Assembly (NCBI GenBank): GCA_963743145.1
Contig: CAVUOR010000002.1
Span: forward strand, 43,022 to 107,021
Direction: 5' to 3'
From: an uncultured Actinomycetota bacterium
GTDB taxonomy: Bacteria; Actinomycetota; Actinomycetes; Mycobacteriales; Mycobacteriaceae
Length of the DNA: 64,000 nt
Made by a program: the position numbers and the translations under genes. This document shows, in pieces, positions 1 to 64,000 of this stretch; the stretch's first letter is position 1, and every line of letters begins with the position of its first letter. Under the pieces are notes generated by a model. That model had not been told where the DNA came from. It saw only the letters and a list, made by a program, of their open reading frames with translations, and searched no databases.

Positions 1-866
1 ATCGGCTTGCCGAAGGTATGGCGCTGCTGGGCGTAGCGCACGGCGAGCTCGAAGGCGCGCACGGCCACCCCGCAGGCTCTGGCCGACACGTTGACTCGGC
101 CGACTTCGATGCCGTCCATCATCTGGTAGAAACCCTGACCCGGGGTACCACCCAGGATGTCGTCGGCGCTGGCCACGTAACCGTCGAAGATGAGCTCGGT
201 GGTGTCAATACCCTTGTAGCCCAATTTGTCGATCTTGCCGGGTATCACCAGACCGGGTGCCACCTCGCCGAAGCCGGTTGGCTTCTCGATGAGGAATGCG
301 GTCAGATTGCGGTGCGGTGTTTCTGCTCCCTCGTCGGTACGAACCAACGCCGCCACCAAGGTAGAGCTGCCGCCATTGGTCAGCCACATCTTCTGGCCAT
401 TGATGGTGTAGCTGCCGTCGGCGTTGAGCGTGGCGCGGGTACGGATCGCGGCGACGTCGGAGCCCAACTCCGGCTCGGACATCGAGAACGCGCCGCGAAC
501 CTCACCGACTGCCATGCGCGGCAACAGCCGCTGCTTCTGCGCGTCGGTGCCGTGCTGACGCAGCATGTAGGCGACGATGAAGTGGGTATTGAGCACCCCC
601 GAGATGCTCATCCAGCCGCGTGCCAACTCTTCGACGCACAGCGCGTAGGTCAGCAGCGACTCACCCAGCCCGCCGTACTCCTCCGGGATCATCAGGCCGA
701 AGAGGCCCATCTCCCGCATCTGATCCACGATGGCCTGCGGATAGGTGTCGGTGCGCTCGAGCTCCGGCGCGTTGGGAATGACTTCCTTCTCGACGAATTG
801 CCTTACCGTGGCCATGATCTCGGTTTGGAATTCGGTCAGGCCGACCGTCTGGGCGAGTTTGGTCAT
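1..866 (-). CDS. Acyl-CoA dehydrogenase (3' part runs off window start)
   Basis: Manual translation from ATG at 866: MTKLAQTVGLTEFQTEI...IPEEYGGLG...FSMSEPELGSD...INGQKMWLTNG. AAGGAG RBS upstream. Absent from ORF track because it is open-ended. Confidence 0.9.
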   Translation of the reverse strand, partial: MTKLAQTVGLTEFQTEIMATVRQFVEKEVIPNAPELERTDTYPQAIVDQMREMGLFGLMIPEEYGGLGESLLTYALCVEELARGWMSISGVLNTHFIVAYMLRQHGTDAQKQRLLPRMAVGEVRGAFSMSEPELGSDVAAIRTRATLNADGSYTINGQKMWLTNGGSSTLVAALVRTDEGAETPHRNLTAFLIEKPTGFGEVAPGLVIPGKIDKLGYKGIDTTELIFDGYVASADDILGGTPGQGFYQMMDGIEVGRVNVSARACGVAVRAFELAVRYAQQRHTFGKP

Positions 867-886
867 GCGGCGCCTTTCTCCTTCGG

Positions 887-2080
887 TCAGAAGGCGATCG
901 TTTTCGCGCTGGTCAGCCGCTCGACGTCGGCTGCGCTCAATCCCAAACGCGCGGTGAGCAGGTCGGCGGTATCGCCACCGAGTCGGGGTGCAGGCTCGCT
1001 TGCGACATGGCGACCGTCGAAGATGGTCGGTATCCCCGGCGCGAGATAGTCGCCGAGGCCGTCTTGGTGCAGCCGGGAAAACAGCGGATTCGCGGTCACC
1101 CGTTCGTCTTCGGCGACCTGGGCGAAAGTCCGGTAGCGCTCGAACAACACGCTGGTGGCCGACAGGGTCTTGGTGATCTCCTCGGCGGTGTGTTCGGCGA
1201 ACCAGGTCGCGAAGAGCCCGCTGAGTACCTCGCGGTACCGATAGCGCTCGCCCTCGTCGCTGAAGTCCACACCGAGCGACTCGGCGAGCGCCGACACCGC
1301 TGCACTGGTACCCGACACCTCGACAAGGTCGCGAAAGTGACGCTTGGTCAATGTGACGACCATGAACGCGACACCGTCCCGACTGGTGAAGTCCTGACCG
1401 TACTGGCCATAGATCGCGTTGCCCAGGCGTTGGCGCTCAGTGCCGTTCACCTGAGGCTCCGTCAGCCACCCCAGGTTGCCTGCAATGGCCAACGCGACAT
1501 CCTCTAAGGCAATGCTGATATGGGCGCCGACTCCGGAATGGTCGCGGCGACGCACCGCGGCGATAACGGCGAGTGCCGCGTACAGACCGCAGCTCACATC
1601 CCAGGCCGGCAGCACGTGATTGATCGGACCGGCGTGGTTCGCCGGTCCGGTGACTAACGGAAATCCGGTTGCCGCGTTGACCGTGTAGTCCACGCCGGTG
1701 GAGCCATCACGCCGGCCGAGCAACTGTACGTGGATGACGTCGGCGCGTGTCGCGGCCAGCTGCTCGTACGATAACCAGGACAGGCCCGCAGCGTTGGTTA
1801 CCACGACACCGTCGCCCTCGACGATCAGTCGCTGGACCAACTCCTGGCCCTCAGATGAGCGCAAATCGATGGTGGCCGAGCGCTTTCCCTTGTTCAGCCC
1901 GGTCCAGTAAATCGACGTCCCGCTTTCGGCCAGCGGCCAACGGTGCACATCGGACGCGCCGCCGATGGGATCGACGCGTATCACCTCGGCACCTAATTGG
2001 CTCAACGTCATGCCGCACAACGGCGCTGCCACGAAGCTGGAGACCTCGATGACGGTCAGGTCGGCCAGCGGCATGTTCAC
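887..2080 (-). CDS. CoA-transferase family III (CaiB/BaiF), mesaconyl-CoA isomerase-like
   Basis: VIEVSSFVAAPLCGMTLSQLGAEVIRVDP, NKGKRS and VDYTVNA motifs. Confidence 0.85.
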   Translation of the reverse strand: MNMPLADLTVIEVSSFVAAPLCGMTLSQLGAEVIRVDPIGGASDVHRWPLAESGTSIYWTGLNKGKRSATIDLRSSEGQELVQRLIVEGDGVVVTNAAGLSWLSYEQLAATRADVIHVQLLGRRDGSTGVDYTVNAATGFPLVTGPANHAGPINHVLPAWDVSCGLYAALAVIAAVRRRDHSGVGAHISIALEDVALAIAGNLGWLTEPQVNGTERQRLGNAIYGQYGQDFTSRDGVAFMVVTLTKRHFRDLVEVSGTSAAVSALAESLGVDFSDEGERYRYREVLSGLFATWFAEHTAEEITKTLSATSVLFERYRTFAQVAEDERVTANPLFSRLHQDGLGDYLAPGIPTIFDGRHVASEPAPRLGGDTADLLTARLGLSAADVERLTSAKTIAF

Positions 2081-3300
2081 CTGGACTCAACCCGCTCGAA
2101 GATCGCCGCAAGTCCCTGTCCGCCGCCGATGCACATGGTTTCCAGCCCGTAGCGCGCCTCGCGCCGATTGAGTTCGCGGGCCAGCGTGGCCAGCATTCTG
2201 CCGCCGGTCGCGCCGACCGGATGACCCAGCGATATTCCCGAGCCGTGCACGTTCGTCCGCTCCCGGTCCGCGTCGCCGAAGCCCCACTGCCGCATCACGG
2301 CAAGAGCCTGCGCCGCGAACGCCTCGTTGAGTTCAATCAGATCGACGTCACTCAATTGCAGTCCCGCTTTGGCCAGCGCGACCTCGGTGGCCGGTACCGG
2401 GCCGATGCCCATCACGTCGGGCGCCACGGCTGCGACGCCCCACGACACCAGCCGCACCAGTGGTGCCAAGCCCAGTTCGTCGGCCTTCTCCGGCGTCATC
2501 ACCAGACACATCGACGCCGCATCGTTTTGTCCGCTGGCATTGCCCGCGGTCACGGTCGCGTCTGGGTCATGTTCCAGTAGAACTGGTTTGAGCTTGCTCA
2601 ACGATTCCAACGTGGTGTCGCCGCGGGGATGCTCGTCGGTGTCGATCAGCTCCTCGCCTCGGCGGGAGCGCACCGTAACCGGAATGATCTCCTCGGCCAG
2701 AATGCCATCCTTCTGCGCGGCCACCGCCCGCTGGTGCGATGCCACCGCGAGTTCGTCCTGCTCTTGTCGCGAGATGCTGTACTGCCGCCGAAGATTTTCC
2801 GCCGTCTCCAACATCCCGCCGGGCACCGGGTAATGACGGCCACCGGCGGTGGCGCGTCCTCGCGCGAGCCCGTCGTGCACCCGCACACCGCCGCGGGCAC
2901 CGCCCCAACGCATGTCGGTGGAGTAGAAGGCGACGTTGCTCATGCTCTCCGCGCCGCCTGCGACGACGACATCACTGTCGCCTGCGCTCACCTGCAGACA
3001 CGCCTGGATCACCGCCTGCAGACCCGACCCACAGCGCCGGTCGACCTGCATACCCGGAACCGTCACAGGCAAGCCGGAATCCAGTGCGACGACGCGCCCG
3101 ATCGCCGGCGCTTCACTGCTGGGATAGCAGTGCCCGAGAATGACGTCTTGCACCGATTCGGGAGCAATGCCGGTTCGGTCGAGCAGCCCGGTAAGTGCAG
3201 CGACACCGAGGTCGACGGCGGTCTGCGACTTGAACATTCCGCCGTAGCGGCCGATTGGCGTTCGAACCGGCTCGCAGATCACGGCTTCGCGCGTGCTCAC
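2077..3300 (-). CDS. Acetyl-CoA acetyltransferase (thiolase)
   Basis: [19 protein letters not shown] and CIGGGQG thiolase motifs. Confidence 0.95.
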
Positions 3301-4049
3301 ATGAATCGTCCCCCGGTCACGTCCAGCACCGTCCCGGTCATGTAGGAGGACAGGTCGGAGGCTAAGAACAACGCGACGTTGGCGACCTCGCTTGGCTCAC
3401 CGGCCCGACCCATCGGTACCTCCGCGACTTTGGCGTCCCAAATGCGTTGTGGCATAGCTTCGGTCATCGCGGACCGGATCAAGCCGGGCGCGATTGCATT
3501 TACCCGCACGCCGAGATGGGCTAGTTCCTTGGCGGCGGCCTTGGTCATGCCCACGATCCCCGCCTTGGCCGCCGAGTAGTTGGTCTGGCCGACCATCCCG
3601 ACCTTTCCGGACAGCGACGACATGTTCACGATCGCGCCGCGCTTGTTCTCCCGCATGATCGCCGCTGCTTTCCGCAGCCCGTTCCAGGTCCCCTTCAGAT
3701 GCACGGCGATGACCTGATCGAATTCCTCGTCGGTCATCTTGCGCATCGTCGCGTCGCGGGTGATGCCGGCGTTGTTGACCATGATGTCCAGCCCGCCGAA
3801 CCGGTCAACGGCAGTCGCGACCAGTGTGTCGACGTCGACGGAGGAGGTCACATCGCAGCGCACCGCCAGGGCGGCCCCTCCAGTTTTCAAGTCACCGCCG
3901 AGTTGCGCCGCGGCAGACTCGGTTGCTTCGAGATTCACGTCGCCGAGCACGACTCGTGCCCCCTCGGCAACGAACAGCTGCGCTATGGCAAAACCCAGTC
4001 CTTGGGCACCGCCGGTGATTACCGCGGTCTGGCCTTTCAGCAACGACAC
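3297..4049 (-). CDS. FabG-like 3-oxoacyl reductase (SDR)
   Basis: [21 protein letters not shown]. Start placed at GTG 4049. Confidence 0.9.
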
Positions 4050-4098
4050 CTGATCACCTGTCCTCCCACATACACCCGAACCCGGGACATCATCGCAC

Positions 4099-4117
4099 AT
4101 CATATTTCATATATGAT
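4099..4117. promoter_or_regulatory. Inverted-repeat operator ATCATAT-N5-ATATGAT between divergent genes
   Basis: Perfect 7-bp AT-rich inverted repeat in the short divergent intergenic region. Confidence 0.6.
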
Positions 4118-4171
4118 CGCGCGTGCTCCCTGCGATGACACCCTGCAGGGCCCGGGAAGGAGAGTCGATCC

Positions 4172-5338
4172 ATGGCCGCTGCCGTCGTTAACGACGAAGA
4201 TTTCCAGCAGATCCTCAAGCAGACCAGGCAGTTCGTCCGAACCGTCGTCGTCCCGCGGGAGCAGGAAATTCTGTCGACCGACCAGGTGCCGGATGATCTC
4301 CGGGACCAGGCCAAGGCCATGGGGTTGTTCGGGTACGCCATTCCGCAGGAGTGGGGTGGCCTCGGGCTCGATATCACCCAGGATGTCGAGCTGGCGATGG
4401 AGCTGGGCTACACCTCGCTGGCACTTCGCTCGATGTTCGGCACCAACAACGGCATCGCCGGTCAAGTCCTGGTCGGGTTTGGCACCGACGAGCAGAAGGC
4501 CCGCTGGCTGGAAGCACTGGCGTCCGGAAAGGTCGCCTCGTTCGCCCTGACCGAGTCGGGCGCGGGATCGAATCCGGCGGGATTGCGTACAAAAGCCGTT
4601 CAGAACAACGGGGATTGGGTGATCTCCGGTGAGAAGCGGTTCATCACCAACGCGCCGGTCGCGGATCTGTTCGTGGTCTTCGCCCGGACCCGTCCCGCCG
4701 ACGACGCGGGCCCGGGCATCGCTGTTTTCTTGGTTCCGGCGGACACAGCGGGTGTGGAGGTCGGCACCAAGGACGCCAAGATGGGGCAGGAAGGCGCCTG
4801 GACCGCTGACGTCCGCTTCACCGATGTGCGCGTCCCGGCGAGCGCGCTGGTGGGCGGCAGCGAGGACATCGGCTATCGGGCGGCGATGACGTCCCTGGCC
4901 CGCGGGCGGATCCACATCGCCGCGCTGGCCGTCGGAACCGCCCAGCGCGCGCTGGACGAATCCGTGACGTACGCGGCGACCGCCACCCAGGGCGGCACCC
5001 CGATCGGGAACTTCCAGCTTGTCCAGGCGATGATCGCCGACCAGCAGACCGGGGTGATGGCCGGTCGCGCCCTCGTCCGAGATGCCGCTCGGCTGTGGAT
5101 CACCGAACAGGACCGGCGGATCGCGCCGTCGGCGGCGAAGGTGTTCTGCACCGAAATGGCCGGCAAGGTAGCTGATCTCGCCGTCCAAATTCACGGCGGG
5201 AGCGGATACATGCGCGAGGTGCCGGTGGAGCGCATCTATCGCGACGTGCGCCTGCTGCGACTGTACGAGGGAACCAGCGAGATTCAACGGCTGATCATTG
5301 GGTCGAATCTGGTCAAGGCGGCCCAGCGCCGGCAGTGA
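4172..5338 (+). CDS. Acyl-CoA dehydrogenase
   Basis: FALTESGAGSN, GEKRFITNA, QIHGGSGY, YEGTSEIQR. Confidence 0.95.
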   Translation: MAAAVVNDEDFQQILKQTRQFVRTVVVPREQEILSTDQVPDDLRDQAKAMGLFGYAIPQEWGGLGLDITQDVELAMELGYTSLALRSMFGTNNGIAGQVLVGFGTDEQKARWLEALASGKVASFALTESGAGSNPAGLRTKAVQNNGDWVISGEKRFITNAPVADLFVVFARTRPADDAGPGIAVFLVPADTAGVEVGTKDAKMGQEGAWTADVRFTDVRVPASALVGGSEDIGYRAAMTSLARGRIHIAALAVGTAQRALDESVTYAATATQGGTPIGNFQLVQAMIADQQTGVMAGRALVRDAARLWITEQDRRIAPSAAKVFCTEMAGKVADLAVQIHGGSGYMREVPVERIYRDVRLLRLYEGTSEIQRLIIGSNLVKAAQRRQ

Positions 5339-5419
5339 CGACCCGGTGGCCGACGACGCCACAGCTGCAGGACGTTATTATCGTTCGCGTTACAGTGGCC
5401 TTTACGATATGGAGCGCAC

Positions 5420-6241
5420 ATGACTGGCCGGCTAACGGACAAGGTGGCGTTTATCACCGGGGCGGCACGAGGCCAGGGCCGCGCCCACGCCGTCCGGATG
5501 GCTCGCGAGGGTGCCGACATCATCGCCATCGATATCGCGGGAAAGCTTCCGTCATGTGTGGCCTATGACTCGGCGACTCCGGAAGACCTGGCCGAAACCG
5601 TTCGGCTCGTCGAAGCGACTGACCGTCGAATTGTCGCTTCAGCAGTCGATATCCGCGATTTCGACGGCCTGCGTGAGACGGTGGCCGACGGCGTGGCCGC
5701 GCTGGGGCGATTGGACATCATTGTCGCCAACGCGGGCATCTCGGCACCGCAGGTGTGGAACGAGATCACTCCCGAATCCTTTCGCGACGTCATGGACGTG
5801 AACGTGACGGGAACATGGAACACGGTGATGGCCGGGGCGCAGAAAGTCATCGACGGCGGTCGCGGCGGGTCCATCATCCTGATCAGCTCTGCAGCCGGCA
5901 TCAAAATGCAGCCCTTCATGGTTCACTACACCGCCAGCAAGCACGCCGTAACGGGGATGGCTCGCGCCTTCGCCGCCGAATTGGGCAGGCATTCGATCCG
6001 GGTCAACAGCGTGCACCCCGGCCCGGTCAACACCGCCATGGGAAGCGGCGACATGGTTCAGGCGGTGGCCAAGGCGACCGACACCTATCCGCAGTTGGCG
6101 AACGTGCTCACGCCGTTCCTGCCGAACTGGGTCGCCCAGCCCGAAGACATCGCCGACGCGGTGTGCTGGTTGGCCAGCGACGAATCACGAAACGTCACCG
6201 CCGCGGCGATCTCGGTCGATCAAGGTTCCACGCAGTACTGA
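5420..6241 (+). CDS. Mycofactocin-coupled SDR family oxidoreductase
   Basis: TGAARGQGRAHAVRMAREGADIIAID N-terminus, YTASK, VNSVHP. Confidence 0.85.
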   Translation: MTGRLTDKVAFITGAARGQGRAHAVRMAREGADIIAIDIAGKLPSCVAYDSATPEDLAETVRLVEATDRRIVASAVDIRDFDGLRETVADGVAALGRLDIIVANAGISAPQVWNEITPESFRDVMDVNVTGTWNTVMAGAQKVIDGGRGGSIILISSAAGIKMQPFMVHYTASKHAVTGMARAFAAELGRHSIRVNSVHPGPVNTAMGSGDMVQAVAKATDTYPQLANVLTPFLPNWVAQPEDIADAVCWLASDESRNVTAAAISVDQGSTQY

Positions 6242-6325
6242 TTCGACCTCCGCCGAGCGCGCGTGTTTGCACACCGACACGCCGACAAACGCGGCATTCT
6301 ATGCACGCTCGCCGTAGAAAGTTCA

Positions 6326-7390
6326 CTATCCGATGAGCTCCAGTGTGCGAAGGTCACGGATCGCCTGGCAGCCGCGAGACAACATGGTGAGCACCATGTC
6401 GTCACCGCGGTCGGTAGCGGCGGCGAAGGCGAATCCCAACGCTGAGATCAGCAGCGCCTGTGGCATGCCGAGCCGGTAATCACGCCAGCAGGTTTCGCGG
6501 TCATAGCCGGTCACACCATAGCCGGAAAGAGCCCGGTGGTATTCGTCGACAAGGTCTTTCTCGATCGCTGCGCGCAGTTCCGGCTTGAGGCTGGTTGCGG
6601 TGAAATAAGCCAAATCCCTTGCGGGCAGCCCCACCCCGAGCGTCTGCCAATCCACCACCGTGACCCTGCTGGCGTCCGGATAGAACAACATGTTGTCCAG
6701 ACGGTAGTCGCCGTGCAGCAGGGCGAACCGATCCTGTTCGGCGAGCAGCCAAGGAGCCACCAAACCCATTGCGGCGGTGAAGGTTTCTCGGTCGGCCGCA
6801 CTCATGCGGTCGCCGAGCTTGTCCAAGGTGATGTCGAGACTCATTCTTGCGACCTCGCCCAGACCTTTGGCTGACGCTTCGTCGGGTCGGGTGAAAGCAA
6901 TCCCGGCGAAATCCAGCCAGACCGGATCACACCAGCTGGGCCCGTGCAGACCGGCCAACGCCGTGACGGCCAGCCTCGCCTCCTGCTCACCGCAGCCCGC
7001 GATCTGGTCGCCCTGCGCCGCGGGCGCCTGATCGGCGAGCAGCAGGGCATAGTTCATCGCGTCGTCGCTGATCTCGCAGTAGAAGCAATCCGGCGTCGGT
7101 ACCTGTACCCGGTCGGCGACGGCGGCGTAGAAGGCGCATTCACTGCGGTAGCCGATGATCACCCGGTCGCGCACCGTGTCGTCCTGAGCGGGCAATTTGA
7201 TCACGAAGGTTTCAGGCAAGCCTTCCGCATCACCCGCGTACTTCGCCGACACCCGATAGGTCGCACCGGTCTGTCCCGTACCGATTGCGGTCACGTCCAC
7301 CGCGGTTACCCGCACGGTGGTGTCGTCCCTGCCCAGTGCAGCTGATAGCCACTCGGCGGTGATGTCGCCCGGGTATCGGGGAATGGACAT
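6326..7390 (-). CDS. Phosphotransferase (APH/ecdysteroid-kinase-like)
   Basis: IGTGQ, LLHGDYRLDN and VVDWQ kinase-fold motifs. Start placed at ATG 7390. Confidence 0.85.
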   Translation of the reverse strand: MSIPRYPGDITAEWLSAALGRDDTTVRVTAVDVTAIGTGQTGATYRVSAKYAGDAEGLPETFVIKLPAQDDTVRDRVIIGYRSECAFYAAVADRVQVPTPDCFYCEISDDAMNYALLLADQAPAAQGDQIAGCGEQEARLAVTALAGLHGPSWCDPVWLDFAGIAFTRPDEASAKGLGEVARMSLDITLDKLGDRMSAADRETFTAAMGLVAPWLLAEQDRFALLHGDYRLDNMLFYPDASRVTVVDWQTLGVGLPARDLAYFTATSLKPELRAAIEKDLVDEYHRALSGYGVTGYDRETCWRDYRLGMPQALLISALGFAFAAATDRGDDMVLTMLSRGCQAIRDLRTLELIG

Positions 7391-7646
7391 CGCGGTACTC
7401 GCCCATATCTTGCCTTCAGGCCCCATCGCCAACACGTGCCTCCGGAACACTAGTACTCGGGCGTTCAGGCCCGACCGACCCGACAACTGTAAGCCAGACG
7501 GCATGAGTCGCCGCCATCCCATCGATTACGCAGCCGCAGGCAACCGCAATAAATCAGGAACCCGTTCCATGCGGGCGCAGCGTTGCGATAATGGTAGGTC
7601 GCTGCCGGCAGACAGCATTGACTCAATCCGACGGGCGGAATGTGCT

Positions 7647-9080
7647 GTGAAGCGGCTCAACGGCATGGATGCGCTGTTGCTGTATAGCGAGACACCGAAC
7701 CTGCACACCCATACGTTGAAGGTTGCCGTCGTCGACACCGCGGATTACTCGGGTGAGTTCAATTTCGAGCTCGTCCGTCGAACATTCTGCGAACGGCTGC
7801 CTCTGCTCGATCCGTTCCGCTACCAGCTTGTCGATATTCCGTGGCGGCTGCATCACCCGATGTGGCTGGAGAATTGCGACGTTGACCTCGATTACCACCT
7901 GCGGCGAGTGCGGGTACCGGCTCCCGGCGGACGGCGGGAGCTCGACGAGGTCGTCGGTCAGGTCGCCAGCACCCCGCTGGACCGGCGCCGCCCGTTATGG
8001 GAGTTTTACTTCGCCGAAGGCATGGCAGATGAAAAGTTCGCTCTCATCGGCAAGGTCCACCATGCATTGGCCGACGGGGTGGCATCGGCGAATCTCCTTG
8101 CCAACGCCATGGATCCGAAAGAACCCGTGCGGATTACCCCACCGAGCGTCGGCAATTGTCTACCGCCGAGGAGAGCCGAACTGCTACGGGCAGCCGGGCG
8201 AGACCATGCACAGCAGGTCGCAGCACTGCCGGCCGTGATCAAAGACGCAGCTTCCGGCTTTTGGCGGATGCAGCGGCACTCACGGCAACGGGTCGAGCAA
8301 CCCGACCTGGCTCGGCCCTTGCGGGCGCCGCCGACATTCATCAACCATGTGGTGCCGCCCGCGAGGAGAATAGCGACCGCGACACTCTCGCTCGCACAGG
8401 CAAAAGAGACCGCCAAGCACCTGCAGATCACCCTCAATGTCGTCGTGCTGGCGATCGCGGCGGGAGCATTACGCGAGCTTTTGCTCCGTTACGACGGTAG
8501 GGCCGATCGTCCGCTCATCGCGTCAATCCTGGCCAGTACCAACAAGTCACCGGACCGGATCACCGGCAATGAGCTGAGCGGAATGGCCGTCTCGATCCCG
8601 GTGCACATCGACGATCCGGTGGAGCGCGTCCGGCTGACCTCGCTCGCAAGCGAAAGAGCCAAAGAAGACTACGAACTGCTCGGACCTGATACGTACGGCA
8701 GGCTAATTGACTATCTGCCCCCCATTGCGGCCCCCTCGGCGTTTAGATGGTTGTCGAAGAGGAGCGGCCGCAACAGGCTCTTCAACCTCCCGATCTCGAA
8801 CGTGGCGGGCCCACGTGAGCGTGGCCACTTGGGCGGCGCCCCGGTCAGTGAGATCTATTCGGCTGGTCCACTGCCGCCCGGCTGCGGCATCAACATCACG
8901 GTGTGGAGCTACGTCGACCAGCTCAATATCTCGGTGATCGCCGATGATCGCACACTCGACGACACCCACGAAGTCACCGACGCGATGTTCCACTCGTTCT
9001 CCGAAATACGCACTGCGTCAGGGCTTTCCGGCGAGTTGACCGAGGTGCGCACGGCGATGCCCCGGGCCAGCGCTGTTTAG
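7647..9080 (+). CDS. Wax ester synthase/diacylglycerol acyltransferase (WS/DGAT)
   Basis: KRLNGMDA N-terminus, HHALADG catalytic motif, SNVAGP. Confidence 0.93.
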   Translation: MKRLNGMDALLLYSETPNLHTHTLKVAVVDTADYSGEFNFELVRRTFCERLPLLDPFRYQLVDIPWRLHHPMWLENCDVDLDYHLRRVRVPAPGGRRELDEVVGQVASTPLDRRRPLWEFYFAEGMADEKFALIGKVHHALADGVASANLLANAMDPKEPVRITPPSVGNCLPPRRAELLRAAGRDHAQQVAALPAVIKDAASGFWRMQRHSRQRVEQPDLARPLRAPPTFINHVVPPARRIATATLSLAQAKETAKHLQITLNVVVLAIAAGALRELLLRYDGRADRPLIASILASTNKSPDRITGNELSGMAVSIPVHIDDPVERVRLTSLASERAKEDYELLGPDTYGRLIDYLPPIAAPSAFRWLSKRSGRNRLFNLPISNVAGPRERGHLGGAPVSEIYSAGPLPPGCGINITVWSYVDQLNISVIADDRTLDDTHEVTDAMFHSFSEIRTASGLSGELTEVRTAMPRASAV

Positions 9081-9086
9081 CGTTGT

Positions 9087-9902
9087 TCAGCCAAGCACTG
9101 GAAGCCTTCGCTGCCGCGCCAAACCGTCGAGGGCAGTCTGCATCACCGACCGCACGTGAGCATCAACTTGGTCGACGTCGGGGTTCTCGCCAAACAGCGC
9201 GACGGGGTCGATCGGTTTCAATACCTCGGTGACGATTTTCGTCGGCAAAGGGAAGTTGATCGGGACGAGCATGCTTAGCCCGAACGGAAACCCTATCGTC
9301 AGCGGCAAAATATCGGAGCGCAGCCGCTTGAGCCCCAGTCGTTTTGCCAGCCACGTTCCCCGATTCAGAAACAGCTGGCTCTCTTGACCGCCGATCGACA
9401 CCGTCGGCACGATCGGCACTCTGGCGTCGATCGCGGTCCTGACATAGCCGACGCGACCGTTGAAGTCGATGACATTCTGGGCCAGGGTCGGCCTATACGC
9501 GTCGTAGACGCCCCCGGGAAACGTGAGAACAATGCCGCCTGAGCGTAGCGAGGCGACGGCGTTCTTCTGGCCGGCGTGGATGAGACCGATGCGGGTCATC
9601 CAATCCGCCAACGGTCCGACGAAAAGACCGTCGTGACCGAGAGTGTATAGCGGGCGCTGGTAGCCAAAAGCGTCGTAGAAGGCCGAAGCGAAGATCAGCA
9701 CATCGGGGGTGAGCATGCCACCGGAGTGGTTGGAAACCACCAGCGCCCCTCCGTTGGGCGGCAATGATTTCACGCCCCGTACTTCGGGACGAAACCAGCG
9801 CTTGGTCAACGGGGCTGCCGTGTTGATCAGTCTTTTGGTGAGTTCAGGGTCCCAGCCGGCGGAATCGTCGCTGCCCATGTCGTCTGCCGTCATATCTTCC
9901 AT
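9087..9902 (-). CDS. Lysophospholipid acyltransferase family protein
   Basis: VVSNHSGG (NHx4D-type) and FPGG motifs. Confidence 0.88.
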   Translation of the reverse strand: MEDMTADDMGSDDSAGWDPELTKRLINTAAPLTKRWFRPEVRGVKSLPPNGGALVVSNHSGGMLTPDVLIFASAFYDAFGYQRPLYTLGHDGLFVGPLADWMTRIGLIHAGQKNAVASLRSGGIVLTFPGGVYDAYRPTLAQNVIDFNGRVGYVRTAIDARVPIVPTVSIGGQESQLFLNRGTWLAKRLGLKRLRSDILPLTIGFPFGLSMLVPINFPLPTKIVTEVLKPIDPVALFGENPDVDQVDAHVRSVMQTALDGLARQRRLPVLG

Positions 9903-9928
9903 GTCGTCAACGATCTTAATCTAGAGCT

Positions 9929-9944
9929 GAACAAAGATTTGGTC
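9929..9944. promoter_or_regulatory. Palindromic operator copy 1 (GAACAAAGATTTGGTC)
   Basis: Matches a 16-bp motif seen seven times in intergenic DNA. Upstream of the acyltransferase. Confidence 0.7.
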
Positions 9945-9955
9945 AAGGTGGAGTG

Positions 9956-10598
9956 TCAGCCGGCTAGCCGACGACGCAACAGGGGTACGCCGGGCCCGTC
10001 GAGCATCTGAAGCAGGGCTGTACGGCCGACGACGCTCATCATCAAAGCGGCGACCGGCCCATGGATCGCAGCTCCACTGCCCCAGGACCGATCAATATCT
10101 GTGCCGTGCAGAGAAATGCCCCGCAGCCGACCCAGCGGCACGAAACCAAATGGCCACGGTCCGGTGAGAAATTTCAGCGCCAATGCGCTCAACTCCGGAT
10201 CGGGCTGGAAAGGGCAACCCGAGAGGAATCCTGATGTCACCGCTATGCACCAGGATGTCGGCGAGAGGGTCAAGCGGTCCGAACAGCGGCGGACTCAGCG
10301 GGTAGTCGGCGTCCCTACGTAGCGTGGCAGTAATCTCGCTGGTCGGCAATTGGGCGCGGCGACGCGCAAGTTCGTCAATCGCGCGAGCCATACTCTTACG
10401 GCGCGTCGCGCGTCCCATGAAAACCCAAAAGCTGTCGGCGAATACGCTGAGCACGTGGGCTGCCACCGTTTTGACATCCCAGCCGGCGCAGAGGCTGGGT
10501 GTGGCCAACTGTTCCTCATCCAGATCGTCAATCAGATCGGCGATCTGACGCCGCTGGCTAGCCACAGCACTAAATACCAGGGTGCGATCGACGGCCAC
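9956..10598 (-). pseudogene. Maleylpyruvate isomerase-family (mycothiol-dependent, DinB-like) protein, frameshifted near 10210
   Basis: TPSLCAGWDVKTVAAH and ILVHSGDIR in one frame; C-terminus (TDIDRSWGSG..IHGP..ALMM..GR) in another. The shift may be a sequencing error. Confidence 0.75.
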
Positions 10599-10640
10599 AG
10601 GTCGTTCCCTTCCCCGCGACCACGAATCCTGAATCTAACG

Positions 10641-10656
10641 AACCGAATATTTGTTC
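10641..10656. promoter_or_regulatory. Palindromic operator copy 2 (AACCGAATATTTGTTC)
   Basis: Same motif, about 40 bp upstream of the 10598 start. Confidence 0.7.
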
Positions 10657-10737
10657 CCCAGACTAGCGAGAAGAACTTCGACCGTCAATGAGCGGACCGA
10701 CCCGATCGAGAAGAGACTTACCGGCAACCGATCTGGC

Positions 10738-12222
10738 CTACTGGCCATCCGTCGGCGTCCAGATGTGGGTGGGTTCCGACCGGCCGCGCAGGACGGTCTC
10801 GCCGCTTGACAGCCAGTGCCGGCGCTCGGCGGTGTCAGCGCGATCTATCACCGCGGCCGAACATACGATCCGGCGGTCTGACGTTTTGGCGAGGTCGGCC
10901 AGCCTCGCCGCCTCATTGACGGCATCACCAATCACCGTGTATTCGTAGCGGTTTTCGGCACCGATGTTTCCGGCAAAGACCGGACCTGCCGAAACACCGA
11001 TCCCGAAGTCGACCAGGGGTAGCTGGCCCAACTGGCTTCGCAGACTGCGCGCCGTCGCCAACGCTTGTGACGCCGCTTCGCCTGACGGTAGCGGCACCCC
11101 GAAAACAGCCAGCGCGGCGTCGCCCTGGAATTTGTTGATAAAGCCATGCCTCTCATCAACGGCGCTGACAACAATTCGGAAGAAATCATTGAGCACCTCG
11201 GCGACCTCGCGTGGCGGGCGACTCGCCGTCAGTTTCGTCGAGTCCACCAAATCGATGAAAAGTATCGCCGCCTCCCGCACGTCTCCGGACAGCGACGTGC
11301 CCTCTTCGACGGCGCGGCGGGCCACATCTACCCCGACGTGACGACCGAACAGGTCCCGTAACCGGTCGCGCTCGCCGATCCCGTTAACCATTCGATTGAA
11401 ACCGCCTTGCAAGCGCCCGATTTGAGAGCGTTCGTAGACTCCGACAGAGGTGTCGATCCGGCCCTTTTCGACTTGAGCCATCGCGTCGACCACCTCCCCT
11501 ATCGGGTCAGAAATCGATCGCGAGGTCAGGATCATCGTCGGAAGCCCCAGTAAAACAGCGGCAATTGTTACGACCAAGATGGGCATCTCGACCGACGCGC
11601 CCTTCTGAATGATCCAACCGTTCGCCCGCATCAAAACTACAGCCGCGATAGCCGCACATGGCAGCCCGCTGGCCATTAACCACATGCCCACCAGTCGGGT
11701 CAGCACGCTTGGGGCTATCACTCCACCCTCAGCGCCTTGGCTGGCAGCGATCAGAATCGGGCGAAGCGGTCGCTGAGTGAGCAGAAGACTGAGGATTGCC
11801 GCCGCGATTCCCCCGCACACCACTGCCAACAGCGTGCCTATCGCGAGCAAGATACCGCCATCAAGGTTCAGTCCGAGGAAGATGACGCCGCTTACGGCCC
11901 ATGTCGCTGCCAGGATCAGCGACTGTCGCCTGACGAGTCTTAGGGCACTACGCCGTTGACCTTGATCCGGCTGGTGACCGCGCACAAACCACCGCAGCGA
12001 TGGAGCGAGGCTCAACCCGCCGCTTACTGCCACCCCGACAGCTCCGACAATAACGAGGATCACCGCGATGACCATGTTCTTAGCGGCGAAGTACCCGTAC
12101 GCATGGGTGACTGTCCGGTCATGCAGCGGAATCACAATGGCGGCCGCGTCGCCGACAGCGAGCAGGTGAGCGCATGCGAGCCCGGCCGCATACTGAATCG
12201 ATAACCTGCGGGCCTTGGTCAC
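10738..12222 (-). CDS. Membrane adenylate/guanylate cyclase (TM + HAMP + class III catalytic domain)
   Basis: LFIDLVDST, KFQGDA, YTVIGDAVNEAARL; several TM helices. Confidence 0.93.
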   Translation of the reverse strand: MTKARRLSIQYAAGLACAHLLAVGDAAAIVIPLHDRTVTHAYGYFAAKNMVIAVILVIVGAVGVAVSGGLSLAPSLRWFVRGHQPDQGQRRSALRLVRRQSLILAATWAVSGVIFLGLNLDGGILLAIGTLLAVVCGGIAAAILSLLLTQRPLRPILIAASQGAEGGVIAPSVLTRLVGMWLMASGLPCAAIAAVVLMRANGWIIQKGASVEMPILVVTIAAVLLGLPTMILTSRSISDPIGEVVDAMAQVEKGRIDTSVGVYERSQIGRLQGGFNRMVNGIGERDRLRDLFGRHVGVDVARRAVEEGTSLSGDVREAAILFIDLVDSTKLTASRPPREVAEVLNDFFRIVVSAVDERHGFINKFQGDAALAVFGVPLPSGEAASQALATARSLRSQLGQLPLVDFGIGVSAGPVFAGNIGAENRYEYTVIGDAVNEAARLADLAKTSDRRIVCSAAVIDRADTAERRHWLSSGETVLRGRSEPTHIWTPTDGQ

Positions 12223-12273
12223 GGAAACAAGGTAGCCGAGGAGCGGCGCAGGTAGCTGTAGCGAGCCGCTGCC

Positions 12274-13758
12274 CTAGCCGGCGGGATAACCCACGGACTT
12301 GATCTCGGTGTACTGGTCGAACCCGGCCACACCGTTTTGCCGGCCCACACCGCTGTCCTTGTATCCGCCGAACGGCGTGTCGGCACCGTATGGAGCGCCG
12401 CCGTTGACGCCCATGAAGCCGGCCTTGATCCGACGGGCCACCGCCAGCGAATGCTCAAGGGAACCCGACATCACGTTACCGGCCAACCCGTAGGGGCTGT
12501 CGTTGGCAATCCGGATCGCGTCTTCCTCGTCGTCGAACGGGATCACGGCTAGCACCGGGCCGAAGATCTCCTCCTGCGCGATCGTCATGGAGTTGTCGAC
12601 ATCGGTGAAAAGTGTTGGCCTGACGAAATATCCCTTATCGAAACCGGTGGGCGCATCGGGTCCACCGACCAGCGCGGTGGCGCCCTCTTCGACACCCTTG
12701 CGGATGTAACCAGTCACCCGCTCGAACTGCCTTTCTGAAATCAGCGGGCCGCACAACGTTCCGGGATCCTGCGGGTCACCCGGCATGACGTTCTCGTAGA
12801 TGCTCTTGAGGATCGCCACGCCTTCGTCGTAACGGGACCGCGGCAGCAGCATTCGGGTCGGGTTGGCGCAGCCCTGCCCGGCGTGCATGCACGGCGCGAT
12901 GCCGATCGCGCAGGCCAGCCCGAAGTCGGCGTCCTCGAGGACGATGGTGGCCGATTTGCCACCGAGCTCCAGGAATAGCCGTTTCATGGTCGCGGCGCCT
13001 TTTTCCATGATCCGCTTGCCGACCACCGTCGAGCCGGTGAAAGAGATCAGGTCGACCTTGGGTGACAGCGTCAGCTCCTCACCCACGAAGTGATCCGATG
13101 CCGTGACGACGTTGACGACTCCGGCTGGGATGTCGGTCTTTTCGGCGATCAGTCGGCCCAGCCTGGTCGCGTTGAACGGGGTGTTCGGCGCCGGCTTGAG
13201 CACCACGGTGTTTCCGGTGCCCAACGCCTGGCCCAGCTTGTTGATCGTCACCTCGAACGGGAAGTTCCACGGCACGATCGCACCGACCACGCCGACCGGT
13301 TCCCGCCAGACCTTGCGGGTGGTCAGCGTGCCGGTGAGGCTGATCACCTTGTCGCCCAGGTCGGTCTCCCACGGGTACTCGTCGATCAGCCTGGCGGGGT
13401 ACTTCAGCCCGTCTTCCAGCGGGGCGTCCAACTGCGGTCCGAACGTGATGGCCCGGGGTGAGCCGACTTCGAGGATGAGCTCCTCGCGCAGCTCCTCTTT
13501 CTCCGATTCGATCGCGTCGTGCAACTGCAGGAGACAGCGCTGACGCAACTTGTGGTTGGTCGACCAGTCGGTCTCGTCGAAGGCCCGGCGGGCGGCGTCG
13601 ATTGCCCGGTGCATGTCGTCCTTCGACGCGTCGGCTACTTCACCGATCGGCTCCTCGGTTGCCGGGTTGATATTGGTGAAGGTGCCGGCCTGGCCGTCGA
13701 CGAGCTTGCCGTCGATCATCATCTTCGACTCGAAGCGGACCTTTACAGCCTCAGTCAT
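12274..13758 (-). CDS. Aldehyde dehydrogenase
   Basis: IVPWNFP, FTGST, LELGGKS, EEIFGP. Confidence 0.95.
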   Translation of the reverse strand: MTEAVKVRFESKMMIDGKLVDGQAGTFTNINPATEEPIGEVADASKDDMHRAIDAARRAFDETDWSTNHKLRQRCLLQLHDAIESEKEELREELILEVGSPRAITFGPQLDAPLEDGLKYPARLIDEYPWETDLGDKVISLTGTLTTRKVWREPVGVVGAIVPWNFPFEVTINKLGQALGTGNTVVLKPAPNTPFNATRLGRLIAEKTDIPAGVVNVVTASDHFVGEELTLSPKVDLISFTGSTVVGKRIMEKGAATMKRLFLELGGKSATIVLEDADFGLACAIGIAPCMHAGQGCANPTRMLLPRSRYDEGVAILKSIYENVMPGDPQDPGTLCGPLISERQFERVTGYIRKGVEEGATALVGGPDAPTGFDKGYFVRPTLFTDVDNSMTIAQEEIFGPVLAVIPFDDEEDAIRIANDSPYGLAGNVMSGSLEHSLAVARRIKAGFMGVNGGAPYGADTPFGGYKDSGVGRQNGVAGFDQYTEIKSVGYPAG

Positions 13759-13885
13759 GTTTGTCGCTCTCTGTAGACGGGGCGCTGCACAAAGCACCGG
13801 GGACGCGGGATGCCCATGGCAAGACTAGAGCACCCTATGGTGAGCCTTACCGGAAGGTAGCCGATTGGCGGCGAGCGCGGCGCTG

Positions 13886-15103
13886 TTACTGGGCATCGAA
13901 CAGCACCGGGACCGAAGTCGGTGACCGGAAAACCTGCCCGCGGACGTGCGGGTCGTTTCCGTCGGGGTCCAGCCGGAGATTTGGCAGCCGGTCCAGCAAA
14001 AGGTTGATGGCGGTGCGCATTTCGAGCCGCGCTAGGTGCATGCCGAGGCAGACGTGTACGCCGTGGCCCCAGCCCAGGTTCGCCTTTGCTTGCCGGTGAA
14101 TGTTGAACGTGTCGGGGTCGTCATAGCGATCTTCTTGCCGGTTGGCAGAGCCGAGCATCGGCATCACCGTCGCGCCGGCCGGGATCGCGACCCCGCCGAG
14201 TTCGGTGTCGCGGGTCGCCACCCGGGTGATGGTCAACAGCGGCGGTTCCCAGCGCACGCCCTCTTCGATGGCCTGCGGCAGCAGCGACCGGTCCGCACGG
14301 ATGGCGTCTAGTTGCGCGGGATCGGATAGCAAAGCTAGAAGCAGGCTTCCCAGCGCCCGATACGTGGTCTCTACTCCGGCGGGCAGCAGCAGTCGAAGGA
14401 ACGAGAAGATCTCCTCGTCGGCCAGCTTTTCTCCGTCGATTTCGGCCGCACCGAGCGCGCTGATCAGGTCGTCCTTCGGCTCGGCGCGACGAGCCTGCAG
14501 GATCGGTGCGAAGTAGTCGCACAGCGCAGCTGAGGCCGCAAGCCCGCGTTCCGGGTTCATCAGCCAGCTCAGCAGCGAGATCGACCACCGCTGGAACTGC
14601 GGGTAGTCCTTTTCCGGCAAGCCCAGCAGACCCGCGATGATCTGGCTGGGATAGTCGAAGGTGAATTCCTTGACGAGGTCTGCCTTGCCGTTGGGTGCGA
14701 ACTTGTCGATCAGGCCGTTGGCGACGCGGCCGACCAACTCGTCTTCCCAGCGCGCCAATGACTTCTGCCCGAACGCCTTCGAGACCAACGAACGCAGTCG
14801 ACCGTGGATTGGCTCGTCCATGCCGAGCATGACCCCTTCGCCCAGCACGGGTCCGAATGCGGCGATGACGGCCGACGAGGAAAACGTCTCGTTGTCGCGC
14901 AGCATCTGCTGGACGTCTTCGTGGCGATACACAATGAACATCGGTAGCGACTCCTCGTGCGGAAGCGCTCCCGAGGTCTCCAGTCGCTGCACCGGTTCCT
15001 CGCGCCGCAACCGAGCCAGTTCGGTGTAGGGGTCACGCACGTCACCGGATATCGCATCGTCGAAGGAACCGAAGTCCTCCAGGTCGTCGAAAAGCTGTTC
15101 CAT
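13886..15103 (-). CDS. Cytochrome P450
   Basis: AGVETT I-helix, EGVR (ExxR), GHGVHVCLG heme ligand. Confidence 0.95.
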   Translation of the reverse strand: MEQLFDDLEDFGSFDDAISGDVRDPYTELARLRREEPVQRLETSGALPHEESLPMFIVYRHEDVQQMLRDNETFSSSAVIAAFGPVLGEGVMLGMDEPIHGRLRSLVSKAFGQKSLARWEDELVGRVANGLIDKFAPNGKADLVKEFTFDYPSQIIAGLLGLPEKDYPQFQRWSISLLSWLMNPERGLAASAALCDYFAPILQARRAEPKDDLISALGAAEIDGEKLADEEIFSFLRLLLPAGVETTYRALGSLLLALLSDPAQLDAIRADRSLLPQAIEEGVRWEPPLLTITRVATRDTELGGVAIPAGATVMPMLGSANRQEDRYDDPDTFNIHRQAKANLGWGHGVHVCLGMHLARLEMRTAINLLLDRLPNLRLDPDGNDPHVRGQVFRSPTSVPVLFDAQ

Positions 15104-15113
15104 AAGTACTCCT

Positions 15114-16121
15114 TCAGTCCTCTTTCTCGGGCGTGTTCTTCGCCGGCGAAATGCGCATCGCCAACGTAGCCAAGCGTTGCAATACCGGCGCCGGAATCAC
15201 TTTCGCCGCAAACACCATCGCCTTTTGGGCCGTCGTCAACGGATACGCCCCGCCGCGCATCGAGCCTTGTCTGGGGATGCCCAGGACGATCCGGGACATG
15301 TGGTGCATTCCCGAAGCCGGGAGGATCCTGCTGGACGCCAAGAGCATTGCGGCATCCGGGCCTACACCGCGGCGGCGGAACGACGTCTGGTCAGCCAGCG
15401 CCTTGAGCAGCGCCATCGGTGAACCGCTCAGGTGGCCGGGCGAGACGCATCGCGAACCGCCCGCGGGTGTTCATGGTGTTGTGCAGCCGAGCGTAGGGAC
15501 CGTTGAAATTACGATCGTCAATGGTGCCCGCGTCGGTGATGATGTCGGTGTCGTACGTGCCGGCCACCAGGATGGTGACACCGAGACCGAAGGGGGCGAT
15601 CTCGCACTGCCATCGACTCGCCCCACCGCTCTAGGGCTCCTTTGGCCGCCGAGTACGGCGCGGTGCCCGGTTGACCGCGTACCCCGGCCGCGCTGGATAC
15701 CAGCACGATTCGCCCTTCGCCCGCCGCCCGCATCGACGGCAGCAGAGCCTGGGTTAGCGCGACGGGGCCCAGGACGCTGGTGGCGAACATCTTCTGCCAC
15801 AGCGCCATATCGGTCTCCTCCACCATGCCGGCAGCGGAGATCCCGGCGTTGTGCACCAGTGCGTAGGGTGCGCCGACGGCTTCTTCGATCGTCTTGGCAG
15901 CCGCGGCGATCGACGCGGCGTCCAACAGGTCGAGCTGACACACCGATCAGCCGGTCGTCGTCTGCAGCGGCCCCTGTCGCCTCTCGAAGCAGCGGAAGCC
16001 CGCGGTCGGGTGTGCGCATGGCCGCGACCACGCGCCACCCCTCGCGATACAGGCGCACCGCCGATGCGAACCCCAGCCCGCGGGACGCACCGGTGATGAC
16101 AACTGCGCGCGGCTCAACCAT
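15114..16121 (-). pseudogene. SDR oxidoreductase split by about three frameshifts (possibly sequencing errors)
   Basis: TGASRGLG, LVHNAG and YSAAK are spread across successive ORFs 15471-16133, 15518-15943 and 15114-15416. Confidence 0.75.
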
Positions 16122-17265
16122 TCTTGCTCGCACAGGGCGCCTACACCCGGCGGCGGTGGGTCGACATGCGGCCGCCCGTTCGGCTCACCGCTTGCCCAGG
16201 TCGACCAGATGCCAACCGAGTACGGACCTTGGGCTCCCGCCTTCTCGTAAAATCCTTGCGGGTCATAAACTTTGGCTTCCGGATAGGGCCACGGGCAGGC
16301 GACGGAGGTCGCCGCATGACTCATCTTGATGACGGCGAACCATCCCCCGTAGGCGAAGTACGACACGTTCATGATGGCGAACATCACCAGAAAGGTGCCG
16401 AGCACCGGACGGCTGGGCAGGATCTTCGCTTTCGCGGTCAGCTTCTCGGCCACCGACTTTCCGGTGTCGTCGCGGTAGCAGAGTATCGCCGCGGGGATCA
16501 TCACGAAGGTCACCGAGAACGACTCCCAGATCAGCGGGAATTGGAATGTCGTGCCGGTGAATACCGAGCCCCACGGAATCACCTGGGAGTAGATGTACAT
16601 GCCGGCGTGCACGAGTTGGATCTCCAGCCACGCGTCGAAGACGAAGCCGATCACACAGGTCAGCAGACCCAGGCTGACCAACGGGTGCCGCGACACGTAA
16701 CTCTCGGGTCCGTACTTGGCCTGCAGCTTGCGCAGGATCCACACCGCCGGGAAAGTACGGGCCGAAGTAGAACATCACGTAGCCGAACACCACGAACGGT
16801 TCGACGGTCGGCGACAACGACACCAGTGGCCACGACTCCGGCCAGTGGATCAGATCGGGGTTGTAGACCGCGAACGGCGACCAGTTCATGATCGGGTCCT
16901 GCCACACGATCAGCGTCGTGCACAGGAACATCAGCATCACCGGACTACCCGGATTGCGCCGCCATCCCCTGATGAAGACCACCAGCAGCACGAGCAACAT
17001 GATCACGGTCGCAACGTGCAGGAAGGTGATGTAGTCCAGCCCGAAGAGGAACTTGACGGGGCGCGGCCGGCCATGAACATTCGGGTTGGCGACCCGCGGG
17101 TCAAGGGCGATCGCGGCAGTTGGCGATGAAGAAGAGCGCGAACGCCGCCAGGGCTGCGCCGGCGACCCATCCACCCCACCCCTTGCGCCCTCCGCCACCG
17201 CGCGACGCGGCGGACTCGTCTGCTTTGAGTGGTGCGGATTGTTCTGTAGATCCCTCCGTGCTCAA
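16114..17265 (-). pseudogene. Spirocyclase AveC-like integral membrane protein, frameshifted
   Basis: WQDPIMNW..YNP..WP motif and hydrophobic helices across ORFs 16263-17198 and 15947-16744. Reconstructed stop overlaps the SDR start. Confidence 0.65.
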
Positions 17266-17268
17266 GAG

Positions 17269-18387
17269 TCAGCCTTCCTCTCCGAAGCGATCGACCAGAT
17301 GCGAGTTGATGCCGTCGGCATCGAGGGTCCGTGCCACCAGATAGCCAGCGCCCATCCAGGCCCGGCGGGTCCATTTACCGAACGACACCCGGGTGCCGGG
17401 CGCGCCTGAAGCGGCGGGCATCATCTTGACCCGTTCCAGCGCCTCTTTCACGCCGCGCGGGCTGAGCGGGTGCGCGTCGCTGAAAGCCCGCACCAATGTC
17501 GCGGCGACGTCGCGGTTGACCGGCGGCACGCAGTATTCGGGACGCCGTCCGTCGTACTTTTTCGCGTAGCGGTCGAGGAAGTCCTGACCGATTTGATTCG
17601 CCTCGTCGTACTGGTCGACGCCGATCCATCCCATGAACGCGTTCCACATGATCGGGTTTACCCATGCGTTCTGGAAAGCCGTGGTGGTGAACCGCGGCGG
17701 GTCCCAATTGACAGCCTCCAGCGCGGGGTTGATGAACACGATCCCGAAGCCGAAGCCCAGATGCACGATCGCTTCTGCTTTGGCATCGTGAAGAGTGCGC
17801 ACCGCTTCATTAATGTCTTGCGCGGTCTGCGCAATAGCCGCTTCCGCGACAATGCGAATACCTTTGCGTCGGCAGGCGCTTCGTAAATTCTTGAGATAGC
17901 TCTCGCCGATGAGGTTCTGCTCGACGAGAACCCCGATTTCGGTAAAGCCGCGTTTGGCCACGAGGTCCGCGATGAAGATCGGCTCGTCGGTCATCGATCC
18001 TTGCGGGAAGGAAAATGTCCATTCGCCCAACCAGTCGTCGGTGCCGGTGACGCTGATGCCCGGCACCTTGAACCGCTCTTCGATCGCTTCGCGGGTGGGC
18101 ACGCAGTTGTCGGTGATGTGCGGCCCGAAAACGACCAGACAACCTTCGTCGACGAGTTCGCCGTAAGCATCGATCACCGCTTTGACCGATCCTTTGGGCA
18201 GCCCCTCGACCTCGCGGTAAATCATCTGGACGGGCCGGTCCACTAAGCCGTGCTCAACGGCCTCCTCGAAGACGAGGTCGAAGCAGCGGGTGAAGTCCGC
18301 CTTCATCTCCTCGGGGAAACCCGGTGGGAGCGTGAAGTCCATGAGGTAGCCGACCTTGAACGGCTCTGCGGTGCTTTCGTAGGACAT
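17269..18387 (-). CDS. ABC-transporter substrate-binding-fold protein (branched-chain amino acid type), no signal peptide
   Basis: LVVFGP and other type I periplasmic-binding-fold features; N-terminus MSYESTAEPFKVGYL is hydrophilic. Confidence 0.7.
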   Translation of the reverse strand: MSYESTAEPFKVGYLMDFTLPPGFPEEMKADFTRCFDLVFEEAVEHGLVDRPVQMIYREVEGLPKGSVKAVIDAYGELVDEGCLVVFGPHITDNCVPTREAIEERFKVPGISVTGTDDWLGEWTFSFPQGSMTDEPIFIADLVAKRGFTEIGVLVEQNLIGESYLKNLRSACRRKGIRIVAEAAIAQTAQDINEAVRTLHDAKAEAIVHLGFGFGIVFINPALEAVNWDPPRFTTTAFQNAWVNPIMWNAFMGWIGVDQYDEANQIGQDFLDRYAKKYDGRRPEYCVPPVNRDVAATLVRAFSDAHPLSPRGVKEALERVKMMPAASGAPGTRVSFGKWTRRAWMGAGYLVARTLDADGINSHLVDRFGEEG

Positions 18388-18430
18388 CTGACCTCCCGGG
18401 CGGGGACCTCACTCTGACGAACTCGCGACT

Positions 18431-18446
18431 GACCTAATATTTGTTC
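18431..18446. promoter_or_regulatory. Palindromic operator copy 3 (GACCTAATATTTGTTC)
   Basis: Upstream of the SBP-AveC-SDR-P450 operon. Confidence 0.75.
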
Positions 18447-18480
18447 AGACCCTAGTGGCGGCGGTATGCAGCGTCAATCA

Positions 18481-19326
18481 TCAGACCCATCGGACCCAGC
18501 ACAGATAGACCCCGATCATCTCGTTGAGGGCCCTGCCCACCGCCACGTCGTCAGTGAGCGGTCCGGCAATTGCCGCTCGTGCTGCCTCTCGGATGGCAAG
18601 ACCCTCTACGACGAGCATGCCTGCCGCGATGAGCACGCGGGTCGATGCGACCTCACGCAGCCCGCCGGTTTCCAGGCGGCGGATCGCCTGCGCCAAACGC
18701 ACCAGCTCGGCGGCGGTGGCGGCATCCACGCCCGCCTCATGGGCAACGATGCCCTCTTCGACATCCGCTGTGGGAAAGCCGAATTCGACGGCGACCATCC
18801 GCTGTCGCGTCGAGTCCTTCAGGTCCTTGAGCACGCTTTGATAGCCGGGGTTGTAGGACACCACGAGACCGAACCCAGGCGCTGCGTCCAGCGTGACACC
18901 GAGACGCTCGATAGGCAGCTGCCGCCGGTGATCGGCCAGCGGATGCAGCACCACGGTCGTGTCCTGTCGGGCCTCCACCACTTCGTCCAGGTAACAGATA
19001 GCGCCCTCGCGCACCGCCCGGGTGAGCGGACCGTCCACCCAAACCGTCTCGTCACCCCGCAGCAGATAGCGCCCGACAAGGTCCGCCGTGGTGAGGTCGT
19101 CGTGGCAGGCAACCGTGATCAGCGGCCGGCCGAGATCGTGGGCCATCGCCTCGACGAATCGGGTCTTGCCGCAACCTGTCGGGCCCTTGAGGACGAGCGC
19201 CAGACCTTGGTGGTAGGCGGCCTTGAAGATGGCCTCTTCGTTGCCGAGCGCCTTGTAGTAGGGCCGTATCGCCCCCGCGTCGGGAGTCACGCCGTTCCGG
19301 CTAACGATCCCGGACTCGTTGGCCAT
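18481..19326 (-). CDS. CbbQ/NirQ/NorQ family MoxR AAA+ ATPase
   Basis: GPTGCGKT Walker A, YLDEVVEAR Walker B, SYNPGYQ..KDLK.STRQR. Confidence 0.92.
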   Translation of the reverse strand: MANESGIVSRNGVTPDAGAIRPYYKALGNEEAIFKAAYHQGLALVLKGPTGCGKTRFVEAMAHDLGRPLITVACHDDLTTADLVGRYLLRGDETVWVDGPLTRAVREGAICYLDEVVEARQDTTVVLHPLADHRRQLPIERLGVTLDAAPGFGLVVSYNPGYQSVLKDLKDSTRQRMVAVEFGFPTADVEEGIVAHEAGVDAATAAELVRLAQAIRRLETGGLREVASTRVLIAAGMLVVEGLAIREAARAAIAGPLTDDVAVGRALNEMIGVYLCWVRWV

Positions 19327-19374
19327 AACGTCCCTTCCGCCATCCGCAGCGCCGCGGTCATTGCAGCCTAACCG

Positions 19375-19390
19375 GAACAGATGTTTGTTT
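19375..19390. promoter_or_regulatory. Palindromic operator copy 4 (GAACAGATGTTTGTTT)
   Basis: Degenerate reverse-orientation copy upstream of the AAA ATPase. Confidence 0.55.
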
Positions 19391-19486
19391 CAAGTGCGCC
19401 GAATAGCTGGTGGGGACCCGGCATCGTCGCGCCAACTGCATTCTGGGACAAAAGATCAGCGCGGAGCTGGCGGGATCGCGCCTTCG

Positions 19487-21190
19487 TCATGACACCATCC
19501 GGCGGACCTCCGCCGAGCGCAATGCGGACCGGAACAGCGGTCCGATCACACCTACAAGTTGGTCTGGCCGCGCGATCGTCGCATGCGCGGTGCTGCCGAA
19601 CACTCTGCGCAGCGATCGCACGTCGGTTCCCGCGCCGATGGTCAGGCAGACACAACCGGTGCCCCGGTGGCGTGCCTCGGTCAGAGCGCGGCGCGCGTCA
19701 GCGGCGCCGTAGGCCCGCTCGTATCCGTGGTCGTATGCGAGTCCGTCGGACAGCACCACCAACAGGCGGCGGGACGTGCCTCCGCGTGCCTCCAGGACGG
19801 CCGAGCCGTGGCGGATGGCCGCACCGAGGCGGGAGTACGCGCCGGGTTCCAGGCTGTTCAGCCGCCTGATCACCTGGACGTCGAGGTGGTCGTCAAACCG
19901 CTTCACGGGCACCATGCTCACCGCCCCCCGGCCCTGCGAGTAGTAGGCATAGAGCGCAACCCGGTCACCGAGGTCGTGCAGTGCAACGGTCAAGTTGGCG
20001 GCCGCCGCGCGCTGTTGTTCGTGCACTGTCTGCCCCACCGTTCCGGGCTCGGCCGCCGAGCCGGACACGTCGAGTAGCAGCAAGACCGACAGGTCGCGCC
20101 GGCGCCGCAGGCTGTCGAGGTAAACCGCCTCGTCGGGCGCCGACCCAGCGCGCAGCTCGACGCGTGCTTCGACTGCCGCGTCAATGTCGATGTCGTCACC
20201 CTGCGCCTGGCGGTGGCGGCGGTGCAGACCCATGCCAAGTCGCGACAGCGGGCGCCGCACGCCGATGGCGTCGTCGATCTCCTGGGTCGCCGACGCTTTG
20301 ATCTTCGCTTCGACCTCCCGCACGGTGCACCACGCGGGCCGATAGCTCCGGCGCGCGACGTCCCATTCCGGATACTTCACGCCGTCCACGGCGGATTGAG
20401 CTTTGGGGTCCTTGCCGTCCTCGCTCGACGTTGAGCCCAGCGACGACACGGCGTACAGACCGCGCTTCGCGGAGTTCGTGCGATGAGTCGGGTTATCCGC
20501 GCCGGGCGGTCCGCCGCCGCTACTACGGGACTTCTTCCTTTTTGAAGACAGCATCTTTTTCAACCACTTGCCGATGAAGCCGCCCCCGCCCACCGGGCTG
20601 GTGAACAGGTCTGGATCGTCGGAATCGTCGATCGCGTCGTCGTCGAGCTCTTCTTGCCCCTGCACGTTGCGGTCTCGTGGGACATGCTGCGGGCTGGCGT
20701 GGTCCTCCTGCGCGGTCGCTCGTGAGCACGCGGCCAGCACCTTCGCCGCCCGGATCACACCGAACCCGGTGGCAGGGTCCTCGACCGTCGCCCGTCCGGC
20801 CGCAATGCTCAGCGACGCGGCGGGTGAATCGCTGCGACTGGCGATCTCGCGGTCGCCAATCGACGCCAAGGCTCTCGGCAGCAGGTCGGCATTGCCGACC
20901 AGCGCGCGATGACCCTCGATCGCCAGATAGCGCCTGGCCAGCCGGGGATGGCGGACCAGACGACGCACGACGTCGGGATCGAAGCTGCCGGCCGCGATCA
21001 TCGACGCCTGTACCGCAACCATCTCGAGTTTCGCGCGAAACGATGCGGCGGCGTCGAGGTAAACCGTCTGACCGTCCGTCCACGGGGGTTCACCTGGCTG
21101 CAGTTCGGCAACCGCCACGGCTTGGCCCGCAAGTGCAGAGGCGATCATTGCCAGGCCCTCCGAACCGCTGCCCAGAACGCCTTGAGCCAC
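19487..21190 (-). CDS. NorD/CbbO-like VWA domain protein
   Basis: YPEWD, LLLDVSGS MIDAS, RLGAAIRH, LSDG. Start moved to GTG 21190, downstream of the operator. Confidence 0.88.
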   Translation of the reverse strand: MAQGVLGSGSEGLAMIASALAGQAVAVAELQPGEPPWTDGQTVYLDAAASFRAKLEMVAVQASMIAAGSFDPDVVRRLVRHPRLARRYLAIEGHRALVGNADLLPRALASIGDREIASRSDSPAASLSIAAGRATVEDPATGFGVIRAAKVLAACSRATAQEDHASPQHVPRDRNVQGQEELDDDAIDDSDDPDLFTSPVGGGGFIGKWLKKMLSSKRKKSRSSGGGPPGADNPTHRTNSAKRGLYAVSSLGSTSSEDGKDPKAQSAVDGVKYPEWDVARRSYRPAWCTVREVEAKIKASATQEIDDAIGVRRPLSRLGMGLHRRHRQAQGDDIDIDAAVEARVELRAGSAPDEAVYLDSLRRRRDLSVLLLLDVSGSAAEPGTVGQTVHEQQRAAAANLTVALHDLGDRVALYAYYSQGRGAVSMVPVKRFDDHLDVQVIRRLNSLEPGAYSRLGAAIRHGSAVLEARGGTSRRLLVVLSDGLAYDHGYERAYGAADARRALTEARHRGTGCVCLTIGAGTDVRSLRRVFGSTAHATIARPDQLVGVIGPLFRSALRSAEVRRMVS

Positions 21191-21218
21191 GCTTGACCTC
21201 CGAGCCGGGGACTTTGTT

Positions 21219-21234
21219 GACCAAATATCTGTTC
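21219..21234. promoter_or_regulatory. Palindromic operator copy 5 (GACCAAATATCTGTTC)
   Basis: Lies between the divergent norD-like and fadE genes. Confidence 0.75.
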
Positions 21235-21297
21235 CAACGTAAAGTCCGGCTTGGCCGCAGTCAATCATGCAGGGTCGATAAGGGACCGCCTAGAACA

Positions 21298-22458
21298 GTG
21301 GATTTCTCATACCCGGCGGAGGTGGAACAGTTCCGCTCCGAACTGCGCGCCTGGCTGTCCGCGAATCTCACCGACGAGCTGATCGCCAATCGACGCCCCT
21401 CCGGCTACGACGACGGGATATTCGAGAAGCTGCGCGCATGGAATCGCACGATGGCCGATGCCGGCTGGGCGGCCGTCTCCTGGCCCCGCGAATATGGCGG
21501 CCGGGGAGCCACGGTGCTCGAGCAGCTGGTCTACACCGAAGAGACCACGCGGGCGCGGGCGCCGTTGCCGCTTAACGTCATCGGCATGAATAACATTGCG
21601 CCGGCCATCATGCAATACGGCACTGAATCTCAGAAGACGACACTGCTCCCCCGCATGATGCGTGCCGACGATATCTGGTGCCAGGGAATGTCAGAACCCG
21701 AAGCCGGGTCCGATCTCGCCTCGCTGCGCACCAGGGCAGTGCGAGACGATGACGACTTCGTCGTCAACGGCCAGAAGATCTGGACCTCGCTCGGGCATCG
21801 GGCACAGTGGTGCCAGCTGTATGTGCGCACTGACCCGGAGGCCCCCAAACACAAGGGGATCTCCTGCCTAATTGTCGACATGAGGCTGCCCGGCATCGAG
21901 GTCCGCCCACTCGTCACGCTCAACGGCGACACCGACTTCGCCGAAATCTTCTTTCACGACGTGCGGGTACCGGCGGATGCCTTGCTTGGACCGCTAAATG
22001 GGGGTTGGCAGGTGGCCACCACCACGCTCAGCCATGAGCGCGCCGGGGCCGCGCGGCTCTACGCCGAGATGCAGGTACGGCTGGAAGAACTGGTGGCCGA
22101 CATGGCTGCCGAGCAGGGCACCGACCCGCACGGCGCCCTCGACGACCCTGTGATACTGCGGCGCCTCGGCGAAATCTCCCTTCGCATCAAGTATCTCGAG
22201 GTGCTCTGCCAGCGATCGATCTCGGCGGCCCTGCACGGCGGTGACGTGTTTGGATCGGCGAGCCTCGCCAAGGGGTTGTGGGGGGAGATTGGCCAAGAGC
22301 TTGCTGCCTTGGCCTTTGATGTGCTGGGCACCCACGGCAGCAACGCCCCGTGGGCAAATTATCGTTTGACCTCGCGCTCGCTGACGATCGCGGGCGGCAC
22401 CACCCAGATCAACAAGAACATCACCGCGCAGCGAGTACTCGGGTTGCCGCGCTCATGA
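21298..22458 (+). CDS. Acyl-CoA dehydrogenase (FadE)
   Basis: WCQGMSEPEAGSDLA, NGQKIWTS, TIAGGTTQI. GTG start at 21298. Confidence 0.93.
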   Translation: MDFSYPAEVEQFRSELRAWLSANLTDELIANRRPSGYDDGIFEKLRAWNRTMADAGWAAVSWPREYGGRGATVLEQLVYTEETTRARAPLPLNVIGMNNIAPAIMQYGTESQKTTLLPRMMRADDIWCQGMSEPEAGSDLASLRTRAVRDDDDFVVNGQKIWTSLGHRAQWCQLYVRTDPEAPKHKGISCLIVDMRLPGIEVRPLVTLNGDTDFAEIFFHDVRVPADALLGPLNGGWQVATTTLSHERAGAARLYAEMQVRLEELVADMAAEQGTDPHGALDDPVILRRLGEISLRIKYLEVLCQRSISAALHGGDVFGSASLAKGLWGEIGQELAALAFDVLGTHGSNAPWANYRLTSRSLTIAGGTTQINKNITAQRVLGLPRS

Positions 22459-23571
22459 ATCTGGAACTTACCGACGAGCAAGTGGCGCTGCGCGACACCA
22501 CGCGACGCTTTCTAGGCCGAAAAGGCATCGATTTCGGGCCATGTGCGCCCACTTCTCGACGATCCGACCGGTACCACCGAGGATGTCTGGCGCGGACTTG
22601 CCGAGCTTGGGACGACGGGGCTCTTGGTCCCGGAGAGCTACGGCGGAGCCGGCATGACGATGGTCGAAGCTGGTGTCGTGGCCGAAGAACTCGGCGCCGC
22701 TCTGCATCCGGGGCCGTGGCTGTCGAGCGCTGTTGCCGCCACGCGCATGCTGATCCGACTCGACGACGCCAATGGCGCTGCCGCCAAGCTCTTGACCGGG
22801 ATCGCGGACGGCAGCACCGTCGCGGCCGTCGGCTTCCTGGACTTCCGGAACACCTCCGTCGCCGCGGTCGGGCAGGGCCGAGACGGTGCAGACGCCGTGC
22901 TGCGCGGCGAGATCGCCGGCGTGCCCGACGCCGCGGCCGCCGACACCCTGCTGGTGCTCGCCGAGGAATCAAACGGCACAGCCCTTTACGCGCTAAAGAC
23001 CGACTCATCGGGGATCTCGGTAACACCCGAGCGTGGCATCGACCAGACCCGCAAGCGGTTTCGGGTCGCGCTCGACGACTCCCCCGCACACCGGCTGGCC
23101 ACCCCGCCGTCAGAAGCCCTCGAAGCAGTCGTCGATGACGTGCTCATCGCCACTGCTGCCGACGCGCTGGGTGCTGCGCGGGCCGTCATGCATCTGGCCA
23201 TCGAATACGCCAAGGTGCGAAAGCAATTCGGCCAGGCCATCGGTTCGTTTCAGGCCGTCCAGCATTTGTGTGCCGATATGTATGAGACGGTCGAGCTGGC
23301 CCGCAGCGGAGTGATCCATGCGCTGTGGGCCGCCGACAACGCCGACGCGGGCGAGCGACACCTGTCCGCCGTGCGGGCAAAGGCATTTGCGGGGCAGTTG
23401 GCCACGGTAGGCGACACGGCGATCCAGGTATTCGGAGGCATCGGCTATACCTGGGAGCACGACGCGCACCTCTACCTGAAACGTCTGCTCAGCTGGAGCG
23501 CATTTCTCGGCGGATCCGACCGCTATCTCACTGAACTCGGCGCGCACCTAGCGAAAAGAGGTCCGAGATGA
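22455..23571 (+). CDS. Acyl-CoA dehydrogenase partner subunit (heteromeric FadE), frameshift near 22520
   Basis: ATG overlaps the upstream TGA. MNLELTDEQ then a shift into ORF 22543-23571 with RKQFGQAIGSFQAVQH and GGIGYTWEHD. Confidence 0.85.
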
Positions 23572-24506
23572 TCGATTTCACCGATCAGGTTGCGATCGTG
23601 ACGGGCGCCGGCCGAGGACTCGGCCGGTTGTATGCGCTGGAGCTGGCTCGGCGCGGCGCCTCGGTGATCGTCAACGATCTGGGTGGCACGATGCACGGCG
23701 ACGGCGCGGACACCAGCGTCGCCGACGCCGTCGCCGAAGAGATCGAGCGTGCCGGCGGCGTCGCCGTCGCGTCACATGATTCGGTGGATAGCCCGGAGGG
23801 CGGCGAAGCGATTGTCGGCACCGCTATCGATCGGTTCGGTCGTCTCGACGCGGTGGTAAGCAACGCGGGCATTTTCAACAGCGCGCCTTTCGAGGACCTA
23901 TCGCCGGCCGACTGGCGTCGGATGCTGAGCGTGCATCTAGATGGCGGGTTCTATCTGAGCCAGCCGGCGTATCGAATGATGAAGGCGGCCGGCTACGGGC
24001 GCTTCGTCTTCATCTCGTCCTCCGGAGGCATGTTCGGACAGCCGCTGGAAGCCCACTATGCGGCGGCCAAGGCCGGCTTGGTGGGGCTGACCAACGTCAT
24101 CGCGATCGAAGGCGCCGAGCACGGGATTCTCGCCAACACTGTGCTGCCCTTCGGCTTCTCGCGCATGGTCACCGAAACCGTTGGAGATCCCAAAGCACTT
24201 GAGGAGACCGGGTTTTTGAAAGTGATCCAACCCGAGCTGGTAGTGCCGATCGTGGCATTCCTGGCCAGTCGAGCTTGCGAGTTCAGCCATCAGAACTACT
24301 CGGCCTGCGCCGGACGCTTCTCGCGGGTCTTCGTTGGCCTCGGCGAAGGGTGGCTCGCCGAGCCGGGCAGTAACCCGACGGCCGACGACGTCGCTGCACA
24401 TATTGCCGAGGTCTCCGCTACCGAGCCGTTCACCGTTCCCGGGTCAATCTTTGAAGAAGTGTTCGCTGTCTGCGAAAAGCTCGGCATCAACGTGTTTTCG
24501 CAGTGA
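23568..24506 (+). CDS. SDR family oxidoreductase (MFE-2/hydroxyacyl-CoA dehydrogenase-like)
   Basis: TGAGRGLG, VNDLG, YAAAK. Confidence 0.9.
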   Translation: MIDFTDQVAIVTGAGRGLGRLYALELARRGASVIVNDLGGTMHGDGADTSVADAVAEEIERAGGVAVASHDSVDSPEGGEAIVGTAIDRFGRLDAVVSNAGIFNSAPFEDLSPADWRRMLSVHLDGGFYLSQPAYRMMKAAGYGRFVFISSSGGMFGQPLEAHYAAAKAGLVGLTNVIAIEGAEHGILANTVLPFGFSRMVTETVGDPKALEETGFLKVIQPELVVPIVAFLASRACEFSHQNYSACAGRFSRVFVGLGEGWLAEPGSNPTADDVAAHIAEVSATEPFTVPGSIFEEVFAVCEKLGINVFSQ

Positions 24507-24532
24507 GGCCGGCCCGGTGATATCGAGCTGTC

Positions 24533-25180
24533 ATGGACATTGAGCAACTTCTGACCGCGACGAGGTCGGCGCGTAAGACGCTCGACTTGGGTGCGGAAGT
24601 CGACATCGATGACATCCGCGAATGCCTTCGCATCGGGTTGCAGGCGGCCAACGGGTCAAATTCCCAGACCTGGCGGTGGCTGGTCGTCACCGATCCTAGG
24701 CTGCGGGAACAGCTGGCGAGCCTGTACCGCGAGGCCTACCTGTTGCGCGTCGGCGGGCAGATGCTCGCCGACCTGATGCCGGCCGGCAGCCCAGAGGGCA
24801 GGCTCATGTCGTCCACCGAGTGGCTGGTCGAGAACATGGCGAAGGTGCCGGTGTTGGTAATCCCTTGCTATGAGCCCTATCTGCCGCGTATCGACGGCGA
24901 CGAATCTTTCTATCAGGCCACCCTGTACGGCTCGATCTTCCCGGCGGTATGGAACTTCCAGTTGGCGCTGCATGACCGCGGCTACGGCACGTGCATCACC
25001 ACGCTGCACTTGCATCGCGAGGACGCCGTCCGCGAGCTGCTGCAGATCCCGGAAAGCTACGCGCAAGGCTGTCTGCTTCCGGTCGGTCGTCTCCGTAAGG
25101 GTCATACCTTTCGGCCAGCGCCCAGGCGCCCGCTAGACGAGGTCGTCGCTGTCGACGGCTGGGACGGGCAGCCGATCTGA
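24533..25180 (+). CDS. Nitroreductase family protein
   Basis: TRSARK, QAANGSNSQTWRW, GYGTCIT. Confidence 0.88.
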   Translation: MDIEQLLTATRSARKTLDLGAEVDIDDIRECLRIGLQAANGSNSQTWRWLVVTDPRLREQLASLYREAYLLRVGGQMLADLMPAGSPEGRLMSSTEWLVENMAKVPVLVIPCYEPYLPRIDGDESFYQATLYGSIFPAVWNFQLALHDRGYGTCITTLHLHREDAVRELLQIPESYAQGCLLPVGRLRKGHTFRPAPRRPLDEVVAVDGWDGQPI

Positions 25181-25250
25181 TACCGATATGCGCTGCCACG
25201 GCATGCCCCGTTCAAGCTAGGCGCCTGCCGACAGCAACCTGGTAGCGTGG

Positions 25251-25266
25251 GACCAAATATTCGGTC
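25251..25266. promoter_or_regulatory. Palindromic operator copy 6 (GACCAAATATTCGGTC)
   Basis: Nearly perfect palindrome upstream of the TetR gene, consistent with autoregulation. Confidence 0.75.
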
Positions 25267-25418
25267 GCTGATTATGCGGCCGCGGTCAGGGCGGGACCCG
25301 TGGAGGTGTCGTGGGGCTTCAGCAACCATCCGAGGCTGCAGCCGCACGGGGCTCGGCACGCCTAGACTTGCCCGATGCTGATTCGTTGGTGCGGCCAGGC
25401 CGACCCGGACGTTCTCGC

Positions 25419-26738
25419 ATGACGCCGAGGGGACAGCATGCCGCCAAACGCATCCCCGACTTCGCAGACGAGCGCGGAGGTGCCTACGACGACGGCACTC
25501 GGCGGACCGAAATCCTGCACACCGCGGCATCGTTGATCGCTTCGTCGGGTTTGCGGACATCTCTGCAGGAGATCGCGGACGCGGCGGGCATCTTGCCGGG
25601 AAGTCTTTACCACCACTTTGAATCAAAAGAAGCGATCCTCGTCGAGTTAGTACGTCGGTATTACGCCGACTTGGAGCGCATCGGCGAGATCGCCCACGAC
25701 AGGTTGGACAAGCCCGACTCGCGACCGGTCGCAGACAAGATCTTCGAGTTGGGGTCTGCGATCGCGCGGTGCGCGGTTCAGCACCGGGCCGCGTTGCAGA
25801 TGTCGTTCTATGAGGCGCCCAGTGCAAATCCGGAGCTTGTCGAGCTGCTGCAAAAACCACCCACGGCAGTTCAGCAGGCGATGCTGCAAACGCTGCGTGC
25901 CGGCAGATGGAGTGGCTACATCAGATCCGACATCGATCTGCCGACGCTCGCCGACCGTATCTGCCAGAACATGATGCACGTTGGACTTGACATCATCCGG
26001 CACACCGCCGCGCCCGACCAGACGGCGGCCGTCTTGTGCCGCATCATGTTGCACGGGCTGGCCAGTCGACCGCCCAGTGACAAGGAATTAGACGGCTCCG
26101 CTGCCTTCGCAGCCGCCGAGGCGGCAATCAAGACCTGGGGCGACGAGAGCGAGTCCGACGGAAAAGACAAAGCCGCACATGTCCGCGCGGTGGCACGAGC
26201 CGAATTCGGCAGGAAAGGTTACGAGGTCACCACGATCCGGGACATCGCCGCCGCGGCGGGCCTGGGTACCGGAACCGTCTATCGCTTGATCGGGTCAAAA
26301 GACGAGCTGCTCGCCTCGATCATGGAGTCGTTCGGCATTAAGGCGGGCGGTGGATTCGCCAGCGTGCTGCGATCGGATGCCACACCGGTGGAAAAGCTGG
26401 ACGCGTTGAGTTGGGTCAACATCAATGCGCTGGACCAGTTCCCCGACGAGTGGAAGATCCAACTCGCGTGGATGCGCCAATGTCCGCCCGACACACCCAA
26501 CCCCGGGCTGGCGTTCACCATGCGATTACGCCAGCTCAGAGCGTTGTTGTCGGAAGGGATCCAATCCGGGGACATTCGGATTGAGGATCCCCCCTCCCTG
26601 TCGATGCTGGCCCGCTATGTGATGGACATCATCTGGGTACCGGAGAACATCGTGCGGACTCAAGGGAAGCAGGCGGCGCTGGTCAACGCCCGTGACACCG
26701 TGCTGCGCGGCGCCGCCGACCGCGGCCGACGCAAGTAG
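25419..26738 (+). CDS. TetR/AcrR regulator with two tandem TetR units
   Basis: Two HTH motifs: TSLQEIADAAGILPGSLYHHFESK and TTIRDIAAAAGLGTGTVYRLIGSK. Confidence 0.92.
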   Translation: MTPRGQHAAKRIPDFADERGGAYDDGTRRTEILHTAASLIASSGLRTSLQEIADAAGILPGSLYHHFESKEAILVELVRRYYADLERIGEIAHDRLDKPDSRPVADKIFELGSAIARCAVQHRAALQMSFYEAPSANPELVELLQKPPTAVQQAMLQTLRAGRWSGYIRSDIDLPTLADRICQNMMHVGLDIIRHTAAPDQTAAVLCRIMLHGLASRPPSDKELDGSAAFAAAEAAIKTWGDESESDGKDKAAHVRAVARAEFGRKGYEVTTIRDIAAAAGLGTGTVYRLIGSKDELLASIMESFGIKAGGGFASVLRSDATPVEKLDALSWVNINALDQFPDEWKIQLAWMRQCPPDTPNPGLAFTMRLRQLRALLSEGIQSGDIRIEDPPSLSMLARYVMDIIWVPENIVRTQGKQAALVNARDTVLRGAADRGRRK

Positions 26739-26843
26739 CGGCGGCAAGCACCACTTCGTTAAACACCCGTCGGTGGCTGCACCGTCCACGCATACTTGCG
26801 GCATGCTGGCCCGGAAGTCCATACCGTAGGGCACCCAGTTAGG

Positions 26844-26859
26844 TACCAAATATCTGTTC
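26844..26859. promoter_or_regulatory. Palindromic operator copy 7 (TACCAAATATCTGTTC)
   Basis: Upstream of the SDR at 26911. Confidence 0.75.
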
Positions 26860-26910
26860 CCCGTAAAGTACTCCCGAGCCTTAATGCTGGTGTCCCTAGA
26901 GAGGATTGAA

Positions 26911-27753
26911 ATGACTGGTATCGAGCAGTTCCGCTACGACGGCAAGCGGGCGCTGGTAGTCGGAGGTGCCACCGGCATGGGCGCCGCGGCGGCCAAGATC
27001 GTCGGTGCCCTCGGGGCTGAAGTCATCAACCTGGACTACGCGCCGGTCGGCCCCGAGCTCGGCCGCGGAATCCAGGTCGATCTTCGGGACCCGGCGTCGA
27101 TCGACAACGCTCTTGAGCAGGTCGGCGGCCCCGTCGATGCTCTGTTCTCTGCCGCCGGCATTGCTGACGGTCCGGACCTGATGAAGATCAACTTCATCGG
27201 CCATCGGCACGTGATCGACCGGTTGCTGAGCAACGGCCAACTGGGCCGCGGTTCGGCCATCTGCTTCATCTCCTCAGTGGCCGGCATCGGATGGGAGACC
27301 GATCTACCGCGACTTCAGGAGTTCCTGGCCACGCCTGACTTCGAGTCGGCAGACGCCTGGGTCAAAGCCCACGAGGCAGACAACTTCGGCCATTACGGCA
27401 CGAGCAAGCAGGCGATCAACGCCTACGTCGCGACGCATGCGTTTCCCTTCCTGGCGAAAGGCATCCGGATCAACGCGATCTGCCCCGGTCCGACCGATAC
27501 TCCGCTGGCCCGGGCCAACGCTGATCTGTGGCTGACTTTCGCACAGGACTACCGGGAGGCCACCGGCGCCGAGGTCCACACGCCGGAGCAGATGGGCAAC
27601 GTGATGGCGTTTCTCAATAGCGACGCCGCCGCCGGGGTCAACGGGGTCACCCTCCTTGTCGACTACGGGCATGTCAATTCGTCGAATACCGGTACGTTCG
27701 CAGCCGGTAAGCCCATCATCGACTTGCTCATGGGCCGGATCTCACTTAGCTGA
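26911..27753 (+). CDS. SDR oxidoreductase (coniferyl-alcohol/3-alpha-HSD-like)
   Basis: GGATGMG, YGTSK, INAICPGPTDT; GAGG RBS. Confidence 0.88.
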   Translation: MTGIEQFRYDGKRALVVGGATGMGAAAAKIVGALGAEVINLDYAPVGPELGRGIQVDLRDPASIDNALEQVGGPVDALFSAAGIADGPDLMKINFIGHRHVIDRLLSNGQLGRGSAICFISSVAGIGWETDLPRLQEFLATPDFESADAWVKAHEADNFGHYGTSKQAINAYVATHAFPFLAKGIRINAICPGPTDTPLARANADLWLTFAQDYREATGAEVHTPEQMGNVMAFLNSDAAAGVNGVTLLVDYGHVNSSNTGTFAAGKPIIDLLMGRISLS

Positions 27754-27856
27754 TTCCACTGCGCACGTTTCCTCCCGAAAACCATCGCAAGGGCTGGTAG
27801 AAACAGCTGCGACGAGGGTCCATGCGTCCGAGCGGCTCTCGGAATGGAGGTGACCG

Positions 27857-28279
27857 GTGGGAGGCCGATTCGTCATCGCGGTGGTCACCACGTCAGTGGT
27901 GGTGGCATCCTGCGCGGGATGCTCTGGCGGTGACCAGCATGTCGCGCAGAAAACCGCCCGGATCACGGTGGACAACCACACTCGCACCTCGCACGCCGTC
28001 GTTTGCAGCCAAATTCAATGGTTGTTGACCGCTGACATCACCGCCGCGCCAGCCAGTGTCCACGTGTTGCTCAAACTCGATTCAGAGAAGCCCAAGCTCG
28101 AATCGGTCAATATCGAGAATTTCGCGGGCTTCACCGGGGTTGCCGACTCCCAAGCTGGCAACGCGACGGTGGGTTTCGCCCACGGCACATACACGATCAG
28201 GGGCGAAGCCGAAGGGTCTCAGCTCAACGATCCACGCGTTTCGGTGACGACACCGTTCAAGATCGAAGTGGGCTGCTGA
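27857..28279 (+). CDS. LpqH (19-kDa)-family lipoprotein
   Basis: Lipobox CAGC; YTIRGEAEG...PFKIEVGC C-terminus. Confidence 0.75.
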   Translation: MGGRFVIAVVTTSVVVASCAGCSGGDQHVAQKTARITVDNHTRTSHAVVCSQIQWLLTADITAAPASVHVLLKLDSEKPKLESVNIENFAGFTGVADSQAGNATVGFAHGTYTIRGEAEGSQLNDPRVSVTTPFKIEVGC

Positions 28280-28449
28280 CCAACGCTGGCGGTTGACGGT
28301 CGGGCGGGGCTCACGTGTCGTCGTCGGGCGGTTCCTGGACTTCGCGGGCCGGGAGGTGCCTTTCGAAGCCACTCCCTGAGCCGCAGGAGGGGAGCGACCA
28401 CGATGCCGATGCCCAGCAATATCAGCACGACAACAATCGCGGCGGTCAC
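28219..28449 (-). CDS. Small hypothetical membrane protein (3' end uncertain)
   Basis: GGAG RBS, one N-terminal hydrophobic helix. Confidence 0.4.
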   Translation of the reverse strand: MTAAIVVVLILLGIGIVVAPLLRLREWLRKAPPGPRSPGTARRRHVSPARPSTASVGQQPTSILNGVVTETRGSLS

Positions 28450-28502
28450 ATCTCCATGGTGACAGGTTGACGCTCCGGTGTGATGTAACCACTCATCAAG
28501 GG

Positions 28503-28527
28503 GTGCGGGCGGAGGGACTCGAACCCT
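28503..28527. repeat. att direct repeat, distal copy of the tRNA-Leu 3' end
   Basis: GTGCGGGCGGAGGGACTCGAACCCT, identical to 43073-43097. Confidence 0.92.
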
Positions 28528-28826
28528 ATTCAGCTACATGTTCAGACGGGACGAATAGCCTCTAGCTGCGTAAACACATCACGGCAGTTCACAAGAGTTA
28601 ACTGTAACTGCGACCAAATTGTGGCCAGGATGTGGCCACGGAGTCGATCACAGACAACCGAATACCCTTCTCCGTCCGGCGGCCACTCCGATCAACCAAT
28701 GAATCGGCCGTCAGCAAACCGTCTTTGAGTCCAGGTCCTCAATGCCAGGACCAGCCCTCTCGGTGCAGGCCCAGGATTAGGTATCGCCGTGGTGATGGTC
28801 GCATGCGCATGCGTCGCGGGTGCGGG

Positions 28827-28852
28827 GTGGAGCTACCGGGAATCGAGCCCGA
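28827..28852 (-). other. Fragment resembling a tmRNA/tRNA-Ala 3' end (relic att of a second element)
   Basis: Reverse complement TCGGGCTCGATTCCCGGTAGCTCCAC resembles a T-arm plus acceptor end; no 5' half present. Confidence 0.5.
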
Positions 28853-29050
28853 CGCGCTACCTGGCGAAATGTTCGCTGAGCTGCCGTTTCGTTCCATCCC
28901 GGTCCGGTTCAGTCCCGCTCGTTACCTGCGGTTTCGTCTCGGGTCTTGACGGCGTCAAGAGCCGACAGCACCGGGCGTGGTGAGACGAAAGCAGTAGCAG
29001 CGCGGCAATTTCCCTGAACCTCGCTGCGACCGAGGCGACAGTCAGTATGT

Positions 29051-29494
29051 CTAGGCGCGGAAGAGTTCCACGGACCATTCGGCAATCGTGGGCTCAAAGC
29101 GCTCGGGGACGTAGGACCCGGCCGGGCGCAGACCGCCCAGAGCGCGTGAAGCCGCCTCGAATAGGCACACTGCACACTCGACCATGTTCAGTGTGACCGC
29201 GAGGGCGTCGGCGATCATCGTGAACACTGCCCCATTCCGGCCGTAACCCGTCATCCACTTGTAGCCGTGGATGAAGCTGGAGCCGTACGAGTACAGGGAC
29301 CGGGCCGGGTTCTCTAAGCCATGGTTGGCGATCTCCCCGGTGTCGTGAGCCGGGACGTGCATGTCGACCCACTGCGCGGACTCCCGGATCATCTTCGTGA
29401 ACGACGGCGTCTTCGCGAAGGTGTAGGCCGTCTTCGCGTCGGCGACCAAGATGTTGAACTTCCGGCGATGCGGCGTCGATGATCGGTTGAGCGT
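29051..29494 (-). pseudogene. C-terminal fragment of a hypothetical protein (no credible start)
   Basis: Protein-like frame (..YSYGSSFIHG..) open up to the DyP stop codon, with no RBS or start. Confidence 0.45.
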
Positions 29495-31126
29495 TCATGC
29501 CCCAAGAACCATCTCAAGTGCGCTCATCGAGGGCGAGAAAAAGTAGCCGCCTCCGGTGGCGACCACGAAGTCGGTCATGGTGACGACGGTGGCGGCGCTG
29601 GCGTCGTGGCCCAGCAGCGTGCAGGAGCGGGCCCGGCCCGCGCCGGGGCGGCCGTTTTGGCCAATAATCATGTCGAACCCGCTGGGACTGCGCGGCCGCT
29701 TGCCGTCGTTGGCCCAAGCCGAGCACAAAAACTCGAACTGGTCCTTTATCGAGGTTTGATAGCAGGCGAACTGCAGACCCCGATTGCCATTGACCGGGTC
29801 CTCGCCCACCGGATCCTCAAGGGCGGGGCCAAATGGGAGGGCGCGACGCAAGATTCGCCGGTCAAACGACGCGTGCCGCCCGCCCATGTCGTTGGCGGCC
29901 TCACGGGAGTTGACCTTGCGGATATGGGCCGCCAACGGGCAGGTGAACCCCACCGGGTCGGCTTTTGCCTCCGGCCAATCCCCCCGCCTCAACGCACCCG
30001 TAAGCGGCACCGATTTGGCGTCGGCGGCAAACCCGAAGTCGTTGTTGGCTAACCGATCAACCCCGAGCGCCTCGTCGTCGTGGTCAGGCAGTCGTGCCAG
30101 GGGGGCCCCACTTGGCCACCGGCCCACCATCCGCGACGCCAACCATTCAGCGGTGACCCCTGTGAACCCGGGGCTCCTCGACAGTTCCTCGGCGAAGGTT
30201 GTGGCAAAGCCCCAAAACGCGGCCACGTCCTGACGCAGCCGGCGGAAGGCGAGGTAGGAACCATTGCGGCTCCAATCGGGGCCGGGCGTCTTAATCGCAC
30301 CCGGGATCAGCGGATCCGCTGCCGCCCCGGGATAGCCGAATATGAACTCCCCCGGCCAAACCAAATATTGGCCCGGCAGGCCATACATCCAGGCCTCCGG
30401 GGTATGCGACGGGTCGATCACCCGTTGGGTGACAAAGCTGTCCGGATCGGCCGACAACCGGCCACGCACCCCCGGCTGAGATATTCCGTCCTGAAACCCG
30501 AAGTGCTCTTTGCCAATCGCGTCCCGCTTATGGCCCATCTCCTCGTAGAGCACGCTCGCCCCGGATTCAACCGCCCGGTCACGCACATCGTCGAGCAGGG
30601 CTCTGCCGCTCTCGTCGCGGTCTGCGCCGCAAATCAGCAGCACATCTGCCTCCCGACCCAGCCCACCGAACAGCCAACGGGCAGGATTGCCCTCCGCCGA
30701 CGGATCAGTCGGGTCGCCCAACAGCGCCGACCGTGTCGCCAGCCCGGCCTGAAAACTCGCGTCGGTGAACGCCGCCACATCAGCCGAATAGGCCTCACCG
30801 GCAAGCAGTTTGGTCAACCCCGCACGACTGAAAGCCACATTGAGCCAAACATCGTCAACACCCGGTGGCGGCGTGGCCAAGGCGGCAAGCCGGTTTGTGC
30901 CCAGGCCTCGATGCGCGCGGACCTTGACTCGCGAATCCATGCACTGGCCCAAGGTCGTGATCTTGGGCAGCAGAGCACGGATCCATTCCTTGGCGCTGCG
31001 GACATCACCGAGCGTCAAGGCCAGCACTCCTTGGTGCGGCTTGAAAAACCCGGGGATGATGTTGCCCTGAATCTCGTCTGTATCCAGGATCGGTTCTGCC
31101 GGTGCACCACGGCGCTGCTCGACCAT
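29495..31126 (-). CDS. Dyp-type heme peroxidase
   Basis: IQGNI, EHFGFQDGISQP (GxxDG), NGSYLAFRRLRQDV, AHIRKVN (proximal His), RILRR, GLQFACYQ..QFE. ATG overlaps the upstream TGA. Confidence 0.92.
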   Translation of the reverse strand: MVEQRRGAPAEPILDTDEIQGNIIPGFFKPHQGVLALTLGDVRSAKEWIRALLPKITTLGQCMDSRVKVRAHRGLGTNRLAALATPPPGVDDVWLNVAFSRAGLTKLLAGEAYSADVAAFTDASFQAGLATRSALLGDPTDPSAEGNPARWLFGGLGREADVLLICGADRDESGRALLDDVRDRAVESGASVLYEEMGHKRDAIGKEHFGFQDGISQPGVRGRLSADPDSFVTQRVIDPSHTPEAWMYGLPGQYLVWPGEFIFGYPGAAADPLIPGAIKTPGPDWSRNGSYLAFRRLRQDVAAFWGFATTFAEELSRSPGFTGVTAEWLASRMVGRWPSGAPLARLPDHDDEALGVDRLANNDFGFAADAKSVPLTGALRRGDWPEAKADPVGFTCPLAAHIRKVNSREAANDMGGRHASFDRRILRRALPFGPALEDPVGEDPVNGNRGLQFACYQTSIKDQFEFLCSAWANDGKRPRSPSGFDMIIGQNGRPGAGRARSCTLLGHDASAATVVTMTDFVVATGGGYFFSPSMSALEMVLGA

Positions 31127-32523
31127 CACCGACTCCGGTGTGGGGCACGCCGTGCCGGCCGATCCGGCGCAGTCGAAGTCGGCTGGACGGTCGCCGAAGA
31201 GGCGGCAACTGGGGAATTGTGCGGTACCGGACGGTCGAAGGCGGGCACTCTGCCGGGCGGGCAGGGCATGCCCAGGGGCTGAAAGTAAACAAACAACGGG
31301 TTGGCGGCATCGGCGCAGCAACCAGAATCGCACGGGGCCGGTGTGTTGGAATACTTATCGCGCTCAGAGGCTAGGCCCACAAGTTTCATCGTGATGTGCT
31401 CAGCCAAGTGGCCGCCCACGGTGATCGACTCACCTCCGATGGTGAGGTCACTGACCCGAAAGCCAAGTCGGTCAGGCACTTCGAAAACGGCCCGCTCAAT
31501 CAGCCCCGGGGAGCCGCGCAGGATCTGAAACCAGCCCGGATCGACGGGTTTGCCGTCCGGAGTTGCCCAGCCGGCGATGTTGAGGTTGTCGATATAAAGT
31601 CCGACAGGGTTGCGCAAGGTAATCGCGAAACCCATCGACGCGAGCTCGTTGACGCTGGCCCCGATCGTGGGATCACTGCACCGGTTGGCCCCGCCGTATT
31701 TTGCGCAGCAGATCAGCGCGTCCGGATCCGAAGTCCGAGGCCCGCCGGGGCCCTTCGGCGAACGCAAGATGGTGGCATCGGCCCCGAGCCTGATTTCCGC
31801 GCCGAGCGTGTTGGCCGGTTGGTTGAGGTGCATGATTCCGTCGACGGTGTTCCACCGGTTATACGGGTTGTACGTTCCCTTCGCATACACCACGGTCGGG
31901 GCGTCGGGATCGGAGTAGTCCACAAGGTCGACGGCACAGACGAGGTCTTCGCAACGCACCTGGGGACTCACATACTCCTGGTACAACTCAACCAGCAGAT
32001 CGGGATCTCCGACCGTGGGATAGGTGGGCACGCCGTCGATGCTCGGCAACGTGTCACCGTGCATCGCCTGCCAGTATTCGGGCGGCTCGGCGGTAAAAGT
32101 CACCCGCCGGATGCCGCCATCGGGATCTCGGGTGACCCGCCACTCGCAGTACTCGTCTTGAGGCCGGTAATAGAGGTCGTTCCACTGCCCGCCGACCTGG
32201 TAAGAGCCCGGACCGTCGATCCGCTGGGTGAGCGGGGTCAGCTGCTCAGCGATCGCCAGGGCCCTGGCGCGACCCCAGCGTTTGCGCAACGTCCCCGAAA
32301 AGGCGTTCCATACGATCTCCTGCTCGACGGTCGGCCCCACCGGCGGTGTCGTCAACTGGTTGTAGTACTGGCATGGCTGGCCGCGAAGCGCGCCGGCCTG
32401 CGCCGCGATGGATTCATCGAACCAACCCGACACTGCGTGGCTCCAGCGCGCCAGCTGCCCAGGAATCTTGTCGAAATCCGTCATATAGGCGGGAGGGTCG
32501 TACGCGGTCAGCATCGTCGACAT
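31126..32523 (-). CDS. Conserved-looking uncharacterised protein, translationally coupled to DyP
   Basis: Globular composition with QDEYCEW, FTAEPPEYW, YNPYNRWN, HLNQPANTLGAEI, LICCA..G..NRCSDP.IG; Cys-rich tail. Confidence 0.8.
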   Translation of the reverse strand: MSTMLTAYDPPAYMTDFDKIPGQLARWSHAVSGWFDESIAAQAGALRGQPCQYYNQLTTPPVGPTVEQEIVWNAFSGTLRKRWGRARALAIAEQLTPLTQRIDGPGSYQVGGQWNDLYYRPQDEYCEWRVTRDPDGGIRRVTFTAEPPEYWQAMHGDTLPSIDGVPTYPTVGDPDLLVELYQEYVSPQVRCEDLVCAVDLVDYSDPDAPTVVYAKGTYNPYNRWNTVDGIMHLNQPANTLGAEIRLGADATILRSPKGPGGPRTSDPDALICCAKYGGANRCSDPTIGASVNELASMGFAITLRNPVGLYIDNLNIAGWATPDGKPVDPGWFQILRGSPGLIERAVFEVPDRLGFRVSDLTIGGESITVGGHLAEHITMKLVGLASERDKYSNTPAPCDSGCCADAANPLFVYFQPLGMPCPPGRVPAFDRPVPHNSPVAASSATVQPTSTAPDRPARRAPHRSR

Positions 32524-32889
32524 CGCACCATCAAACCGCGACCCGTCCCGCACAGCCCGCGCGGTCTTTCCATGATTCTCCCGATCCACTGAACCGCGGT
32601 ATCAGCAGGTGTCAGCTTGCCAAAGAGGCTGCCCCTAAATGCGTGAAATCACTGGATCGTGTTGACTTTGTTGGCTCTTCGTAAATGAGAGTGCACCGGT
32701 GGCTGGCGGATATCCGCATGGTGGATTCGTGTGGCTGAGCTGAGGTGGGGCCTTGGTGGGTGACGATTCGGGTTCCTACACACTTCTCGTCGACATCACC
32801 GAGGTGACCCGTGCCTGAGGCTACCATTTGCTGTCGGCCACTTGGGCCTAGCGAGCAGCACCGCCACCACCATTCGTGGTCGGACAACG

Positions 32890-33517
32890 ATGACACGCGC
32901 CGTCGTGATGCGATCCGGTATCGCCACCGCCCTGCTGATCCTGGTGCTCGTCGCCGGATGTGGTCACCAGAGTCCGCTCGGCCCCCCACACACCCACCGG
33001 CGCAACGATTCTCGGAGGACCTGACGTGACATCCGCATCACCACCGCCGCCAGGCTGGACACAGCGGCCCGTGATACCGGCCAGCCAGCAGCAGGCCCAG
33101 GACACCATCATCGGCTACCTCAAAAAGACCCTGCAGGTGCTGCCAGCGGGCACCACTCTGGATGCCACCCGCTACAGCGGCGGCACCAACACGCCGCCCT
33201 GCAAAGACGTGGACACCGGCAAGGCACCTGTCTCATTTGCGACGATTGGTGAACTCAACCTTCCAGCCGGTGTCGACCAAGTCGGCATCGTTACCCAACT
33301 AGGCGATACCTGGAAAAGCTGGGGCTGGTACGTCATCGAACGCGACGGTTTCCGCAAACCCAACCGCTTCGGGTACGCCCCGGACGGCTACATCCTGCAA
33401 ATCATGGCGAAAGACCCTGTGACTGATCCGCCGACACTTAAAGGGGATTCCCCCTGCTTCTCCGGCGACCTCCCCAACGACCGCAGTCCTTTCCCGATGG
33501 TCCTCAAAGCCGACTGA
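32890..33517 (+). CDS. Putative lipoprotein (frameshift in C-run near 32985)
   Basis: Signal peptide and lipobox LVAGC in frame 32842-33024; mature domain in ORF 32960-33517. Confidence 0.65.
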
Positions 33518-33873
33518 GGCGATCCCCTTCCACCGCCGACATCCAGCCCTGGGCCATTTAGCTCCGACGTACTTCGGCCGGCAGAAGGTACGGGTTTCCG
33601 GTTCACCCTCCCGCCGAAGCGCTGCGGCGCAACACTCAACAGCGAGGGTCGGTGATTCCACCGGACCACGGATAGGTCGTCAGTCTTGATGTGTACCAAC
33701 CCGCCGTCCTATGGATTAACTGATTCAATCCCAGTACCGCGCACCAGTGTTTGTGCTGCTAGATAGCTGTTTCTAGCTCAAGATATTGGGCTTGCACCAC
33801 ATATGCACCACATAGCTGGCGATGTCGGTGTGCGGTGCCAGGGTGAACTTCCCCAGCAAGGAAGGACACCACC

Positions 33874-34116
33874 ATGAGAAACATCGTTCTAGCCGCCGCG
33901 TCTGTGGCGGCCGTGATGATCTCGCCGGCCGGGACAGCTGGCGCCGATCCGGCACCACCATCTGGACCCGGGTATCAAATCCCCGGCCCGGACGGCCCGA
34001 CGTTCCCAGGCACCCAAACTTATCCGCCCTGGTGCGCCCGAAACATGCTCGCGTGCGGGTTCCGGTACGACCCGGGCACCGGGACCTGGAACCCGAGCGG
34101 CTCAGGCGACGAATGA
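33874..34116 (+). CDS. Small secreted protein
   Basis: AAGGA RBS, signal peptide ending AGA-DP, Cys pair. Confidence 0.75.
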   Translation: MRNIVLAAASVAAVMISPAGTAGADPAPPSGPGYQIPGPDGPTFPGTQTYPPWCARNMLACGFRYDPGTGTWNPSGSGDE

Positions 34117-34215
34117 CCTAATTCCGTTTCGTCGGAACGTTTGTCAGATTCCCGACAGTCCGCTTCCGCAACCCTTACGCTCCAATCAGCCTGGTCATCG
34201 GCGCTTGGAGTGGCT

Positions 34216-34725
34216 ATGTGGAATTTTCGCCGTGTTCTCGTCGCCCTTGTCGGAGTAATCACCTTGGCACTGTTGGCGCCTTGGGGCGCCCCGAAAGCCG
34301 TCGCCGACGGGGACCGGCTGGGGTGCAATACGTATTGCCAGAGCGCGGGCCAGTACGGCGCCGTCGGACAACCGCCGCCGTCGCCCGTCACGATCCTCTC
34401 CAGCGGAACCGTCACCGCCGACGCGGATGGCTATGTCCCGGTGACCTTGAAATGCAACGCGACAACGCAGTGCGTCGGCGCTCTCATGCTCGATTTGCAC
34501 GGATGGTCCAACCCGCAAGGAATGTCTTGGGTCAGCGGCAGATCGGATCTTGTCGTGAACGCGGGCGCGACGCGGACCATCGGTGTGCCGCTGGCGGCGG
34601 GGGCGATCGCCTTTTTGCGATCCCAGGGCCCGACCGCCCTCGACGTGACTGCAGACACCAACGCTACGCCCGGCGGCCCCTACCAGCTCGCCGGGGCCAC
34701 GCTGACGGTGGCAGCTCCGGGATGA
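34216..34725 (+). CDS. Secreted protein, paralog A
   Basis: GGAG RBS, signal peptide (AVA-DG), motifs LGCNTYCQSAG, DADGYVPVTLKCN, SDLVV.AGAT.TIGV. Confidence 0.75.
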   Translation: MWNFRRVLVALVGVITLALLAPWGAPKAVADGDRLGCNTYCQSAGQYGAVGQPPPSPVTILSSGTVTADADGYVPVTLKCNATTQCVGALMLDLHGWSNPQGMSWVSGRSDLVVNAGATRTIGVPLAAGAIAFLRSQGPTALDVTADTNATPGGPYQLAGATLTVAAPG

Positions 34726-34726
34726 G

Positions 34727-35407
34727 ATGAAGCTGCCGAGGTCCCGGCCCACCCGCCGCGATATGCTCGTCGCGGCAGCGCCCCGGCCAGCCCGGCCATC
34801 GATCACCACGGTGGCGGTTGGAGTGCTCACCGTCGGATTCTTGGCGTCGTGTGGAGGCCACACGATCACCGGCGCCCCCGTCGAGCACACCCCTCCGTCG
34901 CAGCCGGCCGGCGCAAGCGGCGAGGTCCGGCTCGGGTGTGGAACGTATTGCCAGAGCGCAGGCGCCATCAGCGGCACCGTGGGCCCAGGTCAGGCGGGGA
35001 TCAGGATTGTTTCCGACGGAACTATCACCCTCGACGCGGATGGCTATCTACCCGTGACCGTGACCTGCAATCTGCCGGTGCAGTGCCGGGGTTACCTGAG
35101 CGCCGTCAACACCGACGTCCAACCAAATAACATGGCCAAATCGGACCTTGTGGTGGACGCGGGCGCGACGGCGACGATCGGTGTCGGGTTGCCGGCCCAG
35201 TTAGTCGCCTACCTCCGAGCCCATCAACCGACCGGTGTTGAAGTGACCGCTGACATCGGCCCGTCGCTAGGGTTGGACTTCGAATGCACCCGCCACGATG
35301 GGGTTCCGCTTCCCGGGCTTCGCTGCCCGGGCCCCGACGAGTACGGTCCCTACGACGGGTTCAGTCTCCAGAGCGTCGCCAACCCGCTCGTGGTAGCTGC
35401 GGGATGA
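34727..35407 (+). CDS. Putative lipoprotein, paralog B
   Basis: Lipobox LASC; same motifs as paralog A (LGCGTYCQSAG, DADGYLPVTVTCN, SDLVV.AGAT.TIGV). Confidence 0.75.
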   Translation: MKLPRSRPTRRDMLVAAAPRPARPSITTVAVGVLTVGFLASCGGHTITGAPVEHTPPSQPAGASGEVRLGCGTYCQSAGAISGTVGPGQAGIRIVSDGTITLDADGYLPVTVTCNLPVQCRGYLSAVNTDVQPNNMAKSDLVVDAGATATIGVGLPAQLVAYLRAHQPTGVEVTADIGPSLGLDFECTRHDGVPLPGLRCPGPDEYGPYDGFSLQSVANPLVVAAG

Positions 35408-35408
35408 C

Positions 35409-37055
35409 GTGAAGCTGGCGAGGTCCCGGCTGACCCGCCGCGGCATGCTTGCCGCGACAGTTGCGGCCGTTATCACGGTTTTGGTGCTGGTCTTTTACAC
35501 ACTCGGGTTGTTGAACAACCTTGAGCGGCAAAGCGTCGACGAGCGGTTCTCGTGGCGGGGAACTCAATCGCCTGGCAGCCAGATCGTGATTGTCGCGATC
35601 GACCAGACAACGCTGCGGACACTGGCTATTCGGCCGCCGCTGCCCCGTTCTTACTACGCCCAAGTGCTTGACCGTGTGCGCGCGGGGTCACCACGGGTGA
35701 TCGGTGTGGACGCGCAGTTTATCGGGCGCTCCGATCCCGCCGACGACAATGCGCTGCTGGCCGCCATCGCCCGTGATGGACCGGTGTTGCTGGTCACCCA
35801 CGACGGGCCCCAGGGGCCGATCCCGGTGCCCGCCGACGTACCTGACGCGCCGGGAGCGGTCGTGGCGAGCGCGGCCATCGACACCGACCCCGATGGTGTG
35901 CTGCGCAAGATGATGTATGCGCCAATGCGCCAGGAGACATTCGCCGTCCGCGCCGCCGAAATGATCCGCAACCAACCGGTCAACCCCGCCGGCTTCCCCG
36001 GCAACTACGCCTGGATCGACTTCCGCGGGCCCCCAGGCACATTCCCGCACTAACTCATTCGCCGACGTCATGGCGCGCAAGATCACGGCGACCGCGTTTA
36101 CCGGCAAGACGGTGCTCATCGGTATTACCGATCCCGCAGCCGCAGCCCAAGACGAGGATTTGTTCGTGACGTCAATCTCATCGAATCCCATGCCCGGGGT
36201 CGAGGTCCAGGCCAACGCACTGTGGACCGTCCTTGCCGGCTTCCCTCTCAAATCAGCAGGCACACCGATAGATATCGCGCTCATCCTCGCCCTCATCGCG
36301 ATTCCCGCGACCATCGGGGCCCGCAAATCGGGCCTGGTCACGCTGGCCGGATCGATTGGGTTGCTCGTCATCTTCCTCGCCGGTGTGCAACTGGCCTTCA
36401 ATGCAGGCTGGATCGCGGCGGTCACTTACCCGGTCGTTGGTCTGGCCATCACCGCGGCCGGCATGGTCGGCGTGGACGCATACATAGAGCGGCGGCAACG
36501 CGCGGCGCTCGAACGCGCACTGGGCGACCTGCTGCCGCCGCAGTCGCCTCCTGCCTTCTTCATCAGCTACCGGCGCGATCAGAACACCTGGCAGGCCCGC
36601 GACATCCGGCGCGAACTCGCGCGGCGATACGGAGACACCAGCGTCTTCATGGACACCTCCTCGATCGAATACGGAGATTTTTCCCGAACAGATCGCCACC
36701 GCCATCAGAGGGTGCAGCCTGATGCTCGTGCTGATCGGACCACAATGGCTCGAACCCATCGCCGGCACTCGGCGGATCGACGACCCGAACGACTGGGTGC
36801 GCCACGAGATCGAAGCCGGCCTACAGCGTCGAGAAGCCGTCATCGTTTCCGGTACTTCTGGACGGAGCGCACGCCCCCACCGACGCCGAACTGCCCGAAT
36901 CCATTAAGGCTTTGGCCGCCCTACACGCAGTCGCCATCACCGGTGACGACCTCCCCGCCGACATCGACAACCTGCTGAGCTCCGTCGAACGCGGCCGGCG
37001 ACGAGCCGCAAAGTCCCACAGCGGTTCACCGACCACCGCCCCGCCTCAAAGATAG
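35409..37055 (+). CDS. CHASE2 sensor - transmembrane - TIR domain protein (indels near 36052, 36678, 36847)
   Basis: CHASE2 motifs IVIVAIDQ, IGVD, DPDGVLR, GKTVLIG, MPGVEVQAN; three TM helices; TIR FFISYRR..VFMD..LVLIGPQW..DWVRHEI..PVLLDG after frame repair. Confidence 0.8.
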
Positions 37056-37188
37056 TCACGATTCGGCAGTCTTGCGGCCGCGTATCCGTTGGGATGCAAG
37101 TCTTTTGGGATGCCGACGGCAAGTCGCCATTTTCAGCGGTTAATGGATTGGTCGCGGCTGGCCAGCGGAACCAGTGGCCGGCGGTCAT

Positions 37189-38058
37189 TCACTTTCGCTT
37201 TCTGCGGCCACGCTCGTAGCGATCAGCCACCCGAAGCGGTGGGATGCGGCTGTAGTCGATCTCGTGCAGCTCGGCGTCCTTGGCCTCTTGCTCGGCCCAG
37301 ATCTCCTGCACCTGACGCTGTCGCGCCAGTACGAACGCGAAACAATCGTTAAAGCACAGAACCTCTGACCGGTGGGTCGTTCGAATCTCGTCGACGCCGA
37401 CATTCAGCGCATCGTCATCGAATTCCGACAGCAGCGACATGTATCTGTTTCGCACCATGTCCAGGTAGACGTGCTTCGGGAAGCGCAGCGGGAACGACTC
37501 GTAGCTCACCGACGTCTCCAACCCGGCGTCGCGCAGATACCCCGCGATTGCTTCCGGATCAGGCTGTAGCGACTCGAAAAGCTCGACAGCGGCGCTAAAC
37601 AGCGGATAGTCGATGTGGGTCGGCAGCATGACGATAAGCAGCCGCCCGTCTTCAGCCAGCAGACCCGCTAATCCCGCCAGCGTTTGTGCGGTGTCGTGGA
37701 AGTGGTGCACCGCCTCCTTGATCAGCAACCGGTCCACCTTCTGAACCGGCAGCCTCGCGCTTCCCGCCGCCAGGTCTTCCCCTCTTGCCCGCACCGGCAG
37801 GTAGGTGTCCTTCTTGGGCAGCTGCGCGAGCATGTCTGCGGACGGGTCGACACAGATAACCCATCCGGCGACCTCGCCGAGTCCCCGGCAGTACAGGCCG
37901 GTTCCGCAGCCCAGATCGACCACCCGCGAGGACGCCACCGGCTGCAGGTAGTCGACGATCAGCCGGTTCACCCAGTCGATGAAACCTGAGCTGTAGGCCC
38001 AGTACTGGTCATAGGTTTTCGCCAGTCGCGCATAGTGTTCGCTTGTGTCACCCGGCAT
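37189..38058 (-). CDS. Class I SAM-dependent methyltransferase
   Basis: VVDLGCGTG motif I, CVDPS, KEAVHH. Confidence 0.88.
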   Translation of the reverse strand: MPGDTSEHYARLAKTYDQYWAYSSGFIDWVNRLIVDYLQPVASSRVVDLGCGTGLYCRGLGEVAGWVICVDPSADMLAQLPKKDTYLPVRARGEDLAAGSARLPVQKVDRLLIKEAVHHFHDTAQTLAGLAGLLAEDGRLLIVMLPTHIDYPLFSAAVELFESLQPDPEAIAGYLRDAGLETSVSYESFPLRFPKHVYLDMVRNRYMSLLSEFDDDALNVGVDEIRTTHRSEVLCFNDCFAFVLARQRQVQEIWAEQEAKDAELHEIDYSRIPPLRVADRYERGRRKRK

Positions 38059-38473
38059 GGGCGCTGCGCATCACGTGTAGTAGTCCTCCACGTCTTGCTC
38101 CTCTAGCTTCACCACGAAAGTAGCTTCACCATGAAAGTCGCGCGTCACAGCCGCGCGGAGCCCTGGGCCTCCCTACGGCATACCGGGCGCGATCCGCAGG
38201 GGCGACACATTCGTCGAAGACGGCCCCCTGGGAGCCAGGTGCTCGGGGTTGGTCGTGCGGGTGACGCGGCAATCTCGCCGATTGTCCGGCGCTGCCAAGC
38301 TGAATACGCTGCCCGCACTTCCCATGAAGGACTCGGTGGGGACCGCCAGGAGATACCAGCCGGGCTTCCAGTCGGCGATCCCGCCGAAGCGCTGCAGCGG
38401 GTGGCATCGTGGATTCTGGTGCCGCGAGGCCTACCAGTTGCTGGTGCGCAACCGGCCGTGCCGCTACGGCGAG

Positions 38474-39220
38474 TTACGAGGTTTTTCGCGTCTGGGTCCA
38501 CTGCGCCGACTGGTGATTAAGGCCGTAGAGGCAGCCTTGTATGTAGTCCTGCTGGACAAGGTCGGGGTCCGCGCCCTGGTCGATGTTGAAGGATAATTGG
38601 CACGCTTGGTCATACGGCAACGCCACCCCCATGTACGGCCCAAACGCCTGGACTTCGGCATAGCCATCAGTGCCACTCTTAAGGCCCTGCTGGTAGGACG
38701 GCGAGGACGTGGAGGGCGCGGAGGACGGGGACTGGGACTGGGAGTCTGGCGACGAGGAGGACGGAGAGGACAACGGCCCGTAATACCTGCACGTCGGCGT
38801 ATTGGTGCAGTAGGCCTTATACAGGTACGGGTAATTAGCAACTACCAATACCGCTATCGCTACAAGCCCGGCCATAACGAACATGACTGTGCGTGCGGCA
38901 AACTGACCCGACCGGTCCGCGATCCACACGCCAACGATCACGATCGCGACAGCAGCGATCAGGACTCCTCGCTGTGTCGGGTTCCCGACCAGTAAGAAGG
39001 CGGCAATGGCTAGCAGGGCCAGCCCAGCTAGAACGAACCAGACTAGGCCAGACGGACCCTTCGTCGTGACGGGTGGCTGGGTGGGCGTGACGGGCGTGGG
39101 CGGGGGCGGCAACTCAGCCGGGGGCGGCAGCGGTGCCACGTAGTCGGCGTGCTCCTCCGGTGGATACCACTTGAGATCCGACGCTTGCCACCATCCGGGT
39201 CCCGGCGATACGTCACTCAT
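38474..39220 (-). CDS. Membrane protein with N-terminal PGWW..WYPP (DUF2510-like) motif
   Basis: MSDVSPGPGWWQASDLKWYPP, Pro-rich linker, three TMs, small Cys-containing C-terminal domain. Confidence 0.7.
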   Translation of the reverse strand: MSDVSPGPGWWQASDLKWYPPEEHADYVAPLPPPAELPPPPTPVTPTQPPVTTKGPSGLVWFVLAGLALLAIAAFLLVGNPTQRGVLIAAVAIVIVGVWIADRSGQFAARTVMFVMAGLVAIAVLVVANYPYLYKAYCTNTPTCRYYGPLSSPSSSSPDSQSQSPSSAPSTSSPSYQQGLKSGTDGYAEVQAFGPYMGVALPYDQACQLSFNIDQGADPDLVQQDYIQGCLYGLNHQSAQWTQTRKTS

Positions 39221-39243
39221 CGTCGCCTCGATTTCGCTCCCGA

Positions 39244-40572
39244 TCACCCATCAGCGTGGGCTCCAGCTGGGCCAAGAGTCTTGCTGACAATTTGGGCGCT
39301 GCAATGATCTGGGTCCCTATTCACGCTGCGGCACCAGTTCAGCACACCGTCGGAGTCGGAGTACGTCGTCGGCACAACGGTGACCCAATAGTCGGGTTGA
39401 TCGTATGTTGTCCAGTCGCCTGACCACAGCAGTTTGGCGCCGTATTGCTGGCGGAGCTGCTGATGTTCCTGCAAGATCTGTGCGGGCTCGTACGTCACAT
39501 TGTCTTCTGGGTCGTAAGTCCACGGTTCCGTGCCGTGCTTGGAACTCAGTTGCGGGATCCACTGGCCGACGACTTGGGCGATAGCTGGAGCATCCCGTTC
39601 CTTGAATGCCTGCAGCTGCTGAACGGGATCGGGTGCGGGCGTGTCCGTAGCTGTAGGTGTGGAATCGGGCGTGTCCGTGATTGTGGGTGTGGAAGAAGTG
39701 GATTGACTGGACGGCCCAGTGGATCCGAGGACGACGCCGACCACGATGGCCACGACGGAGACCACGATGCCTGTGGCGAGCGCGATCTTCGTGCGGCGAC
39801 TCAACCGCTCAAAGAGGCGCGCCTTTTCAGTGGACGTATCCGTCGGTGACGCCGCAGCAGCCAGACGATCCCCTGTCGTGGTGGGGCCTGACTTTGGTGC
39901 ATCAGATTGTCCCGGCGTCGAGGCTATGTTGGCGGCGGCAAGCCTGTCTGCGCGAGACTCCTCGTCGGTGGTCGAAGAGTCCTCCCGCGTCGTCTGCTCG
40001 TTGGCGGCAGCGCTTTCTGGTGCAGGTATACCCTGCTCAATCCGGTGCTCGCCGCCGCGTGCGCCTGGCGGTGCCGTCGGGTCCGTGTCGGTACCCAGGC
40101 CGCTCTGCGGTGTCGTCACCGAGCCAGCGCTTGAGCCAACTGTTCCGCTTGCGACGAGGAAGCTCGTGACTGCCACAGCTAGACGCTCAACATGGGCCTC
40201 CAGCGGTGATGTCAACGCATCCAGCCAGTGCGGCGTCCCCAAGTAGTACTTCAGCGATTGTGTGGGAGCGACGTCCTCGATGCGGAACGGGATCAGTACG
40301 GCTTCCGCGTCTACGGCGAGCTGGACCTCTCGTCTGATCTGGGGAGAGGTGTTGGCGTGGCTGCTGAAGACAAGGACCATGACACGCGACGACTGGATCG
40401 CGTCGACGATGGCAGCGCCCCACTCCTGGCCAGGGATGACGTCTCGCGGCGCAACCCCGCACCGGATTCCCTTCGCTTCCAGGGTGGCGCAAACGGCATC
40501 GGCTTGGGGCTTGTCGTGGTGTGAGTAGCTGACAAAGACGTCGTGGGCCACGGGTCCACCCCCTTCGCTCAC
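39244..40572 (-). CDS. TIR domain - linker - TM - extracellular domain protein
   Basis: DVFVSYSHHD, APRDV.PG.EW, SPQIRREV, HWLDA; one TM; C-terminal WIPQLSSK..PDYWVT..WC..C domain. Confidence 0.85.
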   Translation of the reverse strand: MSEGGGPVAHDVFVSYSHHDKPQADAVCATLEAKGIRCGVAPRDVIPGQEWGAAIVDAIQSSRVMVLVFSSHANTSPQIRREVQLAVDAEAVLIPFRIEDVAPTQSLKYYLGTPHWLDALTSPLEAHVERLAVAVTSFLVASGTVGSSAGSVTTPQSGLGTDTDPTAPPGARGGEHRIEQGIPAPESAAANEQTTREDSSTTDEESRADRLAAANIASTPGQSDAPKSGPTTTGDRLAAAASPTDTSTEKARLFERLSRRTKIALATGIVVSVVAIVVGVVLGSTGPSSQSTSSTPTITDTPDSTPTATDTPAPDPVQQLQAFKERDAPAIAQVVGQWIPQLSSKHGTEPWTYDPEDNVTYEPAQILQEHQQLRQQYGAKLLWSGDWTTYDQPDYWVTVVPTTYSDSDGVLNWCRSVNRDPDHCSAQIVSKTLGPAGAHADG

Positions 40573-40685
40573 TGCTCAAACCATCATCGAGGACGTGTTC
40601 TCGCAAAGTCACCCCGGCATTGATATTTGCCTGCTCAGTATGGGCCGGGGGCCGATGTTGTGTCCCGAATGACCTCCAGAGTTCC

Positions 40686-40781
40686 GTCGATCGCCAGCTC
40701 GAGGCCCGAGAAGCTGAAGACGCCTTCGTCTGGGTGACCCACTACGAGCGAGGCTTCTGGGACATGGCGATGTCAGGTTAG
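40686..40781 (+). pseudogene. Possible TenA-family C-terminal remnant
   Basis: AEDAFVWVTHYERGFWDMAMSG* resembles the TenA C-terminal E..FWDMA motif. Confidence 0.3.
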
Positions 40782-40894
40782 ACCGACCGGCATCCAACTC
40801 AGTCCCGTCCGCCCGCATGTGCGAGAGCCCATCACGTGATGGCCTAACCAGGCCGCCAGCGAGCCTGCGGGGCGATAACGGCGAGCTGCAGCAC

Positions 40895-41143
40895 CTAGTC
40901 GTTGGTGCCGCGGTGTGCGGCCCGTTCCTGTGCCCGCTCGTCCGCTGCTTCCTGCTCCTCTGGTGTCACCACAATGGCATCAGGGCCGGGAACCACCGTC
41001 GCCACATGGCCGGTGGTGAGCCACCGCACCACGTAGGGAGGCGAGCCGTCAGCGGAGTGCACCTCCGTAATAAGCCCCCGCTGGTCCGAGCGCTCGGTTG
41101 TCGTGCCCTTGATCACCAACCAGTCGCCGACGTTGCCTTTCAT
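40895..41143 (-). CDS. DUF1918 domain protein
   Basis: MKGNVGDWLVIKG..RGLITEV..DGSPPYVVRW..PGPDA; AAGGAG RBS. Confidence 0.85.
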   Translation of the reverse strand: MKGNVGDWLVIKGTTTERSDQRGLITEVHSADGSPPYVVRWLTTGHVATVVPGPDAIVVTPEEQEAADERAQERAAHRGTND

Positions 41144-41274
41144 GACCGACTCCTTCCGCCACCCCTGTTTCGATTCTGCGCGCCTCCCAGGGTCGGCGGT
41201 ACCCCCGCCCGAGAGCATCTGGCCTCATAACCCCGAGGGCTGCGGGCAGTGATGGCTGCTGCAGGTTGGCCTGC

Positions 41275-41430
41275 CTAGGTCACCATCGCGGAGGTGGTCA
41301 TTGCCTCACCCCTGCGAGCGAGCGATCCATAGGCGGGGTCGCCGAACACATCGCGTAGGTGGGCGATCGCGGTATTGACTTTTGGGATAGTCGCTGCGGT
41401 GAGGCGACTGAACGCGAAACCGAGAATGGC
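41275..41430 (-). pseudogene. C-terminal remnant resembling mycobacterial cyclase/ATPase multidomain proteins
   Basis: GFAFS....VNTAIAHLRDVFGDPAYGSLARRGEAMTTSAMVT, recognised from memory only. Confidence 0.4.
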
Positions 41431-41594
41431 GGGGTGCTGCGATGAAGAACCCGATGACAGCATGCTGAAGTCCGGGTTCTTAAGCCCGACGGTCGATCCA
41501 TAAGCACAGCAAGCCACTGGGGACCGTCTTTGCGAATCAAGCCTTTTCGAGCCCCCCGTTGTTGCCCAGGGTCTAGGGCGACGGTGCGCTGTTC

Positions 41595-42707
41595 TTACGC
41601 GACCCCTAATGTCTCGACCAATCGATCACATGCCTCTCGAAGCCGTTTCGGATCGGCCTCCCGGCAGTCCTCATAGTTAAGTATCCGGAAATGCAGAGGC
41701 AGATCACAGGAGAGTGCGTAGATCGGAAAAAGCACTCCGCCACCACGATCACAGTCGAGCACCCGGGCCATGTTGTATTCGTCAAGGCAAACCTTCGACT
41801 CCCAGAAGCCCTCGGTCACGACGAGCACGACCTTGTTGCTGCTCTGAATTAGTTCGGCGATGCGCGGCTGCCAGTACGTGCCAACGTCAATGTCCACGAT
41901 GTCCACCAGCGTCCGCACCTTTGGTGCAACGGCGGAAATGTGCGAACAGATTTCGTCCACGGATGGGCGACCGTCAGCATGTGCGTAGCTGATGAACACC
42001 GACGGGTCGGGCTTGTTGCCCAATCTCGCTGGTGTGACATCCGTCGTCGCGGCATAATCGGCAGCAGAACCGGTTCTTTGAACGGTGCGGGCAAAGTCAT
42101 CAAAGGCGGTGATCGCGGGATCGTATGCGTCGCTGTAGTACACGACGATTCGCAGCCGATCCAACGGTAGACCGAACTCCATCCATCGTCCCGCAGCCGC
42201 CAAGATGGCCGTCAGCATTTCCTCGCGTGGCACACGCTGATTGCCGGAAGCGACAATTGGCATTACGACATCGCGGATCCCGGTATCCGGACCGACGAAC
42301 GGCACCAACGTTCGGAAGATGTCCCCGACGGTCGATGCCGCCGTCTGAGGCGTCGCAGGCTCGAAGCAAAGCAGGCGATCAAATCCGAACCTTCGTCCTG
42401 GTGGCATCTCGCGTGAAAGCCAGCAAGATGAGGTGGCCCGCAGATCGATCTCAGGGTCTGCGGCGAGTGCCGCCACGGACAGACCGCGATACGCCAACGC
42501 GCCAATGACAGACGGCGCGAACATGGTCAGTCGGCCTACATAGTCTGATTGATAGGCCGATACAACGAGCAAGTCGCATCCGTCACGCGGGGTCATCGCA
42601 GCGATATCCCCGACGCAAAGCTCGATACGCCCGCCACCTGGCAATGAGATTTCGCGGATCTTGTCCACACCTAACATTTTGCTTCTGGGGTGTTCGGTGG
42701 TCGCCAC
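41595..42707 (-). CDS. Macro-like N-terminal domain + C-terminal TIR domain protein
   Basis: IELCVGDI..DLLVVSA..MPIVASGNQ (macro-like); VFISYAHAD..ID.G.YW..I..S..FWESKVCLDEY (TIR). Confidence 0.8.
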   Translation of the reverse strand: MATTEHPRSKMLGVDKIREISLPGGGRIELCVGDIAAMTPRDGCDLLVVSAYQSDYVGRLTMFAPSVIGALAYRGLSVAALAADPEIDLRATSSCWLSREMPPGRRFGFDRLLCFEPATPQTAASTVGDIFRTLVPFVGPDTGIRDVVMPIVASGNQRVPREEMLTAILAAAGRWMEFGLPLDRLRIVVYYSDAYDPAITAFDDFARTVQRTGSAADYAATTDVTPARLGNKPDPSVFISYAHADGRPSVDEICSHISAVAPKVRTLVDIVDIDVGTYWQPRIAELIQSSNKVVLVVTEGFWESKVCLDEYNMARVLDCDRGGGVLFPIYALSCDLPLHFRILNYEDCREADPKRLREACDRLVETLGVA

Positions 42708-43124
42708 GGTGGATATCTCCCACGACCGAAGTCATCAAACGGTTGGTTCACCCGCGCCGTCAAAGCGGCGAAGGTACAGGCCATCACGCCGCACGATCTG
42801 CGGCACACCTGTGCGAGTCTCGCGGTCAGTGCCGGGGTGAATGTGCTCGCGCTGGCGCGAATGCTTGGACACAAAGACCCCAGCGTGACACTGCGGGTCT
42901 ACGCCGACCTATTCGACGACGATCTTGACGCCGTCGCGGTCACACTGCATACCCGTTACTCGCGCTCAAGTGTGGGCAAAGTGTGGGCACGTGCCGCCAG
43001 CGACGACCCGTCGCAGTCCAGCGAAAGCGGCACCACCAGTGCGAATACGCGAGATCTGTCGACTTCTGAGGAGTGCGGGCGGAGGGACTCGAACCCTCAC
43101 GCTCTTTCGAGCACCGGCACCTAA
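42700..43124 (+). pseudogene. Tyrosine integrase C-terminal remnant
   Basis: TPHDLRHT, MLGH and VYADLF catalytic motifs; N-terminal portion absent; abuts the tRNA att site. Confidence 0.88.
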
Positions 43125-43156
43125 AGCCGGCGCGTATTCCATTTCGCCACGCCCGC
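43074..43156 (-). tRNA. tRNA-Leu (anticodon TAG)
   Basis: GCGGGCG acceptor stem, CCGGC-TTTAGGT-GCCGG anticodon arm, long variable arm, GGTTCGAGTCC T-loop; CCA not encoded. Confidence 0.95.
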
Positions 43157-43249
43157 AAGCCTCACGAGCGTACCGCTACGTCCGCCAACTAATTCTGTCG
43201 GTTGTCACCCATATTCTGGGTTCGTCACGGCCGCGAAAGGAGCGCACAG

Positions 43250-43988
43250 GTGCGGTCTGTGGAGGAGTTCGAAGTCGTGCAGCTGCTCATCACAACCGGC
43301 ATGAAGGATTGCTCGATCGCGTGCCAAACGGGCATACCGCGAAGGACAGTTTGGGACTGGCGCTGCACCACCAATTCGAGCGAGGAATCCGAGTACATCA
43401 TCCGGCTGCGGAATAGATCATGACTTCTCGGGCCTACCCGCGCCTCCCTACTCTTATCTGCTCGGCCTCTATCTCGGCGATGGTTGCGTCTCACGGCAGC
43501 CCCGCGCGTGGCTACTAAGGATCGTGCTCGACGCCAAATACCCAGGCATCATTGACCGCTGCCGCAAAGCAATCGACGCCCTGATGCCCGGGCAGCGCGC
43601 GGGGACGGTACGCCGCTCCGACGGTTGTATCGAGGTCTGGCTGGCGTCGAAACACTGGCCGTGTCTGTTTCCGCAGCATGGTCCAGGCAAGAAGCATTTG
43701 AGGCCGATTCGACTGGAGCCATGGCAGGAAGTGCTTGTAAAAGCAGCCACCGAAGAATTCGTTCGCGGCCTGATCGATAGCGATGGCTGCCGCGTGGTCG
43801 CGAACGATCGTGGCCTCCGAAGCGTCCGCTATCACTTCTCCAACCGCTCAGACGATATCCGTTGGCTGTTCTGCGCGGCGCTCGACGATCTGGGAATTCC
43901 GTGGACGCGTCCGAGCAGATATCACGTCGCCGTCTATCGCAAGGCCGCGGTGGCGCGACTCGACGAATTCGTCGGACCGAAAGCGTGA
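43250..43988 (+). CDS. HTH + double LAGLIDADG-like endonuclease/regulator (frameshift near 43368)
   Basis: AAGGAG RBS; HTH (IACQTGIPRRTVWDW); YLLGLYLGDG and FVRGLIDSDG motifs. Confidence 0.75.
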
Positions 43989-44026
43989 TGAGCCGCCCGC
44001 TGACTACCGCGGAGTACCTTCTAAGG

Positions 44027-44408
44027 GTGTCCACTACGCGTCGTCGGAGACCAGCGCTCATTGCGTTGGTGATCCTCGCGGCTGCCGGTTGCCTGGCCTT
44101 GGGCTGGTGGCAGTGGACACGCTTTCAGTCGACATCCGGCAGCTTTTCAGAATCTCGGCTATGCGTTGCAGTGGCCGCTGTTCGCCGGATTCTGTGTGTA
44201 CGCCTACCGCAAGTTCGTCCGCTACGAGGAGGCACCGCCTGAGCCGCGCAAGGACCATGGCATGACCGAGCTGCCGGACGGCCTGCTACCCGAGCGACCC
44301 AAGCCCGCACAGCAGAAACCCGACGATCCAGCGCTGCGCGAGTACAACGCCTACCTAGCCGAACTGGCCAAGGCCGATGCCGAAAGACAGGACAGGACCA
44401 ACGCATGA
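44027..44408 (+). CDS. lprD: LprD-like protein (frameshift near 44145)
   Basis: VSTTRRRRPALI..GCLALGWWQW..QNLGYALQWPLF..YNAYLAEL; synteny with the DUF3817 gene. Confidence 0.75.
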
Positions 44409-44758
44409 CCAGACCCGAGACGCCGGAAGCGCAGTCCGCCGCCCCCGTCGATAAGGTCCGCACCGCGCTGTTGGGCTACCGCGTGATGGCCTGGGCGACA
44501 GGTATTTGGCTCATCGCGCTGTGCTACGAGATCGTGGTCCACTACGTGGTCAAGGTGAACAATCCGCCGACCTGGATTGGAGTCGTGCACGGGTGGGTGT
44601 ACTTCACGTACGTGCTGGCGGCCTTCAATCTTGCTGTCAGAGTCCGCTGGCCAATCCTCAAGACAATCGGCGTGCTGCTGGCCGGAACCATCCCGCTGCT
44701 GGGCATCATCGTCGAGCATTTCCAGACCCGAAATGTGAAGACGCGCTTTAACTTGTAA
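44405..44758 (+). CDS. DUF3817 membrane protein
   Basis: YRVMAWATG, HGWVY, AGTIP. Confidence 0.85.
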   Translation: MTRPETPEAQSAAPVDKVRTALLGYRVMAWATGIWLIALCYEIVVHYVVKVNNPPTWIGVVHGWVYFTYVLAAFNLAVRVRWPILKTIGVLLAGTIPLLGIIVEHFQTRNVKTRFNL

Positions 44759-44830
44759 GCCCGAGGTGAAGCCAGACGCACGCTCGTGGACGAATGTGAA
44801 GCTGGTTTCACACTCGGCGGTCCGATTGCG

Positions 44831-45433
44831 TCAATCCGCGAACGCTCGCAGGGCAGGCAGCAACAACGCAAGCGCGCGACCGCGATGCGATGCTGCGTCT
44901 TTTTCCGCCCACGTCAGCTGCGCGGCGGTGCGATTCGAGCCGTCCGGTACGAACACCGGGTCGTAGCCGAAGCCCGCGTCGCCACGCGGCTCTCGCGCGA
45001 TGGAGCCCCGCCACTCGCCACGAACGACTACCTCACCCAACTCTGACACCAGCGCGCACGCCGACACGAATGCCGCGCCACGTCGCTCATCGGGTACGTC
45101 ACGCAACTGGGCCAACAACAGAGCGGTGTTGGCGGCGTCGTCGCCGTGCACACCCGACCATCGCGCCGACAACACGCCGGGCATGCCGTTGAGCGCGGCC
45201 ACCTCCAACCCGGAGTCGTCGGCGACGGTCGGAAACCCGGTCGCGGCGAACCCGTCGCGGGCCTTGGCCACAGCGTTGTCCTCAAAGGTCGCACCGGTTT
45301 CCGGCGCTTCGTCGAACGCCAGCACGTCGTCGAGCGACACCAAGATCAGCCCCGACACGGCGGCCGCGTCCAACACCCGGCGCAGCTCGGCCAGCTTCTT
45401 GCGGTTGCGGCTGGCGACCAGCAGGCGGGTCAA
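44831..45433 (-). CDS. rdgB: Non-canonical purine NTP pyrophosphatase
   Basis: ASRNRKKLAE, ADDSGL, GFGYDPVF, SHRG. Confidence 0.95.
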   Translation of the reverse strand: MTRLLVASRNRKKLAELRRVLDAAAVSGLILVSLDDVLAFDEAPETGATFEDNAVAKARDGFAATGFPTVADDSGLEVAALNGMPGVLSARWSGVHGDDAANTALLLAQLRDVPDERRGAAFVSACALVSELGEVVVRGEWRGSIAREPRGDAGFGYDPVFVPDGSNRTAAQLTWAEKDAASHRGRALALLLPALRAFAD

Positions 45434-45608
45434 CAGTTACCCCGAAACATCACATGCCGATCTTGTAGCTGTCCGTGTACGGCCATTCTGTCCGATCTTC
45501 ACGGTTCCGGGTGGCGCGCAAGCACAACCGGGCAGTCCATACCGTAAGTCGAATATCAGTAGAATTCCCGATTCGCACCAAGCTGCCGGCGCGGACAATC
45601 CGAGGTTT

Positions 45609-45857
45609 ATGAAGCAACTAACCGCAGGGTGGGCCGTTGCCATGCTGGTGACCGGCGGCTTAGGGCTGACTGGTCTGGGTGAAGGCATCGCCCAGGCTGC
45701 CCCCGGCATCACGCAGCTTGTTTGGCAGATGGATGATCCGGATGATCCGCCTCCTCCAGAACCGCCACCGCCACCCCCGCCGCCACCACCTCCGCCAGCA
45801 CCGTGCCCCTTCATTCTTCCCTTCATCGGGCCGGGACCGCAGTGCGGAGGGCTCTAA
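45609..45857 (+). CDS. Small secreted proline-rich protein
   Basis: GAGG RBS, signal peptide ending AQA-AP, poly-Pro run, terminal Cys pair. Confidence 0.65.
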   Translation: MKQLTAGWAVAMLVTGGLGLTGLGEGIAQAAPGITQLVWQMDDPDDPPPPEPPPPPPPPPPPPAPCPFILPFIGPGPQCGGL

Positions 45858-45962
45858 GTAGCGGGCAGGGCGCCCGGGCCCTAGGTGATTGGGCCTACGC
45901 CGTTGCGGACGTCGGCAAGTAGGCAGACGGGTAGCCGATCCGGCTGGCGACCAACAGGCGGG

Positions 45963-46742
45963 TCAGCTTCCGAACGCCTTCTGCGGCGTCGGCCCTTCGG
46001 GCAACACACCAGGATACGGCGACGCCAACGCCTCTTGCTGCGTCGCGAAGAGCTTCTCGCAGGCGCCCTGCGCGGCATCGAGCATTTTGTCCAGCGTCGA
46101 TCGCGGGAACGTCGCGCCTTCGGCGGTCCCTTGGACTTCGACCAGTGTCCCGGTGTCGGTGGCGACGACGTTCATGTCGACCTCGGCGCGGGCGTCTTCC
46201 TCGTAGGGCAGATCGACCCGCACTCGGCCGTCGACCACGCCGACGCTGACTGCCGCGATCGCACACGACAGCGGCCGCGGATCGGACAGCTTGCCGGCCG
46301 CCGATAGGTACGTCACCGCGTCGGCCAACGCGACGTAGGCACCGGTGATCGCCGCGGTGCGGGTGCCGCCATCGGCCTGCAGAACATCGCAGTCGATTGC
46401 AATGGTGTTCTCCCCCAACGCCGCAAGGTCGATGCAGGCCCGCAACGACCTGCCGATCAGCCGGCTGATCTCCTGCGTACGGCCAGACAGACGGCCCTTC
46501 ACCGATTCCCGGTCTCCGCGAGTGTGAGTGGCTGAGGGCAGCATCGCGTATTCGGCGGTGACCCAGCCCAACCCTGAGCCTTTGCGCCAACGAGGCACGC
46601 CCTCGGTGACGCTTGCCGTGCACATGACTTTGGTGTGGCCGAACTCGATCAGCACCGAGCCCGCCGGGTGCGATGTGAATCCGCGGGTGATGACGACCGG
46701 TCGAAGCTCGTCGTCGAGGCGGCCGTCTTCTCGTTTTGACAC
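45963..46742 (-). CDS. rph: Ribonuclease PH
   Basis: [39 protein letters not shown]. Confidence 0.97.
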
Positions 46743-46772
46743 GCCGCCAACCCTAGCGCGCGTGTACCAGGT

Positions 46773-47540
46773 TCAGGAGCGGCCGACGTTGAACGTCTCG
46801 CCGCACACCACGGCGTGCACCGGGCCGCCGAATTCGGCTTTGGCCTCGCTGATCACGTCCTCGCGCGAAGTCCACGGCGGAATGTGGGTGAGCAACAGCT
46901 CCCCCACCCCGGCTGCGGTCGCGATCCTGCCCGCCTCGGTACCCGACAGGTGCAGGTCCCGCGGATGGTCGGGCGAGTGAGTCCACGACGCCTCGCACAA
47001 AAAGACGTCGGCGCCGCGGGCCAGCTCGATGACATTTTCGCAGAAGCCAGTGTCACCGCTGTACACGAACGTCGCGCCTTCGGGATCGGTGACGCGTAGG
47101 CCAAACGACTCGGTCGGATGACACACCAGCCGCGGCAAAACTGTCAGGGCCCCCACTTTGACGGCCTCACCGTCGACCCAATGCCGGATGTCGAAGATGT
47201 CGGAGAAATCGTCGATCTCGCCGCCGTACGGCGACGACGCCGCGCCAAGCCGCGACCAGGTGTCGCTCGGGCCGTACATCAGCGCCTTGCCGGTGGGCTG
47301 CGACGGGTGATAGCGGCGCCAGACGAATAACCCGGGTAGGTCGAGGCAGTGATCGGCGTGCAGATGCGACAACAACACGTGGACCGAACCCGGGTCGGCG
47401 TGTCGCTGCAGCGCGCCCAACACGCCTCCACCGAAGTCGATAACCATTGGCTCAGTGTCTGGTGCTCTCAGCAGATAACCCGATGCGGGCGAGTCCGGGC
47501 CGACAACGCTCCCGGAGCAGCCCAGCACGGTTATTCGCAC
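46773..47540 (-). CDS. MBL-fold cyclic-nucleotide phosphodiesterase (Rv1339-like)
   Basis: VLGCSGS, SHLHADH, YSGDTG, LTHIPP; lies between murI and rph. Confidence 0.88.
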   Translation of the reverse strand: MRITVLGCSGSVVGPDSPASGYLLRAPDTEPMVIDFGGGVLGALQRHADPGSVHVLLSHLHADHCLDLPGLFVWRRYHPSQPTGKALMYGPSDTWSRLGAASSPYGGEIDDFSDIFDIRHWVDGEAVKVGALTVLPRLVCHPTESFGLRVTDPEGATFVYSGDTGFCENVIELARGADVFLCEASWTHSPDHPRDLHLSGTEAGRIATAAGVGELLLTHIPPWTSREDVISEAKAEFGGPVHAVVCGETFNVGRS

Positions 47541-47607
47541 GGTCACTACTGTGCCATGCCCAAGACCGTGTTGGTGAAAACATCTCCGCTTTGCTATGCG
47601 AAGGCAA

Positions 47608-48441
47608 TCACCTGGACGCTGCGATGTGACGATGGATGGGGTGGACGCCGGTGATCGCGGGTCCCAGAAACCGCGCCGCGAGGCCCAGAAACGCCTCTGG
47701 GTCACCGGTGGCTTCGAACACCCGCAGCGGCGGGGAGGTATCGGGACGATCGGGATGTGGATGCAGCAGTTCAGCCTCGGTGAGCACCCGCAACAGCTCC
47801 TTCGCCGTCTCCTCGGCGCTGGAGACCAGCGTGACGGCGTCGCCCATTGCCAGCTGGATCAACCCGGAGAGCAGCGGATAGTGGGTACAGCCCAGCACCA
47901 GCGTGTCAACGTCAGCGCGTTGCAGCGGCTCGAGGTAGCCCTCGGCCAGCCCCAGGACCTGCCGGCCACTGGTGATGCCGCGCTCAACGAAATCGACGAA
48001 CCGTGGACAGGCCACCGCGGTGATCTGCGTGTCACGGGCGGCGGCGAACGCGTCCTGGTAGGCGCCCGATGCGACGGTCGCCTGCGTGCCGATCACGCCG
48101 ATGCGGCCGTTGCGGGTGGTGGCGACCGCGCGACGCACCGCGGGCAGGATCACCTCAACGACGGGCACGCCGTATCGCTCCCGCGCGTCGTGCAGGCAGG
48201 CTGAGGACGCCGAATTGCAGGCGATCACCAATGCCTTGACGCCGCGCTCGACGAGGTTGTCGCCGATAGCCAATGCGTGCGCGCGGATCTCAGGGATCGT
48301 CAGCGGACCGTAGGGACCGTTGCCGGTATCGCCGACGTAGATGATGTCCTCGTCGGGCAGTTGGTCGATGATGGCGCGCGCGACCGTCAGGCCGCCGACA
48401 CCAGAATCGAACACCCCGATCGGTGCCAACTCGTCACTCAT
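47608..48441 (-). CDS. murI: Glutamate racemase
   Basis: [24 protein letters not shown]. Confidence 0.97.
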
Positions 48442-48447
48442 CTCGGC

Positions 48448-51084
<2,637 letters not shown>

Positions 51085-51108
51085 CTGGGGACCCGGATAC
51101 CCTCGGTC

Positions 51109-51411
51109 TCAGCGGTCCTGCTGCATGGTGGCCCACAATCCGGCCGCGTGCAGCTTGGACACGTCGGTCTCCATGGCTTCCCGGCTGCCCGACGACACCA
51201 CCGCCTTACCTTCGTTGTGGACTTGCAGCATCAACTTGGTGGCCTGCGGCTCGCTGTAGCCGAACAGCTTCTGGAAAACGTAGGTCACGTAGTTCATCAG
51301 GTTGACCGGATCGTCCCACACGATGGTCACCCAGGGAGCGGCCGTGGTCTCGACCGAGTCGGCTTCCCGTTGCCCGGTGGTTCCCGGCTTTGTCGGGGCT
51401 GACGCAACCAT
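51109..51411 (-). CDS. clpS: ATP-dependent Clp protease adaptor ClpS
   Basis: [25 protein letters not shown]. Confidence 0.95.
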
Positions 51412-51459
51412 GGGTTCTAGGATACCGAGCCTTCGCAGCTCACCCGATACCGTTGGGGT

Positions 51460-52785
51460 GTGAACGAGTCGGTTTGGGCCGGGCTGCTGACCGACAGGTA
51501 CGAGTTGACGATGCTGGCGGCGGCGCTGCGGGACGGCACCGCGGGTCGTCGGACCACCTTCGAGCTGTTCGCCCGGCGGCTACCCGACGGGCGTCGGTAC
51601 GGCGTAGTGGCCGGGACGGGTCGGTTTTTGGAAGCCTTGCCGGAGTTCAGGTTCGACGACACCGCGTGCGAGTCGCTGGCTGAGTTCCTCGACCGCGACA
51701 CGTTGGCGTACCTGCGCGACTTTCGCTTTGGCGGTGATGTCGACGGCTACGCCGAGGGAGAGCTGTACTTCCCTGGGTCCCCGGTGCTTTCGGTGCACGG
51801 CAGCTTCGCTGAGTGCGTGGTGCTCGAGACTCTGGCCCTGTCGATCTTCAACCACGACAGCGCCGTAGCTTCGGCAGCCGCGCGGATGGTCAGCGCGGCC
51901 GCGGGGCGCCCGCTGATCGAAATGGGCTCCCGACGCACCCATGAGCGCGCCGCAGTCGCCGCGGCCCGTGCTGCCTACATCGCCGGCTTCGCTGCGTCGT
52001 CCAATCTGGAGGCCCACCGTCGCTACGGTGTGCCGACCGAAGGCACCAGTGCGCACGCGTTCACCCTGTTGCACACCCGGCCCGACAAGCCCGACGAGCT
52101 GGCCGCGTTCGCCGCCCAGGTCGACGCACTCGGTCCGGGCACGACGCTGCTGGTGGACACCTACGACGTGACGACCGGTGTGGCCAACGCGGTGGCCGCC
52201 GCAGGTACCGGGCTTGGCGCGGTGCGTATCGACTCCGGCGACTTGGGCGTGCTGGCCCGTCAGGTCCGCGAGCAGCTCGACCGGCTGGGCGCGACGCAGA
52301 CCCGAATCGTCGTCTCGGGTGACCTCGACGAATTCGCCATTGCCGCACTGCGGGCCGAACCTGTGGACAGCTACGGGGTCGGTACGTCGCTGGTCACCGG
52401 CTCGGGAGCACCGACCGCGAACATGATCTACAAGCTGGTCGAGGTGGACGGCACGCCCGTCGAGAAGCGCAGCACCCACAAGGAGTCCCACGGCGGCCGC
52501 AAAGAGGCGCTACGGCTGTCTCGTCCGACCGGCACGATCACCGAGGAGATCGTGCATCCTGCCGGGCATCCGCCCCCGACCACTGAGCCATCCCGAGCGT
52601 TGACGATCCCGCTGGTGCGCCACGGCGAGGCGGTAGTCGGCTCGGATTTGGGCGTGGCACGCAAGCTGGTGGCATCGGGCTTGCGAAGCTTGCCGTGGGA
52701 GGGTCTGATGTTGTCGCACGGCGACCCGGCGATTCCCACCATGCAGATCCCGGCCGGACGCCGGCCAATCGACCAACAGGAGTAG
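51460..52785 (+). CDS. pncB: Nicotinate phosphoribosyltransferase
   Basis: [30 protein letters not shown]. Confidence 0.95.
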
Positions 52786-52805
52786 CCACGCCCGAAGACT
52801 TGCCG

Positions 52806-54790
52806 GTGTCCGTGCCCGAGCTGCTGGCCACCGCGGTGGCAGCGCTGGGCGGGAGCGAACGCAGCGGGCAACTGCAGATGGCCACCGCGGTGGCCCACGC
52901 CTTCGAGACCGGTGAGCACCTAGCCGTGCAGGCAGGGACCGGCACCGGAAAGTCGTTGGCGTACCTGGTTCCGGCGATTGTCCGCGCGGTGTCCGACGAC
53001 ACGCCGGTCGTGGTGTCCACCGCGACGATCGCGCTACAGCGCCAACTCGTCAATCGTGATCTGCCGCAGCTGGTCGACGCGCTCACCGATGCGCTACCCC
53101 GCCCGCCACGATTCGCGCTGCTCAAGGGACGTCAAAATTATTTGTGCCTCAACAAGATTCACAACGGTGCAGCGGCGAGTTCCGCTGAGGAATCACAGGA
53201 CGAGCTTTTCGAGCCGCAGGCCGTAACCGCGGTGGGCCGCGACGTACAACGGCTCACGGCGTGGGCGTCGACCACCGATACCGGTGACCGAGACGACCTC
53301 AAGCCGGGCGTGGCGGACCGGTCGTGGACCCACGTCAGCGTCTCCGCACGGGAATGCCTCGGCATGGCACGCTGCCCGTTCGGTACCGAATGCTTCGCCG
53401 AACGGGCGCGCGCCTGGCCGGCGCCGCCGATGTCGTCGTCACCAACCACGCGCTGCTGGCCATCGACGCCGTCGCCGACTCCGCCGTGCTGCCCGAACAC
53501 CAGCTGCTGATAGTCGACGAGGCGCACGAGCTGGTGGACCGCGTCACCGCGGTGGCCACCGGTGAGCTAACCCCGGCTGCGCTCGGCGTCGCCTCGCGGC
53601 GGATCAGCCGGTTGGTCGAACCAGAACTGTTGCAGCGGTGGGAAACGGCGTCAGCCGGCTTCGGCGCGGCCATTCACGACGCAACAGCAGGGCGCATCGA
53701 TCACCTCGACGACGAGTTGGCGACTCACCTGGCTGCGCTGCGCGATGCGGCGGGCACGGCGCGTTCGGCGATCGAGATGTCGCCGTCCGACCCCAAGGCG
53801 GCGTCGGCGCGCGCCGAGGCGGTCGCGGCGTTGGCCGAGATCGGCGACACGGCGTCGCGGGTTCTGGCGTCGTTCGGCCCGGCGGTCCCCGACCGCACCG
53901 ACGTGGTGTGGCTGGACCACGAGGACAACCGCGGTTCGACCCGTGCTGTGCTACGTGTGGCGCCACTGGCGGTCGCGGGATTGCTGCGCAACCGGTTATT
54001 CGCCCACTCGACCGCGGTTTTGACGTCGGCCACGCTGACCGTCGGCGGAGCCTTCGACGCGATGGCCGCCGCGTGGGGCCTGGTCGGCGCCCAGCGCGAT
54101 GACGAGCCCCGCTGGCGCGGGCTCGATGTCGGATCGCCGTTTCAGCACGCCAAAGCCGGGATCCTCTATGTCGCAGCCCATCTGCCTCCGCCCGGCCGCG
54201 ACGGCACCGGCTCCGCGGAGCAGCTCAATGAGATCGCCGACCTTGTCACCGCAGCAGGCGGGCGAACGCTCGGGCTGTTCTCGTCGATGCGCGCGGCACG
54301 CGCGGCCGCCGAGGCGATGTCCGAACGACTGTCGACACCGGTGTTGTGTCAGGGCGACGACAGCACCGCCACGCTCGTCGAGCAGTTCGCCGCCGATGCG
54401 GCGACGTCCCTGTTCGGCACGCTGTCGCTGTGGCAGGGCGTTGACGTGCCCGGCCCGTCGTTGTCGTTGGTCATCATCGACCGCATTCCGTTTCCGCGGC
54501 CCGACGATCCGTTGCTCGGCGCCCGGCAGCGTGCGGTGGCTGCCCGCGGCGGCAACGGATTCATGGCCGTGGCCGCCAGCCACGCCGCGCTGCTGCTGGC
54601 GCAGGGGGCCGGGCGGCTGCTACGTGGCGTTGACGACCGCGGGGTGGTGGCGGTACTGGACTCTCGAATGGCCACCGCTCGCTACGGCGGCTACCTGCGC
54701 GCCTCGCTACCGCCGTTCTGGCCGACCACGGATGGCGCTGCTGTGCGCGCGGCTCTTGAGCGGCTGCGCACCGCACTGGAGGGCCACTAG
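52806..54790 (+). CDS. dinG: DinG-family ATP-dependent helicase (frameshift near 53415)
   Basis: QAGTGTGKS, KGRQNYLC, VVTNH, DEAH, WQGVD, QGAGRLLR across two frames. Confidence 0.88.
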
Positions 54791-54817
54791 GCAGGTCTGG
54801 TTAAGCGGGTGATCTCG

Positions 54818-55942
54818 TTATTGTCGGATCTCGAAGGTGAATTCGTGGCCACAGATCCGGATGTGGTCACCGTCGACGAGGGTGGCACTGGGATGCAAAC
54901 GCCGACCCTGCACCAGCACTCCGTTGGCTGATCTCAGATCGGTGATCATAAAACTGCTTCCGGTATCGATGATTACAGCGTGATGGCGACTGACCTCGGC
55001 ATCGTTGAGAACGATGTCGTTGTCGGCCAGGCGCCCTATCCGCATAGCCGGCGCGTGCAGCGGGTAGCGCCGTCCTGAGGCATCGCGCAACCCCGCGACA
55101 GTAGACGGGCGGATGAGAGCGTTGCAGGCGGTGCTGAGGGTGCGGGCCGCGGTGGTCCTGGCGGCCTGCTTGGCGTCCAGACGCTCCTGGCGCAGGATTC
55201 GCAGATGCAAGCCCTCGACCGTGGGCCCGGGGTCGATGCCTAGATCCTCTGCTAGCGCCGTCTTTAGACGCCGATAGGTCTCCAGCGCGTCGGACTGACG
55301 TTCAGCAACGTAATAGGCAGTGATCAGCTGCGACCACAACGGTTCATGATAGGGATGCTCGGCAGCAAGTTCTTCGAGTTCACTGATAACGGCATAAGCA
55401 CGCCCGCAAGCGATTTCGGCTTCAGCGCGGGCAGTGTGGGCCCACACATTCTCTTCTGTCAGCGCAGTGGCGAACGCCTCGACGAAAGCGAAGTCGCGCA
55501 AGTCATCAAGTACGGGTCCCCGCCATTCGGCCAGCGCGGCCGACAGGTGGCTGCTGGCCTCTTCGAAATGTCCCATTGCGGTGGCGTGAATCCCCGCGGC
55601 CTTTTCGGCGATGAAACGGTCCAGATCGCAATCGCCGTCAGCGACGCTGAGTTGATATCCCGGCGGTGCGCTCGCCAACACCGTGTGAGGGTCCACGTCA
55701 GCGCTGCCCAGGATTCGGCGGAGGTTGGAGACGTAGGAGTGAATACTCGCGCGTACCGCCGGCGCCGGAGACTGATCCCAAGCGGCGTGGACCAACGAAT
55801 CCGTGGCCACCGGCCGATTACGGTTGATCAGCAGCACGGCCAACACCGCTCGCTGTTTGGGCGTACCCAATGCCATCGGTGTGCCGGCCACAGTCATCAA
55901 TAGCGGGCCCAAAAGACCGAACCCGAGGCGACTACCGCCCAT
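54818..55942 (-). CDS. EmbR-like SARP regulator (wHTH + BTAD + FHA)
   Basis: LLGPL..PKQRAVLA, WRGPVL, DLGIDPG, IGRL.DNDIVL...VSRHHA..SANG. Confidence 0.92.
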   Translation of the reverse strand: MGGSRLGFGLLGPLLMTVAGTPMALGTPKQRAVLAVLLINRNRPVATDSLVHAAWDQSPAPAVRASIHSYVSNLRRILGSADVDPHTVLASAPPGYQLSVADGDCDLDRFIAEKAAGIHATAMGHFEEASSHLSAALAEWRGPVLDDLRDFAFVEAFATALTEENVWAHTARAEAEIACGRAYAVISELEELAAEHPYHEPLWSQLITAYYVAERQSDALETYRRLKTALAEDLGIDPGPTVEGLHLRILRQERLDAKQAARTTAARTLSTACNALIRPSTVAGLRDASGRRYPLHAPAMRIGRLADNDIVLNDAEVSRHHAVIIDTGSSFMITDLRSANGVLVQGRRLHPSATLVDGDHIRICGHEFTFEIRQ

Positions 55943-56175
55943 CGCGCTTCCAGCCCTCCAGGTCACCAGCGACTTCGACTTCTTATTGTGACGGCACCGG
56001 ACCGATCAGCTCCCACGATCGCCGATTGGGGTGACTTGAGCACCTACCGCGTGGAGGCTAAGCGGTGGAATTGTGAGATCCGAGGCGTTTCTCCGAAATC
56101 CTCAGGACGCCGGGAACTCGTCTGTGTTTCCGGACAACTGCCTAGCAGGTCGTGGTAGTAGCTGAGCAATGTTCA

Positions 56176-57664
56176 CTAGGACCATCTGATCAGCTTTAGA
56201 TTGGGCAGACTGAGGTCGTTTTGGGAGGCAATACGCGTGGCTTTGCTATTGGGTTCGACGCCGACGACGTACATTCCGCCCGGCGAGTTACTGTTAAAGA
56301 ACGCGAGTTTGGTGGCATCGGGGCTGCTTACGGGTTGCGAAACATTCTCGATGCCCAAGTCGAATACTTCCACTGCATTCTGGTTGGTTTGGTTGATCAC
56401 CGGGCAGCCCTCGCCGTTGTGTCCGACGGGGTATTTGGCGATCACGAACCCTGGCGACGAGGGACTGGTGGGGCTGGTGGCGAGACCGATATTAGTGGTG
56501 ACGGTCACCCGGTAATCGGGTCCCAGCCACTTTCCGGGCATGTTCTGGCATCCGAAATTCAGGGTGCCGTCGATGTTGAGTAGCGGGTTGGTCTGAACTT
56601 GGGGGGTCGGCGTGACCTCTTGTGGGTTCGATGTTGATCCTGCCGACACCTTGTATAGGTGACTGTTGTTATTACCTTGAGCTGCCCAGTAGTAGAAGTT
56701 CCCCGCTCCGTCGAAGACGGGTGCGCTGTAGGTCGGTGGCAAGCTTTGAGGGAAATCCCCACTGGCCGCTGGGGCCGGGCTGACTGCGGTGAAATTTCCG
56801 TTGGTGTCGATCCACCCGGCCCGCGGTAGGGCTCTCGTTGGGTTGGAGGTGTCTGTTTTTACGACGGCGAATTTGGTCAGATCTGGTGACAGTTCCAAGA
56901 AGTCGGAGTCTTGGGGCATTCCGACCTTGAACGATGAGACGTGCGCATATTTGCCGGTGGTGGGATCAATGTAGCCAAAATTGGCTGTGTCCCAACTATC
57001 ACCCGAGGCCACCAAAATGCCCGACGTCGGTACCGGTGCCGACGAGCTGTTTGCGGGCGCCTGCCCCGCTGAGCCAGAGCCGGCAGTCCCCGCTCGAGAA
57101 GCCCGCGCGGACTGTTGCGGGAAGAAGTGGTTGTAGGCGGGGTAGACCACTTTCAAACTCGCCGGTACCGCCGCGCCGACGACGAGCACGATCGCGGTGA
57201 CGACCATGGCCTTGCGTAGGCCTGACTGGTGCGACCGCAGCGTGACGGCTGCGCCGATGATCGCGATCGCGGCGACGAGCAGGATGCCTGGCAGGAACGT
57301 TCCGAGTGCCACGCGGCTAGCCACCAGGGCCGCAATGGCCAGTACCAGCGCTAGGCCCGCGAGCACGAGCCCCACTTTGCTGACGCGAGACTTGGCCCGG
57401 GACCTAGCGGGCGCCTGCGGAGGCGGTAGTGGCGGTGGCGGCGGTGGCGGTGGCTTAGCCGCGGGCGGTGGGGGTTGTGGAGGCACTTTAGCCGCGGGCG
57501 GTGGGGGCGCTGGCGGCGGCGGCGTGGACTCGACGGGCACCTGCGCCTGTCGCGCCGCTGGCTTTCGCTGACGGTGCGGTGTCCAGTCCTGACCGTCCCA
57601 ATAACGCTGTGCGTTTGCGTCTTCGGGGATCGTCGTACCAGCCGGGCTGGCGGGGTGTCGTCAT
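56176..57664 (-). CDS. DUF2510-like, Pro-rich membrane protein with large extracellular domain (frameshift near 57627)
   Basis: MTTPRQPGWYDDP then QRYWDGQDWTPHRQRK in frame with ORF 56176-57540; three TMs; beta-rich C-terminus. Confidence 0.75.
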
Positions 57665-58140
57665 AGGCTCCTCCCCGGGTGGTTGAGCCCCCCACGTGGA
57701 ACGGACATTAGCGTAAACGCCACGCATTCGCGACGTTTCCGAGTCATTGCTCTCTTGACACCGACGCACCACCGCGACGAGTGCAAAACGTCCTAAATCC
57801 CTTGCTGGAATGGATTCTTGACGCCGACAGGCCTGCTCGTCGCACTCGGATAAATCGCAGCTCAGGTCGCGAGTCAAATCACCGGTGAAGTTTTCAGCGC
57901 AGTCGCGGCCATGTCGTGTCCCGTGTGCCCAAATCTGCATAAGCAGTATCCCAACAGACATCTCTCTCACATCAATCGGACAGCCGACTGACCGCGCACC
58001 CATCCGGTCCACCATGGACCATCTCGATGCCAACGTCAGGGCCGGACGGGGTGCCCAGAAATCTCTCGTTATGCACAACTCAGTCGCCTGGTGTCTGTGG
58101 TGCTCTAAAGCTTATGCGGTGCACGGTATTTCAGCGACAG

Positions 58141-58248
58141 CTAACCTACCGCGAGTTCACCACCTGGTTTCCGCCAGTGTCAGTGAGGTAGATATTGCCG
58201 ACGCTGTCCACCGCCACATCGGCGGGGTTGTTCAGGCCGGTGAACGGC
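58141..58248 (-). pseudogene. Single NHL-repeat remnant (PknD-type sensor C-terminus)
   Basis: PFTGLNNPADVAVDSVGNIYLTDTGGNQVV. Confidence 0.65.
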
Positions 58249-58472
58249 CGCCTTGGAGGATTCTTGGCGGATCGGTGCGACGCTTGGGCGCTGTCGATCG
58301 GCGCTCAGCCCGAGATTGGGCGGCGACGGCGTCGCGCACACCGACGGTGATCGACAGCAAGCCTTTCGCCGGCCAATGCGTTCATCGGGGTAGACGCCCG
58401 GTCGGCTTAGCTGCGCGGTGCATACCGTGGCGAATCGGGCACGGACGAATCCTTTGAGAATCCTCCAAGGCG
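58249..58472. repeat. 16-bp perfect inverted repeat pair (58249-58264 and 58457-58472)
   Basis: CGCCTTGGAGGATTCT ... AGAATCCTCCAAGGCG. Confidence 0.8.
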
Positions 58473-58650
58473 TCAGTTCCATCCTGATAGGACCGGCCGT
58501 ACGGCCGCCACACAAGGCCTGGACCACCAAACGCCATCGGCGCACCTGAAAGCACCAGGATTGTCAGGAGATAGGAACCCGACAATGCACCAACCCCGTT
58601 ACAACCAGCGGGCCACGAGACACCACAAGAGCCGTCGGGTCCTCACGCGG

Positions 58651-59394
58651 ATGAGCACACCGGTTGTGACGCTGTTTCGAGCGGTCTCCGCTGTCCTTAA
58701 AATAGGTTCAGCGCGTGCCGCGGCGACGGGAGCGGGTTTCCTCAGCACCATGGCGATGGTTGTTGCACCGCCCGCTTACGCAAATGTCGATCTGGCTGTC
58801 GGAATGCCGATCACTATCGGTAACCATGGCTGCTCGCTTGGATTCTTCGGGTTCGACGCCCGCCAGGATCGACTCGCGGTAACCGCCGGTCATTGTTCGG
58901 ACTACGAGCCGAACGAGCCCGTCTACGCCGACAACGGCGTGCAGATCGGGGAGGTTGTCGCCTGGAAGCAGGACGCGGAAAGCACGTCGGGCAAGCTGAT
59001 CGGCGCCCGTGGATACACGGTAATTTCGCTATATTCACGGTTTTCATTGGAACCGTTCTTTACCGGCGTCCGCTCGTCGGTCGGCGACGGCGACTATGTC
59101 ACCAAGTTCGGTCAACGCACGGGCAAGACCAACGGCGTTATCGAGGACGTTGAATTCGACCGCAGCAGGCCCGACTTGGCGTTGCTGTCGTCGAACCTTG
59201 TCCAACTGCCTGGCGACTCCGGTTGTCCCTGGTACACCAACGGGGACGCGTTGGTTGGAATGGCTTCGAGCGGAGATGAAGAACAGGATGGCGGCGACGC
59301 CGGCAGTCAGGCTCAACCGATCCAAGCAGTGCTCGACATGATCCGCGCGAACGCCGATGTTTGGGGCGACGACTTCAAGGTGTGGACACAATGA
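58651..59394 (+). CDS. Secreted trypsin-like (S1) serine protease (start uncertain)
   Basis: TAGHC and GDSG catalytic motifs; AYA cleavage site. Confidence 0.8.
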   Translation: MSTPVVTLFRAVSAVLKIGSARAAATGAGFLSTMAMVVAPPAYANVDLAVGMPITIGNHGCSLGFFGFDARQDRLAVTAGHCSDYEPNEPVYADNGVQIGEVVAWKQDAESTSGKLIGARGYTVISLYSRFSLEPFFTGVRSSVGDGDYVTKFGQRTGKTNGVIEDVEFDRSRPDLALLSSNLVQLPGDSGCPWYTNGDALVGMASSGDEEQDGGDAGSQAQPIQAVLDMIRANADVWGDDFKVWTQ

Positions 59395-59472
59395 GTCTGT
59401 CGCCGAAGGGGTCTGAACCGCCTCGGATATCCGAAGACCGCACTCACCCCCGCATGGGAGCAGGACGCAGAC

Positions 59473-60366
59473 TCAGGAGGGCCATCTCTGCCCCTGCGAC
59501 CGAAGCATCCAAAGCCGGACGACACCCCCGGCGATGACGATCACCGCCGCCGAGAACAACAGTAACCCGAACCCATACGAAGACTTAATCCCGGCCGAGG
59601 CATCATTGTCGCGGAAGACGGCAAACCACAGCGGGACGCTCAATACCATCAGACCGACCACCGCAGATAATCCCAGGAGCCGCCTGGGCGACATCGTGCT
59701 CCCGGCGAAAACGGGCCACGCCAGCCACGCGGCGGCGACGATCGGCACCAGCAGCGCGAACCTGCCTCCTGAGCTGGTCCCGACTGTCCCCTGGGAGCCG
59801 ACAGTCGTCCCAAACACGGTGACGCTCTGTGTGACCGTCTCCCACGTGAGAAATATGCTGATCGTGGCTGCCACCAAGCCGCCGATGAGGAGCCAGGCTG
59901 TGGCCCCGAGTTGTTTGACCGCACCCTGCACCGTCGCAAAGCTCGCCGACGGCATCTGACCGACGCCGGCGCCGGTCTCGGGTGGAGGTGGGAACCAAGC
60001 TGGTGGCGGTGGTTGCGTGGGCACACCAGCGCCCTGCCCTGCTCCTTCGTCGTAATTGGCCGGCGGGGGCGGCAGGTTGGGCGGCGGAGGCGGCAGATTC
60101 GACGGCGGCGGAGCCTGCTGCGGCGGCGGCGGCAGATTCGACGGCGGCGGAGCCTGCAGCGGCGGCGGCGGCAGATTCGACGGCGGCGGAGCCTCCAGCG
60201 GCGGGGGCGGCAGATTTGACGGCGGCGGAGGCGGAGTGGAGGACCTTGCGGAAGGCAAGGTGGACTTCCGTTGACGGTGGGGTGTCCAGTCCTGACCGTC
60301 CCAGTAACGCTGTGCATTCGAGTCGTCTGGGTCGTCGTACCAGCCGGGCTGGTTGGGCATCGTCAT
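59473..60366 (-). CDS. DUF2510-like Pro-rich membrane protein
   Basis: PGWYDDP..QRYWDGQDWTPHRQRK, Pro repeats, four TMs. Confidence 0.8.
   Translation of the reverse strand: MTMPNQPGWYDDPDDSNAQRYWDGQDWTPHRQRKSTLPSARSSTPPPPPSNLPPPPLEAPPPSNLPPPPLQAPPPSNLPPPPQQAPPPSNLPPPPPNLPPPPANYDEGAGQGAGVPTQPPPPAWFPPPPETGAGVGQMPSASFATVQGAVKQLGATAWLLIGGLVAATISIFLTWETVTQSVTVFGTTVGSQGTVGTSSGGRFALLVPIVAAAWLAWPVFAGSTMSPRRLLGLSAVVGLMVLSVPLWFAVFRDNDASAGIKSSYGFGLLLFSAAVIVIAGGVVRLWMLRSQGQRWPS
60082..60235. repeat. 39-bp tandem repeat, about 4 copies (encodes APPPSNLPPPPxx)
   Basis: CAGATTYGAC recurs at 60094, 60133, 60172 and 60211. Confidence 0.85.
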
Positions 60367-60849
60367 GGGCAATCCTCCCGGTTGGCTGAACTACACCCGT
60401 GAAAGGAAGAATAGCGCGGGCGTTGACCATCAGCGCCGTTTACCGGCCACCATTCGTTTGACCGCCTTCCGTAGGCACCCCATGCCGAAGACTGAATCGG
60501 TTGCAACCAAGACCCGGTCAGCTGATTTCGCTCTCCGCGTCGGCTTTAGCGTTGGCGACGATCAGGCAGTCACCGCCTCGATTCCTTCGCCGAATTAGGC
60601 GACCCGACAATGGGTCCGACGAAGGGCAGTCTAACTATCCGGCCGCGCGGGTCCAGGTCGCGGGCCTGCGAAGTACTAGCCGCTGCTATGGGTCTCGGCG
60701 GGTTGGGCCTGCGGTCGTGAACAGCAGATATGCCCTGAGCGGATGCGGCGAAAAAGGTGCTGGCGCGTGAGTGCTGCAGTTACACTCTGACGGCCGGGTT
60801 ACGAGGTTATGTCAGTCGAACCCAATCAGTCGGGAAGAGTGGGGGTCTT

Positions 60850-61518
60850 GTGGTCGAGCCCAAGGGATCGATTCTTCTGGTCTACTTCGTTGCCGATGAA
60901 TCCGGCTCGATGGGACCCAATATCGGCGAACTCAACGGTGGCCTAGCCTCGCTGCTCGACGAATTGCAACGAGAGTCGTTCGCCGCGGCCAAGGTACGGT
61001 TGTCGGTGATTGGGTTCTCCGACACCGCGTTCACCTACCTTGAACCCGCTGACTTGCGTGGCCTTCAGGGGATGCCGGTGCTGACCGCCCAGAGCCTGAC
61101 CTCCTACGCCGCGGCCTTCGACCAGCTCTCCTACCGAATCAGGGTTGACATTCCCAGTTTGAAGGCTCAGGGATACACGGTGCATCGACCGGCGGTGTTT
61201 TTCTTGACTGATGGCCTGCCGAACGAACACGAGGATTGGCGCTCAGTTCGAGCGAATCTGCTCGCCGAACCTGCGGCGCCGAACATCCTTTCCTTTGGAA
61301 TCGGCGATGCCGACGCGGCGATCGTCACCGAGCTAGCGACCAAGCCGCACTTCGCCTTTGTGGCCGCGCGCGGGGTGGACACGGGTGCGGCAATCTCAGA
61401 GTTTATTACCTCGCTGACGCAGTCGGTGATCAGCTCCGGACAGGCCATCGCGTCCGGCTCGGCTGAATTGCAATTTGAGAAGCCAGAAGGGTTTACCTTG
61501 GCCGTCGACGTCGTCTAG
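60850..61518 (+). CDS. TerY-like VWA domain protein
   Basis: YFVADESGSM MIDAS, RPAVFFLTDGLP. Confidence 0.85.
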   Translation: MVEPKGSILLVYFVADESGSMGPNIGELNGGLASLLDELQRESFAAAKVRLSVIGFSDTAFTYLEPADLRGLQGMPVLTAQSLTSYAAAFDQLSYRIRVDIPSLKAQGYTVHRPAVFFLTDGLPNEHEDWRSVRANLLAEPAAPNILSFGIGDADAAIVTELATKPHFAFVAARGVDTGAAISEFITSLTQSVISSGQAIASGSAELQFEKPEGFTLAVDVV

Positions 61519-61528
61519 GCCAACTTTC

Positions 61529-62584
61529 ATGATGGCCTGGCGGAGCCGAAAACACGGGAGACCTCACAACGATGACCCCACTGAGCCGCTGAACCGGCCG
61601 GCAGTCCGGGACCCCGCCACGTCGGGGGTCTCCGATGTCATCGGTGCCACCGTTGTACCGCAGATTACGGTGGGATCACCCTCGCCAGCGGTGGAACCTT
61701 CAGTGATCGCTACGGGTTACTGCTCGTTGCCTTTTCGTCCCGATGTAGTGCTTGATGGATGGTCCACCGACGCCATCACGGTACGTGGGGTGTCGCAGCG
61801 CGGACATCTGCACCGCTATAACGGCGCGCCGCGTCAAGATGATTTCGCATTGCACCACTTACCCGATGGACGGGTGATTGTCCTTGTCGCCGATGGCGTT
61901 TCGGGGGCACCGCAATCCCATATCGGCGCCAGCACGGCTATCAGGCAAGCCGCAGAATGGCTGCACTCCAATCTTGGCGATGACATCGCCAACACCGACT
62001 GGTCAGCTCTGCTGAAAAGCGCTGCGTGGGCGCTCACTGAACGAGCCCAAACGCTTTTGGGACTTGACGGGCCCGACCCGGTGCGCGCTGAAGAGGAACT
62101 CGCGACGACTTTGGTGTGTGCGGTGATCGAGCCAACCGGTCCTCAGACCCTGCGCGCCTCTCTGATGAGCGCGGGTGATTCGGCTGCCTGGCTGCTTTCA
62201 GCGGGACAGTTCGTTGAGATCTTGGGTGGCAAGACGGTACCAGACTCCGGGATTTCGTCATCGGCGGTGGTTGGTTTGCCGCGTGTGCCAACCGAAGTTA
62301 CGCGTGCGGTAGTCGACATCGCAGGCAGCGATGTGCTGTTGATCGGCACCGACGGGATCGGAGATCCGTTGGGTACTGGACAGGGCGGGGTGGGCGACCT
62401 GTTCCGCGAGGTATTGACCAAACCGTCGATTCCATCGCTGATCGAATTTTCCCACGCAGTGGACTTCAGCCGCGAAACCTTTGATGATGACCGGACTTTG
62501 GTTGCGGTGTGGCCACGAAAGGAGACCTCCCTGCGCAGGCCGGCGCAACCGCGGCAGCCCAGCACTGTGGATGGTCTGCGTTGA
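61529..62584 (+). CDS. PP2C-like protein phosphatase (TerY-P type)
   Basis: RGHLH....PRQDD, VADGVS, GDS, GTDG, DDDRT. Confidence 0.88.
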   Translation: MMAWRSRKHGRPHNDDPTEPLNRPAVRDPATSGVSDVIGATVVPQITVGSPSPAVEPSVIATGYCSLPFRPDVVLDGWSTDAITVRGVSQRGHLHRYNGAPRQDDFALHHLPDGRVIVLVADGVSGAPQSHIGASTAIRQAAEWLHSNLGDDIANTDWSALLKSAAWALTERAQTLLGLDGPDPVRAEEELATTLVCAVIEPTGPQTLRASLMSAGDSAAWLLSAGQFVEILGGKTVPDSGISSSAVVGLPRVPTEVTRAVVDIAGSDVLLIGTDGIGDPLGTGQGGVGDLFREVLTKPSIPSLIEFSHAVDFSRETFDDDRTLVAVWPRKETSLRRPAQPRQPSTVDGLR

Positions 62585-62746
62585 CACGGCATTTCATGCA
62601 ACGCAAAAACTGCCCTGATTAACGATTCGCTGTCTCACGCTCAGGCCGAACAGTCGATCCAGGTTGCGGCGTGGCCGTGCGCTCGCTTCGAAGACACCAG
62701 CACGTCAACGGGATTCGTGCTGGGGCCCGCCCGCTCGGCCCTGAGC

Positions 62747-63430
62747 TTATTCTCCGTCGTCATCGTCATCCGACGAATCCGGGGTGCAGTCCTTCCAGCG
62801 GCCATCCTCTCTGACGAATTTCTCGTTTTCAGTGACGGGTTGATCTGGCACCTTCTCAAACTTAGCGGTGACATCGGCGGTTGCCTGGTCGCCGGTCACG
62901 TGGATGTTGGCCACTGAAGCCGACATGGTTCCAAGTTCGGCCCGGAGCGTACGAAGCTTTTGGGCCTCTTGTGCTTTGGAAGCTCTTGCTTTGCAGTCCG
63001 TTTCCGGATCGAACGAGAAGTTGGAGTTGTTGTAGGCGGTAGCCTCGTGTTGGACGAGCGCCTTGATCTGGTCCTCAGGTGAGGCAGGAGCGCTCTTGCC
63101 GAAGTGCTTGTACCCCAAAAAGCCGCCAACGGCCAACACAACGAGTGCCGCGATGACCCCGATGACCACGACCGGATTGTTCGAATGTTGCGGTGGCAGC
63201 CCGGCGGGCTGCTGACGCTCAGGCACCCACGGACCCGGTTGATTCTGCGGTGGCGGGTACGCGACGCTGGACGCGTGCGTAGGCGCTGGCGGCGGCAAAT
63301 TCGGCGCCGAAGACTGCGGCGAAAACGGCTTTCGTTGACGGTGCGGCGTCCAGGCTTGACCGTCCCAATAACGCTGCCCGTTAGCGTCCTGCGGGTCGTC
63401 GTACCAGCCGGGCGGAGTGGACGTTGTCAT
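62747..63430 (-). CDS. DUF2510-like single-TM protein with NTF2-like extracellular domain
   Basis: PGWYDDP..QRYWDGQAWTPHRQRK; TM; IHVTGDQATADV..FVREDGRWKDC. Confidence 0.8.
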   Translation of the reverse strand: MTTSTPPGWYDDPQDANGQRYWDGQAWTPHRQRKPFSPQSSAPNLPPPAPTHASSVAYPPPQNQPGPWVPERQQPAGLPPQHSNNPVVVIGVIAALVVLAVGGFLGYKHFGKSAPASPEDQIKALVQHEATAYNNSNFSFDPETDCKARASKAQEAQKLRTLRAELGTMSASVANIHVTGDQATADVTAKFEKVPDQPVTENEKFVREDGRWKDCTPDSSDDDDDGE

Positions 63431-63647
63431 GGGTGAAGCCTCCTGGTTCGCTAAACCGTACTTTTCGAAAGGAAATAGCAAGAAAGGGCGTTCGACGACC
63501 GCGCCGAAAGATTATCCCGCTCACTCAGCAAACCACAACGACAGGCTGGGCCCAGCGGAAATTCGCATCTTGAGCGTGAACCCAACGTGCGCTACTACGA
63601 CGATACTCAGTCCCGGCTGTACGATCTTCGCCACCGGCAACGATGAA

Positions 63648-64000
63648 TCAGAATGGCTTGACGTTGTAGTCGGTATCGATCGACATGCCGTGACCTGTCA
63701 CGTCGTTGGTGAAAGTGATGCCGCCGCCGACCGGCAATATCGTCCAGCCCTCGAAGTGGTATGTCGTTCCCTTCACCAGAATGACGTCGGGCTGTCCGGG
63801 CGGCGCTAGACCTAGATTTGCTGTGCGCCAACTGAATTGGCCGGATGCGGTGATGATGGCTTGATCCTGATGCAATACCGATGGATCTCCCTGCCACCCC
63901 GGAGAAGGCGCGGGATCTATTGGAGCCTGGGGAAAACCGGCTGTCTGGCAAACGACATTCGGACCAATTCCGTCGCTATCATCAGAGCCGACTTCACAAC
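63648..64000 (-). CDS. C-terminal part of a hypothetical (likely exported) protein entering from beyond the window end
   Basis: VVCQTAGFPQAP...GWTI..FTNDVTGHGMSI; reading frame apparently shifted near 63968. Confidence 0.55.
   Translation of the reverse strand, partial: CEVGSDDSDGIGPNVVCQTAGFPQAPIDPAPSPGWQGDPSVLHQDQAIITASGQFSWRTANLGLAPPGQPDVILVKGTTYHFEGWTILPVGGGITFTNDVTGHGMSIDTDYNVKPF

Follow-up and report, generated by a model that had tools for sequence, protein, structure and literature searches.

What does a gene that places a TIR domain behind an extracellular CHASE2 sensor do directly downstream of genes for exported proteins? To our knowledge, the characterised bacterial TIR immune enzymes receive their trigger inside the cell. 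The locus described here puts a SARM1-like TIR domain under a sensor outside the cell and pairs it with an unnamed, fast-varying family of proteins whose fold is predicted to be Ig-like. It bears on whether bacteria have surface-triggered TIR immunity, on the cues that CHASE2 domains read (in this case probably a protein partner), and on what bacterial relatives of the SARM1 TIR domain do. Our reading, to which we assign a probability of roughly one half, is that the locus is a broken copy of a two-gene module in which an Ig-like exported protein would serve as co-receptor for a CHASE2 receptor with a predicted NAD+-cleaving, SARM1-like TIR domain.

A locus with two exported genes and a broken receptor gene

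The DNA analyzed (the window, 64,000 nucleotides) is part of contig C2 of a source genome of 5.35 Mb that is 86% complete. Named homologues of the module proteins come from Mycobacterium. The runs that contain window DNA are soil metagenomes, which together with these homologues suggests a soil mycobacterium as the source, and there is no RNA run among those listed. The stretch with the module ends at an integrase remnant and a tRNA-Leu gene, and a profile search finds two further TIR genes within it; the source genome as a whole yields 15 TIR_2 matches. Scans of the locus gave no sigma-70-like promoter sites and predicted terminators at chance level. The features discussed below are as follows.

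33874-34116, + strand: gene for a small exported protein of 80 amino acids
34216-34725, + strand: gene A (169 amino acids), with an ATG after GGAG
34708-34778, + strand: copy 1 of the junction repeat, joining the end of A to a stub of the receptor 5′ end
34727-35407, + strand: gene B (226 amino acids from the first ATG), a paralog of A
35390-35460, + strand: junction repeat, copy 2 (end of B plus the true receptor start)
35409-37055, + strand: receptor pseudogene, whole
35409-36053, + strand: receptor piece 1 (holds the N-terminal TM helix and positions 2-143 of the CHASE2 profile, with TAA at break 1)
36054-36673, + strand: receptor piece 2 (completes CHASE2 and adds three TM helices and the start of TIR, to break 2)
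36674-36846, + strand: receptor piece 3 (middle of TIR with WVRHE, to break 3)
36847-37055, + strand: receptor piece 4 (TIR C-terminus and stop codon)

As the preliminary description had it, A, B and the receptor gene lie on one strand with 1-bp gaps (at 34726 and 35408), and the two upstream genes are paralogs (41% identity over 162 residues, E 7e-35) that share a C-x3-C and a C-x5-C pair. Judged by eye, the product of A begins with a signal peptide carrying an A-x-A cleavage motif, which is followed by a conserved GDRLGCxTYCQxAG motif, and a beta-sandwich that modeling predicts to be Ig-like and that holds a second Cys pair; its two hypervariable loops fall at about residues 95-106 and 148-157. 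Gene B has a lipobox (LAS-C, also by eye), the same motif and predicted Ig-like core, and a second loop that is longer than that of A and holds an extra Cys pair. It is also on record as shorter calls of 194 and 214 amino acids, and a relative with 98% identity has been recorded.

The junction repeats (71 nt, 83% identical) bear on how this arrangement came about. The receptor stub in copy 1, which forms the beginning of B in frame, is of the type found at the ends of partner genes that stand alone elsewhere, and A is therefore a solo-type cassette placed before a B-receptor module. Gene A is accompanied by the 80-amino acid exported gene in at least one other copy, on contig C13 of the source genome, where an 89% match covers the small gene and the spacer and continues into the first part of A. 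A four-sequence alignment inspected by eye indicates that A is a mosaic whose 5′ half resembles the C13 paralog and whose 3′ half, including the loops, resembles the paralog on contig C6, which suggests recombination. The pair of exported genes first taken as the layout is not the rule: the usual module has one, and B sits behind a duplicated junction. Tandem sets of two or three occur at loci L109, L111 and L032, with no junction repeat.

The CHASE2 sensor and TIR domain reported earlier for the third gene are recognizable despite its breaks. Pfam matches CHASE2 on both N-terminal pieces (E 6.5e-25, 88.6 bits, and E 1.7e-08, 34.8 bits; cut-off 26.3) and TIR_2 weakly on two TIR pieces. The FFISYRR motif lies at 36556-36576, and the Glu codon of WVRHE at 36806-36808. 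The gene had been described as carrying three single-base indels, to be repaired as a sequencing fault. Comparison with nine intact relatives instead reveals breaks of +1 at ~36052, -2 at ~36673 and +1 at ~36846, plus an in-frame insertion of 12 nt at ~36137.

Contigs from other runs, seven of the eight listed having been compared, cross all of these breaks with 0 gaps: break 1 in runs X2, X3 and X6, which come from a single study that possibly includes the source sample of this assembly; break 2 in X3 and X4 (two studies); and break 3 in X1, X2, X3, X5 and X6 (two studies). Truncated products of 214 and 302/270 amino acids are also recorded from other assemblies (contigs of 635,932 and 54,461 bases). 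These records and the gapless contigs rule out assembly error as the origin of the breaks. Programmed frameshifting is likewise unsupported, as evident by the stop that piece 1 reaches at break 1 and by the continuous frames of the relatives. Values of dN/dS for the window receptor against intact relatives (0.20-0.29) resemble the mean of 36 intact pairs (0.25). Because the breaks are bridged in other runs and dN/dS is like that of intact pairs, we conclude from the sequence that the window receptor is a real and recent pseudogene. As a small two-gene unit the module could be cloned intact from relatives, the window copy being unsuitable as a test object.

A CHASE2 receptor with a SARM1-like TIR domain

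The architecture is best seen in an unbroken receptor paralog of 541 amino acids, encoded on contig C7 of the same genome and 79% identical in DNA to the window receptor. Both of its domains score above the Pfam cut-off: CHASE2 (residues 30-299, E 2.5e-46, 158.8 bits versus a cut-off of 26.3) and TIR_2 (E 1.1e-12). Hydropathy peaks at 13-31, 282-300, 308-326 and 331-349, together with a structural model (pLDDT 87), indicate one TM helix before CHASE2 and three after it, which makes four in place of the three counted previously. By parity, a count of four places the TIR domain inside the cell.

Intact homologues are common in soil data: CHASE2 and TIR_2 occur together in 119 of the 120 best receptor matches (out of 325). 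The fusion was already visible in databases, one of which carries a member under the label ‘CHASE2 domain/TIR domain’. Our literature search, conducted mostly outside subscription journals, returned no paper on the CHASE2-TIR fusion or on the partner, and ‘CHASE’ is absent from the main text of a systematic Thoeris preprint (10.64898/2025.12.03.692087). Supplementary tables may hold the fusion, among them the TIR lists of that preprint and the architecture tables of an eLife paper.

The TIR_2 output falls outside the described CHASE2 types, which are cyclase, kinase, GGDEF, HD-GYP and caspase; the occurrence of CHASE2 on caspase proteins is reported in PMC8195603. The closest sensor halves without TIR belong to CHASE2 adenylate cyclases and an HD-GYP protein of other Actinomycetota, and these sequence relationships make an exchange of output domains the likely origin of the fusion. 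For the CHASE2 fold, no structure match was listed with the whole-chain model, whose list is filled by TIR matches. A FecR assignment for proteins beside CHASE2 cyclases, made only by eye, was not returned by Pfam and was set aside.

The same TM-CHASE2-3TM sensor is found in CyaD1, CyaD2 and CyaK of Sinorhizobium meliloti, whose output is an adenylate/guanylate cyclase rather than a TIR domain. The S. meliloti CHASE2 cyclases are reported to sense a plant protein via an accessory envelope protein, NsrA (PMC13001267). NsrA is a beta-barrel, whereas the partner in the module is a small exported protein predicted to be Ig-like, and the partners of the module, unlike NsrA, are multiplied and variable.

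For the TIR domain, sequence and structure point to the same relatives. All 19 PDB sequence matches are SARM1 or TIR-1 (E about 1e-12), and the modeled structure aligns with these proteins at Z 15.4-17.4 and an rmsd of about 2 Å, compared with Z scores of at most 12.3 for plant, IL-1R, MyD88 and Thoeris TIR domains, those of IL-1R, MyD88 and TLRs falling at 8-12. The catalytic Glu and the FISYRR pocket residues are retained, and FISYRR, an Asp and a Gly in the BB-loop region, and WVxxE all align with SARM1. All 98 receptors in an alignment chosen from the top matches, which are at least 52% identical, carry F380, Y383, R384, R385, W459 and E463. The TIR domain of SARM1 itself is reported to branch inside a mainly bacterial clade (PMC13142454). 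The presence of a catalytic Glu in a TIR domain is no guarantee of activity (PMC7075850). Given the residues conserved here, we predict with good confidence that the receptor TIR cleaves NAD+. Unlike SARM1, the receptor has no ARM or SAM domains; SARM1 is controlled by NMN/NAD+ binding inside the cell, whereas control in the module would come from outside, via the membrane sensor.

The earlier name for this protein, a bacterial Toll-like receptor, holds as an analogy of layout and fails as a classification. Toll-like and IL-1 receptors likewise have a sensor outside, a membrane span and a TIR domain inside, and Ig folds lie outside the cell both in IL-1R and, by prediction, in the module. Toll-like receptors also work with accessory soluble proteins (MD-2 and CD14) comparable to the putative exported co-receptor. 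However, there is no LRR, Pfam finding CHASE2 instead, and the receptor has four TM helices in place of one. The Ig domains of the IL-1 receptor are part of the receptor chain, whereas the predicted Ig-like fold of the module is on a separate chain, and the TIR domains of Toll-like and IL-1 receptors bind adaptors, whereas that of the module is closer to the enzymatic, SARM1 type. The module is Toll/IL-1 receptor-like in layout only and belongs to neither family.

Nor is the module a member of Thoeris. It resembles Thoeris and other bacterial TIR defense systems in having a TIR_2 domain with a catalytic Glu and in being patchy, mobile and sometimes located in islands with SLOG, patatin, STAND and TIR genes. 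It differs in that the sensor lies outside the membrane and that its operon has no conserved effector gene. The receptor scores 37.9 bits against NCBIfam ThcB4 (cut-off 220) and 22.9 bits over 67 residues against PADLOC ThsB, far below the cut-off.

Linkage of the receptor to a variable exported family

Of the 80 genome loci, 26 have a receptor match that either spans CHASE2 and TIR or is cut off by the contig end after CHASE2, and 25 are testable once a locus starting 270 bases from a contig end is set aside. A partner gene lies no more than about 1 kb from the receptor in 23 of these 25, in mycobacteria, Solirubrobacterales, Thermoleophilaceae and Actinoplanes, versus 0 of 54 loci whose match is confined to one of the two domains, CHASE2 or TIR. 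Because many loci are related MAGs and several are close kin, these counts overstate independence. The linkage to the exported family is very tight, in support of the first interpretation. The two testable loci without a partner are L036, whose receptor is broken, and L037, which has an intact receptor and no family gene within 6 kb. Three loci (L034, L039 and L040) have an altered gene order and strand and keep the linkage.

The genus itself provides a second measure. Across 399 other genomes, a full receptor is present in 8 and a partner in 11, and a partner adjoins the receptor in 8 of 8 where about 0.2 would be expected by chance. The partner is frameshifted or truncated in all 3 partner-only genomes; some broken copies of either gene may be assembly errors. 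A phylum-wide draw of 400 genomes brought no further full-length receptor. Metagenome loci found via the partner show an adjacent CHASE2 in 12 of 22 cases. Most of the others end no more than 600 bases away, and two of them, L099 and L113, are clear solo partners.

Linkage of this kind could merely record co-transfer, the two genes being neighbors without a joint function and the family a decaying cargo, as the dead window receptor and the recurrence of broken copies of either gene might suggest. We consider this very improbable, given that linkage is kept across orders with altered gene order and strand, that dN/dS in intact receptors averages 0.25, and that no other neighboring gene is conserved: when 335 ORFs from 33 loci were clustered, only the receptor and the partner were general. 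It is highly probable that receptor and partner act together, and we lean toward the prediction that they bind each other. A complex prediction for the CHASE2 ectodomain with partner A scored 0.00 and was counted neither for nor against binding.

The partner family has no Pfam match (best E 0.014 among 113 members, with Big_2 in 4 of the 113 at E 0.03 or worse only), no NCBIfam match for four close members and no PADLOC match for A and B. In the model of A (pLDDT 84), a signal helix and a short Cys37-Cys41 motif precede a beta-sandwich, whose structure matches are generic Ig/FnIII-like domains (best Z 7.6, rmsd 2.7 Å over 95 residues), and from this model the fold is predicted to be Ig-like. 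The family comprises 266 clusters at 50% identity in a full HMMER scan. An ESM Atlas search with P0056 gave only Actinomycetota clusters without names (best 0.84), which serves as a lead only. The 69 pattern matches in viral contigs yielded none that could be confirmed, and the family was not found among the plasmids searched.

Variation within the family is unevenly distributed. The N-terminal CxxxC motif is most conserved (0.55 bits of entropy) and two loops are least conserved (2.7 bits); these loops differ in length and often bring added Cys pairs. Surface loops such as these can drift without selection. Over 15 paired loci, mean identity is 50% for the partner and 71% each for CHASE2 and TIR. 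Identity between partners tracks that between CHASE2 domains (Spearman 0.40, permutation 0.01), and most close members have a cleavable signal peptide (an A-x-A motif in 111 of 120, versus a lipobox pattern in 3 of 120). Both observations would fit a partner that is itself the ligand, that is, a secreted signal of kinship or density with variants that denote strain identity, the TIR domain adjusting physiology or killing on mismatch. However, CHASE2 is no more variable than TIR, and the partner correlates better with TIR (0.53) than with CHASE2, which points to shared ancestry. Eight diverse partners for one intact receptor in one genome also argue against a ligand role, which we judge to be rather unlikely.

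These eight near-complete partner genes of the source genome, to which one fragment can be added, include five solo genes beyond the module-linked ones. The solo copies on C13 and C18 and at L099, L102 and L113, and the second copy at L020, terminate in a stub of the receptor 5′ end (30-55 nt). The partner before the intact C7 receptor is frameshifted in this assembly only, relatives of 91-95% identity being whole, and this frameshift could be an assembly error.

Such a distribution would also be expected if the partner were a guard or brake that holds the receptor off, with its loss, cleavage or capture freeing TIR activity. Release would come from envelope damage, a protease or an invader, and solo genes would be spare brakes, much like orphan immunity genes. 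Consistent with this possibility, the receptor almost never occurs without a partner while solo partners are common, and the receptor stubs indicate that these loci lost the receptor but kept the partner. Moreover, S. meliloti CyaD1 without CHASE2 is reported to make cAMP constitutively (PMC5498481). A brake, however, needs neither hypervariable loops nor fused domains of a binding type, and L037 has no neighboring partner. The broken partner beside the intact C7 receptor in this assembly likewise counts against a brake, although solo copies could cover for it. On balance we hold this explanation to be doubtful.

Fused domains of this type are carried by partners at L027, L107, L108, L110 and L115, and at L027, L107, L108 and L110 the fused partner is directly upstream of CHASE2. 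The extra domain shares 45% identity (E 2e-33) with the outside domain of a TIR-TM protein encoded in the window at 39244-40572. More distant family members, known from protein sequences alone, are in tandem or fused to beta-propellers or CAP. As a separate observation, a kinase of the source genome also terminates in the outside domain of the TIR-TM protein.

Possible mechanism and biological role

A co-receptor module of the kind we favor might operate as follows. The receptor reads as TM-CHASE2-3TM-TIR with TIR inside, the partner is exported, and the two genes abut. The N-terminal Cys motif and framework of the partner would dock on CHASE2, and its variable loops or fused domains would bind a macromolecule outside the cell, perhaps a protein or glycan belonging to a phage, a predator or a competing organism. 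By analogy with SARM1 and other enzymatic TIR domains, binding would cluster receptors such that their TIR domains self-associate and hydrolyze NAD+. The output could be NAD+ loss, leading to growth arrest, or an ADP-ribose-type signal to effectors that are not linked to the module. Solo partners would widen the range sensed by the single intact C7 receptor and, if they do so, A and B of the window may still work in trans despite the death of their own receptor. A more specific version of this mechanism is a surface immune receptor with an antibody-like repertoire, in which a constant Cys tag and Ig framework plug into one CHASE2-TIR receptor, recombining hypervariable loops and exchanged binding domains determine recognition, and the SARM1-like NADase fires before or at invasion. 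We regard this version as speculative and, in its entirety, unlikely.

Alternatively, the module might carry out ordinary environmental signaling without any conflict, with the TIR domain acting as a scaffold, or as an enzyme of weak activity, and relaying a non-lethal cue from the envelope to other TIR proteins. The nearest non-TIR relatives, the CHASE2 adenylate cyclases and HD-GYP proteins, fit such a function, as do the Thoeris matches in PADLOC and NCBIfam, which are far below cut-off, and the fact that most neighborhoods are not defense islands. However, the patchy spread (8 of 399 genomes in the genus and none of the 400 others drawn across the phylum), frequent breakage and rapid partner diversification fit conflict genes, and TIR, STAND, SLOG, patatin and TrkA_N-RyR genes lie close by in several loci. 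Purely ordinary signaling therefore seems improbable to us, and a role in defense or conflict has a chance that we would place just short of even.

The neighborhoods themselves are mixed. In a scan of 106 of the 214 listed proteins near receptors, which left out partners and three near-duplicate loci, most proteins are ordinary and conflict-type genes occur in a minority of loci. TrkA_N-RyR proteins are present at L024, L026, L028 and L032, SLOG (LSDAT) at L028, patatin at L033, and WD40/STAND proteins at L024 and L026, while genome G268 has patatin, RyR and two TIR genes beside the module. RyR matches are common (136 of 400 genomes, one to four per genome), so their presence reflects enrichment in islands and not a fixed partner. 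Within the source genome, 4 of 7 partner loci, the fragment being left out, lie less than 12 kb from another TIR gene versus 0.38 at random, under a null that ignores the clustering of genes in islands.

Further TIR proteins and a probable island end

Four features of the window accompany the CHASE2-TIR receptor pseudogene and its exported partner genes.

29495-32589, minus strand: Dyp-type peroxidase (612 aa) behind a 487-aa protein without a name
39244-40572, minus strand: second surface-type TIR protein, in which a TIR_2 domain (E 2.9e-21) is joined by a TM helix and, on the outside, by a domain of 125 aa without a name
41595-42707, minus strand: 370-aa protein with TIR_2 at its C-terminus and an N-terminal domain that appears macrodomain-like by eye
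42690-43156: C-terminal remnant of a tyrosine recombinase, overlapping tRNA-Leu(TAG)

The recombinase remnant at the tRNA gene likely marks the end of an integrated island. The outside domain of the TIR-TM protein is also fused to some partners, and is present on three other proteins of the same genome (G000), including one kinase. The N-terminal domain of the 370-aa protein has no sequence match in Pfam or PDB, and we regard this protein as a candidate ADP-ribose reader. The 487-aa protein beside the peroxidase matches nothing in Pfam, NCBIfam or PADLOC.

TIR content of the genome and the second receptor locus

The whole of G000 yields 15 TIR_2 matches above the cut-off and 3 RyR matches, and is unusually TIR-rich when set against the control genomes, of which 4 of 14 carry any. 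On its contig C7, the locus with the intact receptor paralog is the reverse of that in the window, in that the receptor is intact and the preceding partner gene (L013:9931-10483, minus strand) is frameshifted near its 3′ end. This frameshift may be an assembly error.

The module in islands of other genomes

L166:9747-18912 (genome G268): module-bearing island
L028:1635-10583: module-bearing island

Across these two islands, the genes around the module include those for patatin and RyR, for TrkA_N-RyR membrane proteins, for SLOG (LSDAT) and for more TIR proteins, and among these neighbors are possible ADP-ribose-gated effectors. Comparison of loci L036 and L169 reveals that a contig from a Chloroflexia-labelled bin has island genes near-identical to those of a mycobacterial genome, and that it bears a broken receptor of mycobacterial type. 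This conflict between label and content reflects either mis-binning or transfer.

Variant receptors and CHASE2 relatives

One CHASE2-TIR receptor (P0234) carries an extra FHA domain at its C-terminus, hinting at a connection to Ser/Thr kinase signalling. Elsewhere, CHASE2 cyclase or HD-GYP genes adjoin exported proteins.

L042:3590-5977, L043:3205-5385 and L178:2615-3970: CHASE2 cyclase or HD-GYP genes with adjoining exported proteins

These exported proteins, for which Pfam makes no FecR call, have in common a C-terminal beta-rich domain that appears FecR-like by eye from its motif, and they possibly represent a parallel partner.
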